This document shows positions 1-64,000 of a stretch of DNA of 64,000 bases, piece after piece; position 1 is the stretch's first letter, and the number at the start of each line of letters is the position of its first letter. The DNA is from Lytechinus pictus (taxonomy: Eukaryota). The notes under the pieces are model-generated. The model ran no database searches. It had not been told where the DNA came from and was given only the letters and a program-made list of their open reading frames with translations. The DNA is taken from NCBI RefSeq assembly GCF_037042905.1, contig NC_087251.1, forward strand, positions 12,588,001 to 12,652,000, read 5' to 3'. The position numbers and the translations under genes are program-made.

Positions 1-853
1 TGTCTTCCTCACACTTCCATCATGACATCAAGAAATTTTAAACAGATTTTTTAGAGATCATTGTACATCCATGTCCATGGTCCCATAGTACATTATTGTG
101 AAACTCGCAGAGAAGGCTTTGTATTTACGTGGAAGAAATGTAATATTGTTGAATATGATGTCAAAATCTATCACAAAATTTAGTTTTCCATATCAAAAGG
201 CAAACATTTTTGCTCAGTTGCTTTGCTAACTCACAACTTTTAGAAATGGCCCCTTCACAATTTTTGGCTCAATGTGCCACTAGAAGACAGGCTATTCCTT
301 ACGACCATATAGATGCACAGAAACAGGTCTGGTATCAAATTTGAGGAACACATGATCACAAAGACATATTGAATTTAATTATATATTTTCTTTTGTGTGA
401 ATACCTTGCTTTAGGAGATTCATTAGCAATACAAACAGACAGATTATCAGATAAAAATCAACTTCATCTATCTTTATGATCAGGTTTCCTGAATGAGCGT
501 TCTTCATCAACCTGTCATTATCTTATCGTCTGGTAGTATCTAAAACTAGTCATTTGCTATTGAGAGGTACATAGATCCCTGAAGACTCCTTCTTACATTT
601 AAGATGCAGTGTATTTGTAATGATACATAAACACAAAATATCTAAATCACTTTGAAAAATGCAATGTCATTCTCTTCATTGTATTTGGCTAAGGCTGCAT
701 TCAATAAATTATCTTATTAAGGCTAGAATTGAAAAAATATCATACATCAAAATGTTGTGGCGGAGCATTCAAATGAATCTGACTCGCCTTCATTTTATGA
801 TGTGCCACCATGCATCATACTATGAAGTTTGACCCATTTATATGAATAACTAA

Positions 854-1235
854 TACCCCTTTCATAAACCCAATTATGCTGATAATATCCACATAATTTG
901 GTTGAAAAATCGGAGCGGGACCAGAGTTATCCGCATTATTTCGATGCTGCAATCATCCGCATAATAGCGGCATCGGGACCAGATTTTTACTTTATGAACG
1001 CATTTCCAAAGTAATGCGGATAATTGCCATGGTGCGGTCACAAGGTCACCCTTTTCCAACACAACCCCATCGGAGGGGGTGTGTGCAGTTGCCATGACAA
1101 TTATTCGCCTTTTTCAGGTCGGGCGCTCGTAAAAAATAGTGCGGATTATTTTCGGAGTTTGTGAATGCAGTTTTTATTGAATTATCTGCATTACTCTTAG
1201 GCGGATAATTGGAGGATGGGTTTATGAAAGGGGTC
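854..1235. mobile_element. MITE, PIF/Harbinger (Tourist)-like
   Basis: Perfect 18-bp inverted repeats ACCCCTTTCATAAACCCA (855-872) and TGGGTTTATGAAAGGGGT (1217-1234). TAA flanks both sides (851-853, 1236-1238). The CpG-rich interior has repeated ATCCGCA/TGCGGAT motifs. Confidence 0.85.
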
Positions 1236-4107
1236 TAAGTTTATATATGTCATATGAGGGGCGAAGGGGGAGGAGGGGAAGAAGGGGGGTAACTGGCAAA
1301 ACCTTACACAGGATTTACAGTTTCATTATGTGTAAAGCTTTTTTTTACAAGTTTGTTGAGTGTATTCATATTCAATCACATGCCTTACTGATATGTTATA
1401 AAATTTTGCCATGGCAACATGTATTGTTTCTCAGCATCAATGCACAGAATAAAAAGATGAATGAAGATATCCTTCTATAATAAAAGATGCCATCTCATAA
1501 CTTCCCTCTTGGCAAACCAGACAATGTATTCATTGTCAGGGAATGCGTGTTTCAAATTTACCTCATTGCCAAGATTTCCTCTTGATTCCAATATTCTTAT
1601 CCCTTCATCCATATACTTTCTTCTATTTTTGTTCTATTTATCAGATTTTGCAACATGTTTCTCTTTTCCACTACATCTTCTCTTTTAATTGTTCATTCTT
1701 TTCCGTCTGTAATTAATTCATGATTTATCCTCTTATTCTTCCATCACGTACATCACTTCGACAGCTATACCAAGCTATATTTGTCATCTTTCTTCCACCC
1801 TCTTCTGCACCGTTATTTTTCTCTGTCTCATTTCCATCTTGTTCCCTTCCTTCTATATTGGCTTATTCTCTTTTTTTCTTCTTTATTCTCTTCATTAATT
1901 CATTCCTTCATTTTCAATCCATTTATCATCTTAAATCTCTATCCTGGAGCAGTTTAGCATGGACCTATCCCAGAAACACATCTGACAAATTGGTGCACAT
2001 GAATAGCAATGAATCGAAAATGTGGATGAATTTATTTTGTCAAAAAAGTCACATATTTCATGACATTATGAACTAGACCACAATGAAAGTCTTCAAAAGC
2101 ATCAAAATGATTTTTCTTCCATCTTCCATCAGGCACTATTTACACACTTGCAATTTTAACAATCACAATGAGGACGTGGATTGGGCGCTTCAGCTATTAG
2201 CCATGGACCATCTCCACAATAATAGTGCTCTAATCAAAAGTACGCTACTGCACTGGAACAGACAAAAGCCATTAGTCAAACACAATTACTAAATAAGTCA
2301 TTTTACTGTTCAATCCAGCATTACAGCCTATTACATTACTAAGCTCTTGCCCAGGGCAGGGGCGCTCCTCAACTCAAGCAAACATACAGGCCATTCTACA
2401 GGGGTGCTAAAAGCCACATTTAGATGAAATTATTTCACAAATTGGAACGACTCCGAGCATCTTGCAAGTTGGTTTAATGAGGCAAGAGGACTGAGAATAA
2501 AAGTGAGACATGAAGCATAACTGGTGATGAAATTAGACAGGATTGGTCCGGGATAAATACATTTGTGAGGTTTATTAATGATATTTCTTGCAAGTTACTC
2601 ATGCTAAATCAAACTGCCGATCTCCCAGCCTCAAGCAGGGATGTCTCACATATATAACTAAACTAATTCATTATACTTGCCCAATGAATGCACTATTCCG
2701 AGTAAAAGGATGCCAAAAGAATCAACCCTTTTAAATGCAATTAAATAAAAGGTAGATACCAGATTGCAGGCTTAAGGCAAGACTTGAAACCCAACATATC
2801 AATACTGGTTTCACTTTACGTCTTAAACCCCTGAAAAAAGAGAACCAATCAAGAGACGCAGGTCAAAGACGATAAGTTTAAATGTATATCGCCACAGTAA
2901 CTCAAGCATTCTGTTTTCCTTACATGCTGGTTTTAGCTTACCCACCCCTAAGAATAGGATTGCACTCCCTGTATCTCTCCATTACTCTCAATCAGAGCTA
3001 ATGCTCAAGTGGGGATCAGCTAAATTGAGTGAAGGGATTTCAACCCAGCATTCCTTGTTTTATTTCATGAATGGAAAGGTTCGCCGTAGACCTCAGGAGT
3101 GATTGAAACTGTATAGAATTTAGAAAGTGAAAGAGATGGAGGAAAGGAAAAGGACAAAAATGATGCTTGGGAAGATAAAAGGTTTAGAATGGAGAGAGGA
3201 GGAAAAGCAAAGAGAAGAAAAAGTAGAAAGATAGAAAAGAGAGAAATAAGTAAAGATTTTAAATTCTGAAGTTTTAAAAGGAGGAGAAACAAAAACAAGA
3301 GAAAAAGTGAAAATTTTAAAAGAATTTCAACATTTTGAATTACAATAAGTACGAAGACAGGAGTTTTAATGAAATAATGAATTGGATAACATAATATATA
3401 GTAGGCCCTATTACATGTAGGGAATAGGCCTACATAACAAAGGGACATAATACATAACAAATAATTTTTTTTAATGGGAGTAGATGAATAAAGAACAAAA
3501 TGTCTGTGAAGAAGATGCCATTTACAAGACACAGACATAACAAAATGAACATGTCTCTTCTAATACAAAGTAAAAAGAGAAGAAAAAATGAAAGAGTAAA
3601 TGAAACTTGCGCAATCGTGTGTGAGAGGATGAAAAACGAAGATGAGTTATCCTTGAATTGACAGCATCTCTTTGTTGCGATCCACCACAACTTCAGGGTA
3701 AATGCATCTAGGCTTTTGATATGACATGTGCACGCTTTCATCTCGCTTGATAAAAGCAAGGAGATTCCTTGATAAAAGTACAGGTATAAGGGATGATAAG
3801 TACGGTACAACCAATAAATGAATACACATCTCCTCAGCCTTCCACACATAGAAAGTAAAAGTACTCTCTTGATATTCCCATTATATCACTTTTTTGCTAC
3901 CTTACCAAAATGGTGTTTCTGCACTTTAATTGTTGTAGTTGCATTCACACACAGTGAGAGCAAAATAAAAAGGGATAAAAATAATGATTTTCGAATTTCC
4001 CTATCATGGTTTTGCCTGATATGAAAAAAATAAAAAGATTTTACATTAAGAGGGGAGGGCAAAAACTTTATATATTTATCTTTAAGTAATCCAGAAAAAT
4101 AAATCCC

Positions 4108-4248
4108 GGGCCCATTTCATGAAACTTGTTACATTGATAAATTTGCAATAACATTTAAATGGTAGTGACATCCTTCAATCTGATTGGCAGATTGTTATAC
4201 ACATTATGCAGTTGTTATTAATATGATAAGTCTTCACGAAATGGGACC
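4108..4248. mobile_element. Short degenerate MITE
   Basis: Imperfect TIRs GGGCCCATTTCATGAAACT and AGTCTTCACGAAATGGGACC enclose ~140 bp. The TTTCAT(G/A)AA terminal core is shared with the elements at 854 and 30377. Confidence 0.6.
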
Positions 4249-5512
4249 AAGAACTGTCCATCAGACCCTTCAATTTAATTTTTTAATGTCAGAACACTCT
4301 CATGATCAGCTTTGCTTTGATAATTTTTTGTTGCCTGTATTTGAATATTTAGATAGCCCCCAACTTATCCCCTGGACAAATTTCCTGATACGTGTGCCAA
4401 TGTCTTTGGATCCTATCTGAGGGGCAAGGTCATGATGATCGGAGGGCTCATAAACCAATCGACCTTTTAACCAAGGACTCATATTACATGGTTTATAGTG
4501 TACACATTAATGTTTGGGGATTTGTTTCACTTTACCCACTTTAATAAAATCATATCTCCATCAATATTCATGCTTAGGATCAGGTTAAATGATTCATTTT
4601 GCCAACACATTTGTGCACAGTTTCATGAATAAATGTGTTCACATCTTAAATCTAGCCAAAGAAATCCATCTAGCAAAAAAAAATATCCTGAAAAGAATCT
4701 CAACATTCTTAGTGATTATGTGACTGAAATCTAGTCAAACAAAACAAAAAGCACATAAAAAGAACTTTCCCCTGCCATTCTTTATTGACTATGTAGTTGA
4801 GATTCATCGTTACCAATCACAAGGGAACGCAAGATTGCATGGTGGTGTTGCCATTTTATGCTTCGTTTATACGATAATGATCGACTGAGCGCCGAGCAAT
4901 AAAGTTGGCCTTGGAAAGGATATGAGATACAATGTTACAGAATGTTAAGAACACCCATTTACACCAGGCTACATTCACAGAAGGTGATTGAAAAGCTGAG
5001 AGGTGATTGACAATGAATTCCGGGCCAGACGTGCCATGTTTTTTAATAACGGTATTGCCAATTTGAGTGTCATTCCCACATTCTTCACACGATGTGCATA
5101 CACAAGTAGAGAAGATCTATATCAAGAGAGAACTACGTTTTCAGTCATGACACTTGCAAAGTGCTCAAAATTCTGAATTACTTTTATTAAAAAAATATAT
5201 ATATATATTGGATTCTTTGTGAGCTGAAGGGGTTCTTATGAAGCAAAACCTCCATTCAAGCAACCATCTAGAAAGAATGGTCATCTTTCTAGAAAGAAGA
5301 CTATTTTTTTGTTATTTTTTTACAGTATTAATTCTGAAATTATGATCCACCTTTTGACTGGTAATATCCAGTGAATTTTTCAGTGTAATAAGAGATACAT
5401 GTGGATAAAGCTTGACGGAAGATCAAGGGTTTAAAAAATGAGGGGGAACAGACAATTTACACAATTTATCTATTCCTTTCTGATAAGCAAAAAAATATCT
5501 AATTAAAAATGT

Positions 5513-5791
5513 TCTCATCTCCTTCAGAATCAATTACTAGTCAACCTCAACTTCAACACTAGGGGAAAAAACAGAAGAGATCTTTATAAAATTGCACACA
5601 GACTAATTAAAGCAGTAATTACTAAAATGCTTTGCAATAAGTTTTTAAAAAAATCTCATCCCCTTCAGAATCAATTACTTGTCAACCTCAACTTCAACAC
5701 GAGGGAAAAACTACTAAAAAATAGAAGAGATCTTTATAAAATTAACACACAGACTAATTAAAGCAGTAATTACTAAAATGCTCTGCAATAA
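5513..5791 (+). repeat. Tandem duplication, two copies, ~141-bp period
   Basis: TCTCATC..CCTTCAGAATCAATTACT..GCAATAA occurs at 5513-5640 and again at 5654-5791, with a few substitutions and a short indel. Confidence 0.9.
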
Positions 5792-8700
5792 ATTGAATAC
5801 TAGAAATTTTCCATGCTACAGATAGTGAGAATTTTCAGGAAATAGCATCTCAGAAAAGTTAAGGGGCTTGTTAGCTTTGCCACTCAAAATCATTCTACTA
5901 CCATTCAAATAATTCATTTTCCATGGCAATTCAGTATGAAAGAATAAATATAAAACATTGAAAAAAGAAAACTTTCACAGAAAACATCTTTCCTGTAATG
6001 AAAGTGAACAGAAACATGTAAATACCAAATGAACATTGTTGCTAGAGTGCTGACAAACACGATACACCCTCACAATTGTGGCCTCTCTCATTTAGTATCC
6101 TTTCCATCAAATTACGGCGCCTCGAATCTTTCCCATCCACCATTACGACACTCTATTTAAATAAAAGGGGCCAATTTGGAGATGGTATTCTTCAATGATT
6201 CATTACCTATAAATAATGATAAACCCATTCTAGCACTCTTTACATTGTTACATAAATCATTCATATAAATGACAAAATTAGAATTAAGAACATAAACAGC
6301 ATTGTGCTACCAAAGAAAAAATAATTCATTTGATGAGTCACAAAAAACTAATTGAAAACTTTTAAAAAAAGCATTGCTTAGGAAATTATTAAATGTTTTG
6401 TTCTTGTATTTGAATTACAAAGTTCACCTTCAATTCCATTAAATATCTCTTATCAGACATATAAAATCAATACTCAAATATAGACTATTTGTATACCAAT
6501 GTTAATGAACAGATATTAGTAGTCTATTTCAAGTATTTTGGTTGCATTCATCATGCTTCAAGGACTTGTTTTTAATGGTATTGCACAAAGTTTAATGAAA
6601 AATAATTACCTAATAATCCATTCTTACAATTCACTTTACTCTCATAGATGTGTATAAACGAAATTGAAATTTTGCCATTTTTATTTGTATTACAAATTGC
6701 AAGAGAAAATTAAAAAATAAAAACAGTAGATGCGATACATGATAGAAATGAAAACAGAACATAAGCCAATGACCCTTGCCAGAGCACTAAAAGTACTCTA
6801 CTCCAGCTATGTTTACTATCAAAACAGACATCCCTTCGGGAAAAAAACAGGTTACTTTCATATCTACAGTAGATGAGATCGAAGCTTAAACAGCAAATAG
6901 AATTGTTCACCATGCCCGAAAGAAATAAATGAAAAATGCCAAGCTCAGTTGTAGATGAATTCTACTAGATTTATGCTCGACCTGGGAATATTAAGACTGG
7001 TATGACTAATGCAAGTTGCATTAATATCGATTTGCCTTTTATTTTTCTTTAAATAGTGAGAACTGGGTCGGCCCAGGTGGTTTTGGGGGACGTACATTGT
7101 ACCATAAAATTAGATTAGATTTTACAAAATGACCGCCCTCTGAGACTCGGGTGAAATTGCAGATTTTGTAGGGAATCTAAATAACTGCTCTTTCCATTGC
7201 CAAATGTTAGGAATAGATCATGTTAATATATAAATTAACCCAATTTTACACATTTTCATTTTTTCTGCACCATTTGCAACTCCTTTTTTTTTTTTAATCT
7301 CAACCCACCCCTTTGCTCACAATTGGAGTGTATTTTCTTCTTGAATTTTTACTATAAAACCATTTATGAATTAAAGAATGGGCAGAAAATCCCAAAATAT
7401 GATCTGATTGTAGTTTTGTGATTTATAATCATTTTTTTGTCAGATAAGAATGTTTAAACAGGTTTTACAACAATACTTTTCATGAAATCCAAAAATGAAC
7501 GCAACTTGATATTAAATTTCCTGGAAAACGTTTTCTTTCATGAACCTTAAATACATCAAAAAGTGGATCATGGGGAAACATTCATATCATGAACAAGTGA
7601 TTTGCACTTTAGAATCTAAGTTGATCTATAAAGGTTAACATAAAAGTGCAATGAAGGGGTTCTATAATATTCAGATAATGGATATTTTCTCACCAGTACT
7701 ATGATGGGGAACGGATCCATAACATCCGAAAATAGATTTTGTATCCTGTTGACAGCTAATTTTCCTCGCAGTCGGCCATTCATCAAACGAGGAGCCTCGA
7801 TCTAGAGCATCACCTATGACCTCCTATCACCCATCCCATGACGGTAGTTAGTGATAATTACCGATTGCCATGGCGATGAGGGGCTTGCTTAATGATGCAA
7901 TCCCTGTAGGTGATTTTATGTTTTCTTGTTTTTCTTTGGAGTTAATGGGATGGAAATTAGCCAAGTTGCTCGCTCAATTGCAAGAGAAGAAATATATTAT
8001 AATAGGTTGGTATAAATGAAACAATCAAAAGGTGACATTTATTTTTAGTTCATACATCTAACTGTCTAGAACAATAATCATTACCCATTCTCAAATTTCT
8101 CAATAAATATGAGTATATTATCTAGCCAATCTCTCCAGCTTTGAATTTGAAGTGTCTTCAATTGAGAAAAGAAAATCTCAGTAACAAAAATTTTGTAAAA
8201 ATACCTCCCAATTTTCAAGCCCCCCCCCCCCCAACATTATTGAAAAAAAAGTCCTTCATATACATATTTCAACATTTTGTTGAGTTAACACACATGAAAC
8301 AGTCATATTTCACAATTTCAACAAAATGTAGATGAAATGAAGAAATTAAATAAGGCAGCATATGCATTTCTGTAGTGTTTCAGATTTTATCTTGAACTTT
8401 TCCCCATCCATCTACCTTTTACAATTTTCAATTTAAGTGACATGAAATCAATTTATTGACCTATTAACCTATTTCCTCTAAGAGTTCCATTACATAGAAA
8501 TCAGATGCTACATCAGAACCACAATTGCATCACATCAAATGTTTCCCAACAGTCCAGATACATATACATATACACGTATAAAGCCTTCTCGCGATATCTC
8601 AAACAAGTAACTGTAAATGTACATTGAACTTTACATGTACACCGAGACTATTCTTTGAAGTATTGATTGTATGTACCTGTATAATTTGCAGCTTGATGCT

Positions 8701-8968
8701 TGTACTTTTAATAGGAAATATTTACTTTCAAGAAGCAGACTGAGAGGAAACAAAGTCATCAAAGTATATGTTTTATAGTTGTTTTTGTAAGATATATTTG
8801 CTTTCATTCAAACATCACAGGCAAATGCTTGATGGCCAGTTATTTTGCATTAAACGCATGTCTTAGAAGAGCTGAGGGTTAACAGTTTTTCAAATGACAT
8901 ATGAGAAGAAACGTCATTATAGAGTCTAGGGATTTTTTTGAAGTACACCATCTATGTCTATTCAAAAA

Positions 8969-9280
8969 ATGATGAAGAAGAAGATGATGATGATGACGAT
9001 GATGATGATGGCGATGATGATAATTATGATGATGTTAATGTTGATGATGATAATGATGATGATGATGATGATGATGATGATGGTGATGATGATAATTATG
9101 ATGTTAATGTTGATGATGATGATGATGATGATGATGATAATTATTATGTTGATAATGATGATGATAATGATAGTGATGGTGATAATGATGATGAAGATAA
9201 TGATGATGACGATGATGATAATGATGTTGATTAAGATGAAGTTGATGATGATGATGAATATGACGACGATGATGATGGTG
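8969..9280 (+). repeat. Imperfect (GAT)n microsatellite
   Basis: Long GAT run with variant triplets and a duplicated GATAATTATGAT..GTTAATGTT sub-block. It produces the poly-D, poly-M and poly-H ORFs. Confidence 0.95.
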
Positions 9281-12200
9281 ACTCACGGCATGTGTAAGGT
9301 GCCACATATCTCCTTAATATTCAATTAAAAGGCGCAGTTTCCTCTACCAGAGTAAGCATCTGATTGTCTGACGAAAAATGACTAATGTTCATCATCTTCC
9401 CCCATGTCTACAAATGTGTATAAAATTCTTTCTAATCTTCTTAGATTCAAGTGGTCTGTCAAAGAAGTGCATTAATTCAGTGAACCTGATCAAAACAAAC
9501 ATCTCCAACTCATCGAAGACTATCACCACCATCCCCGCTATCACCACTAGCATCATCACCACCATCACCACTACCGGTGCTTGAGAAAGATGCCATCCTT
9601 AAGAAAAATCTGGAAGATGTAAAGTACAGGAGGGGATGAGTAATCCTGGCCCCCTTCACCCCTCATCCTCTAACACTCTTCAATTATTCTTAGAGATTGA
9701 CCATAGCGACATCCTGACGCCTAGGTATACCCTGCCCCTGGCGTACGAGATGCCAGATATCGGCACTTGTTTATGTGTGTCATGGTTATGCTTTTCCATG
9801 TTATATGAGGATGAATTTTAGAATGTGGAAAATTGAGGAACAGGATTCTTTGCATTATTTACATGTATTTTGTGTAATATCTAATTCATCATTTGGTATC
9901 AAATTTTCTGGAGTAGAACCAAATCATTTCAATTTGTGATGGAGCCTTTTAACTGCATCACGGTATCATTCTTATTCATCCTCCTTCATATCATTCATGC
10001 TACCCATCCTTGGAAGAGATTTCCAAAGATGAAATGGCTACTTCTGTAAGGCTAGGTGGAGAAGGAATTAGGCTGTCTATAATCTAAAGAAAGACAATAT
10101 CTGTGGAACAATACTGTAGAAGTACACAAACCTTCTACTATGAGTGATAAATGTCAGAAATAAATGCTTTGTTGCTCTTCTCCCATGGCAACAGCAGTCT
10201 GATTTGTGCAAACAGATATGAACATCTCAAACTTTGGCTAAACTAAAATCATAATAAAATGAATCTTGTCTCTTGTGAGAATTATTTCCCATACAGTGAT
10301 TTAGCTGGAAGATGGTGTTAAAGATTGTATTAATGTGTTTTTTTACATACAAAACACTTACAATTAACATGCACCCAGAAACATATACAGGAGAATTCGT
10401 GAATCTGGTTAACCCAGTAACATACAGGAAAATCAGTGAATCAAGTAGCACCACTTCCAATCTTTAACAGCATATTAAATTTCACTGCCTAAATAACAGG
10501 GCTCATCACAACCACAAATACTACTTTCATATTTTCCACCTGTGTATTGAATTTCATTGCTGAAATTATACTGGTGAAGTAGCAATTATGGTACTTGAAC
10601 GACTCAAGTGCTTTACCTGATGGATAATGTTACAGTGACACATTCAAAGGTCCAAAACCACAATTACACAAACCAACAAAACCAACTAATTAATAATATG
10701 ATTTTTTTAATTATTTTTTTGCATTCACTACTTATGTCCCCTTCCATAAAATATTATAAGAATAGGCCTACTATCATCTTAAAAAAACCAAGCATGACAA
10801 AATAGTTATTCCTCAATCCACCAAGTGTAATTTCTATTGCTCAAACCAAGGCCATGAGTTGTCACCAAAATGGGAAGGACAAATTGGATTTATTCAAAGG
10901 TAGATGGTCATGACAGAATTGTATTGAATAGAAAAGGGCATGTTTCTATCAGCCCATGATAGTATATTGTATTAGTTTCAGAACTGATCATGATCAGATC
11001 AACTCCATGCCTTAAAAGGGAAGTACACCAAGAAGGTGACATCCAGTTAATTTTTAACTTTAACATTAAAAGAGATATGACGTCATTGTTATTGTTCATG
11101 ATGAAAGAAAAGACTATCTTCGTAAGAATGAATATGAAAAAAAATGCATTCAAAATCAAAGGGATTTACAATAAACACATTTGAAAATAACTTGTATGTG
11201 ATGTCACAAAAATAAATCTTAACACATCACAGCTATCTTATATTAAGATTTTGGCAAAATTTCAGTAATAATTTGTACATTTGTTACCTTTTCTGATCTT
11301 TTAGAAACAACTACAGGTCCAGTAGACTTTACCTTTGACAACCTTGGCTTTGAAGGGGGGGGGATTCTTACTCAAACATGAAGTGCATACTCCGGCTACA
11401 GAGAATCCATACTCTAGATAGACTGTTTTGAATAGTGTGAAATGATCTGGTGTATTGAATAAATTAACCTACGCTGAAACTAAAAGTGAACTTTCATCTA
11501 TTTTTCTGAATAGCCCATCGTTTCATCATTGAAGATTGATTGGAATTGAAACTTTGAAGCCAACGAAAAACTGACTAAATTGTAACATAATTATGAGCTC
11601 GCTCAGGGTAGTCATTATTGGTATGTTTGACACCGATCAGAGCTAGCTTGCTACTTTGGAAACATCGGCTAATGAAAATGGGCCAAATGAGATGGACATC
11701 TCTCATTTCATCACGTTCCATCACCTTGGCCAGGTGAACATGACTGAATTCAATTATATCAATGAAAGAAAATACTACTATCTCTCCTACTCTCTTTCTC
11801 TCTGCCACTGGTTGACTGTCTGTCTTTCTTTCTCTCCCTAACATCACCCTCTTTTTATATCTCTCTCTTTCATTCAATCATATGTAGATATGAACATGTC
11901 ACTTCTTATTCCACAGTAGTTCTTTCTTCAATAGAAATATTTTCTTCCTTCTCTTCTCTTCCCCGCTCTGTCTCTGTCTCTCTCTCTCTATTTATATCCA
12001 TAGAACTCACAGTATTTTTCTTTTCCCAATTTTTCCCCCCTCCCTTTCTATTTCATCTAATACTCACATCGCATTGATATATATAATTGTAGCTGCATGC
12101 TTCATAGTATTCAATAATATGACATTGATTCGATAAACACCTCTTCAGACAAAATAAATGCATTATGAGAGGATTACATTTCTCTCTATCCTTTTCATAT

Positions 12201-15200
12201 TTGCATTCATTTTCACTATCATCTATATGGTTTCATCAAAATGACACTTCAAAATGAACAAAAAACTAATCATCCAAAATCTACACAACAGAGTACTTAT
12301 ACCAAGTATTCAACCATATATGAACTATGTACATATTGGGTGAATGGAGGAACATATTTGCTCTGCGCTTGAAGTGTATGCATATGCTCCTATTCATAAA
12401 ATCATTTGCAGCTATGATCATATATGTCACACAAATATCAATATCATGTGATTTGGGAGCTTATGTTTAATATGGGTATATCAGATTTCATTCAGATCCA
12501 TTTTTGTTCAACAGAAACTCAAGCCTCATTTTGAAAAGTGACAAAATTGAAATCTGAAAGTAAAAGAACCAGTCAAATTGTGTTAAAATATACACATATT
12601 TCTTCGTGTCGGTGCAAGAACGCACTAAGCACCACGCTTTCTTGCACTGACACAAAGCAAGAAAAATTCAATATCAAAGAAATAAGTGATAGTAAAAGCC
12701 AAATTGACTTAAATATATTTTACATAATCTGGCTAAGATATATCACTTCAATCCAAAGGAACATAAAATTTGGACAATGTTAACATGACCTATAACGTGT
12801 GAAGTGAATCAAGTAATAATCCTGTAAAAGTGTCTTTCTACCCTCCCCAAATCCCATGCCACAAGACGAGCTTTTGCAAATCAATAACATATTCTCACGA
12901 TGACTCATCAAAACAAAATATGACTTGGGAAAAATCTGAATGCGCAGCAGGGGGGCCCCTCCATTAATTCAGGGAGAGATGAATATGGTTTCCCTCATTC
13001 TTACTTCAAATTTAGCTTTTCATTTACCAATATTGGTAAGTGGATCTGCATTTTATCCGGGGTTAAACCCATCAATGGAATTCCTGAATTTTGATAGAGG
13101 GTGTGCTCAATATAATTTATCAGTTTTAAACTTGATAAATTAGCCCATCATTTCCAAAATGGAAATGCAGGAAGATTGGGATTGTGCTCTGTATATTGAA
13201 GGATATTCATCCCGGGATTGCTTTGGAGCTGCTGAATGGGATCAATCTTCCAGTTTGAAGGACTTCAACAAAGCACAACAAAACCTTCCCTTTCTTCGTA
13301 TATAAATATTAAAAATCTAAAATGAATGATGACAAGGTGAAAGGTTAATTAAAAAGGGGAAGACAAAGCAAATTACTAATACTACATCATTTTTATTCCA
13401 TATATTTTTCATTTTGGCTGATTACACTGAACAAAAATTCATGCTTGTTGTACTTTGTTTTGCTGTATACATCTATGTAATATCGTACGGAACTCTCATT
13501 TTAAATCACTAACCTCCTTTTTATCGCACCCCACCCCCCCCCCACCCTCTATCACTGTGCCTTTCTCTTTGTCTCCCTGTCTCTCTCTCTCTCGTTCCTT
13601 CTCTCTGTATCACTTCCCTTATAACATTGATATCCTTGCTTGAAAATAGAAGTTAAAAATCTTTTTCTTCTTACCTGATTTGTAAATCACAATGAATAGA
13701 AGGCAGCATCCGGGGCAAATATGAAAGTAAAAAAATAGAGATAACAATTATTAAATACTTTGATTACAAAATTTTAAGTGAAAGCATACAACAAAAAGGG
13801 TGAATAATGTTCATAGATAAATCTTCTTTGATAAAACAAAACTGACAAAATTCAAATTTATTGAATTTATGGTCATGATGTTTCTTCCTTAAGTTTAAAT
13901 GACAGTTCTTCATTCTTCTTTACATCCTTACAAAGTACCTACCCTGAGAGAGGACTATTAGATCTTGAAATAAAGAAATGCTAAGATGGATCGATAGAGC
14001 TCAATAGAGAGATAATGGCAGCAGGGTATGTTATTAACATCTCCTTTTTATTACTAAGTGTAGTGCTCGTTCGCTTGGATAAGCTCAGCTAATGGGTAGT
14101 ATCATGGATGTGACCATGACATTATACACATAACATATATTTCCCTTTGAGACATTGAGAGGCATTAATTCCATACACTTAAGCTCTTTCAGACATAAAA
14201 TTCTTCTTCAACAAATTCATATTCTTCAAATTGGCAAAAATAATGTCAATTTGAAGATCAATCAGATCATTAAAATGGATAGTTATTTTCTCGGGCTATG
14301 TATGTTATATCTTACACCGAACAAGACTTCCCCTTGGGCAAATTTCATGTCTTCAATATAGCATTAATAAAATTTCTCACACCACGGCATCTTTCAAATA
14401 AGATTGGTACGCTTCATGAGACAATGCATACATGTACCGTTTAAACTTGTTCAAATTCAAACTCAATCTTTATTAAAGATAGCAATGACTCTTTTCTTCT
14501 TATCTCAAAATTTTTGCCAATTTAAGGATTTCAACCCTTTTTTTTTGGGGGGGGGGTTCTGAATTACGGATGCATCGCATAAGGTAGAAATGATTATGTG
14601 CAACAATTTTGCACCTTTCACTCAAGCACTATTCATATTTTAGGGTTCTATATAAATTCAAAACCTTTGCAAAAAAGACAATATGTGGAAAGCTTGTTGC
14701 AAAAAGTGCTTGGTAAGTTTACAATCTTGTACTTGGATTTTGTAAAATATTTACTAAGCATTCTTCGCTGCCTGAAGATGATGAATGAGTTAACAGCTCT
14801 CAAGGCTCTCGATGGAAGAACACATTAATATCGACCATCAGAAGGGCGTTTGGAAAGATGTATATCGATCAAGGGTTTAGATGGGTTACTGATGGCTTTC
14901 CTAAAAGGCTTGACTATTCCATGAACCTATCCTACTAAGGAATTAACATACACCCACATAGACAGATCCCTTAACTCTTTAAGAGCCATTGGCAGCTATA
15001 GTTGCCCATAGCCCTCTAGTGCCACTGGCAGCTATAGTTGCCCAAGTAACTTTTTTTTGTTTAACCAATTTTACAGCCAGAAAATCAACACCATATTCTG
15101 TGTTTGTTATGTTGTTATATTGGCAAGGAATTCACAATTGATTTTGTTATATAAAAAATAGTGGTTTACATAGACATTTTTTGAGTAAAATGGCATTTTT

Positions 15201-15454
15201 GCATCATTATTTTGAAGAGTTGATTTCGGATATTGCCGCGATCTGAATCAAGATTTCCCCTATAGACACGTGTGATATAAAGGTTGTGTGTAGCAATACA
15301 CATATTTCTATGGGCAGAGCAAAGGCGAGTGTGCGAAGGCATTCAGCTCAGAATTGACCAATGACAGAGCGGTACGATGTCTCTCACCCAACGCTACTCG
15401 CCCATTCGCTATTGTTTAATGAATATTCATGAGCTATTGATCGGTTCTTTTGCA

Positions 15455-15637
15455 TGTGTGTGTGTGTGTGTGTATTTGAGTTTTGTCAGACGTGTATCAA
15501 TCAGATATGATTATTTACGTCTGGGACCGACCTTTAACGTCACCATCCGAAAGACGTGACCAGGGCTCGAACCTCTGCATCAATTTGTAACTTCCCCGCA
15601 TAGCTTGGATTACAGGCGCACGCCACAACGCCCAGTT
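15455..15637 (-). mobile_element. SINE-like element with 7SL RNA-like head, B box, Deu/Nin-like core and (CA)n tail
   Basis: The minus strand reads ACTGGGCGTTGTGGCGTGCGCCTGTAATCCAAGCTATGCGGG (7SL/Alu 5'-like), then GGTTCGAGCCC (B box), then CGTCTTTCGGATGGTGACGTTAAAGGTCGGTCCC, then a CAGACGT..ACGTCTG stem-loop and (CA)9. Confidence 0.75.
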
Positions 15638-15827
15638 GTATGGTAGTATTCTTGTGTCAATGCCTTTTTCTGCCTGCAAATGTGCACGGTTTGGGGGAGG
15701 GGGGGGTAGGGGGAAAGGTCTTATACTTTGTTTTTTTAGCATTCTCACAAAATTGTTCTCGTTATAAATATATGAGTAAAGAAGGCTGTCATTTCCAACT
15801 CTCATCGCACTGCAATCATCACACTCA

Positions 15828-16003
15828 TTATTTATTTATTCATTTATTATTGTTATTATTATCATTATTAGTATTACTATTATCGTAATCATTATTATCA
15901 TTATTGTTATTGTTATTATTATTATCATTATTCTTCTCCTTCACCTTCTTATTATTAATGTTATTGCCATCAGAATCATCATCATCATCATTATGATTAT
16001 TAT
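15828..16003 (+). repeat. Degenerate (TAT/CAT)n low-complexity tract
   Basis: Runs of TTA/TCA triplets inside the piggyBac-like element. Confidence 0.85.
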
Positions 16004-18414
16004 TCAAAAATAATTGTTGTAATCATATCAATTGCATTCCTTCTGCAGCCAAACTCTCTCTTCATAAACTTAAGATCAGGTAAATAACGGTTCATATTCG
16101 CTTGTGTTTTTATAGCCCAAACCATTAAAAAAAAAGAATGATTGACATTGTTATGCTTATCAATATCATATTCAAACTTCTCACAAAAATATGAATCGTT
16201 CAATATTCTCCTCGAATAAAATAAGAAGAAGCAAAACAAATAATTGTGATAATTAAAACGGCCGATAATACCGCTTTATTCGTCTCAAGATTTTTTTTTT
16301 TTCAAGGTGGATGTTTTTCCTTTGCTAAATCAAACCATTGGTCAGAGAAAAAGTAAACGGAGTATACAGTAATATCAGATGTTTTGAGGAAAAGAAAGAA
16401 AGGGATACATTAACAAAACCGATCAGACCGACCTGTTAGTTGCTGCATCATTGACGTCACTATCAAGGGGATTTTAAAACGACTTTAGAGAGTAGAAATG
16501 AAAATGATAACGATGATAACGGGTTGAATATTACATTTCTTTATACCATGCATATTATTGTACACTATGTTATCTGAACAAATTATTTCTTTTACCACGG
16601 ATAGTGCTACGAGCTGGGGAGGCCCTGGGCGGATGCAGGAGTTTTCTGTAGGGGGGCAAATTGTTTTCTCTTTACCCGGGTCACCCATAAGAAATCAATA
16701 CCGGAACCTTTGAAAGTATTCAAAAGTCAAATCAAAAGACGCGCGTAAGCCCCGATTTCTATGAACATCCTGTGCTAAATTACTCTCCTAGATAATAGGT
16801 CAGGAGGGAGCGCAGATTAGAGATTCCTCATGAAAGAGAGTCTGGGCATCTATTGTTCATGACTTGGTGGCATGAACAAAAGAATGTAGTCACGTATAAT
16901 GTTAACAGGTGGCTACTTTGGTCAGACCAGTAATACAGAAAAAAATAGGCCTATTTTCTTTTTGAAAATTTGTATTGATTTTTTTGTTTGTAACTGATTT
17001 GCATTCCCTCTTCTTTGATTCACGAAAAATAAACTTGTTTTTCTTACTTCTGTGCACTTTGCCAAGAACGCCCATACTATTTTGTGGGATTTTATACCCC
17101 AAACTTGAAAGTATTGAATCTGTCCGACCCCTCTTTATCTATATTTCAATATATCATCTTTAGTTCTTTTATATTTTGTCTCCTTCTGACTGGCAATAAC
17201 TTTGTTTGTTACACTACGAATAAAAAAAATTACAGAGTCTTATTTTGAAGACTACACGAATGAAAGGGTACGGTTGGCCGCACTTTGAAGATACATGGCT
17301 CTAATATATTATTGTGTGTGTTTGCGTGGGGATCGCAGCTGCGCTGTGATTGGTCACTTGATTGGCGACAATGCCCTTTTTTCGAACAGGTCGCTTTCTC
17401 GTACTTCAGAGGAAATAACTTGAATAGCAAAATAGTATTTCATTCAAAAGAGCATTATTTTTCGTTATTTCTGTTTGTTCAATTTCATCAATAGATACGT
17501 CATTTGAAAGGGTAAACATTGAACTTTCATTTTATCTTCTTAATTTTTTGGTATCTCTACAATTCATCAGGTTATTTACTCTTTGAAATGTTCATGAAAT
17601 CATAATTTTCTAGGTTTTACTTATTGAAAAAAAACCGATGTAAAATATTGCATCTTTTCTCAATTTTTCCAAACGCGAATATGAAAGATAATAACACGAC
17701 TATAAAGCCCATGAACCATGCATCATTTCATGTGTAGAAGGTTTTATTATACAACGTACGGGTAAAGAATTATGACCGTTTTAAAATCAGTCGCTGCTCA
17801 CATTTCGGTCAATTTAGGATTCCCTCGAATATCCCTGGCAGTAGAGGGGTATTGGGCCTGGCAGAGTAAGAGTTAACACAACAGCAAGAGAATCTGAAAA
17901 GAATCTCATGCAGACTCGGGATGAAACGACATTAGCGCCTGCAAAAATGAATCCTTCTTAAAAAAAAACAATATTGGCCTACTACAGCTCTTTTGAGCAG
18001 CACCAGCTCAAGACTAAAAACTAACTCTCCCCTTTCCAACTTTGTCTACTTATACTTCTAGATTCTTACAAAGACTTTTTTGGTCTGCTAGAGGTCTTCA
18101 AATAGACCAAATGAATATGGACTAAGTGGGGTTTACACCATGACCCCCCCCCCCCCCCCCCCCTCTGTCAGATTGCCACTTATGATTTCTAATGTAGTTA
18201 AAACAAGGTGATCACAAGTAGATAAAGTTGAATACACAGCTAAGTTTAGAATCAGAAGTAGTTGGTTTTATGTAAACTGCTATGTGATCTAAAGTAGATG
18301 GTAACATAGTGTATTTGGAAAAGGGAAACCTGATAAAATCATCATTTAAAGAGTTAAGATATTCAGTTGCCTCAGACAAGAAAAATGTAAAGAAGCCGTA
18401 ATTCAAAACATTAA

Positions 18415-19075
18415 TGGTAGTTGTAGCTGTGGCGGCGCTAGCAGTAGTTTTGGTAGTAGTTTCAGTAACGGTGGTGGATATGGTGGAGGAAACAGATGGT
18501 CATGGCGAAAACAGTAAAATGATAAATAGTATGATTAGAGGTGATAATGATGAAAGTGTTGGATGAAGATACAATGGTTTACATGGTACGTGGTGATGTT
18601 GATTATGGTGGTTGTAGCTGTGGGGAATATGTTGATGGTGATGATTATGAAGGTTGTAGTGGTGGTGATAATGGTATGTGGTGATGATGGTGATAATTGT
18701 GATGATTATGGTAGATGGTGATGATGATTAAGGTTGTAGCTGTGGTGATTATGGTACTTGATGTTAATGATAAAGGAGGTGGCGGTGGTGATAATGGTAC
18801 ATGGTGATGATGATGAAGGTTGTAGCTGTGGTGATGATGATGAAGGTGATAGCGGTGGGGATAAAGTTATTGGTGATGCTGATAATGATGATGATGGTGG
18901 TGATAATGTTGGTGATAATGAAATGTGGTAGTGGTAATGGTGGGGTAATGGTGATGATGGTGATAGAGGTGGTAATGGCGGTGATAATGGTATATGATGT
19001 GTACAAATGGTACATGGTGATGATGCTGGTGATAATAGCCGTGATGCACAATTAAGAAAAGTAATGATGATAGAG
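18415..19075 (+). repeat. Degenerate (GAT/GGT)n repeat region
   Basis: GGTGATGATG/GATAATGGT triplet patterns with recurrent AAGGTTGTAGCTGTGG blocks. Confidence 0.9.
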
Positions 19076-22000
19076 ACAGATCATACTAACTACAGGCAGT
19101 GATATTGATTGAACATAATGAAAGTAGCACTGATGAGGAAGATGATGAGGACACACCAATAACCACAGACACAGTTCTACGCTGATGAGTATTCCAGGCT
19201 GTCATATATACACTAACATGCTGGTGCAGGATTACAACAATGACAATACTCATGAGTTTTCCTCCTCCTGATTTCTGCCATGCACACCCAGTATTAATTC
19301 CACTCATCAAACCATTGCCCTTGATAACAAGCATTCCTCCCCATCAGCACCCGTGCACAAAGTCAAAGCCCAATTACGACACTCGAGCCAAGGCTTACTG
19401 TAAATGAATCTGATGACTGTAATGGCATTACAATGTACCAGCTCACATGCTGACAAGTTTTTTGGCCTTGAGTTGCGAACATGAGTCACCTCCAGGTGAA
19501 TATTAATGTGACGTTTTGACTAATGATGCGGAAACACTCTCATCCTCAAGCTGGCTACCACTGGTAGGGGCTACAAAATCAATTTAGGGGGATGACATCT
19601 ACTCGCTTCCACCATGCGTATCCATTCATGAAGTGGATGGCTATGATGTAAATGTTCCTGCCATTTTAAATGTATTTTACACTTGTGCATGGCTGATAGA
19701 TGATGCCATGTGCAAAATAAGTCTAAAACAACATGGTCATTGAGGAAGGGTCGATTCAGACAAACTTGGAGAAATTACATGTAAACCCCCCCCCCCCCCC
19801 CCCCCCCCCGAGATAAGTACAAAATCTTTTCTAGGCAGTACCTTGGAGAAAGTACTCTGCACTTAATTATAGTCCCTCTTCTTACTCATTGAATGAGTAT
19901 TAAAAGATAAAAAGACAAAAAATAAAAGGCGTTATGTACAAAAAGATCTAATGACCCCATCAGCCCATTTTACTGTCTTTAATGTGAATGAACTTTATTA
20001 CATTTATTGTGGGGTTTACTTGAAACATTTAACTGTCTCTTGTGTGAATCGGATAAAAAAACAAGCATTCAACGTACATCAACACTGATGAAGATTAAAA
20101 TGTTCCTTCTGATAAATTGGTTCTAAGGGGCATTCCAAGAAACATAATTACATTCAATTTCAAATATCCGTCACAAGTTTGTAATATAGTAGTATTTTTC
20201 AATTTGAACTAAAACGAAACCATTTCATATTTTTTGTTGCAAGAAGCAGACAGCCATCAAATAGCATCTGGCAATTGATTGCAGAAATCATGACAGATAT
20301 TAATTAATTGCAAGTTATGTAAGCGAGAGGCAATACTAATAGCAATAAGACCCAATTAATCAAATAGGGTTACTATGGTCACCACTCACAAGACACCTAT
20401 TATCATAGACTATAAATTATCAAGGATATTCCTCAAAGTAAAAACTTCCCTGCTAGTGAACATTATACCCAAAATATTTCAATTTAAGCTATAGTATACC
20501 TTCTGAAATAAAAATCATATAAAATTGATTTGAAAAACGAAATAAATGTAATGAATAAAGACCAGAAACCACAGCATATATCTATTTCTAAATACATGAT
20601 GATCAGAAAGAAAATATGTTAGAGCAATAACATTACTGCTGCTTGGACTATTTGATAATGCTATTTAATATTCTTTATAATGAAAGCAATTCTCTTGATA
20701 AAGCATAATAAAAATAAAAGAATCACCACCATGACCACAGACATGCGATGATAAATATACTATTTAAAAAACGTAATGTAAACATTCAGTGTGTATAAAT
20801 TGAAAATTTTCCTTGAAATATCCAGCTTCAGTACATCACATTGTTATAATTATTTCATATTAAATATACACAATTCGAAGCAACTTCAAAAGTCATAATT
20901 TCCCCTTTTGTAAACCTAGAACCACATTATGACAATTTCCGACACTACAATACAAAGATTACATGCATCAGCAAACTTGTGTGCCCGCACGCACGAAGAT
21001 GAATCACTCAAATGAAGGGAATCGCCCTATTTCTGTGAGAAAATAATCAAATTGCACTTTTCAGGTATTTCCAGAGATTATGAATCATTCAAACAGCATT
21101 ACTCATTAAATTTGTACACTTGCTTTTTACTACAATAAGTACATGTACCTTTGTAGATATTTTCCATTTACAATCATTCATTTATACTATCATGAATATT
21201 ATTTGCACTAACCCTAACAACACACAAAAAGTATTTATACATTTTCATGCAGTAACACTGTTATTATTATCCATTGTACATTAATAGAATTATTTGATTG
21301 GAAAATACATTTTTATATCATGAAAAAGTACAATGACAGTTTCTTATTAAAAAAATCCTCATTATGACTCAGGAGTGCTAGCAAGAAAGATCTTTCAGAA
21401 TAGAATTCCATTAGTTATATTCACATCTGGCCATTAAAAAAATGTGTTTTTATTTTGATGAAAGTTATTTCTTCCATTGGATCAAAAGTTCTCATGATTT
21501 CCTTTAAAATTTTAAATATCCATGAGAACTAAAAGAATTTCCTACTGAAATTCTTGTAATTTTAAAGTACCGATAGAAGCACTTCCTTTTCATACCAGCA
21601 AAGTACCTAGAATTCACAAATCAGGGTAAAATCTCCAATCAGAAAATAATGGATGCTTTTTTCCAAATAATGCAAGTGTGAAAGCACATTATGACACAAA
21701 AAGTCAATCTTCCTATAACTACCCAATATGATCATGAAATGAGAGGTATGATCTTTGACTCAAGGACAGCAAGCAATTATACCAAAGATTGCATTTTTTT
21801 CATTCTCCACCTAGAAATGACTCATCCATATTGCTATGGCAATGATGCATTTATTTTCTCTAAAGTAGTAAAGAGAAGTATCATTATCATATTAAATTGC
21901 ATTGATATACACAGTATATGAAAAGCAATCAATTTTTTTCTATTTGTTGCTGGAAATAAAAAAAACACAATGAGATGAAAACTGGTGCAAAAAACAACCT

Positions 22001-24399
22001 TGATATGACCTTAATTACGAAAATGGATAGAAATAATATTCCCATGTTCTCTGAAAATCATGTTTCCATATACCTTCTACATCCCCCGTTTTTAAATCTA
22101 CCTGTCTGTCTCTATCTATCTCTCTCTCTCTGCTTATACCCTGCATTGCCAGTAGAACTGTTCAAATCGGTTCACCACTCACATCATACTCCATCAAATC
22201 AATGAGCACATCAAGTATTGGTTTTTCAATATGAAATTGACACTGAAATCACTTAAACCAATATTATTTCATCTTTGCACACTCACACACATCATATGCT
22301 ACATTACATTTATTTTAATGTGATTGTTCCAACATTATTTCCTACGATTTCACCCATTAATCACACGGACATGCCTCTGAGCAAGGCATGAAGGAAGCAT
22401 AATTAAGCAGCACTTTTCGCCCTGATCTTCACATTACAAATGAAGGATAGACGCATATGATTCGCACTTAACATGAGTCAGCTGATAAAACTTCTTTGCT
22501 CCCGACTACGCTAAAATCAATACATACTGTACAAACCTCTCACACGCACTCTTCTCTCACCGAGAGATTACGAGGTCATAAAAACATCTAAAAGGCTATT
22601 GTTTCATCACCTCTCACTCAAATTTAAAAAATACTGAAGTTTGCACGAACGTGAAGTCTGTTACAAAAGAGGGGAAGATGTGTTGCCTCTTTGCACGTAC
22701 AGTAGTTTATATCATTTTTCATCTTGCGGCTGTTCTTTACGACCTGCTTTGCAGGTTTTAATGATTGATAAGCGAAACCATAATGAGCTGTTGAAAGTGA
22801 TTCCAAAAGTAGGTATCCAGAAATAATTGTTACAATTTATACTATGACTGGATTGACATGCAAGAAAGTCAGAATGTCTTATTCAGAATATTTTTTTATT
22901 TTGATATTGTCATCAATGAAAAAAAAATGTTATTATATGAAAACACTTTTTTATTTCATCCTTTAAAAATCATATAAAAAAGTACAATGATACATATGTT
23001 AAATTGAAAGACTTGGAAGGAGAAATAGGATCTCATATCAGTTTTGAAGTTTAATCAGAAAGATTTAAAACTGAATTGCAGAAGATGCGTTATTATTTTA
23101 GTGAATAACCAGCATTGTATTTGTTGTATATTTTTATGGACAAACAAGTACTTCAACTGAGGACAAATAGAAATAAAAATATTATGTCAGGATAGATAAA
23201 ATATAAAAATATAATACATTCATTGCTTGACCAATATACCAAAAGGGTTTTAAAATGCATTATTTGTTTTGGGAAGCCATATCTAAAGAAGACTTCTTAT
23301 TAGCCATAAGGCTTATCAGTAAAGTAATAAAAAATATCTCTCCATTAGTTAACTGAAAAAGATACTATAGAATGAACCAAAAATTATGTGAAATTGCACA
23401 CTAACTGTAAAACATTGGGCATCATTCAAAGGGGTAAACCTTCAGGTATGGAAATCTATGGACATATTCAAAAGAATGAGTAGTGGTTAAGGTATTTTAA
23501 ATAAGAATCAACCATGAGTGACCCGTCCTTAACGATTCTAATTTTAGAATCTTCAAACATAACCCCTTCTCCTATGCCCTCTTTCAGTGATTTCAAGTGT
23601 GTAAAACAGCACTTGAATTGTGTATCTTCAGGCCTCTAGCATTGCACTGGTAGATAGAAAAGAAAAACTTAATTGCTCTGACATTACAGAGAGGGATGGA
23701 AGTAAGAAAAGATATTTAAAGTAACAAAGAAACATGTGGAAGAAGAGTTGGATATAGAAAGCAAAAATGGAAAAGCAACAAAGAAGAAAAATATACATCA
23801 TATATGATTAATTCATTATGATATCTTCATTTACTGCTTTTTGCAACTTTTTTCAAAACAAAAATCTGGACAAGAAAATACATATCTAAAATTTGACATC
23901 AACATTATAAACAAATAATTTGGTATATAAATCATCAAATTTATCATACACAAATAAACAATTTGAATGGTATTTTCTGTTACACAATAAAATTAATGAG
24001 ATGGTTGCAAGGGTGTGACAAAAGCAAGGCTTGAAAACTTGACAGCCCTGGAGGGGGAGCAAGGCAAGATAACATATAAAATAACCAAAAACAAGCATAT
24101 AATAATTAAATTAATTATATTTGAATTTTAGTAGAGGGGTTTGGATTGGGGCTTGGGGTGAGGTTAGGCCTATATACTGTACCAGGTAATCAAATAAAGA
24201 CAACTGCTGCAACCCTGTTCAAGGAAAAAAATGGATTTAACATTTGGATTTACTACTGCTCATGCTCCTAATAATACTACATAGTGATAATCATGAGGAA
24301 GAGAAGATAAGTTAAATATCAAAGACAGTGAACTAGAGAATGGCAAACAGAATAATATCCAGACAAAAAAGATTTGTCACAAGAAGTTGACTTGCGATG

Positions 24400-24873
24400 C
24401 TGTTATTGACTACCATAATTCTAAATCGTCATATCAGTCAATTTTGGTCATAAAATCGATTTTGATATTTTTGCAGAAAATGAAAGTAAAAGTCCTATTC
24501 TATTAAAAACTAAATTTCTAGGCAGCAATTTATTTTAGTTTCTGAGATATGAGGGGATTTTCACGGCGATACAAAATTTTTAAGAAAATGCGCAAAATCC
24601 AATTGGAAACGTGTACTTTAGCAGAGCAATACAACATTTTGACTTACCGCGATTTCAATGCGCGCAGTCAGCCAAACTGTCGTATCGGCCATCAGCACTG
24701 CATTGACTTCGCACGTGAATAGTGAAAAAAAGTGAAATTATAGTAAACTTTGAAGTCGATTTTCTCTGAAATGGGTCGCACCGTCGTATGTTTGATACGA
24801 CGGTTCGGCGACGGCGGACGACATGTACTTTCAATACTTCCCTTCAGGTGACAGGTGAAAAAAAAAGGCCCTA
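24400..24873. mobile_element. Probable truncated DNA transposon fragment
   Basis: CpG-rich block with a perfect hairpin ACCGTCGTAT-GTTTG-ATACGACGGT (24780-24804). It ends abruptly at GGCCCTA. No matching left terminus was found, so the left boundary is approximate. Confidence 0.35.
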
Positions 24874-26025
24874 AGAACATCAATCAGATTTTACACACAA
24901 ACAAACCAATATTCCCAACACCATTCTAAACATAAAGAACATTTGAATCGCCGTCATGAAATGCTATCAGAATCGATCCACACCTGAGGGAGATGTTAAA
25001 AGGAATTTCACAGTAATATATTGGGGTTTTTTATTCTCCAACTTTGAAGTTCCAACTTGGTGCTACAACCACTGGGGAAAAGAAGGCAAAATCAACCGTG
25101 TGGGCTTTTGACAGGCTTTATTGAATCGAGTCGTGAGATTCTTGCCCATTTTTAAACAGATTGCCAAGCTGTAAAGGCCTGAGGGACTCCAAATCCTTCT
25201 TTACGTACAGGTGAGATGCATGCTTCGCTGCTAATAAGACAACAGAGCATCCCGATAAAGCCTTCAAATGAGTTTAGATTTCTAACCATGCAATGCCTTG
25301 CGGGTAAAGAGTTGCCTTGATCAATCTTAAACCATAGTTCAGAGATACTTTCTCATTGTAAGTTATAAACATCAGGCTTTCCATGGGTAATTGGGTTTTC
25401 TAATAACCAACTATGTCATCTATACACTGGACATAGCCTATTCCTTTGCAATTTGCTTTACAGCCATCACACAATGAAGTGTACATTCATGTACAAATGC
25501 TTTGGGGAAAGACAATAGTATTAAGAAACATATTTCTTTTTTCAACATACATGTACCACTTAGTGAACTGGAATCAATTAGCTTGATAAACATAGTAATA
25601 ACATAGGCATGATTTCTTCTTCCATGCTAAAAAATTGTATTTCAGATATTAGCAGTGCGCTTGTTGAGTTTCCTAGAGAATATGATCCCTTTTTGCCCAC
25701 ATTACCAAAGTAACTAAAATTCAACCAGACAAACCTGTCCTTGACCTATTTGTGTCATAATTGATATACAGTATTGGGGAAGTCACATGAGCAGTGAAGT
25801 TCAATCGGAAATCAAATGAGAAATAATTACAAATCAGAGTGGAAGTGGTAGTAAGTAAGGCCAACTAGATTTAAACAGCTGTGTGCAAGAGGGAATTTAG
25901 CAGCTTGAGATTTCTAGAGAATTGGCTCCATTCTTGCTTTCCACTTGTCCATTCAATTATCATAATCTGCAAATCTTCTACCTGACCTTGACGCCTTTCA
26001 GGATCTCCGGCCCTCTAGGATAACA

Positions 26026-26498
26026 TGCTTTCAAACTGCCTCGATCATAAGAATCCCCATTAAATTACAAGAACTTTTTAGGCTAAAAAATACCCATTAA
26101 TTATTTCTGCATTCACACCGCCCTGAAACATACTCTTCGGGATAAGTTCCTGAAGTGACAAGCATGCGCAGTACGGTCTGATAAGCAAGCAAGGCGCGAG
26201 ATTCAAAATCACTAGCTCAGCAGCCACCCACGGCGCCCGCACCCAACTACACACTGGGCTAAAAGTTCCCGTAAATTGCTTTCACATTGCTAAAATACCT
26301 CTGCGACCTTGGAAAAATCCCTGCGAAAGTTCTCGTAATTTTGACAAGTACCTACTATTTAGTGGGTATTTTCTTTGGGGGAGATTACACGTAATTTGCT
26401 TTTACATTGTCAATATTACCTGGTATTTTCTGATCGGGGTAAATTTCCCGATCAGAAAATACCTGGAATGACGAACTTCGAGGCGGTCTGAAACCACC
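26026..26498. mobile_element. MITE, Harbinger-like, with internal palindrome
   Basis: Imperfect TIRs TGCTTTCAAACTGCCTCGA and TCGAGGCGGTCTGAAACCACC, internal TTCACA repeats, and a perfect hairpin with 17-bp arms at 26422-26463. Confidence 0.65.
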
Positions 26499-26665
26499 TA
26501 TAGTCACATGACCACTAGAATAGAATCGGAAGTCAATTTAAAAATCATGAAAACTAAGACAGGAAGTGGAAGGAAACCAATTTCAACCAAAGGATAGAAT
26601 AGGAGTGGTAACATTCTCTGGGATGCATTGAAGGCTTAGAAATGCAACGCATGATCCTGACAATA

Positions 26666-27551
26666 GGCGGTGCTGCACCATCCCGAGTTTGCTCAATCTC
26701 GAGATTTTAGCCCGATCAGCCCTCTTCGCGATTAATCTCGAGATTCAAGAAACCCCGTCTGCACCATCCCACGAAGAGCGATTCCTGCTCGAGCGAGGCA
26801 ACAAGCCCGATATTACGAGCATGCGCACTTTCGGATCTTGGAGTTTCAACGGCCCGCGCTTTTGAATAACTTCCCGCGATATGCAAGCAATGTACTCCTT
26901 TCACTAGCACTTTCGCCGAATTCAACCGGTGTTATGCAACAATCCTCTCAGCTCAGCGAGTGAAGAAGTGATGTATTCTTCGTTAAATATGATGGCGGAG
27001 TAGGAGGCAACGACAGAGAGAGAGAGAGAGGGAGAGAAGGAGGAAAGAAATGCTATTTGCTCACATTTTTCGAAGGAATAAGACAACACTGCTGTCAGTG
27101 TTGTTATTGAATATGACCATCGTCGATGAGCGCCTCCCCCTACCCCCCCTACGGTCTGGTCTCTCCCAAAATCCATTCACTGGTGGGACACCATCGTCGC
27201 TTATGAACGCTATTCGCATGTATAAAGTTGACTTTCGCACGTGTTTATGTTTTGACCAAGGCGGAAGTGGAACGCGAATTGCATTATGGACTGACGTCAT
27301 GAATAAATTACCCCGAGTCCAATCTCGAGTGCGTCTGCACCGACGAATTAGCGGGATAATTCGTAAAATAGCACGCTATTTTGCAAATAAACCCGATTTG
27401 ACTTGGGATTGCAATCTCGAGATTAATCCTACGAACTAGCGCGATAATTGCGTCTGCACCGCCAACTATCTCGAGATTTTTCAGATCGGGATAATTTGCC
27501 GGATCAGAAATAGCGCGCTAATTTGAAAACTCGGGATGGTGCAGACGGCCC
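26666..27551. mobile_element. MITE, Harbinger-like (~0.89 kb)
   Basis: Perfect 18-bp inverted match CTGCACCATCCCGAGTTT (26673-26690) and AAACTCGGGATGGTGCAG (27527-27544). Flanks are ATA and TTA. There are internal copies of GTCTGCACC and of the palindrome AATCTCGAGATT. The element is strongly CpG-rich. Confidence 0.85.
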
Positions 27552-30376
27552 TTACATACACAAGCTTGTTCACTGATTCAAGATGGATAATTTTCTGTGA
27601 TTTGCTAACTTTCTGTAATATTTATTTCTATCTACTACAAATCACTATCAAACTAATAAGATACAAAATCATTGGGGGTATTATAACGCACCTTCTAAGT
27701 GGGTTTCCCTGAAATACTGATCATAGCCAATGAATAAGATATAAGAGTGTCAGTAGCTTATGACAGATGTCTTTAAAAAAATTCATCAGTTCATCATTTC
27801 ATCAGTTGCCAGCTAGGTGACCAACATTTCATATTTCATTAGCAGAAAAAGATAAACCCCAAAAAATCAAAACTGGAACCAGACCAAATTAATTAATGTT
27901 CGCAGCAAGAAGTAATCTTCTAAAGAGATAATAAGATTTTCAGGGAAAGGAAATCTCTAATTCACACAAGTAAACATGGATGTGTGTGCATGTGTGCTTT
28001 TCTAAAAGATATACATCGTGTTTGTTGTTGGAAGAGATTAATATTCTTAGAAAAACACACAATAACAAAGAAGAGGAATGGTGATCATATAACACCCCAA
28101 AACACACATCCACTCACAATGCATTCTGCAAGGTTGATGATATATTTCAAAATGGACAAGAAAACTAGAATTACTATTTCACTTTAAGCCATATTATAGA
28201 GATTGAAGAAAGGAGGTCAAATGTAATCATAATATTCTTTGGCAAAGTAAATATGGTTATTTGGTTCCCTATCATTAAACCTGCATGTAAGATTTCAAAA
28301 ATAGATCATCTATACATTGTATTCTCTGTTAAGAATAAGTGAATATTTCAGTAGTTAGTCTCTGGAGCAGATGCACTAACTCTGCATTAACCATCTTAGG
28401 CATTTTGCTGAAAGCTTGTTACTCTTCCCCGAAGAAATCAAAATTTGGAAAGGTCTTGCTCAGTGATAGCCAGTAGACCTACAAACTATCTTCATCAGTT
28501 TCCTCTCATATTTCCTGGAATCATTTTGTTTTGGGGGGAAGCATAGCCACCACTTCCTATATTGAACAAACATCTATAAGGAAAATCAAATTACAAAATG
28601 GAATTTGTAAACAAAGGTAATTATTTTCTGGATATACATATGCAATTACAGTTCAATTTAAAAAAATACAGGTTTGCATATGGCATTTACTGTACGCTGT
28701 TGCAACTAATTCGTTACTAAGTTCATAAATAGACATGCATGCTTTATTGGTGCATTTATCTGTAAATTTGATGGTGATTACTCGAAAGATATGTAGACTC
28801 ATAATTCAACACAAGAGAAAGTGTTTTATTACAATAGGTCTAAATTATTATATTTTCTTTCTGTTTTCCTTCTTTATTATTAGTTGTTGTTTGTTTTTTG
28901 CATTTTGACCATTATCATGTTGATAAAAGCGTACCTCTTTGCTTAATGTCAATTGTGAGAAGTACAGAATGGTGATAAGACTTGTTAATTGCACTACCAA
29001 GAATCATTAACAACTAGTAATGTTGCTCAAGAGATCCTGTCTGGTATACATCTTACTCATCATTACCAGGACCCTGTTCACATTCCCTTTCTTAGACCGG
29101 TCCAGTGGGATAATATGAACATACAGAGCAATCCAGAAAACCAGAAGATGATCGAGTAATGCGGTCCCCTAGATCGCTTAACTTTAAAGAACGATTCAGA
29201 ATGTAATGAGGACAGAAATTGTTCAAACAGGTGATTTCCACCTACAGTAGTATTAAAGTGTGTAATGTGGACATTTGTAAGTGTAAAGGGACATAGCCAT
29301 GATAAATATTTAGGTCTTAAAATTTCACAAAAATGTTTGTCCTCATTGTATATTAAGTGTTTTTTTAATAAAAGTGTTCCAATAGCAACAAGAGTGATAT
29401 AGCTTGATTTTGTCATGAAAAGAAACAAAGTATAACCCTGGACTGGTTTAGTGGGTCAGTCCTTAGTCAAGGATAGCAATCGAGAACAGGGTATTTTCAT
29501 TGTAAAAGTGTAAACAAGAAGAGCCCGCATATAACATGATAAATTCCCTGCAATTCCAGGATGTGGCTATCCAGGACAAAAGATATCTGCGGAAACTTTC
29601 AAGTGAACGCACTTACATAGTGGTCAATTACAGAGGATCTCTTACTTTAATTAGTTTAACAGTCCTATCATCGGGATTTAAGGGAGATAATTGCACATCA
29701 TTATAATTTTGTATACAAATAATTACTTGTGTATTTTCAATATCATTATTGTTCACAGATCTTCATGTGCCTTCGCTCAAAACAAAATTTGTTTTGTTCC
29801 TCTACTTGGGATTATGGTTTTGTTGGGGAGCATTCAATATCACTGATATGAAATGAGCTGGTACTAACATAGCTTATTAAAAAATATATATATTTGACTT
29901 ACATTGTAATTACTTGTTTCTTTATGTTCTCTCTCCCCCCCCCCCTTCTCCCCACCCCATCTCTCTTTTTTTTTCTCTCTCACTCCCTACCCCCCCCCCC
30001 CCCTTCACACACAATAAATCAATGCCCCCTACCAATTCCCAATCACTGTACCTAGGGCTGGCCAACATATGAAGCTGTAATCATCACATCTTTAGCATCT
30101 GTAACACTGATTACTGATCATTATCATTCTAAATTTTTGTCTGGTGATGATGGCCTGGTTTGATCAAGGCACACCACCAATGACTACGCTCCAGAGAGCC
30201 CTTTGTATCGAGATGACAGCTTTGATAATAATTACTATCAATCTCCAGATGAATTTGGCATGTGGAAAAAGTACATGTAATCAATCACAAAACTGTATGT
30301 TGCACATCTGAAAATGTGTGAATAGCCACTGTGCACCCTGGTCTGAAGTTGTGAAAATGTATTTTATCTAGAAATT

Positions 30377-30548
30377 CTGGAGGGTGTTTCATAAAGCTGT
30401 TCGTAAGTTAAGAGCGACTTTAAGAATGACTGGCGATCCTTTCTTGTGGTATTGGTATATTCATTGGCAATGGTTAAGCGCGTAAGAAAGGTTCACCAGT
30501 CATTCTTTAAGTATTAACTTATCAACAGCTTTATGAAACAGCCCCCAG
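30377..30548. mobile_element. Foldback MITE (~170 bp)
   Basis: The left arm CTGGAGGGTGTTTCATAAAGCTGTTCGTAAGTTAA..GAATGACTGGCGATCCTTTCTT pairs with the right arm AAGAAAGGTTCACCAGTCATTC..ACAGCTTTATGAAACAGCCCCCAG. Arms are ~65-70 bp with a short spacer. Confidence 0.85.
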
Positions 30549-33370
30549 GTCTCATCTTTATCCCTCAAAGGAAGATGGAAGCTATAGCCGCTATCTTCTA
30601 TTTTTTCTATGAATTACAAGAAGAAAAAAAAATCTAGAATCTTCCTTCCTGTTCATTGTAAAGTGTATGCAGAGAGTATGGTGTATGTCAGTCTAAAAAA
30701 TGAAATGGCTTTGATTGTTGAGTCACTTGCTTTGGTGCGAATGTAAGTTAAAAGGGGCTTACCAATACAAGCTCTGCTTTTTCATTAGTCCTTAATTTTC
30801 ATTTTCATGTTATGCAGATTATTTGAAAAAGTTAAAGAAAACATGAACTCAAATGAACTGAAAAATTCAAGTGCGAGACATGATGATGTAAACCCTGTGT
30901 GGAGATATACCCTTCCGCCTCCACCCTCATGATTTCTCATGATGACACTAACCCCTAACCCCTTCTTGCTCCATGCCGATGATGAGTATGTGATAGCTTG
31001 CAATATGATATTGGCTTGAGGAACTTACGACACTGAATCAATACCGATACAAGATGCCTCCAAAACAAAAACATGGAGACATTATTCTTCAAAAGATTAT
31101 CATCTTGCAATCCAAGCTAGCATCCACAAGGAACAAGTAATATCAAAACTACAAACCATCCAACATCAATATCAGATATCTCTCTCAGATATATGATTTC
31201 ATATTCTTTATTCATATTAGATCTTTTCACATGAAGAAGTTTAGTGTTAGGGTAAAAGCAATGGAACAGTCCTGTTTTATAGCACTATTACCACTCAGGA
31301 CCTTTTCTTTTCTAATCATCCCAATTTTTCATTGACAAAACAATAGGGGGCAGAAAAGCTGCCCTAAAATGCTGCAAGTGATGGATACAACATTAAGTAA
31401 ACAAAATTTAGAGTAGTCATGTACAGTATAAACTATAAACATAAAATAATTATGCAGAGCAATTATCATGATACTTTGTTTGTCTGAATATTGTTAACAA
31501 TGACGGTGATGAGAAATTCGACAACATAAATGTCAGCTAATTGTTTCAGCAGATACAACTCGAAACTTGAGTGTGACTGTGAACTATAAATGTGTAAATT
31601 GTTTACGATACTACAACATGTAATACCATTACTCTGCATAGGTGGAGTTTACTCTTAATGCAAGCAATTGTTTATAAATGGTTAGCTTCCAGAGAGTTGG
31701 TTTGAAAGGCTCTGCCAACAGGACACATGTTAAACTGTAATGGTACCAAAGAAAAGATGAATATTTCATAAAAGCTCTGCTCTGGTATGAATGCTGCATC
31801 ATAATAAGAAATAATCTATATTGGCATACAAGATCATGTAAAAGCTCCCCCATTCACCTTGCTTAAAAGGCTATTTTAAATGACAAAATGATTCTGATAA
31901 TGCACATTGCAGTATACTTACATTGTAGCCCCTAGGGAACAAATCCATCAACATGAAACAAAATATTTATCTTGATCTTGAGATAAATATCAAATGATGC
32001 GAAGTCAGGGATAAAAATCTACTAATCAAAATTGCTCTTGTAAAAGTGATTTGTTGTCTCTAATACTATTCTCAATGAACTAAACCCAAATCAACCTTGA
32101 AAAAAAGAAAAATATTACATGTGTATCCAGAATATTGCAAATTTAATTTCCAAGCAAATGTTGCAATTATTACATGACACATTCTGAAAAGAAATTATCG
32201 AAAATGATAAGATCAGCTAATTGTAACTGTTATTCTAGTCACAGTTGAGCATTTGTTTAAGTTGCATTTTACTAGAATATTGAAATATATTAGTTGCCCA
32301 CTTGCCCCAGTTGACCAATATAATCTAGCCATTTTGACATTTTCTAAAAGTGTGTTCTGGAAATCTCTAGTTACATTCATGAATACTTCCCCTCGATTAA
32401 GACTTTATATATCTACCTAAAGAAGTCTTTAATACCTCTCTGATTTTCCATTCAATTTATTTTCATATTTTATCAAGTCTGAAAACAAAATTAGGAGCTT
32501 GTGATACCTATCAGAATAGAAGTGGATGATTTGTATTCAAGACCTTGCTGTAAAGAGTTAAATTCTCCTGCTTACCTTATTTCCTTTGATTTTGTTTCGA
32601 TTCAATTTGGAAATTCCATTACTGAATTTTAATGTAAATGGATACAGCAGCATTCATCAAAGTAAAAAAAAAAACACAATTCATAACATAAATCAAATAA
32701 AGTAGCCCCAAATTTACCATGAATCTGACAGGCAATGTTTTATTTAAACTACAATCTACCCATGTTCCGATCTGATGACCAACATGGCCTGATGAAATGA
32801 AAACCATCTTGAAAGAGAAAGAGGTATCCATAAGACGCCTGTGTATCTAATTCAAACTACTATCATTAATCTCCTACTCCTATACCCACTCACTTGCTGG
32901 AGTTGACATCATAAACATGTATGGATCACAATGGATCCCTCACACAGCATATACCATCAAAAAGCTCTAATTTGTTAGCCATGAATTTGGTTCAGAATCA
33001 GTCTTAATCATCTTTCAGCTCTAATGGAGGTTGGTATATGGCTAACCATTGTCAAAGAAAAAGCATTCATACAGATATCTCGAAGACGACTGTCATTGTT
33101 AATCTTGAAAAGCTGGTGACTCATACCGCAAATGACAGCAACTGCAGATATTATTGGTGGCAATTATCAGATGTAGCCCTTATTTGATATGTGATATCTT
33201 GCCTTCATTAGTTCATTGATAGATGGAAATTTCTGAACGTTCTTTATTATTTGCTCATCTTGATATTAAAGAAAAAAGTGCATTTGTGAAATTGTTGTTA
33301 AACTTGTTATTAAGCCAAAAGCTGCCAAGCAACATAAATAAAGTACATTCCTTTCAAATAAAATTATTCT

Positions 33371-33443
33371 AAAGTCAAAAAGGGGCCTAAGCTTTCGATC
33401 CTAGCAGAATCTTCTTCGGAGGCAAAATGACCTTAATAATAAT
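33371..33443 (-). mobile_element. 73-bp insertion with 15-bp target-site duplication, Penelope-like terminal-repeat fragment
   Basis: AAATAAAATTATTCT is repeated directly at 33356-33370 and 33444-33458. The insert contains a hammerhead-like fold. Confidence 0.7.
33385..33423 (-). ncRNA. Minimal type I hammerhead ribozyme-like motif (variant core)
   Basis: The minus strand reads GCCU-CCGAAGAA-GAUUCU-GCU-AGGAUC-GAAA-GCUU-AGGC. Helix I is GCCU/AGGC, helix II is GAUUCU/AGGAUC, followed by GAAA and a palindromic AAGCUU helix III region. The core differs from CUGANGA by a U-to-C change and an extra A. Confidence 0.6.
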
Positions 33444-36400
33444 AAATAAAATTATTCTTAATGTAAGGAGTGTGCAGAAAATATTTAACCTTGCATTCTT
33501 TTGTTTCTTTTGCATTTTTCTCACACAATATTAAAAGTACTACCCTTTGTACACAATTTTACCCATTTATTATAATGACAAAAATCAATTAAGACACTTA
33601 TCTGTTTGTAGAAAAACTGCCAAAACATTGGCTGCACATTTTTGTCGAATGTGGTTTATTTGTAGATGGAATTTGTTAAAACATTACCACATTTAGATTA
33701 TATTTCATCTAGCATATTTTCAATTTGCCTCAGCAGATCGAAAGGTTTAAAGTGAACAATGAAGATAGTCAGTTTTTATTATCTTTTACTATCATTTTAC
33801 GATCACGTTGATTACACCCACAACTTTTTTGTGTACTTACCCCCTGATGTCCACACAATGATTATGCATGTATAACCACATACTGTACATAAATTTGTAG
33901 CTGAGCAAGTCCACACAAGGTCATATTCTATTGATTAAATAGTGCCACAAGCAACACCTTCGGGGACATCATTCATAAAATGTGTGTAGGCGTGAGTGTC
34001 CTTTACCTCATATTAACCATTTCATTCTAGATCATGACTGGATGAGTTGGAGAAAAAAACACACTCTAATTTCTACCAAATAGATTGATGGAAATAATCA
34101 ACCAAAAAGGAGACAAAGTGGAAATACCTAAATACTTATCAAAATTTAATGAAATGTAAGTTTTTATTTGTTATAAATCTTGATTTTTTTTTCGTAATAT
34201 CTAAGTCACTTTTATTTCAGAAAAAAATATGAAAAATGTACATTGACCCAGATCCTCTGATAGTGAATTTATTTCATTCCCTGGCTATCAGTATGGTCAC
34301 ACAAATAAAACAGATGCAAATAAAAACAAATGATTTAATCAATTCAAAGTAAAATAATTACAATTCCACAGTGCCAGTAAAACACAATCTACATCATCAA
34401 GGGAGAAGGGGATTTTTTAAAGTGAGAAAACTGGTTCTTGTGGTCAAGGAGTTTGGAGGAGAAAGAAAGCGTAATCTCAATTTAACACCCACCTAATCAC
34501 AAAAATATGCTAGGTATTTCGCTAACTGACCAGTGTGAAAACAGAATACCCACATTACCTCTGAAAGAAAACACAAACAAATAAGTACATACCTTTTTCA
34601 AAATTAAACAGAATTTTCGCAAAGATTACACCAAGGTCGCTGTGATATTAGCCGTGTGAAAGCACACTAAAAGAACTTTTGACATGAGCTTCCTTGGCCT
34701 TGCAAGTCTTGTAGCACACAACCTTAAGAACTTTATCAGGTTCAGCCAGAAGTAATTAGACAGAGTATATTACCAAGTGCTTTGAGGCATGAACAAATTC
34801 TGATGATTTCTAGATATTTCATGATCAGGAAGATGTGAACATACTACAAGAAAGAAAGAGTAATCTCTATCAAACCCCATCAACAAATGCAAGGGACGTC
34901 GAAGTGTGTCAAGTGGATCGGTAAACATGTGGACAGACACCTGACTCTCTTCTTTTGCCTATTTGAAAAACATTAGATTATCCACCCAGGACCCTTTTCT
35001 GTGTTTTCATGGAATGGAGGTTATATTTCCTTTCAATAGACAACATGTTAAAGGGTTTCTGAATGTTTTATATTCTTATAGTCATTTAGGGGAAAAAAGA
35101 GTTTATTTTAATTTTTTTCAAGCATATAATGGGAACATTTAGATATCAATTAAAGTCTAGCCAATTTATAATGTCTCGTATCAACAACAGATAGCATTAG
35201 CTTTGAAATTAAATGTCAGTTAAACGAAAATCCTTGATTTCCCCAAAACATATTCTAAATAAAATACACCAATACTGATTTTTCAACAAAATGCGGCTTT
35301 AACTAAGGGAAGGAAGAAAATGTGAAATCCACAAGCACAATGTCAAAACTTCTGATAAGATAATGATATGACTACTGCATTTTTGTGATTCCCATCGGTT
35401 TTGTACAGGGACCATCTAATTCCAACAAACGATGGGTTAAATACATTTGTGATTTTGGAACTAGAATTGTACAAACATAAATTAAACTTCATTATTAATT
35501 GAAAAGAGCTTCTGGGTATATTCAAAGATAAAATAAAGTTAGAACACAGTATTCACAAATATAAAGGTTTGTTTGGAGGAGGCAGTTTTTAAACATGTAA
35601 ATAGAATTGAAATAAAGGCAAATTTACAAAGAAGAAAACACACCACACAACTCATTAAAACTACAGCAGCTTATGTTTTCTTTAAATGGAACCAAAAGCT
35701 GCATTGATCTCCCATGAGCCCCACCTATCTATTTTGATGTAGTTAGAAAGAGTGTAAATCACCAGCTAAAGCCTGGAGATTGAGAGAGATTTTGGCGAGA
35801 TTTATATGATTGCAGGTGGATAAGTGCAAAGGAAATTCTCAGCTAGGGAGCTCTAACCGCAAGTAACTACATGTAAATTAGGCAAAATGCACTGAAAGTG
35901 TGTTTTCTTTGTCAAACAATCCAAGAATGGAGTAGTTTGATGATGATGATGTTGAGAATATGTTACCTGCTTTCAATTTGAAGCTGATATCAAACAAGAT
36001 TAGAATAAGAATAATAAACTTTCTAACAGCTCCCATATTAGATGCTGATGGAAAAAGCAAAATTTCCAAAGCCTTTTTAATAAAGAAACACTGGTTTTTA
36101 TAAATATGTAAATAAACATTTGAACTGTCAACCTAACTTCTGAAGGAAATGCATTTTCTAGAAGTTATAGGTGATTATAACACTTGGAATTTAAAATCTG
36201 CATTGTCATTGGGATAGAAAACAAGGTTATATAGTGCACAATTATAGGGTTACACATTTTTAACTGCATATTTTCAATGAGAAATTCACACACAAAATTC
36301 AATGATGAAATTCATAAAAATATGAAAATCAGAACTTAAATCCCCCTGCAAGCAATGTAAAAAGTGTCAAAATGAGGCCAAGTTGAAGGAGCACCACAGA

Positions 36401-37170
36401 AAAGTGCAAGAGCTGACGAATGAAGAGCGGCCACACAATGTAGGTGACGGAAACGACTCCCAATCATCCCTGACTTGTGAAATTAGTCTCCTGTCAGGTG
36501 GTCCTTGAATGTGTTCGGAGGAAAGGGAAATCAAATCTACCATTTTGACAACTTCACATCTCCTCAAGATGAGCATCATGGTTCGAGCTTTCTTTAAAGT
36601 AATCGGTTAACATTTTTTGCTTTAAAAGGATTCATTCAGATAAATGATTGAGGTAATGTATGCTGTGGTTTGAACATACCAATCTGAAAGTCTCATGCTA
36701 AATATCCATAATTATTACATTAAAAAAAGTGTTACAGCGATGCATAAAAAATGCATATTTTGGTTTTCATCGATTGCCAATTCAAAAGAGAGCATTTTGA
36801 ACAAAGCACCAAAATCTGATGAATATCCAATAGACTACTGTACAAAACTTGCTGTTTAATATGAGACTATATTGAACAGTCTAATGGGCATGCGCGAATG
36901 TGCAAAAAATAAAGTGTACACTAATGAAACTTAATGACAACATAATGAATTACATGTAAGTCGCATTTCTATGATCTAATTTGATCTTATAAAGCCATTT
37001 AACTGATTGTGGTAAGTGACATGACTTGCTCAATCAAAATGTTTCCTTTTTTGGAGGAGGGTGAGATAGATACTGTAATGATAATGATATTTGATGGCTT
37101 TATTTCGTGGATTAGAAATATTCCACTCATTAGGGCCAATATTCCAATCATCTGCAATTCGTCAAATCAT

Positions 37171-37828
37171 CAGTGATTTTACAAACCGGCTCAAACCTAA
37201 TTTTTGGTCAAATTTTCGAAATTTATTTTTTTGCATATCCTGAAATACTGTGATTCACTCTAATGATTTGCCAAATTTCTGATCAAAATTTGTATCATTT
37301 TAAATTGAAGGCATATTTAATTTTTTTCAAAACTGGCTCAAACCATTCTTTATGTACTAAAAGTCTCTAGAATGGCGCGTGCAGGTGAAAGACCTGACCT
37401 AGATTCTGCGCATATGTGACACGTATGCGGTTTGCGCAGGGTTTGTGCCTCTAAAAAAACATGCATATGGCATGAATGATTTTACAAACTGGCTCAAACT
37501 GTGGATTGTGCAGCTAAAAAACACTGCGCATGGTGTGCGTGATTTTAGGAACTGGCTCAAACCCTGTTTTGGGTGAAAATTAGCAGCTTCTGAAATGCAT
37601 ACATGAGCTTCATTTCAAATATTGAAAGAATGAATACGAATTGCAGACAAAATTTTACAAAAGAATAGAATGTACATGTATGCTTTAAATTGGTATAAAT
37701 AATTGATCTGGTTTCTTTCAAAGCGCGATGTTATGAGCGTCTGAAAAACATCTAAATTTTGAATGCGATTATCCCAAAATCATGTTTTGGAGACCAGCTG
37801 AGGTTTGAGCCAGTTCGTAAAATCACTG
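37171..37828. mobile_element. MITE with 28-bp TIRs and internal TIR-motif copies; superfamily unassigned
   Basis: CAGTGATTTTACAAACCGGCTCAAACCT and AGGTTTGAGCCAGTTCGTAAAATCACTG match at 26/28 positions. Internal AACTGGCTCAAAC copies lie near 37331, 37487 and 37550. No clear TSD. Confidence 0.85.
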
Positions 37829-39385
37829 ACAAAATAATGGCCCTAACTCTTGGAATATATCTGACATTCCATTCTGGGCCATCCAGTATAATACAATTAC
37901 TCATTTCCAAAACTCATTTCCAGAATTTTAGCAAATTCTCACGGCATGAGTTGTGTGGGCATGATAAAGTCAATAGTACAAAGGGATCAAACTATTTTAA
38001 TCTAATGCAATGTTTCATCAAACATTCTATTTAAAAAAAAAAAAAAAAAAACCTCCCCGTACGATCCTCATGATGTCTTAGGCTGAGAAAATAAATAGCG
38101 TCAGAGGCATCCCCTCAAAGGCAGAAGGTTTGAATAATTTTTAGCCAGAGGCTATCAGACAGGACCCATGCCGATGCTGTCCTCACCAAAAGTGCATTTC
38201 AACAAGTTTTTGCCTCCTGGTCACGTAATGAGCCATTGGCGAGAAATCTTGCGTTGACCTTCTTCACAGGAAGTGCGTAAATGCTAGCCACCGAATTGGT
38301 CTGGCCAGCGTAATCTGACCACCAAGAAAAAGTGGAGAAAAAAAGTTGCCTCAGGCATTTGCAGCCCCCACATGAATGAATGTTCCAAACTTATCAGGAG
38401 GGGAGATTATAAGCATTTCTACAATTGTTAACAATTATAAGTTTTGTACTTATTTTCAATTCCATTCAATACCTTAACTCTAGAAACTGTGTCATTGCAT
38501 AAAACTTCTTTTTTTTTATTATTATCAATATTTATATGTATATATTTTTTCTAATGATGTTATGATTAATTGTAAATAGTTTAATTATGTTTGATTTGTT
38601 TTTTTTTATACTTGGTCTGTGTTGACCCAATAAAACATATAAATACAAAAAAGAAAGTGGTCATACTTAGTCAATTAAGTTCTGAAATTTATCAACCCAT
38701 CCTTGGCAGCAACTGATTCCTTCTATCTCAAATAATTGAAGAAATGTTGCAACTCATAACAAAAGCAAGTCCTTATAAGTAATTTCCTCCTATGAAGTTA
38801 TCTAACCAGCTCGACATGGTAAACATCTTGAATCAATAAGTGTGAGAACCCTAGATGATTTATTCTGATAATGTATATTGAAAACCAAAGTAATAATAAT
38901 AAATCCATTCATCATAAAACAAAATTTAGCATTATATTCCAAGCATTTTCACGTCTACATCCAATTAGGCTTGAACGCCAGGTTCACAATAATTAATGAA
39001 ATGACGTCAAAATCTAATTAATGAGTTGGAAACTGCATATCGAGTGACCTCAGCTATACAACACTTCGCAATTTGCTCATCTAACATTTTACATAACTTT
39101 TAATAAATCAAATCCTTAAATTGGCAGCAGCTGATGTTCAAATTTGATTACCTTTATCCCTGAGAGGAGATGTTAATTGGAAGATACAACTTAATAAGCT
39201 TCAACTCCAGACGAGTGTTCCTTGAGGTCGTCATTTTCATGCCCGTTGAAGAAATGTCGTACTTTCGGCATTACCGGTCTTCGTTTTATGCACAGGTGGG
39301 TTATTTCATGGAAATAAAAAGGACTATAGGATAGTGATGCAAGAAAATGTCTGCATCATTAAATAAAAGTCAAGGGACAGCTTAA

Positions 39386-39911
39386 AGGGGAAGTTCACCC
39401 TGACGAAAAGTTTACGGTAAAAATAGCAGAAAAATAATTCAAAATATTGCTGAAGGTTTGAGAAAACTCCATCAAAGAATAAAAAAGTTATCAGAATTTT
39501 AATTATTTGATTTGTGATGTCATATGCGAGCAACTTTCCTACATATTGTATGGTAAAAAATAAATGAAATGTCATTTACTCAGAAAATTGTAAAATAGTT
39601 TTTACTGTAACTTCAATATATCAATAGACAAATCATTTCACACCCGTTCCTAAAAAGAAAACAAAAATAAGTCATCACAACCCATTACAAATATAAATCT
39701 AAGTCATCAAGAACAATTAAAACTTGAAATTTATGCATTTTATGTTACATAACATATGGGGGGCAGCTGCTTATTTATGACATCACAAAACCAAACAGTT
39801 TAAATTCTAATAAATTTCTTAATTAATGGATTTTCCTCAAACCTTCAGCAATATTGTCTTTTATTTTTTCTGCTATTTCTACAACAAACTTTCTTCAGGG
39901 TGAATTCCCCT
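39386..39911. mobile_element. Kolobok-like MITE with long TIRs
   Basis: TTAA flanks (39382-39385, 39912-39915) and termini AGGGGAAGTTCACCCTGA / TCAGGGTGAATTCCCCT. Inverted similarity continues for roughly 160 bp, e.g. AATATTGCTGAAGGTTTGAG / CTCAAACCTTCAGCAATATT. Confidence 0.85.
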
Positions 39912-42736
39912 TTAATTACAACTGCTTAAATGTACAGATGTGTTCTCTTTGAATATATTGTTGGTGAAAGAAACAGTCTATGAAATTAATGGAAACAGCT
40001 AATACTGTTATCTATCTTATGAAAATAACTCAAATCATTGTGGAATTTATATTTACAATTTAATCATTGAGGTCCTAGACATAGTGAACTGAAGGCACAT
40101 CATCATACACATGGGACTGTACAAATATATTTCAGTTATTGTGTGAAGCATTGTCATAACCATATTACTAATTATAATTGTATATTATATTCTTTTTCAT
40201 GTATTAAAGTGCATATATTGCCATGAAGTGAGTAGGATATTCAATATCGCAATATCTTTAAACATGTATATTGAAAATTGGTTTACAATTTGTTTGGGTT
40301 TTTATTTATTCATGTAAGAATTACATTTTCATATATTTCCTATCTCAGTGATAAGTTTTAAGTTACAAGGGCTGGTTGCCAGGGTGGTTGCCAGGCAGGA
40401 TGGGTCTAGAATCAACAATGATGTTGGTCAGCTTAACACTGGACATGACACCAATTACTATATATGCCCAACACACCAGTTCCAATATGGTGAGTGTCCT
40501 TATATTAAGGGTAATTATAATGGCCTTGGTAACAACACCATTATAAACATCCCACTAAATTGATTTATAGCTCATCCTATTTGCCCATATTATGCCAGGG
40601 ATGTGTAAATTACAACTATGGACTCTCTCTCTCTCTCTCTCTCTGTTTCATCAATATAAATTTCAACAAAATTTCAATAAGGTTTTCACCAGATGTAAAC
40701 TCATATCTTTCCATGTTCAAATATGACACTTTTCTTCATGAAAGAAAAAAATGGTCTCCAAAGTGGTCTTAGATGGTTAGATGAATTTGTTGACCAGTCT
40801 GACTGAGCTACTGTAAGTTGAAGATGGAGAGTGTTTTCTCATTAGACTTTGATCAAGTAGCCACAAGGGTTTTATCTTACCCATAATATCCTTCCTCTGA
40901 CCCTCCCACACGTAGGGGGAGGAAGGAGGTAAGAAATATTGTATTCTTCTCAACTTTCAGGTTATTAACAGTGCAACCCAAACCGATACCTCTATCATCT
41001 AACCTCTCTCTCTCTATCATTTCCTTTCCTCTCTTTTGTTTTCTATTATTTTACTTCTTTGTACTCAATCTGATGAAGTAGTTTCATCCTTCGAGCATTC
41101 TTTCTCTACAGATAAGATGAGAGACAGTGAGAGGGGGAGGGATGCAGTGATTTTTGTGGTATATATTCAAGCACATTCTCTCGAGTTGGAAGTTTTACAA
41201 TATCCAAATATTTCTCAGCCAACAAACCATCCCAATAAGGCCATGTGCAAGATGATGTTTAATGAAAATGCAATTATAAGGCTAATTTGTTGGTTTCATC
41301 TTGAAATAACAAACCAAAGTCTACTTCATTTTCTTTCCTTTAGTGTCCTACTTGTTGCAAAATGAAAGAAAAAAGGAAACAGGAATATTAAGACTCAGAT
41401 TAAAAATACAGTTCATTAAAATTAATAAGAAAGGAGAAAGAGAAAGACAAATGCAACAGAAGAAAAAACAGGAAAGAGAAAAGAGAAACAAAAAGGGAAA
41501 GATAAAAGGATGTAAAATATGTAGAACGGTAGAATAATAAAGGTTTATAACAGGCACTGGAAGAGTAGTAGTAACACGGTTTCCTTCTCGTCTCACTTTA
41601 CATCCCAAAGGAACCTTGAACGAACACAGACCACTGGATCCAAAAACTAGACTAAATTAGCACTTGCGGGCAGGATGTGTGCTAAACAAGCCACTCGTGT
41701 CCAGCACATCTTTTTTTTCTCCACAACCATGCTCAGAATTTCATCTTTTAACCACATGATAAGACTCCTGGCACAATAACGATCCTTTTACAGTATGTTA
41801 TAAAAATACATCTTTCATTAAGTGGTCTGTAAATTTTAATAAAATATAAGAGCACCAATTTTTTTATTACTTTTTAATATATAGTGCATATTGTATACTG
41901 ACAGAATACAAAGTAAAACACAATCTATTATTATCGATTCTAAGGGTGTGAATCAAGAAAATAAAAATTAAGGTTAAAAGGGTAATACCGTAATTTGACA
42001 TGAAAATTATGAAAAGAATGCATTTTCTTAATAGTTGGCAGCTCTTAACAAAAGCAGGCTTTGTTTTAAAAGTATACAATATTCACATCTACCTTAGATA
42101 AAAAATCACTTTATATAAAATCAATTGTAATTTTCTTCTTTTTGTATCAAATCCATTCATTCTTTTTTAACATTGATTGTTGAAATAATTATTCTATTAC
42201 AAATACCGAAAAATATATTTTTAATGATGAACCAGTCAAAGCTTGATGTGGCTACTAGTTATTCCATTTTTTTTCTTCTCATTCTCCCTCTCCTGCTCTC
42301 AAGTATTATTTTGCTCTCACTTCCATCTTTTACCTATACTTAAGTTCCCATCTCTAATTTTCCTTCTTCTTTTGCATCAACCAGAAACACTGGCTTAATG
42401 TTGTTTTTGTAAATATGAGCTACATGAAACTTGTTTTTTTAATTAAAGCATGAAAAGCTGAAATAAGTTTCTACATTCTTAGGGGGGACAACAGTGATAC
42501 ATGATATACTGCACAGTAACATTTAGAAAGGGGTATTATCCTTCAAAAAATAGATCTAATTTCACAAACATGTTTACCTCTCTATTTGCATCTCAATAAA
42601 GAAAACAACACCTTAAGATATTCAAGTCACAGAGTAAGCTACAACAGTAAGACAGATCATTGCCTTCAACATTTAGAAGCGCTAGAAAACACTGAAAATA
42701 TCTTTGTATATTGCAATGTTCCTCACCACAGCTTTG

Positions 42737-43274
42737 TGAGTGATATTAAACAAATATATCAGGCTTTGAGAAAGTATAGTGGAATTATTTATCTGAGGTT
42801 GGTCTGGCAATTACTATTTTTCCCCGAGGGGCGAAGCCCCGAGGGAAATATAGTAGTTTTGCCAGTCCAACCGAGGATTAATAATTCCCACTATGCTTTC
42901 GAATGAAACGCCTGATATATTTGTTTTATATCCTACTTTTAATAATTTATAACCATAATCTATGCGCTGAGCATGCAAAGTCCTGTTACTTGCATGCGTT
43001 GAATTACCTACTTTTCTCCGAGCCACCGCGCTCAGCGGAACGCAGATTAGTGTCTGCGCTGACGCATCGCGCTGGACTTGCGCGCCCGGGAGAGAGAGCG
43101 CGCAAACCGGTGCGCCGAGATATCCAGTTTTGTGAAATAATGACGTCATAATATTGGTATATCCAAAAATATATCGAGGTCTGACGTCACGCAACATCAT
43201 AGTTGAAATATATTAGGTCACATGATGCTACTTGAACCAATCACTATACAGGATTTACTCTATGTAGGATATAA
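42737..43274. mobile_element. Non-TIR element with long asymmetric hairpin; Crypton-like (tentative)
   Basis: Imperfect ~95-bp arms (42740-42830 and 42838-42936) surround GCGAAGC (42831-42837). TTATATCCTAC (42926-42936) is inverted at the far end as GTAGGATATAA (43264-43274). The interior is CpG-rich. Confidence 0.6.
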
Positions 43275-45404
43275 TTGCGAATGTCCTATGGGATTGTTTA
43301 ATAGAAAGCATCGTGAAGGTGCTAAGATAAACCACTGTAATCATCAAAATAGAAAATACCAATGGCATTTCAGATTAAAATGGTTGGCCTTGAGTCCTCT
43401 CCTTGATTCTAATTTAAGGATCTCTTCCTTTAGATCATCATGTGGGAATGTCAAAAAAATTGCATGTTGGGCGAGTTTCCTTTGGCTTTCACATCGATTC
43501 AGTGAGAATAATCATCACTAAGGTGCATCATCAGCAAACCAAGGGAGAATGTTCCAAATTTTGAGTAATTTGAAAAAGCATTTCATATGAATATTCAAAC
43601 TTATGAAATCTGTAGACAAAGGATCTCGGTAGACACGAAATCAATTGTGTTTCAAGATATGTTTTTTAAGAATCTGATTCAGAATAATTGAGCTAGAATG
43701 AGAGATAAATACATAACAATGGTAGTTGTTTGTACTTTCATTTTCGAACCTTCAGTTATTCTTACAATATTTTCATATCTACATTAGATTGTACAAATAA
43801 TCCTTATGATCCCTCTTTCATTCTTTTTTTTTTGCAGGGGGGAGTTAAATTTGCGCTTGCCGATCTTGCCATGAAATCCGCAAAAATTTCCACTTTTACA
43901 GTATGATATTGAAGGTTTTAAAGACATAAGTGGATGGAGCTGTCTATAATAAAATGTCATTTAAATGAAGAATATACATTCTTATAGTTACACAACCATT
44001 CTTTTTTTCTTTTGAAGGTAAATAAGGGGAATCCAGGATTGAGTCTCATGACATAAAATTCCATGGATCCATCCTTGGTCACTCTGTGGTCAAGCTTCAG
44101 GTATATACCAACTTTTCAATCTATTGAACTGGCCTAATTTTTTAGCAACACACCGTGTGAATTATTCAGTATTGAGGTTCAAGTTTCTAGGTTGACAAAT
44201 TCCTTTTTTTGCCTCTTTCTTTCTTTTTCTATCTCTCTTTTCTCTTTCTTCCTCTTCCTTTTTTTCATCTCTCTCCTTTTCTTACCCTACACCATCTGTA
44301 ATAAGTACTTATCAAGCATGACCATCTTGTACTAATCAGTTCTCCCCCACCCCTTATCCAATTTTCTTCCCTTCCTCTCCTTTGAAATGAATCTGAGCTT
44401 TATAGCTTGGTGAAAATATTTACCTTCATCAAGATTGTGGGAGGAGTTCAGAAGTATACTCCATAGATTAGGTGGGTTGTATTATCATACCTTGGAAGTA
44501 GGCATGTAGTTATTTGCCTCTCAATATCGACAGCTCAGTAATAATCGCTGAGAGTCTTTATCAATAAGCATTCCTAATAATGCTTTTTCAATGCAAGACA
44601 AATGTTTTGGTTTAAAACAATAGTTTTAAACTTGACTTATTTCAGAAAAAATAATAACCAGAAGTGAAATATATTTAAAAATTTGAATATATTAGTTTCA
44701 TATTCATAACTGTTTGTAAAATTGTTTTCAAGATGACAGCGTCAAAATTTAAAAAAAATGCAAATTTGAACAAAGTCTGAAGTTCATATTTTCTGGAGAG
44801 TTCTTATTCCACTTGTATAAAATACCTTTAAAGGAGAATTTTATGTTAAAGAGATCGGTTTGTGCTTTGGTTCAGAATGACATCATATGATGGACACAAA
44901 ACTTTTCAGAAGATCTAAACTTGAATGTGAATTTTGATGTCTGGAATCAACTTTTGTTTTTTCCGGTCGTGTCAGATTTCCTACTCGCCTATCTCAAAAC
45001 AATTGAACTTGATGCAAGTGGTTGGTTCGTGATAATGTTTACGGTAGTGTCGAATATGGTGCAAAAACATGTATCCAATAACATAGAGATGTTACGTTAC
45101 CTGATGTTTGGGGAAACCTCCTGAGAAATAGCAAGCGAGAATGGTTGTCGTAAAGCTCTTCAGATCTTGCCCTGTGGCGCAATGATAATCCAACACCTAC
45201 ATACATTCTCTCTCTCTCTCTCTCCCCTTCTAATTTCGATTTCATTCATCTACATTCAGTCACTTTTTTCTGTGTATCTTTCTCTCTTTTGCTACCTGTC
45301 ATCTTAATGCTCTCATTGTCATATCTTTGCCTTGTCTGTCTCTTTTTTACTTTGAATGCTAGTTTTGATTCTCTCCTTTTTAATAACCATCTTTGTCAAA
45401 TCAT

Positions 45405-45535
45405 ATATTTCTCTCACTCCATTTCTCTCTCTCTCTCTCTCTCTATCTTTCTTTCTCTATCTCTCTCTCATTTCTTCTTCTTCCCCACTCCTTCCCCTCC
45501 TCTTTCTTCTTCTTCTTCTTCTTTCCTCCTTTACT
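45405..45535 (+). repeat. (CT)n/(CTT)n pyrimidine tract
   Basis: CTCT and TTCTTC runs. Confidence 0.85.
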
Positions 45536-46094
45536 CTGATTCACTATCTTTTTTTTCAATAATACCATGGCCTCTTGCTCTATCAATGTCTTTCTCTTCC
45601 CATGTAAGACAGCAATCTTACACAATGGGCTAGGGTACATTTTCCAACTATAGAGTTTCTTACAAGTGGTTAACACGGCAAGTTACTATCTTCCACCTTT
45701 AAAACACATAAATACCATAAAGGCACTGTATCTTTGGCATGTAGAGAGTTAACGTAGGGGATTTGCCAATTATTCACAACAAATCTTGTGAAATTGCAGA
45801 TGCATGAAGGCCCTCTTGAGAGCCTGCGAAGCCTAACCCACATGCAACCACCCAATGGGGTCCTTGGTCGATATCGACATCAGGGAGGTGGAGGGAGGGA
45901 GAGGGGGCATCACTTTGGCTTAAACCAACCACTCAAAGCAATTGGATAACAGCTTTGAGGAGCATTATGGGGTAACTAAAAATTTAACTAAAAATTAAAT
46001 GTATGACAATCTGATAATTGAAAGGTCTCTTTTCAATCAGATTTCAAAAACAAAAGGGAAGGGTGGATAAAGATTTTTTTTAAATAGTAAAGGG

Positions 46095-46280
46095 GGATGA
46101 TAGAAAAGAAGAAGAAAGAAGAACAAGAATAAGAAGAATAAGAAGAAGGTGAAGAAGAAGGAGGAGGAGGAGGATAAGAAGAAAAAGAGGGGAGGAGATG
46201 AAAAATAAAATATTCACAAAGAAAAGGAAAAAATTAAAAGAAAGATATAAGAAAATGAACAGAAAAATAAGATAAAGAAA
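46095..46280 (+). repeat. (GAA/GGA)n purine tract
   Basis: AGAAGAAGG/GGAGGA runs. Confidence 0.85.
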
Positions 46281-49200
46281 TAAATTTGATGAACTTGACA
46301 AACATATATAGCCAGATATGAATTTGGGTAAACACTTCTATGATAACTATACTGCCGCACCAAATACCACAACCATGGCTGGTTTTAATAATGGAAAATC
46401 AATACACTCACAGAAGAGAGTAGACATGATTACATAACCTTTTAACCTAATCTAACCAGTTAGTATCCTCTATAGATACATGCTCGCAAGTATGTAATCC
46501 AATCACTCCTAGTAAAATCAATATGCCGTTTAGATCATAGATGGTAATTTATGCTGCCAGGCAGACAGGTGTTGTTTACAGAGGAGTGTTAACCGATTCA
46601 GGACAGGATTTATTCAAGAAAATAATCAATCTAAAGTAACATTCCTCAAATTGGCAATATTCATTTAAGTTTTATTTTGGTTTCTTTTATTGATAATAGG
46701 GGGTGCAAATTTAAAGAAATAAAAACAAAAAATAAGTTTTCTAGGCAAAGTGCAACAAGCAAGTTTGGATAGCAACAACTTAAATTCCCAGAATACTCAA
46801 ATTCTTCCTGGTTGCGTTCCCCAAAAGCAACATTTGATTGTGTAGTTTTTTTATATATCACCTGAATAATTAGCAATTATAATTTTCAACATCTACTATA
46901 TGTTACAAGAAAACAAAAGTATTAAAGTGCCCTTATAAAATTCCACACATTACCATTTTCTGATAAAGATCAAAGTACTATCATAATATATCCCAAACTT
47001 AACATCATTGTTTCCACAGTTTCATAAAAATGTACGTATTTAGGCTAAAACTCCAGTACATGAGCCTATTAGGCCCACTCTACATCTGCTGAGTGAATGT
47101 CAGTCCCCTTTCTTACTGCCACATGGTAATATTCTTGACTGGTTTTGAGCATCATATAACCTTGTGAATTTTGGGATCAGGTGTTACATGTACATCTTAA
47201 TTCCATACTTCAATTGGCAATATGATAATCAAGCTTATATCCTTAATTTCAGAATATCATACAACATGGCATTTTTCAAACCTGGTTTTTTTTTCATAGG
47301 TGTTGTACAACCTCCATCTATCCAAAATTCTGATTAAACCTCATCAAGATAAACTTTGGAATAAATGGTAGTGGACGGTAATTCATGAAAATGAATTTCA
47401 GTATCGATCCATTATACATGTTTATTTTTACTGACATATTGATGAAATTTTCTAATTTATAACTACTCTACTTCGTCTCTACCAATTCAAATCAACTTAA
47501 TAGTGGGATAGACTTCGCCTTTTGCTGAACCCATCTACGGTTCTCCTAAAAAGGTTATCTGATGCAAGTTTGAAAAGTAGTGAATTATTGATGTCTTGAT
47601 TAGGAAATGAAAATGGGGTTTAGAGTAGAGGTTCCCTCACGAGGCATACCCTTGACTGATCCCCCATACTTCTTACATTCAATATGAGTAAATACTTTCT
47701 ACTCTTCTATCAATCAATGGCAACTAAAGAAAATTAAATACAATTTGATTTTGAAACAATCAGAGGTGAATATCTTTTACTTGTGCTTGATTGGCAACTC
47801 TTTCTAAAAGTGGCCCTAGGTCATTAATCAAATTCAAACTCAAATTTTTTCAGGATGTGAGTGGTATAATACTTCCTTTATTATGGGTCGATACCTGAAC
47901 AAAATCAACCTTTATTGAGACAGAATTAAGTTTATAAACTACAATTGGTTTACAGTTACTTAAAAATTAGTTTAAACTACTACAGACTCATCCCCAGATA
48001 TAGGTTACGTTAGATCGTTTCACAAAGGAAATATTCAATCTGATTTTTTTCTACAAATTTTAGACATAATATACATGTAAGCCTATAATCTCAAAATGTT
48101 ATATTGAAACACAAAAAGCAAAGTACAAAAGAATGAAACCACAGCTATATATGTGATGCGACATGCATGGATAATATAGCTCGCAATTGTCCTTAAATAG
48201 TTCACAAATCTTTAGTTATCAGATGTAGTACCAATACCATTTTTTACTCTTAACCTATTAGAGATGATTCAGCGCATCCAGGTCCTTGCCCACTATTCCT
48301 GGCTCATGTTAAACACATGTGCCCCTTGGCCGAAAGTCACACACTAGTCAATCTATTTTTCCATCACAGAATTATTATCTGATCAAAATTTTGAGCATGT
48401 AGCTCTGCATTATTGATTTTTCTATGGGTGCATTCAACCTACTTCCCAAAGCCAACATCACAAATATGCATCAAATACAAAATACCCAAAAAAAAGGGAA
48501 AAGCATTTTAACAACTCTTCATTTTTAACAATTCTTAACTCTGCAGTTACACACAATTTTGACTCAGGAATGACAATGACAACTTGACACAATTCAACTT
48601 CTACCAGGCAGAAGGCTACTTTACTACAATGATGTGTTAATGTAACAAGTAAGATCTCTAAATGAAATATTATGAATTACATTCATAATATTTAATGGAT
48701 ATTTAGTGGACATGGCTTGCACAATCACATCATACTGTTTTGCTGCACAACAGCACTTTCGACTAAACATCTTTGAAAAACTGTGATTCTAAGATATTCT
48801 TGCTTGAACACAGCCTCTGCGACAGGCAAAGAAGGGCATTGCCTTGCAATAGAGAGCCTACATGATGAGAATGTATGATGAATATATATAAACAACCCTT
48901 CTACATTCACTTTCTCGTGGCATGGCACTCCAATATGTCCTGAAGTTAATTTCCATCACCTGATCATACATAGAGCCCTGTTCACACCCGAATATTTACC
49001 AAGCTCATGCAGGTAATTAAAATGCTTTTCACACTCTCTAGCAAATTAAGCTTAACTTGGAAATTAGTGAAACGGGGGAGGATTAAGCAGGATTAAGTTA
49101 AGCCATCTCCTACACAGTTTACCTTATAATACCAAAGTTGGTCAACCCCCACAATTTTCATAATACAGATATATTTGACTTTGGAAAGGTAAAGTTTTTA

Positions 49201-52200
49201 CCATAGCAATCACTGTGCTAAGTGTGTCAGTTTGGAAAGGAATTACCGTACCTGGTGAAAGAGCCAGAAGCCGGCAAGGACAATAGGTAATATTAATAAC
49301 GAATAATCAAGGGCAAAGATGAGCTATATACTTAGGTTTTAAAAGAGTTACAGAACTTCAAGTAACATGTGTGAAGTAAAAAAATTATAGTTCAGGGGCA
49401 AGAAACTTTGGTGTAGGAATAAATTTACTTCAAATTTGAAAATGAGATGTAAAAAATGGAAATCAAGCTTGGGACAATAATGGAGAAATAAGTTTAATAG
49501 AATAAGTTCTCATCTTGAAATTTCCAAAATTAAGCTGCATTGTTTTTTCCTCACAGACATATCATGAGACTGAAGGAATGCATAAATGCACCATCTCAAT
49601 TCCCAATTTTCATAAGTTTTTCAAGTGAGAGAAAAGGTCTTGCCTCGGGTCTCGGTCTCTCGTCTTCAGATTAGAATTTAGATACCTAGCCATGAAATGT
49701 ACAACTATGTATGAGTGAAATACAAGCTGAAGAACATTCAATTTGATACTCTACACCTTCCTCTGCCCCCTGTTACATCAAGTAGAAATATTCAAATCTG
49801 AGCACCTGGTGACAGGTTGCGAGAGACTGAGAATAAATTAGTTTAAAGTTTAAGTTTCCTATCTCTAAAATGTGTTCAAGTACTGAAATACAAATCCTGA
49901 AAAATTCCGAGTATTTAAATCATCTATAACAACAAAACATGAAAGGAAGACCATGCACTTGAAAAAAAAGTTTTTCAAAAACAACAAATTCCACATTCAA
50001 TGCTTGGTTCCTTTACTTTTGAAAAGGGTAGGCTATAAAAAAGAAACACTTCTCAAGTTAAAGACAAAATCTCTTCTCTGCTTCATCGAGAATACTGCTT
50101 GACTATAAAGCATGCTAAAGAAGACCACGTTAAGGCCCCCATTGAGGCTGCATGGATGTTGCTCCATGGCAACCAACCTCCTCCAGCTCATGAATTTACA
50201 TGAAGGTATTTTGGCCTAGGAAGGGCATCATCCTCAGATAAGCATCCAAGGTTAATAGAGGCCCAGTCAAAGGCCAATCTTAACTTGCGTTCAGACCAAC
50301 AGATCAAGGAGATATCATCTCTATCTCCTTGAACAGATCCTACAATTTAAAATGACTTTCAATACAATATCCATCTTTTAATTATTTATGGACTCAAATA
50401 TGTATAGTAATCAATAAAAACATGAACAGGTATAATAAACAAGTGATATTGCCTATAATAAATCAGTGGAATATCTTTTAAAAGAGAAAAATATATCATA
50501 TGATATCAAATGAAACATAACTAAACCACCCCAAACATATACATGTATGTACTATGCTCCATTTTCAGGCAATCCACATTTCCTTCTCATCAGTCACATG
50601 CTAAGAATGCTACAAAGTATTGACAATGCACTATGACATCCCTCATTAATGTTAATCTGTTCCAAAAAGCCATATTCCTCACTAATTAAAGCTCAAATCA
50701 CTGCTCGAACACACTCCAAATCAAGTTGCCCCCCCCCCCCACCCCTAGGAGCTCACTTTCATTGAAATCTTCTCTTGCATTAAGGAGGACGTTACCTGAG
50801 ACAATATCGCAGAATGAGAGAAAGAACAAGGTGAAGACAAGATATCTGAGATTAACACTGCAGGCATACCATCTACTGTGAGCAAAGGAAAGAAAGACAG
50901 GAGCAGCTTATGGAGGCTCCTTATCAGTGTCATTTTATATGGCCTTTATCTGCGAAAGGTAATCAAAGGTGTTCCAAGATGGCAAAAGTGAGAAAAGAGC
51001 TTTAGAAAGTGGGTCGCACAAGGTCTCAGCGATATCCACTATCCATGCCTACGGAGCAATTTAAATAACTTCATTAAGAGACGAGGAAGGGCATGATAGA
51101 GAGCCATCTTTTGATCAACGGTAAGTAGTAATTTACACTCGTCAGAAGAAATTAATCCATAATAAGCCACCTTCTCAAGTCAATTACAATTCTAAGATCA
51201 CAAATGGAATACTTGATTCTAAGAGTGAGAGGGTGAAGAATTATCGGGACAGCCTTTGCTACTCCGGATCTCAATAAAATTATACAATTTTGAAGTTTTG
51301 AACTCTGCAAGATATCTGGCATGATTTCATTATACTTTCATACGTTTCAGTGTGACATAACTGGTTTTGTCAAGAATCGATCTCAAAGATACTGCAGAGA
51401 GGCATAAGAAGTGGGCTTTCACTGGAAGAAAGACAATTTGCTCTTTGCATCAATGAGCCTTTTGGCGGGAAGCAGATGATTTCAGCTAAAATAATGCTCA
51501 AATGATATTGAACAACATACACAGTGTTACATGTACTTGAAAATCAAAATGCAAATGGTATTTTCTAAGCACTTGTAAACCGGGCGCAAAAGAAAGCCAA
51601 TATCCTTTCTTTGTATCATTGTTTCCTGTTGATTGAAGAAAGAGACAAGCTACCAAACCATACTGTTTCTCCCTCAGTTCCCTCTTATTCACCCCTCATT
51701 CTTTCTCTCTTTTGCCTCAAAAGATGCTGATTTGATGCAAAAGCATGATCGGGATCAACGGCTCAGCTTTCCAGTAAATTGTGGCGGAGTGTAAATTTAC
51801 ATGGCCAAACATGATGGATGGTACTTGAATTCTAGTCTTCTATTTCATCTGAGGTGATGAACATGATATGTGCATTGAATATAGATGCTTTCAACAAATT
51901 GTTGAGGATGTATTTGGAGGTGAAATTATCCTTGGTCTCCCTCAGTATCAAAAGATCTTCACTTTTTGAAGAGTTGAAGATCACTTTTGCAACATTCTTG
52001 TAAACAAAGTGCTATCGGTGCTTTTGAAAAAGTGTAATGTTCCAATCCCAATCATTTTCATATCATTCTTTAATTTTTTATAAGAGAAAGTATTTTGTTA
52101 TGATGTGCAATCAGAACACAATTTCAATACCAAATATTGATATTGAATCTTTATTTCATCTTCCGATAAATTACTTGTTTTTAATTTTGTCTTTCCTCTT

Positions 52201-54346
52201 ATGAACTACTGTTTCTTGGAACTCACTATCCTCAATAAATTTCTTCTCCCTCCTCCCAACTCTCATTTTTCCATCCTTTCTTTCTTTAATATTTCTTTGA
52301 CCATTTATTTTCTCTTAAGTCTTTTCAACTATATTCCTGCTAGCTCTTTCCAAAATATCCATTTTATAATTACCTTCCATGTTTTTATGTTCCTTTTATC
52401 TTTCTGCTCCTATGAACATTCTTTTCAACTTTTCTCTTCTCTCATTTATTCATTCTACCATTTTCATGTCTTCTATTTGCATGTTCCTTCAATATCAATC
52501 CCATATCTCCATTATCAAATTCAAATTGATTATATTCTTCACTTTCCTTTTAAAACTTTTAGGTTCAATTTTCACTTTGTTTCTTTCCATTCATTTTTTT
52601 CCTTATACAGTAGAAATCCAACCTTTTTATTCACACTTTTGTCAATTTTCCTACATTCCCTAAGTCTTCCAATCTCCTTCCCCTATATTTCAATTTTCAA
52701 ATCATCAATCTCAAATCCCTCTTTCTCATGATCATCACTTTCCTTTTAATTCCTTTCTTTTTCCTCTTGATTCATTCTCTTCCCTTTCTTTCTACTCCTA
52801 CATTCTTTTAATCTCCTTCCAATATTCTATCATATCCATCCTTCACATTCTCCGATCTGTCTATCTATGACTCTGACCATCTATATCATCAATATCATTC
52901 TCACTATCATCCAGAGTACATTATTATGCATATATACATACAATGCATTTCAACCATAACCCAAATTTGTATCCCATATCATTACAAGTACATGTATATA
53001 TCAAGTTATCACCAGAATTACTAATACCTTAAGCTAAACTATCCATTTCAAGCAGATCATTGATACGCACACATACCAACATCTTAAACATATCCAAAAG
53101 TCAGACTTGTTATTGTACAACAACATTCAAACAAACTTGTTGCCACGTATCTCTGACATAGCAAACACTTAAAGACTTTCAACTGCTTTGATATCAACAA
53201 CCAGATAAACAACACTCAGGTCTCGAGAGCAAGCCCTGTCTTAGTAGAACACAAAACAACTCGGGGTTCCTCCTCAAATAGTATTCCCGCATTGACAGAT
53301 AATGTGACAGTGCATATTGCCGATATCTCAGCAGCGGAATTCGGGCGCTCGTGTTTCTAGGGAAAGCGGTATCACGTTTCTCTGAGATCCCGGTGCAACA
53401 CTGAATATTCCCTGATGGAAACCAAACTCCCGCTACCCTGTCAGGGAGGTTGAATTGTTGTTGTTTCACATCCCAATTAGTTCTTTTCAGAGCTCATGAC
53501 GATATTTGAACAACATTCCCATCACCACATACTTCTGTAGAAGCTTCAATAATTCATAAATTTACAGGCCAATAGCAACTTATTCTACAATACCAAAGAA
53601 AATTTATAAGAAGAATAAGATGTTTTTATCCTTATAGAAACAATTGTTGAATATCCCTATTCACAAAAATACATATATTTTAAAGTCCCACGAACATCAG
53701 CAAAGAAAAGAAAATGTGAAAATTTTATTTCTGGAAAGCTGTGTAGTTGAAGTAGTTCCCCAATCCCTTGTAAGAAAATAAAACAGGATTACAAAGAAAT
53801 CACTGTGAATATATTTCAATGATTTTGTATCCATTGCTTACAATCCCAATTTTCTATAATGAAAAAATAGGGAGGATTTTGCATGAAATATATAAAAAAC
53901 CATATTTTTCAATGGAGTGTGAAGTAAAATAATAAAAACGGAGGAAAAGAAAAATAAAAAAAAGTTTCATAATGTAAAGTACATTATTTAATTATTGAAA
54001 ATTGTTAGGAAGAGTACAATTCTCAATTAAGATTACTATATCTTATATTCAATTCTACATTATGTGACCTGAAATATATACCTTACATGAAATAACAATT
54101 ATAGTTGAAAACATGCAAAGCATGCAGGGGTGTAATCCCAACCGAATACACTTATAAAAAAAATATAAAAACTACAGCTATTACTAAGCTTGTTTTCCCA
54201 CCCCCTCCCCACCTCCATGATTAATTTAGCACATATCCACACCAGATACATAATTGATTTTACATTTGAATTTTTTCTTGTTGGTTTATTGTTTGTTTGT
54301 AAGACCTAACTTGTGATCATTACTCGGGAGCACTGCAATGTAAGGT

Positions 54347-54665
54347 GGGGGGCAATGTGGTCTAGTGGTTACGACTCTCATCTTTCAATCTGAGGGACAT
54401 GGGTTCGATTCTCAGTCATGGCATGTGTTCCTTCAACAAGAAATTTACCTAAATTGTGCTGCACTCAACACAGGTGAGGTGAATGGGTACCTGGTAGGAA
54501 AAATATTTCATCAAATGCTTGAGCACCTACTGTATAGACGGAGCAGCTTAAGTGGGAATAATAACAATATCATGTTAATCAGACAATCAGGGCCCGTTGG
54601 TTGAACCGTTTCAGAAATGAAGTGACTACCCTTCATAAATATGATGTTATTTCTATAATTATTAA
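54347..54665 (+). mobile_element. tRNA-derived SINE, diverged
   Basis: A box TGGTCTAGTGG (54358-54368) and B box GGTTCGATTCT (54402-54412). The central GCTGCACTCAACACAGGTGAGGTGAATGGGTACC resembles echinoderm/metazoan SINE core domains as I recall them. The tail is AT-rich and the 3' boundary is approximate. Confidence 0.75.
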
Positions 54666-56652
54666 CAATTTTACAATTATGCAGGTCAATTTATAGCACA
54701 AATATTAATTATGAATCCTGCAAGCAATCCCATTATTCAAAACTGACTGCCAGTCTACTTCTTAAATTGATTTTCCAGTTAAAATTGATAGATCAAACAC
54801 AGATTTAAAATGAACAACTTCACCACCCCCCCCCCCTCTAGTTTCTAGGGAGAGTCTATTTTCCCATATGTTTTGTAACACATATGGTAATGTTAGCTAG
54901 TGTTCACATTTTGAAACAAATAACATACAAAGTAAAGACATAAGTAGTGAACTTGCATCCATGAGAAAATGAGATATGAGCAATATTTTTCAATTCCTCT
55001 CATGAACACATGAAAAATCACAAGGACGACAGGAGCAGTTGAAAGATTTGGAGCGTTACCATTGCAAATTTGGCCAGTAAACGAGCACGCTGGGTTCCAG
55101 ATGGTTAATAGCCAATCACATGCTGGTTACCAAATGCATGACAGCCCTCCCGTGACTGGAAAAACCTCCAAATTTTCTAATTTTACAGAAAAAACACCCA
55201 GATCCGAACAGACAAAACAAGTGCCTGGGAATTAATATAGCAGATGTAAGAGAGATCATTGATGGTGGATGATGAAAACAAGACTTAGAGACCTAAATCA
55301 TTGAATGGCTGAGAGCAGCGTTGGCATGAAATAGAAAATTAATAATTATCTAAAAAGGTGACAAAGTTATTTGGGGCCCTGTATTTTTTATTTCAAAATG
55401 CCTTGTGACAAGAACTACTTTTATATGTCTGTTCTTATCCTTAAATTAATAACTAGAAATTTATTCACATAAGTTTGTCTAAGTAACCTCGTTTTCTATC
55501 TTTTGTTGGAACATTAACAATTTATTGTCTATGTTTAAAGCTGCAAGTATTTAATAGCAATTCTAATTTAAAAAGATAACATCAATCCATCACGTCTTTG
55601 GAACTAATGCCCCCAAATTATACCTCAACTGACCTATTAAAAAAAAATTTGAAATATAGTTTTACAAGGTTGAATTTGTACAGTTGGCAGTAATTACAAC
55701 TTGCATTCCCTGGAAAATGGATAGTATAAATCCAGTTATTAGATCATTATCATATATCTGGCATTTTTTCAAAACCATGTCTGACACATTATTCCTCCTT
55801 GTGTACGTATTGAAATAAAATGACTCTTCTTTTACAAAAAAACAATGCACTTTCTTCAGCCCCATATTACAAACTTGGCTGTCTTTGACAGACGTATTGT
55901 CAATGCCTTCTCATTTTAAATGCATTATGTTCAAATTCACACTTGCGTGAGTGACTGTAATAAGACTCCCCATGGACAGGACATCAAATTATACATGCAT
56001 GTAGCATTTCAGAACTTGCACTTCCTCTTTTAAAGTGCAAACAAAATGATATTACAGCCAAAGACTCACTTCTAAATTGAAAAAAAAAATGTTAATAGTT
56101 ACAATATTCTAATCAAGCAAACAATTTATGAGGTTACAAATAAAAGGCATATAATTCAGAGTTACAATACGGGTTTAGCCCATTGGTAGTTTGGGGTATT
56201 TTACCCATCTTATTGCTTACTAAATTTACATTGGGAACCTATTGGCATCGGATGTCAAGCTACATATTGCTACTCTTCTGAGTGTGAATGCTTCCGTCTT
56301 AAGTTGGTCAGTCCCCTGTAAAATCTGTCCTAAAGTAAACTTAAATCACCTTTGACGATGGTTTCTTCTGGCTTCATGAGCAGCATAATCTGTATACTCA
56401 GCCACTGAAAATACATGTAAGGCAGGTTTGGAAGTTCTTAGGTGTACACTACCAACATCCAATCATATAAACACATCTTCACATGATCCTTCTAACAATG
56501 CTAACTCTGTTCACACTATGCAGTAGTTAGACATCTGATGACAACCCTGATACCTACGGATCATCGTTCAAAAAGATATTTTGTCCACCGTCCTCATTTT
56601 AGCTTTACACATACAAACACACACACAAATACAAAAACACAAATGTCCTCAC

Positions 56653-56845
56653 CTCTGGATTGCCTCCGACCATGATATTGGTAGACTCTAGCCTGGTGTG
56701 GACCACGTTGTTCTCATGGAGAAAGGCCAGACCCTGTGATATCTGACAGGACAGGGAGTGCAGTATGGACTCACTGAACTTGTCCAGGAACTTTGGAAGG
56801 AACTGCTGCAGGCAGCCATGCTGGTAGTAGGTGGTGCAGATGTAT
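56653..56845 (-). CDS. Internal coding exon of a protein kinase-fold (pseudokinase-like) gene, subdomains V-VIb
   Basis: Acceptor CTGCATCTCTCTCAG|A and donor GAG|GTGAG bound 193 nt (1 nt + 64 codons): YICTTYYQHGCLQQFLPKFLDKFSESILHSLSCQISQGLAFLHENNVVHTRLESTNIMVGGNPE. This matches the kinase pattern y..G.L..fl ... QI..GL.fLH...vvH.L...NI.v. GC is elevated relative to the flanks. Confidence 0.9.
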
Positions 56846-56929
56846 CTGAGAGAGATGCAGACAAATAAATTTTCTGTTAGATATGAGGAGGAAGAGGACA
56901 CTTGTGATGAAGTAATGTAGAACATTATA

Positions 56930-57270
56930 AATGAAGATGGTGATGGTGGTTGTGATGATCAACAATATTGATGATGACAATCATGATGATTATGATGATA
57001 ATGATGATGATGATATTTTGGTGGTGATGATGAGGATGATGTCGGCAACAATGGTGGTGGTGGTGTAGGTGATGATGATCATGATGTTGATGATAACGAT
57101 GATGATAATGATGCAACAATGAGTTATGTTGCTGGCTAAGGAGCTGGTGAAAATGATAAAGTTAATGATGACCTTAATAATGTTATAATGATGGTTATCT
57201 TGATGATGATGATGGTGATGAAGATGGGGATGATGATAAGGATGTTGATGACTATGGTGGTGGTGATGAT
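56930..57270 (+). repeat. Degenerate (GAT/GGT)n microsatellite
   Basis: GATGAT/GGTGGT triplets just upstream (in gene sense) of the exon acceptor. Confidence 0.9.
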
Positions 57271-60200
57271 GTGCAAATAATAGTCTAATAAATCACAGTT
57301 AAACAATTGTTACAACCGCAATCCAAGCAAAGGATAATTTACCTCAAGATCTTCCCTCATCCATCTAAAGAAGATGTGAAAATAGTAAATCGATCTTAAG
57401 ATGCAAAACAATATTAAACAACCCCCAACTAAGAGTTGCCTTCTGTCAAAATCAAATACGCTTCATTGCATCACACAGACCATGACAACTTGAAAAGTAC
57501 TAACATCCATATCAATCTAAACTGCATGATCTAGCACACTTCAAGAAGTTCTATAAATATTAGTCCACTCAATTATGATCTCCTAATATCAACCAGTGCA
57601 TATACACAACTTTAATTTGTTGGATTTTACTCATCTCAAGTTTATATCATTAAACATATTTCATGAAAAATACAATTTAATACAGATAGAATGGTTGCAG
57701 ATTAACATCAAAATGTTCAAAAGTAAAAGTGCTATGACTTATCTTCAGTGTATATTAAATATTTTATATTTGGCCAAACATTCATGTAAATGTCAGGTGT
57801 GGTATATCAGGAAGCTATCTTAAAAAAAAATATAAAATCACATCACAATAAAAACAGTTGATAGTCAGGAAAATTTTGTATGCTAGGCAAGGAAAAATAA
57901 TGTAAAAGGGGCAGCAAGAATTGCCTTCTGGCTTCAAACAACAAGAATCATTTATCGCCTTTTCAAGAACACAATCTTTTCAAACATTTCTTCACCAAAA
58001 ATTGGTACAATTGTCAAAGAAAATGGAAAAAGATGTTTTTAGAAAGACAAAGATAAACATTAAATCCACTTGCAGTCTCCATTTTGTTTTCATCAAGCCA
58101 GGGGTTGTTTATCTAGCTACTGAGTAATCTGTTTATTCTTCAGTTTATTCTTTCTCAGTTGACTGCTATGTAATATAGAAATGAAAGTTTTAAAGGGGTA
58201 GTTGTAAATGTATGTTTGTTAGTTCACATGATAAATTCCCTGTTGCACAAAATATATCTAGGTCATCCCCCTTACTCTTTACATAAAACTTTTCATTTAG
58301 GACCTTTTGGGGTTTTTATGTACTGTGTTTTCGGGTTGGAAATTCATTTTAAAATTCTGATTTTTATTCATATTGATAGTTTTTCCAAAGTATTTTGATG
58401 TACTTATAGCTATATAAAAAACACTGAGAAAGAAATAGTCCAAAGATTTCATGATTGTCTGTTTAATTGGAAGATTGGTACCTGTTGAAAGAAAAGCAAT
58501 TACACAATAAAATAAATATTGATTTTCTCCTGATTATTGCACTTCTGACAACAGAGCTATTTCGGAACTGTGTTTTCATAAAAAGGGATTTCAACACCAA
58601 ATAATATAGGTGACGAAATATACATTACTTCACAATAATCACTAATCCCTTTCCTCTAATTATAACAAATTGTGATCCAAGGCAATAAATTCTAATCACA
58701 CAACATACTTTCATCTTCTCTCAGAAGCAATAATTAGTGCCTGGATGTCGACACAAATATGACTTACATTTTGCCAATTCTGATGAATATTCCAATACGC
58801 CTTTAATCTCGATCCTGACCCATATTGCCTTGTTTCCCCAGGGTATACTCAGAACAAAGATTGGATTCATTTCATAGCGATGCATCTCTATACACTCTAA
58901 ATTATGAAATTCTTTCTCACCAATTTCACTTTAATTCAGATTGCTTTTCAGTGAAGCTAGGATCACGCAGTTCAAAGCTTGCTTTTTCATTGTATGTCAT
59001 TGGGTCAAGCTCCATATTTTTGCTCCTCAATAACAAGTGAGCAACTTTTGCATTTTTTTCCCATTTTCTTTTTGTCAATATTATTTTTCACATTTGGAAG
59101 CATCAGTTTTTTATCTCATTGTGGACTTTAAACAACTTTTCTTATCATGTCCATTCCTTCCATTCTTAGTTCTCTCTTTGAATTTTTTGTCACTCTCCCT
59201 TTCTCTTTCATCCTACCTCCGTCTGTCTACCTGAATTAATTTCCTTTCTTTCAATTAAGTCTCTCTTTCTTTCTAGTAATACATCTATCTATGTATCTAC
59301 CTTCCAATCTTTTTATTTAGATATATCTAAATACAGATCTATATATTTCTTATCATCCTTAAAAACAACCACTAAGCATTATATTTCTTTGTAATTTGTT
59401 CAACTTTCATAGCTTCATTTGGCAGTTTTTCTTGTTTTAATTTCTCCCCTCTTCCCAAAATTTATACATGCCTTCTTTCTATTTTTACTTCAAGAGTGTG
59501 ACATCCTATATCTCTGCAGCCATTCATTGATGTTTTCCTTGGCGATGAATGGAACATTTCTAACGTAAACATTACTCCACTTCTCCAATTCTACCAAGCA
59601 CTTCATATGAAAGTTAGATTTCCTTCATGACTTGCAGATGTTCCTGTTAGCGACAGATCAATATCAGCTTTCCTGGTTTGCAATTTATCAACGTTTACTG
59701 CAGCCTCATCTGCTGCTACCATGGAAAGGTATACCAATTTGGTTCTAGTAGGTCCATGTTTGAATCATGAGGAGTGTTGTGAAAACACATCACATAGCCC
59801 ATTCTTTTTCTTAAATGCTTGTTTTATGCTTGATTATAGCAATAAAACATCGAAACGTTCCCTTCATACTATAAACAAACTGATTGTGTTATAACCCTCT
59901 ATTTCCATATGTCAACTCAGTCTGGAAGGGATTGCTTTTTCCCCCTCCAGAATCAGAAAGTGTGAGAGATCCAATCATGTAGATGAACATGTATGTGTAC
60001 AACTATAATGTAGCTAAACACAAATCTGAAGCAGCCTTTTTTACATCAGAAACTAATCCTAAATCTGCATCCAAGCTTTTTCAAAGGTTAAGTATAATTT
60101 TGTAAGAGACTGAAGTTGACCTGGTAAAGAGCAAGGTCTTCCTTCTATTCATGGATTTTCAATAAGATGTACTCCACATTGCCATTCAATCATATTTAAT

Positions 60201-61719
60201 AATTGCTTTTATAACCAGGTAGATCACTCATCACTTCAAAATATGCAGGCAATAGTATGAATTATAAACTCTCTTTAAGAATGTCGAATAGTGAAATATT
60301 CCACAGTTCTGCTGAATACACATTGTACACAAATTTGCAATATTGCATATTGCACATCACACATCTGGGCCAATGATCTCATCTCAAATATTATACATCA
60401 CTCAACACTTCATATGGAGCCTGAATATAATAGCCTGAATTCGCTGAATCTCCAAATTTTAGGTCACATCAGTCCTCATCAAGATTAATCTAACAGTTCA
60501 AGAAATACTCAAATAAAACAACATTTTTATTCCTATCGCCCACAACCAAGGTAAAAAAAAAATCTCACTTGAATGCCAATGTGACCTTCAAAGCACAAAC
60601 TATTTCTTTTCTTTTTTTATGGCCCTTTTCTGCACATACATGATACCTTCTACAACAAAATTTTCTATTCAATCTGCAAACATGTTATACAGTATTTGAC
60701 TATTTCTTTGTTCTTGAAATACCAGGCTGCAGAAAACACCTTTTCTTCAAAAAGTTATGATATAATGTTTACACCATATAGCCTTTGTCCCAAGTCTATC
60801 TACATGTTATGTAGATATAAAGGAGATATAAATATATATTACATTAAATCACTTTTTATTATTCATCCATCCCATGTGCAATTCATTAAAAATTGTCAAC
60901 GTGTATGTACTTCAGATTCTTAAGTTTCAATTCAAATGTGCATAAGCTGTCCTTATAATCAGCTCAGTTTCTTTACACCGTCACTGACATGTACGTTCTA
61001 ACAAAATATCAATGTCTCAACATGTATTCCAGAACAGAAACAACTGGTTGTTGCATATTGAATGCAGACATCACCCAGTTCTGTTATCTAAAAATATAAG
61101 ATTACACATTGCAATATTTCATCAATCTTGGTGACTTGCACATCATTCAGCACTTCTGAGGGACTTGAAGACATCACCCATGTCTTAAGCCCGCACCTTC
61201 GACAGACGAAGGTGTGAACGGATAAAACATGGTTCATGTTTTCCCAATAATTTCCTTCTTCCTCTGCAGAGGAAACTATACAAGAAGTTCCTGAGTAACT
61301 GTTACGTTTCTGACAGGAAGCAAAACGCTAATCCTTAGACACGACTGAGGTGGCAGACAATGCAATGTGATAGATGAGGACAATCAAGGCTCGTTCATAC
61401 TATCTCTATTTTGTTTAAGTAGGCCTATTAAAAGGAGGTAAGACAGCAATAATCTAATAACCTATCTGTTTAATACCACCATGAAGAACACCAAAATTTT
61501 GTGCAAGATCATCAAGTTCATGGAGGTATTATTCAATGTTGATCCTTGAATCATTTAGATCAGTTCAAAGTCTTAAATCTAAATTGAACAGATCCAAATT
61601 GAATCACTCCAGCTTGGGTCAGTCCATGGAGGTAGTAAGAAAGTGACTGTGAGTGTGAACACACTTCAAAGACATAGTAGACAACAAAACATTGCTCCTT
61701 ACAGGATACTCAGTTGACC

Positions 61720-62561
61720 CATGGACCTATTACGAATGGACATTCAACGAATCCCCTCCTTTGACACAGAGACCGTCGCCGCTAATCCTTTTATAAACAG
61801 AGCGCTGGCAGCTGACACCCATCAAGCCGGTCGTAAAACATGCTCTCACTGATTGACAGCGGAAATCAATTGTACGCTGCTCCTACCCATTGCGATGTTG
61901 TTCGTTCACTTTATCAAAAGCAACGCACAGCAGCGAACGTTAGCGCTATGAAAATGATAGCAGAAACAAGAAAACAGGCGTGCATAAACGTATTTTTTAC
62001 GTACATCGCTAACAACCGGAAATGAAATGCATTGACATCACCTTGCAGATCCGTATATCTACGGCAAAAAAGCAGTTGAAATTCGACGAAAAAATCTGCG
62101 GAAAAACGTTAAAATCTCAGCTTTTTCGGACAGTATCGATGTCGATAGTAGCGCTTACCTTCGGTCAGAAGTTGATTTTCATTTGGGCATAAAATTCCAC
62201 AGGATTGATGAAATTTAACGGGATTTTTTTTGATGGACAGACGACAATCGCACATTATAGAGAGCCTAAAATAATGTACTGAAAAACCGGATATGAATTG
62301 CGCATTGCATTCTAGGTAATGTAAGGACTGTCCCTATTGGCAATCGGGGCTACAACATGACCGTCTTTGGTCGAAAGAGGGCCAGTGATCGATCGGTGAC
62401 GATCATCGGGCGAAAGGAGCTTGTGTAAACAATCACCCCGGGCGGTCGTTGTAAAAACCGCGTAAAGAGAAAGTTAAGGGTTAGACAGCAATTTTGACAG
62501 CTGGAAACAGGTGGTGGTCATAAAATGCTCTCGTTGAATGTCCATTCGTAATAGGTCCATG
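61720..62561. mobile_element. P-element-superfamily-like non-autonomous element (842 bp)
   Basis: Perfect 31-bp TIRs CATGGACCTATTACGAATGGACATTCAACGA (61720-61750 and 62531-62561), CAT..ATG termini, a 7-bp direct flank GTTGACC (61713-61719, 62562-62568), and a CpG-rich interior. Confidence 0.85.
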
Positions 62562-62738
62562 GTTGACCCAAGTGTGAACATCAAAATCCTGTTGTGTTAT
62601 GGCTTCAAAACAATAACATTATTACAAGGATAGGATATACAGGTGAAACCACATTCATGGTCACCTTGAACAGTCATGGCCACCTTGAAATTGAGTTTGT
62701 ACATGTATGTACAAGTAATGTACTTCCTTGGGACTTAA

Positions 62739-63133
62739 AGGTAAATGCTAGTTTTGGTAACGATATCAAAATGAGTTCGTACAGAATCCAATGAAATGAC
62801 CACCAAAGTGTTGAATTGTATAAATAAAACGCATGTGCCAAAGGATTCTGCAAGAAATTGTGTAATTGCTGAGAAATCAGCACATAAGCACAGGATTCGG
62901 GTAGAGCGTCGGGCCCGACGCTCAAAGCAATAATTATACACTGTCCCACGTGCGCTTATCTGTGTTGGGGAAGTTCAGTCTGAACATTTTTCAGCGTAGA
63001 TTTCAAGATTTCACAAAGTTCAGTTTATGTAACTGTACCAGATCTAGATCCTCGATGATATACTGACAATTAAGCCTGGTTTTACAGACTTTCTCATGAA
63101 ATCAGTGTTTACTGCAACTACTGGAATTTCTCT
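62739..63133. mobile_element. Kolobok-like MITE
   Basis: TTAA flanks (62735-62738, 63134-63137). Termini are imperfect: AGGTAAATGCTAGT on the left versus reverse-complemented AGAGAAATTCCAGT on the right. A perfect 20-bp palindrome GAGCGTCGGGCCCGACGCTC lies at 62904-62923. Confidence 0.65.
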
Positions 63134-64000
63134 TTAAAGACTTCCTCTAAAAGAATGCCTTCAAAGAAAATGAAAAAACAGAGGCAAGTAAAAAGATATC
63201 TGATCAGTCAACAAACCTCATGGTCATAATAAAGTGTAAAATTCTAATTAGTTGCAATAAGATGACTATCAAAATGGAAACATGATGGACTTTATTAATG
63301 CACAGAGAAATGAATGACCCAGGGCTTTTCTTCAAAATAAATCATGGCATAATGAAAATAAAGAGATCAACAACAAAATTGCAAAAGCTAGCCAATACAG
63401 TTTTAGAAAGAGTAAATTTTCCAAATGCTAAAAATAAACAGAAAATGAAAAAAAAAGAGAAAAGCTTAACTCTGCATAATTTAGACTTGTCATCCCAGCA
63501 CACTGAAGATTATTAGTATTAAAAAATTTCTGTGCATATATTATTTTAAATACATAATAGTTTTTCAAGCAATATTGCTACTACTATTGATATCGCATTT
63601 GTAATATGATATATTCATACATTGTTGATTAAAATTAAAGTTCAATTATATACAGTACATAAATATAAAAAAGTTACATTGTATTCACTTCTCAGCAATC
63701 AAAATGTGAACTTTTCAAAGTTATAAAACCAACATGATGTGGTTCAGGGCCTGTTTAACAAACCTCACAGAACAATTTCCATTTCTATAACACATGTTTC
63801 TCCATGTATAGTAAACCATGATGATAGACTCCTAAAGAAATCATGGCCTAAGTCTAATAAGCACACATAAGGAGCTTTAACCTTTCCAAAATAAATCAAA
63901 TCATGCCATCTTCAACATGATGACCTAACTTCTAAATCTGATTGTATGAAAGTATGATATTGACGTTTGTTTTGATTCTCATCTACAAGATGATAAATGC

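Follow-up and report, generated by a model that had tools for sequence, protein, structure and literature searches.

Analysis of the window (the whole stretch of 64,000 nucleotides, C7:12588001-12652000 in a host assembly of 811.7 Mb) points to a recently active, LINE-dependent SINE family whose head, 47 nt long, is the 5' domain of 7SL RNA from the host itself. We estimate the probability of this reading at roughly 80%. The copy in the window measures 182 nt, and its parts are given in Table 1. A sequence-only reading had already drawn attention to this copy as an Alu-like, 7SL-headed chimeric SINE, and the strings it quoted for the head, B box, 34-nt motif, hairpin and tail all lie on the minus strand where it had placed them. 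There is no run of four T within the SINE, and folding the element as a whole yields a z-score of -0.69. Across the window, all Rfam families stay below their gathering scores. One kinase exon was also found.

Table 1. Parts of the SINE copy and its immediate flanks, in order along the element, followed by the flanks
Feature	SINE nt	Window position	Strand	Basis or remark
Whole SINE copy, subfamily A (youngest)	1-182	15455..15636	-	Copies on other contigs match at 100% over 180-184 nt
Head, complete 7SL 5' domain (helices 2, 3, 4), from 7SL position 1	1-47	15590..15636	-	RF00017 match and host 7SL alignment
A-box-like stretch in head, at site of 7SL A box	4-14	15623..15633	-	
Linker, 16 nt	48-63	15574..15589	-	Subfamily alignment
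tRNA-type B box	64-74	15563..15573	-	Read directly; 49 nt after A-box-like stretch
Spacer, 6 nt	75-80		-	
Deu / Nin-DC domain fragment (5' part only), 34-nt motif	81-114	15523..15556	-	DeuSINE alignment and hand comparison
3' hairpin, 37 nt	114-150	15487..15523	-	7-bp outer stem, AAA, 6-bp inner stem, tetraloop
Post-hairpin segment, 13 nt	151-163	15474..15486	-	Conserved in all subfamilies; related segment in (AAC)n-tailed element
(AC)n microsatellite tail, 19 nt	164-182	15455..15473	-	Length variable among copies
TACA, 4 nt between host repeat and SINE 5' end		15637..15640	-	TAC fits empty target site, A extra (compared with 24 empty host-repeat copies)
3' flank, host repeat resumes at insertion hot spot 1		15422..15454	-	Same junction in other SINE copies, (AAC)n element and full-length LINE

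In a permissive Infernal search of 501 nt the head is matched by Metazoa_SRP (RF00017) at model positions 1-44 of 299, with 29.6 bits and an E-value of 6e-6, and helices 2, 3 and 4 are all paired. The score is below the gathering score of this family (70), as expected because the match spans just 44 of the 299 positions. The next-best family in the same scan is mir-1268, which we take to be Alu-derived, so that its match presumably reflects the same likeness to 7SL. A 7SL gene or retro-pseudogene would be recognized by a full-length or 3'-complete 7SL; what is found here ends at model position 44.

The host assembly contains seven full 7SL genes (272-283 bits). The other 18 of the 25 scored matches to the 7SL model are weaker (31.9-34.9 bits), and the three of these that were inspected (L038-L040) are copies of the SINE. 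Nucleotides 1-31 of the SINE are identical at all 31 positions to one of the seven genes (L037) and at 30 of 31 to the other six, and this identity includes lineage-specific bases at which the head differs from the Rfam consensus. Taken over its full 47 positions, the head agrees with L037 at 42 and with a second gene (L031) at 40. Helix 2 reads ACU/AGU in both the SINE and L037 against ACC/GGU in the other six genes, which makes an L037-like gene the likeliest source of the head. The sequence-only reading had counted 32 of 42 identities to human 7SL: the likeness is real, but the figure understates it when compared with the perfect agreement to the host gene over the first 31 nucleotides.

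The head reaches a score of 60-63 against the host 7SL genes, whereas shuffled versions score about 15 on average and 24-26 at most (0/500 shuffles reach the real score). Downstream of the head the picture is entirely different: nucleotides 48-166 score 15 against any part of the host 7SL, with a null mean of 15.3 and 289-295 of 500 shuffles reaching it. With a score no higher than that of shuffled sequence, an extension of the 7SL homology past the head is rejected, and the 3' half of the Alu domain is absent from the SINE. The stretch taken from 7SL runs from RNA position 1 exactly to the 3' strand of helix 2; it therefore covers the 5' domain of the Alu fold in full, without any further 7SL sequence. 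The sequence-only reading had placed the end of the similarity after about 42 nt and concluded that this is no 7SL gene, which holds with the end now at about nt 47. Fold energy is uninformative either way, since a genuine host 7SL 5' domain (z = 0.10) is no better than shuffles either and the head behaves likewise (z = 0.18).

The model match, the 31/31 identity and the shuffling result together bear out the claim of a 7SL head, and they also weigh against the opposite idea that the head is a diverged tRNA-derived sequence which resembles 7SL by chance or by convergence of Pol III boxes. The B box is indeed of the tRNA type and agrees at 10 of 11 positions with the B box of the genome's tRNA-headed DeuSINE, and the presence of A and B boxes is by itself no proof of origin (SINEBase, PMC3531059). 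Nonetheless, such a head would have to match a host 7SL gene without a single difference over 31 nt, lineage-specific bases included, and to reach a score that none of the 500 shuffles attains. ARAGORN detects no tRNA in the window, and no tRNA family was matched in the permissive Rfam scan of 501 nt. The sequence-only reading had itself named a better fit of a tRNA than of the host 7SL as the outcome that would count against it, and this is not what was found. The chance of a tRNA-derived head is vanishingly small: the head comes from the 7SL of the host lineage, not from a tRNA.

Both boxes of a Pol III promoter appear to be present. We take the A-box-like stretch to fit the tRNA A-box consensus, and the 11 nt of the B box to fit the B-box consensus. 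The former also matches the place of the A box in human 7SL, which lies at positions 6-15 (PMC7245038). The linker that separates the head from the B box shows no similarity to the host 7SL or to the genome's DeuSINE in score comparisons, and it varies between subfamilies: subfamily C is without 11 nt of it, and subfamilies B and C carry an adjoining 7-nt duplication.

The middle of the element contains a piece of a known SINE domain. A typical tRNA-headed DeuSINE is present in the host genome, and the 34-nt motif shares 21 of 24 columns with it, at a score of 31 where the null lies at 14.5-16.1 (0/1000 shuffles reach it). By hand, about 31 of 42 columns agree with the Deu alignment in Fig. 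S4 of the PMC7245038 supplement. The resemblance to a Deu/Nin domain that had been noticed from the letters alone is thus confirmed for the 5' part of that domain. The fragment is 24-40 nt long, and the remaining ~100 nt of the domain in the genome's DeuSINE are absent. Outside the Deu core and the B box itself no further similarity to the DeuSINE is seen, as the scores of the B-box region, the tail and the head are reached by 99, 207 and 310 of 1000 shuffles, respectively. A genome search with a pattern of A box, B box and Deu core, designed for a tRNA-headed twin, gave one match, which is a mutated copy of the same SINE. As this search found no such twin, it does not demonstrate that a Deu SINE simply exchanged its head, and the earlier proposal of head-swapping onto a Deu-type body is not supported by a body and tail that are otherwise unlike the DeuSINE. 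One DeuSINE copy (L046) at first seemed to share the terminus of the SINE. This was rejected because the tails of other DeuSINE copies are of the (AAT)n/(AAC)n type; in L046 a DeuSINE has inserted into the tail of a 7SL-headed SINE copy.

A genome search with the SINE yields 1633 first-look candidates, and the 40 best copies that were scored are all 99-100% identical over 177-186 nt and located on many contigs, in line with the earlier expectation of a multi-copy element. Counted as exact words, there are genome-wide 548 occurrences of a head word that distinguishes the SINE from the 7SL genes, 336 of a 31-nt word at the subfamily A junction just downstream of the head, and 37 of a word from the B/C duplication. 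The copy number is modest, at several hundred. Three subfamilies can be told apart: A, the type of the window copy and the youngest; B, which has the 7-nt duplication beside the B box and is ~93% identical to A; and C, which has both the duplication and the shortened linker and is ~87% identical to A. The head and its helices are kept in all three. The family is interspersed and very young, and given the 99-100% identity of the best copies it may still be active.

On inspection by eye of the 30 best copies with their flanks, the 5' end is sharp and in many cases has one or two extra CA in front of it; the tails vary in length, and some copies have short target duplications of 4-8 bp. The window copy has no target duplication and is without ~5 nt of the empty site. 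Four of the 30 lie in a piggyBac-like host repeat, the one that surrounds the window copy, and four in a second repeat; for the other 22 no recurrence of the flanks was seen among the 30. Copies truncated at the 5' end are present as well, some of them with unique flanks. Tandem pairs of copies might suggest a dimeric SINE, a reading that was rejected because the subfamily B copies in L039 and L040 share at least 3 kb of flanking sequence at ~97% identity.

These shared flanks, the three subfamily C copies that sit within tandemly duplicated 7SL gene units, and the 8 of 30 best copies in two repeat families might also be taken to mean that the SINE is a passenger, multiplied within larger repeats (piggyBac-like or satellite-like) or by segmental duplications. 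The host repeat around the window copy (at least 1358 first-look candidates) permits a direct comparison. At the position of the SINE 24 of 29 other copies of the repeat are empty, three carry another element at the same spot (the (AAC)n-tailed element, a truncated LINE copy and the full-length LINE described below), one holds a truncated SINE and one is rearranged. This spot, hot spot 1, holds the four of the 30 best SINE copies mentioned above plus L046 and L068, with slightly different junctions, and the SINEs in occupied copies are 99-100% identical to each other whereas their flanks are only ~90-96% identical. Differing junctions, and SINEs that are more alike than the flanks around them, indicate independent, later insertions. 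Together with the 22 copies whose flanks do not recur and the truncated copies in unique surroundings, this leaves multiplication as a passenger highly improbable. Confinement to the piggyBac-like element, which had been raised beforehand as a reason for doubt along with single-copy status, is likewise contradicted by these flanks.

Could the copies instead be chimeric retro-pseudogenes, formed again and again by template switching to 7SL RNA, with no lineage that carries its own Pol III promoter? Template switching is a recognized source of chimeric SINEs (Kojima 2020, PMC7245038) and 7SL RNA is abundant. Repeated switches are difficult to reconcile, however, with the uniform junction seen in the 336 exact 31-nt words and the 548 head words, and with subfamilies that differ by diagnostic indels yet have the same head end. 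A uniform junction and a shared head end imply copying from master elements rather than independent switches. We consider recurrent formation quite improbable, although slightly less so than the passenger scenario; a single template switch is nevertheless a good model for the birth of the family.

The 3' end of the element suggests a link to a LINE. The hairpin folds at -13.0 kcal/mol with a z-score of -4.4, which none of 200 shuffles reaches; the stem-loop noticed in the sequence-only reading is thus non-random. It is presumed to be the recognition element for the reverse transcriptase. A related two-tier hairpin ends a non-coding element of ~440 nt with an (AAC)n tail, which gives 122 matches and is illustrated by L081 and L082. 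That this (AAC)n unit consists of the hairpin only was considered and rejected, as ~70 of the 100 matches listed (122 in all; judged by eye) share upstream sequence. A third version of the hairpin ends a full-length LINE of ~6.1 kb with a (GAA)n tail (L062 and L083). All three hairpins are built of a 6-7-bp outer stem, AAA, a 6-bp inner stem and a tetraloop. Their third inner pair is A-U, U-A and G-C across the three, and the outer stems differ in sequence while all of them pair.

The LINE has an uninterrupted ORF2 of 1264 aa with Pfam domains Exo_endo_phos (26-232), RVT_1 (531-775) and RNase_H (981-1109). Its ORF1 spans at least 441 codons and shows three CCHC knuckles by eye; no Pfam match at E 0.001 or below was obtained for it. 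An AP endonuclease, reverse transcriptase and RNase H in ORF2 together with a CCHC ORF1 correspond to an I/Nimb-like LINE. We take RNase H and a CCHC ORF1 to be marks of the I group, and we assume that the two features count against CR1/L2 for this LINE. The Nimb clade of the I group occurs in sea urchins, according to the available part of PMC4758252.

The insertion sites point in the same direction. The LINE lies at the same hot spot 1 junction as SINE copies L001, L008, L029, L046 and L068, and all three kinds of element, the (AAC)n element included, have hit hot spot 1 independently. Four SINE copies and (AAC)n elements have a second hot spot in common. At the level of primary sequence the relation is not visible, as the LINE 3' UTR scores 16 against the SINE tail with a null mean of 17.3 (732/1000 shuffles reach it); the connection between LINE and SINE rests on the shared architecture, the three covarying hairpins and the shared insertion site.

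In pattern searches of the genome, neither a (CA)n-tailed LINE nor one that carries the hairpin of the SINE in the same sequence was found. When the SINE tail was sought together with non-SINE upstream sequence, the first patterns gave 0 matches, another gave 47 that all represent a 1-nt indel variant of the SINE, and another gave 2 with unique flanks. With up to 3 mismatches allowed in the tail, 72 matches were obtained that have no common non-SINE upstream sequence. What these patterns recovered were variants or truncated copies of the SINE, and no LINE with its tail sequence was among them.

Among the elements found, this I/Nimb-like LINE is the best candidate partner. A CR1/L2-type LINE, which the sequence-only reading had favoured, or some other LINE not yet seen might serve instead. 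A 3' hairpin and a short-repeat tail are typical of CR1/L2 partners as well (PMC4824008, in its available part), one LINE was examined, and a (CA)n-tailed LINE was not among the elements found. Against this, the only LINE that has a related hairpin, the post-hairpin motif and the same junction encodes an endonuclease, a reverse transcriptase and RNase H next to its CCHC ORF1. A partner of CR1/L2 type, or one from elsewhere, therefore seems unlikely.

For a SINE that depends on an I/Nimb-like LINE and starts with its host's 7SL 5' domain, the following cycle can be proposed. Pol III would start at 7SL +1, with a promoter made up of the A box inherited from 7SL and, 49 nt further on, a B box of the tRNA type, and it would read through the tail up to a T-run in the flank, as the SINE is without TTTT. 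The folded 5' domain may bind SRP9/14 and so deliver the RNA to ribosomes engaged in LINE translation, in the way that has been proposed for Alu; that the head of this SINE binds SRP9/14 is suggested by analogy with mammalian work. The reverse transcriptase of the LINE would then recognize the 3' hairpin and microsatellite, its endonuclease would nick the preferred sites, and target-primed reverse transcription would leave short or no target duplications and occasionally a CA filler at the 5' end. As for the birth of the family, most likely a cDNA or recombination event placed 7SL nt 1-47 in front of an older, non-autonomous element with this type of hairpin. The reverse transcriptase may on that occasion have switched template to 7SL RNA where the 5' domain ends.

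The role of the fold can be read differently. The head may be no more than a promoter and start site, with the Alu-type 5' domain and SRP9/14 uninvolved and the 3' hairpin alone responsible for mobilization. Recognition of a SINE by a stringent LINE takes place at the 3' hairpin (Kajikawa and Okada 2002, cited in PMC7245038), truncated copies that retain just the hairpin demonstrate, together with the (AAC)n element, that the 3' module is copied, and an intact head could simply reflect a young family that was copied from a functional gene. On the other hand, the end of the 7SL part coincides exactly with that of the 5' domain, and helices 2, 3 and 4 are kept in all three subfamilies, including the one that is only ~87% identical to A. 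By analogy, the available text of PMC12199147 presents the 46-nt 5' Alu domain as the minimal part that binds SRP9/14 and promotes retrotransposition, and Kojima 2020 (PMC7245038) argues along the same lines for hagfish. We regard a head that acts as promoter alone as a serious possibility, with a chance somewhat short of even.

Comparison with described systems helps to place the family. In Alu and B1 the head likewise starts at 7SL position 1 and includes the 7SL A box and helices 3 and 4 of the 5' domain. Both ends of 7SL are retained there after a central deletion of ~183 nt (PMC13023118, in its available part), whereas the SINE described here keeps nt 1-47 only. Alu and B1 furthermore contain nothing but 7SL sequence, carry poly(A) at their end and owe their mobilization to L1; in contrast, this SINE combines its head with a B box of the tRNA type, body parts of foreign origin, a 3' hairpin and a (CA)n tail. 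The label Alu-like in the sequence-only reading suits the origin of the head but not the remainder of the element.

A further parallel is SINE1-1_EBu of hagfish (Kojima 2020, PMC7245038). Both families arose independently from the 7SL of their own host, both are chimeric with a non-7SL body, a LINE-type tail, a microsatellite tail and a partner other than L1, which for the present SINE is a candidate, and both are young with a few thousand copies or fewer. Differences concern the extent of the 7SL sequence and the tail: SINE1-1_EBu carries 96 nt from the 5' and 44 nt from the 3' end of 7SL, that is, the full Alu domain, against the 5' domain only, and it has a bipartite RTE-derived sequence with an (AAC)n tail, whereas for the present SINE the searches found no LINE with an identical tail, and an I/Nimb-like LINE is the candidate partner. 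Urop of the shrew mole is also an independent 7SL-derived SINE; as described in the available part of Kosushkin et al. 2026 (PMC13023118), it consists of two Alu-like monomers with this same deletion of the centre, has poly(A) tails, is mobilized by L1 and numbers ~280,000 copies.

Combinations of 7SL- and tRNA-derived promoter parts are known from the Tu types of tree shrew and from GarnAlu (PMC7245038). These are fusions of whole SINE monomers within the Alu/B1 lineage, while here a 47-nt piece of 7SL is combined with a lone B box. DeuSINEs or Nin-DC SINEs (such as SINE2-3_SP of sea urchin), compared through the genome's own DeuSINE, have the 5' core of the domain in common with this SINE; only ~24-40 nt of the domain are shared, and head, spacing, the rest of the body and the tail are unlike. 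The 7SL part agrees with the minimal 5' Alu domain of Moldovan, Yin and Moran 2025 (PMC12199147), at 47 against 46 nt. According to the accessible portion of that study, the 46-nt domain associates with SRP9/14, is necessary for Alu retrotransposition and is able to promote it. It is, however, an engineered human deletion that was assayed with L1 in HeLa cells, whereas we deal with a natural element of a distant animal and another type of LINE.

Existing definitions capture the family only in part. SINEBase (PMC3531059) asks for at least 60% identity to tRNA, 5S or 7SL over at least 60 nt, or for Pol III transcription that has been shown. The overlap with L037 is 47 nt long (42/47 identical) and so falls short of 60 nt. 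As regards the other SINEBase features, the element is short (182 nt against <1 kb), interspersed on many contigs and non-tandem, and it is repeated (548 head words, 336 subfamily A words, 1633 first-look candidates). With its 7SL-derived 5' region it is a SINE1 in the sense of Repbase. It departs from the SINE1 elements described to date (Alu/B1, Urop and SINE1-1_EBu), all of which keep both 7SL ends and with them the sequence needed to form a full Alu domain.

Independent 7SL-derived SINE lineages are described as extremely rare (PMC7245038 and the available part of PMC13023118). SINE1 was found only in Euarchontoglires according to the accessible text of Kojima 2018, and the hagfish family was the first evident SINE1 elsewhere (Kojima 2020, PMC7245038). 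In the available part of Kosushkin et al. 2026 (PMC13023118) none is reported beyond supraprimates, hagfish and shrew mole, all of them after the central deletion of ~183 nt. A literature search found no description of a 7SL SINE in an echinoderm or other invertebrate; it covered the literature, and Repbase, Dfam or SINEBase may list the family, possibly under another class. The head and body strings of the SINE were not found in literature text either, the motif search returning unrelated papers only.

Tentatively, and at somewhat less than even odds, we propose that the family represents the fourth independent birth of a 7SL-headed SINE, the first outside vertebrates and the first with the 47-nt 5' domain only. 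It might then be the natural counterpart of the engineered 46-nt domain, a small fold that helps the SINE compete for the proteins of an I/Nimb-like LINE through presumed docking to SRP9/14 and the ribosome. If this is true, a partner quite unlike L1 or RTE would be served by such a head. Short 7SL heads can escape criteria such as a 60-nt overlap. An element with the 5' domain only, in an apparent echinoderm, bears on the question which part of 7SL SINEs need, the more so as the retained 47 nt coincide with the 46-nt Alu domain as given in the available part of PMC12199147. A possibly active family, together with a candidate LINE whose reading frames are intact, would provide an invertebrate test system for SRP9/14 docking and for a LINE other than L1.

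The piggyBac-like repeat surrounding the window's copy of the 7SL-headed SINE is abundant, with at least 1358 first-look candidates in the assembly, and its end lies approximately 475-487 nt downstream. Within this host repeat a single short site has been struck independently by three kinds of elements: the 7SL-SINE, an (AAC)n-tailed non-coding element and a (GAA)n-tailed LINE, the latter in both full-length and truncated copies. This site (hot spot 1) is an insertion hot spot, for which endonuclease specificity and DNA structure are candidate causes. Both reading frames of the full-length LINE are open, and ORF2 encodes 1264 aa with endonuclease, reverse transcriptase and RNase H; the element looks recently active.

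Features of the window and of related loci (L-numbers) in the same assembly
Feature	Location	Strand	Remarks
Host repeat with hot spot 1	window 15422-15454 and 15637-15990	minus	copies L048-L077
(AAC)n-tailed non-coding element, ~440 nt	L081 2735-3201; L082 2742-3229		internal repeats, sister hairpin
Full-length LINE, ~6.1 kb	L062 1-1494, on into L083 ~1750-6401	minus	two open reading frames
mir-1268 match	window 15586-15638	minus	overlaps 7SL head
Protein kinase fragment	window 56608-56958	minus	PK_Tyr_Ser-Thr

A second hot spot is found in a satellite-like repeat (L016, L022, L025, L028 and L079-L082), where flanks of the same kind lie 3' of both SINE copies and (AAC)n-tailed elements. At L079 the start of a SINE copy directly adjoins the (AAC)n tail of such an element. 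The pattern for the (AAC)n-tailed element gave 122 matches.

Nested and duplicated SINE copies were also observed. At L046 the tail of a 7SL-SINE copy in hot spot 1 is interrupted by a complete tRNA-headed DeuSINE of 387 nt. Loci L039 and L040 have at least 3 kb in common at approximately 97%; at one of them subfamily B is present as two copies arranged head to tail, at the other as a single copy, which is the outcome that unequal crossing-over would give. Four more places with pairs of this kind are among the matches listed.

Two other matches were obtained in the window. The kinase fragment (E 7.7e-12), the sole Pfam match among 18 open frames, is probably an exon. The Rfam match to mir-1268 is weak (25.7 bits against a gathering score of 83). 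Since this miRNA family is Alu-derived, the match reflects the same Alu/7SL likeness as the SINE head, and a miRNA gene was rejected.

Each of the three tandem 7SL genes in the cluster on contig C10 (L031, L035, L036) has a subfamily C SINE ending approximately 33 bp upstream, so that SINE head and gene start are spaced as direct repeats at an interval of about 215 bp. A further 400 bp upstream, L031 carries another copy. Downstream, six of the seven host 7SL genes (L031-L036) contain a B-box-like motif 15-40 nt beyond the terminator T-run, followed by a second T-run, in flanks that are otherwise diverged. The motif folds as a perfect T-arm-like hairpin in four genes, and may either be what is left of a tRNA-derived element or serve as an extragenic Pol III promoter element of the type present in yeast SNR6.

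Follow-up and report, generated by a model that had tools for sequence, protein, structure and literature searches.

Minimal hammerhead ribozymes (min-HHRs) have been described from Penelope-like elements (PLEs) of metazoans (Cervera and De la Pena 2014, PMC4209133), in which their role is still regarded as unclear (PMC8557442). Cleavage was reported to be unnecessary for insertion of an Anolis PLE in vitro (PMC11167929). The Penelope repeat is described as holding an internal promoter (PMC2377424), and an Inr-like TCACT is known from rotifer pLTRs (PMC3846280). A CX2-5CxxC linker is described for both Neptune and Nematis elements (PMC8557442). Outside the PLEs, the U4C core substitution in a viroid hammerhead is reported to lower activity considerably in vitro, while enough remains in vivo (PMC3088659, citing Ambros and Flores 1998), and an untemplated G at the 5' ends of full-length L1 and SVA copies is treated as accepted evidence of a copied cap (PMC4859970).

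The locus studied here lies in a 64,000-nucleotide stretch of DNA (the window) from an 812-Mb eukaryotic assembly. The preliminary description, made from the sequence alone, saw a solo 73-bp insertion built around a hammerhead-like fold. The insertion is real; only 62 of the 73 bp belong to the element. Our analysis supports the view that retrotransposition of a PLE terminal repeat produced this very short copy. It is one of more than 100 stubs of the same kind and is unimportant in itself. At the level of single bases, the stubs together record both priming sites and what is likely the transcription start.

Structure of the insertion

The direct repeat AAATAAAATTATTCT is perfect over 15 bp and encloses 73 bp, at the coordinates and spacing first reported (Table 1). 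Perfect 15-mer repeats within 200 nt have 113 start positions in the window, nearly all of them in tandem or simple repeats, and because such repeats are not rare here the 15-bp repeat alone proves little. The decisive evidence comes from a comparison of four runs against positions 31500–35500. In two of the four (X2 and X7, which come from two studies on organism B and have flanks ~93–94% alike), contigs omit exactly positions 33356–33443 (88 bases) and carry a single copy of the 15-mer, whose letters fit on either side; X5 and X1 are without a contig bridging the insertion site. An empty site with one 15-mer in a related organism, named as a check at the outset, is therefore present, and the insertion is confirmed as having a true target-site duplication. 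Base 33370 can be assigned to either target or element, so that the duplication measures 14–15 bp. The target is AT-rich. In the same runs, the repeat family is found at very high depth, and some contigs match up to the extra G at 33432.

The remaining 11 of the 73 bp are filler. Fillers like this one occur in other copies and are often repeats of the target sequence. The element itself differs from the 3' end of the full-length copy L014/L032 only at its first G and at core position N7, where the window copy has A and most of the family has C.

Table 1. Features of the insertion and of its probable host gene, in window coordinates.
Feature	Position	Strand	Basis
Target-site duplication, copy at the element 3' junction	33356..33370	+	Empty site in X2 and X7 has one copy
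Helix I 3' strand, AGGC	33385..33388	-	Paired in alignment
Predicted cut	between 33389 and 33388	-	Hammerhead parse
G12-A13-A14, palindromic AGCU, U17	33389..33396	-	Palindrome covaries AGCU/AUAU/AAUU/ACGU in relatives
Helix II, 6 bp, G10.1-C11.1, loop GCU	33397..33411	-	Every cell paired; one change compensatory, one single-sided
Core C3-C4-G5-A6-A7-G8-A9 and unpaired A	33412..33419	-	U4C at 33418
Helix I 5' strand, GCCU	33420..33423	-	100% of cells paired, 8 sequences
Initiator-like motif GTCA(T/C)T, where transcription probably starts	33425..33431	-	In 8/8 aligned sequences
Extra G (T in the full-length element); probably a reverse-transcribed cap	33432	-	G 109, A 25, C 8
62-bp element, PLE terminal-repeat start, from extra G to first 3' end point	33371..33432	-	Matches full-length 3' end
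Filler, 11 bp, (ATT)n-like, at the 5' junction	33433..33443	-	Outside element; absent from empty site
Target-site duplication, copy at the element 5' junction	33444..33458	+	Repeat match and empty site
Host exon, pseudokinase subdomains, no catalytic HRD	56653..56847	-	PF07714, E 7.7e-12

The hammerhead motif and its relatives

The minus-strand hammerhead parse was reproduced exactly as first written, and the proposal of a minimal type I hammerhead with a short palindromic helix III is supported by the family and its relatives. The core is indeed non-canonical in carrying U4C; the string given for it, CCGAAGAA, consists of the 7-nt core and the unpaired A that is usual between positions 9 and 10.1. 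Pair probabilities within the 62-nt element are 0.91–0.95 for helix I, 0.80–1.0 for helix II and 0.96–0.99 for the outer GUCA/UGAC stem. The folding energy does not differ significantly from that of shuffled sequences (z -1.52; 10 of 200 shuffles are equally stable or better), and an Rfam search of positions 33000–33800 gave no hammerhead match at E≤10, nor any other credible family. Taken singly, neither result speaks for a ribozyme; the case is carried by the family and the relatives. The window copy has helices I and II, G10.1-C11.1, an unpaired base after A9 and the palindromic 15.2-16.2 of min-HHRs, and lacks the canonical core CUGANGA. The AGCU palindrome would form helix III only between two molecules. 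When two copies were co-folded at minimum energy, the helix II strands paired across molecules, without helix III, which argues little in either direction. Pattern scans also returned one match among viral contigs and eight among genome contigs; all nine are without hammerhead context and were set aside as chance.

Eleven metagenome loci encode protein relatives, six of which include the motif. These six, the window copy and L014 form alignment A1 (eight sequences). Helices I and II are paired in every cell of the alignment, with one compensatory change in helix II. The C3-G8 pair is replaced by U3-A8 in relative L098 and broken in L096, while the helix III palindrome, which takes four forms among the relatives, is kept in seven of the eight sequences and broken in L095. 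In this small set of related sequences, cells with two-sided changes exceed all but 3 of 500 shuffles, and three of five covariation measures fail to beat shuffles. Helix covariation, one of the checks suggested originally, is seen as a compensatory change within intact helices and as covariation of the palindrome. The outer GUCA/UGAC pairing, offered as possible in the preliminary description, is not supported as a conserved helix: 40.6% of its cells are paired in A1, and the eight-sequence alignment contains no compensatory change in it. When each sequence is taken in its own register, 4/4 pairs form in five sequences and 3/4 in three.

A young Penelope-like family

A genome search with positions 33340–33480 returned 704 candidates, of which 40 were scored. 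The core is matched exactly 1473 times, and all counted core copies number ~1,500; these counts come from exact-match patterns, which miss diverged copies. The statement that there is only one copy therefore holds within the window and fails for the genome. Many copies extend upstream by 0.2 to >1.5 kb, with varied stops, whereas all share one end point; 790 (exact pattern count) continue into the element 3' UTR. Two of five long loci fetched at 10 kb contain intact, stop-free frames of 878 and 909 aa with reverse transcriptase (RT) and GIY-YIG motifs, so that both the further copies and the linkage to RT/GIY-YIG frames that the preliminary description pointed to have been found. The RT was identified by Pfam (PF00078), which gave no GIY-YIG match on the element frames; the GIY-YIG and CCHH motifs were recognized by reading the sequence itself. 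L032 has the repeat at both ends, in a pseudo-LTR layout, and its frame contains a C-X4-C-X2-C linker that is conserved in alignment A2. Long C4 copies differ from L032 by only 0.4–2.2% substitutions, which indicates that the family is young. Judged from these sequences, it appears to be a young, autonomous EN+ PLE of Neptune-like type, the clade being suggested by the linker only, which Nematis shares.

Of the two origins first considered, a truncated PLE repeat is borne out, since the 62 bases form the end of full-length autonomous elements. A retrozyme-like unit is disfavored by the same fact and by the lack of tandem short units in the loci read. A non-LTR retrozyme was likewise rejected, as no tandem head-to-tail hammerhead units occur in the 87 own-genome loci read.

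The U4C core change

C4 is present in 1473 of 1495 counted copies (98.5%) and U4 in 22, by exact-match patterns in this genome. Whether the U-to-C change is fixed in the family had been raised as a question at the start; U4C is the family state and not a decay of the window copy. All six relatives have U4. The mirror-image CpG change is found in 21 copies, and because it is as frequent as U4 (21 versus 22), CpG decay explains the U4 copies, which were accordingly rejected as a surviving active lineage. One older U4 copy, L087, with 7% substitutions, may be ancestral. In a tree of nine RT/EN rows, three of which lack the motif region and from which L094, L097 and L098 were left out, the C4 family is nested within U4 lineages with starred support. 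This nesting, together with U4 in 6/6 relatives, argues that C4 is derived.

From the altered core we infer a weakened ribozyme. It is conceivable, though somewhat short of an even prospect, that this lineage lost or nearly lost self-cleavage through the derived U4C and then amplified to ~1,500 copies from capped, uncut RNA. If so, the family would represent a natural loss-of-function experiment in which PLE hammerheads are dispensable in vivo for spreading, and the extra G would place the promoter start eight bases ahead of helix I. Literature searches returned no paper on a U4C PLE family or on cap-derived G in PLE insertions, although such a variant may already be published.

Junctions and the extra G

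The base before GTC is T in 924 copies, G in 109, A in 25 and C in 8 (exact pattern counts). Three bases further in, among the first 100 of 104 starts, G is found 14 times and A 52 times, and the G:A ratio of 109:25 at the start differs sharply from 14:52 (Fisher p 2e-16). We read 41 G-start junctions, a biased sample consisting of the top BLAST matches and the first 30 of the 109 by position. At their 3' ends, 26 are short like the window copy, 13 have a ~60-nt tail and 2 could not be parsed; continuation into the 3' UTR was seen in 0/41. Nine of the 39 parsed junctions are head-to-head inverted pairs. A duplication of 7–26 nt flanks 28 of the 30 non-inverted parsed junctions, a figure to be read with the facts that two rows have common flanks and that short AT-rich 'duplications' can arise by chance.

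G-start copies carry at least five sequence variants, all five of which are also seen among long copies, which argues that such copies arose repeatedly. Among copies of the family, 5' ends show no pile-up at the predicted cut, where 30 starts were counted compared with 30 two bases upstream (both counts include point mutants). Since starts at the cut are not enriched, the templates appear to have been uncut.

Proposed origin of the stubs

These observations make it probable that the insertion is a short stub of a young, autonomous Neptune-like PLE, produced when RT primed internally near the 5' end of an uncut, capped RNA and ran off. Transcription would begin immediately 5' of the hammerhead. 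AT-rich DNA would be nicked by the GIY-YIG domain, and RT would prime internally at one of two sites, ~60 nt apart, as copies end at two fixed points with this spacing; priming in the 5'-end repeat would lead to run-off after ~62 (or ~125) nt. The capped end would be copied as the extra G, and the cDNA end would be joined with a short filler. Because such run-off takes place at the transcript 5' end, the template would have to be uncut across the ribozyme site. The hammerhead would then be a passenger in the stub, weakened by the family-wide U4C.

The start site and the cap are deduced solely from the genomic junctions. An initiator consensus would place +1 on the A three bases downstream; no G excess is found there, and a second capped start at this A was rejected. 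Alternatively, terminal transferase may have added the extra G to an end that bore no cap. In 23 of 28 junctions the G is not part of the duplication; in the other 5 of 28 it belongs to the target duplication, which counts against the proposed origin. Fold-back self-priming was also considered as a source and by inspection gives A, not G.

An active ribozyme, aided in vivo by dimerization or by protein, is the strongest of the other explanations and is nevertheless unlikely. The RNA would be cut and then re-ligated or circularized, and the stub would be a random 5'-truncated copy. Apart from U4C, the min-HHR features are all preserved and show covariation in relatives, the viroid U4C hammerhead is reported to be much weaker in vitro and yet sufficient in vivo (Perreault 2011, citing Ambros and Flores 1998), the Anolis PLE ribozyme is described as cleaving only with protein (PMC11167929), and re-ligation would also leave insertions with an intact site. 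However, a circular template has no 5' end, which leaves 109 extra-G starts at the same base unexplained, and the cut site lacks the expected pile-up.

The existence of more than 100 near-identical short copies with their own duplications might suggest a non-autonomous SINE- or retrozyme-like family, with its own short masters and PLE protein supplied in trans; animal retrozymes have been reported as derivatives of PLE terminal repeats (bioRxiv 10.64898/2026.07.22.740005). Such masters are, however, quite improbable: the loci read hold no short units arranged head to tail in tandem, all five G-start variants distinguished are shared with long copies, and the G-start copies in the junctions read have no private flank in common.

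Host gene context

The window contains one recognizable exon, which matches sea urchin proteins at 86–99% (97% to residues 462–526 of P0007, a 7TM-pseudokinase model). This exon lies upstream of the gap described below; the next one is outside the window, at G000:C7:12560001-12562076. The P0007 exon matches are collinear on the minus strand and leave a gap of ~82.6 kb, from window position 56653 to G000:C7:12562076, which contains the insertion. This 82.6-kb gap is a probable intron of a 7TM-pseudokinase gene, as suggested by the exon order; RefSeq models in relatives (P0001, P0003, P0005) split the gene at the gap. The original placement of the insertion in sense orientation within a pseudokinase intron thus stands as regards orientation and its position between collinear exons, with the intron itself only probable.

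There is no sign that the copy acts in the host pre-mRNA, and it most likely has no effect in the intron: a host-retained intronic ribozyme acting on the 7TM-pseudokinase pre-mRNA, favored by the sense orientation in a probable intron, is extremely improbable for a recent insertion that is absent in organism B, has a weakened core, lacks helix III as a monomer, and belongs to a set whose orientation is a coin toss (56 forward and 53 reverse G-start copies genome-wide).

Comparison with known systems

The motif closely resembles the min-HHRs described for metazoan PLEs (PMC4209133), with a 4-bp helix I, a long helix II, an unpaired nucleotide between 9 and 10.1, G10.1-C11.1 and a palindromic 15.2-16.2. 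The U3-A8 variant reported there recurs here in a relative, and in both cases most copies are single, dispersed and derived from truncated PLEs. The difference lies in the core: C4 predominates here (98.5% of counted copies), whereas the portions of that paper considered here describe U3-A8 and no U4C family. In the viroid (Ambros and Flores 1998, as cited in PMC3088659), the same core substitution is a rare variant of a full hammerhead with tertiary contacts; here it is fixed in a minimal motif and carried by ~1,500 copies.

A close mechanistic parallel is the Poseidon PLE of Anolis carolinensis (PAc; Frangieh et al. 2024, PMC11167929), for which two internal RT starts defining a tail, AT-rich targets, insertion of uncut RNA and the lack of ends at the ribozyme cut are reported; the present family resembles it in all four respects, its two fixed 3' ends matching the two RT starts. 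Here, in contrast to the PAc account, the start sites fall in a non-coding leader, ~300–600 nt before the ORF, the tail is ~60 nt rather than 30–40, and the linker is of the Neptune-type CX4CxxC form; the evidence is genomic here and in vitro there. Neptune EN+ PLEs, as described by Craig et al. (2021, PMC8557442), share the order of RT followed by a C-terminal GIY-YIG with CCHH, the CX2-5CxxC linker, partial tandems, inverted 5' copies and an optional tail. Non-LTR retrozymes (bioRxiv 10.64898/2026.07.22.740005) also have a PLE-derived type I hammerhead and many dispersed monomers, but they are described as tandem units, each with a hammerhead, none of which occurs in the loci read here.

The stub belongs among, and works like, the truncated copies of PLE terminal repeats, a kind already known. 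Its family adds a young, amplified U4C lineage beside relatives with a normal core, which makes the need for the PLE ribozyme directly testable.

Hammerhead stubs and long PLE copies

Hammerhead stubs of the family represented in the window also occur in the source genome (G000) as head-to-head, inverted pairs, with the partners separated by a few bases, as at C2:17943128-17943175 (stub copies L042 and L043). The same arrangement is seen at C2:54800021-54800082 (L048 and L049) and at further loci. An internal deletion in L043 fuses helix II to the tail.

Among the long loci of this Neptune-like family, the 5' leader of the full-length copy (L032, 5346-5656) contains a ~160-bp tandem duplication, which is also found in L035. 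At L034 (1-9901) and L031 (7049-9901), truncated copies have inserted into tandem arrays with units of ~1.2 kb and ~0.42 kb.

Host locus and neighboring features

The host locus (G000:C7:12559463-12665281) codes for a GRL101-like 7TM domain and, after it, a pseudokinase that has no HRD. The two parts are united over an 82.6-kb gap in an older protein model (P0007); newer RefSeq models divide the gene at this gap and read on into a probable intron. The nested inverted repeats in the window are a putative MITE-like hairpin element.

Features of the window
Feature	Position	Strand	Remarks
Tandem duplication	5521-5768		unit ~140-150 bp
Nested inverted repeats	30377-30548		arms 35 nt and 29 nt, ~90% complementary
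Segment missing or replaced in related organism B	31536-31617		~80 bp
Segment missing or replaced in organism B	34009-34052		~44 bp
Host exon, GRL101-like 7TM/pseudokinase locus	56653-56847	-	

Metagenomic relatives

Five metagenome contigs (L088-L090, L093 and L095) encode PLE proteins that are 85-88% identical to the family of the window stub. Four of these, from different datasets, are nearly identical to one another.
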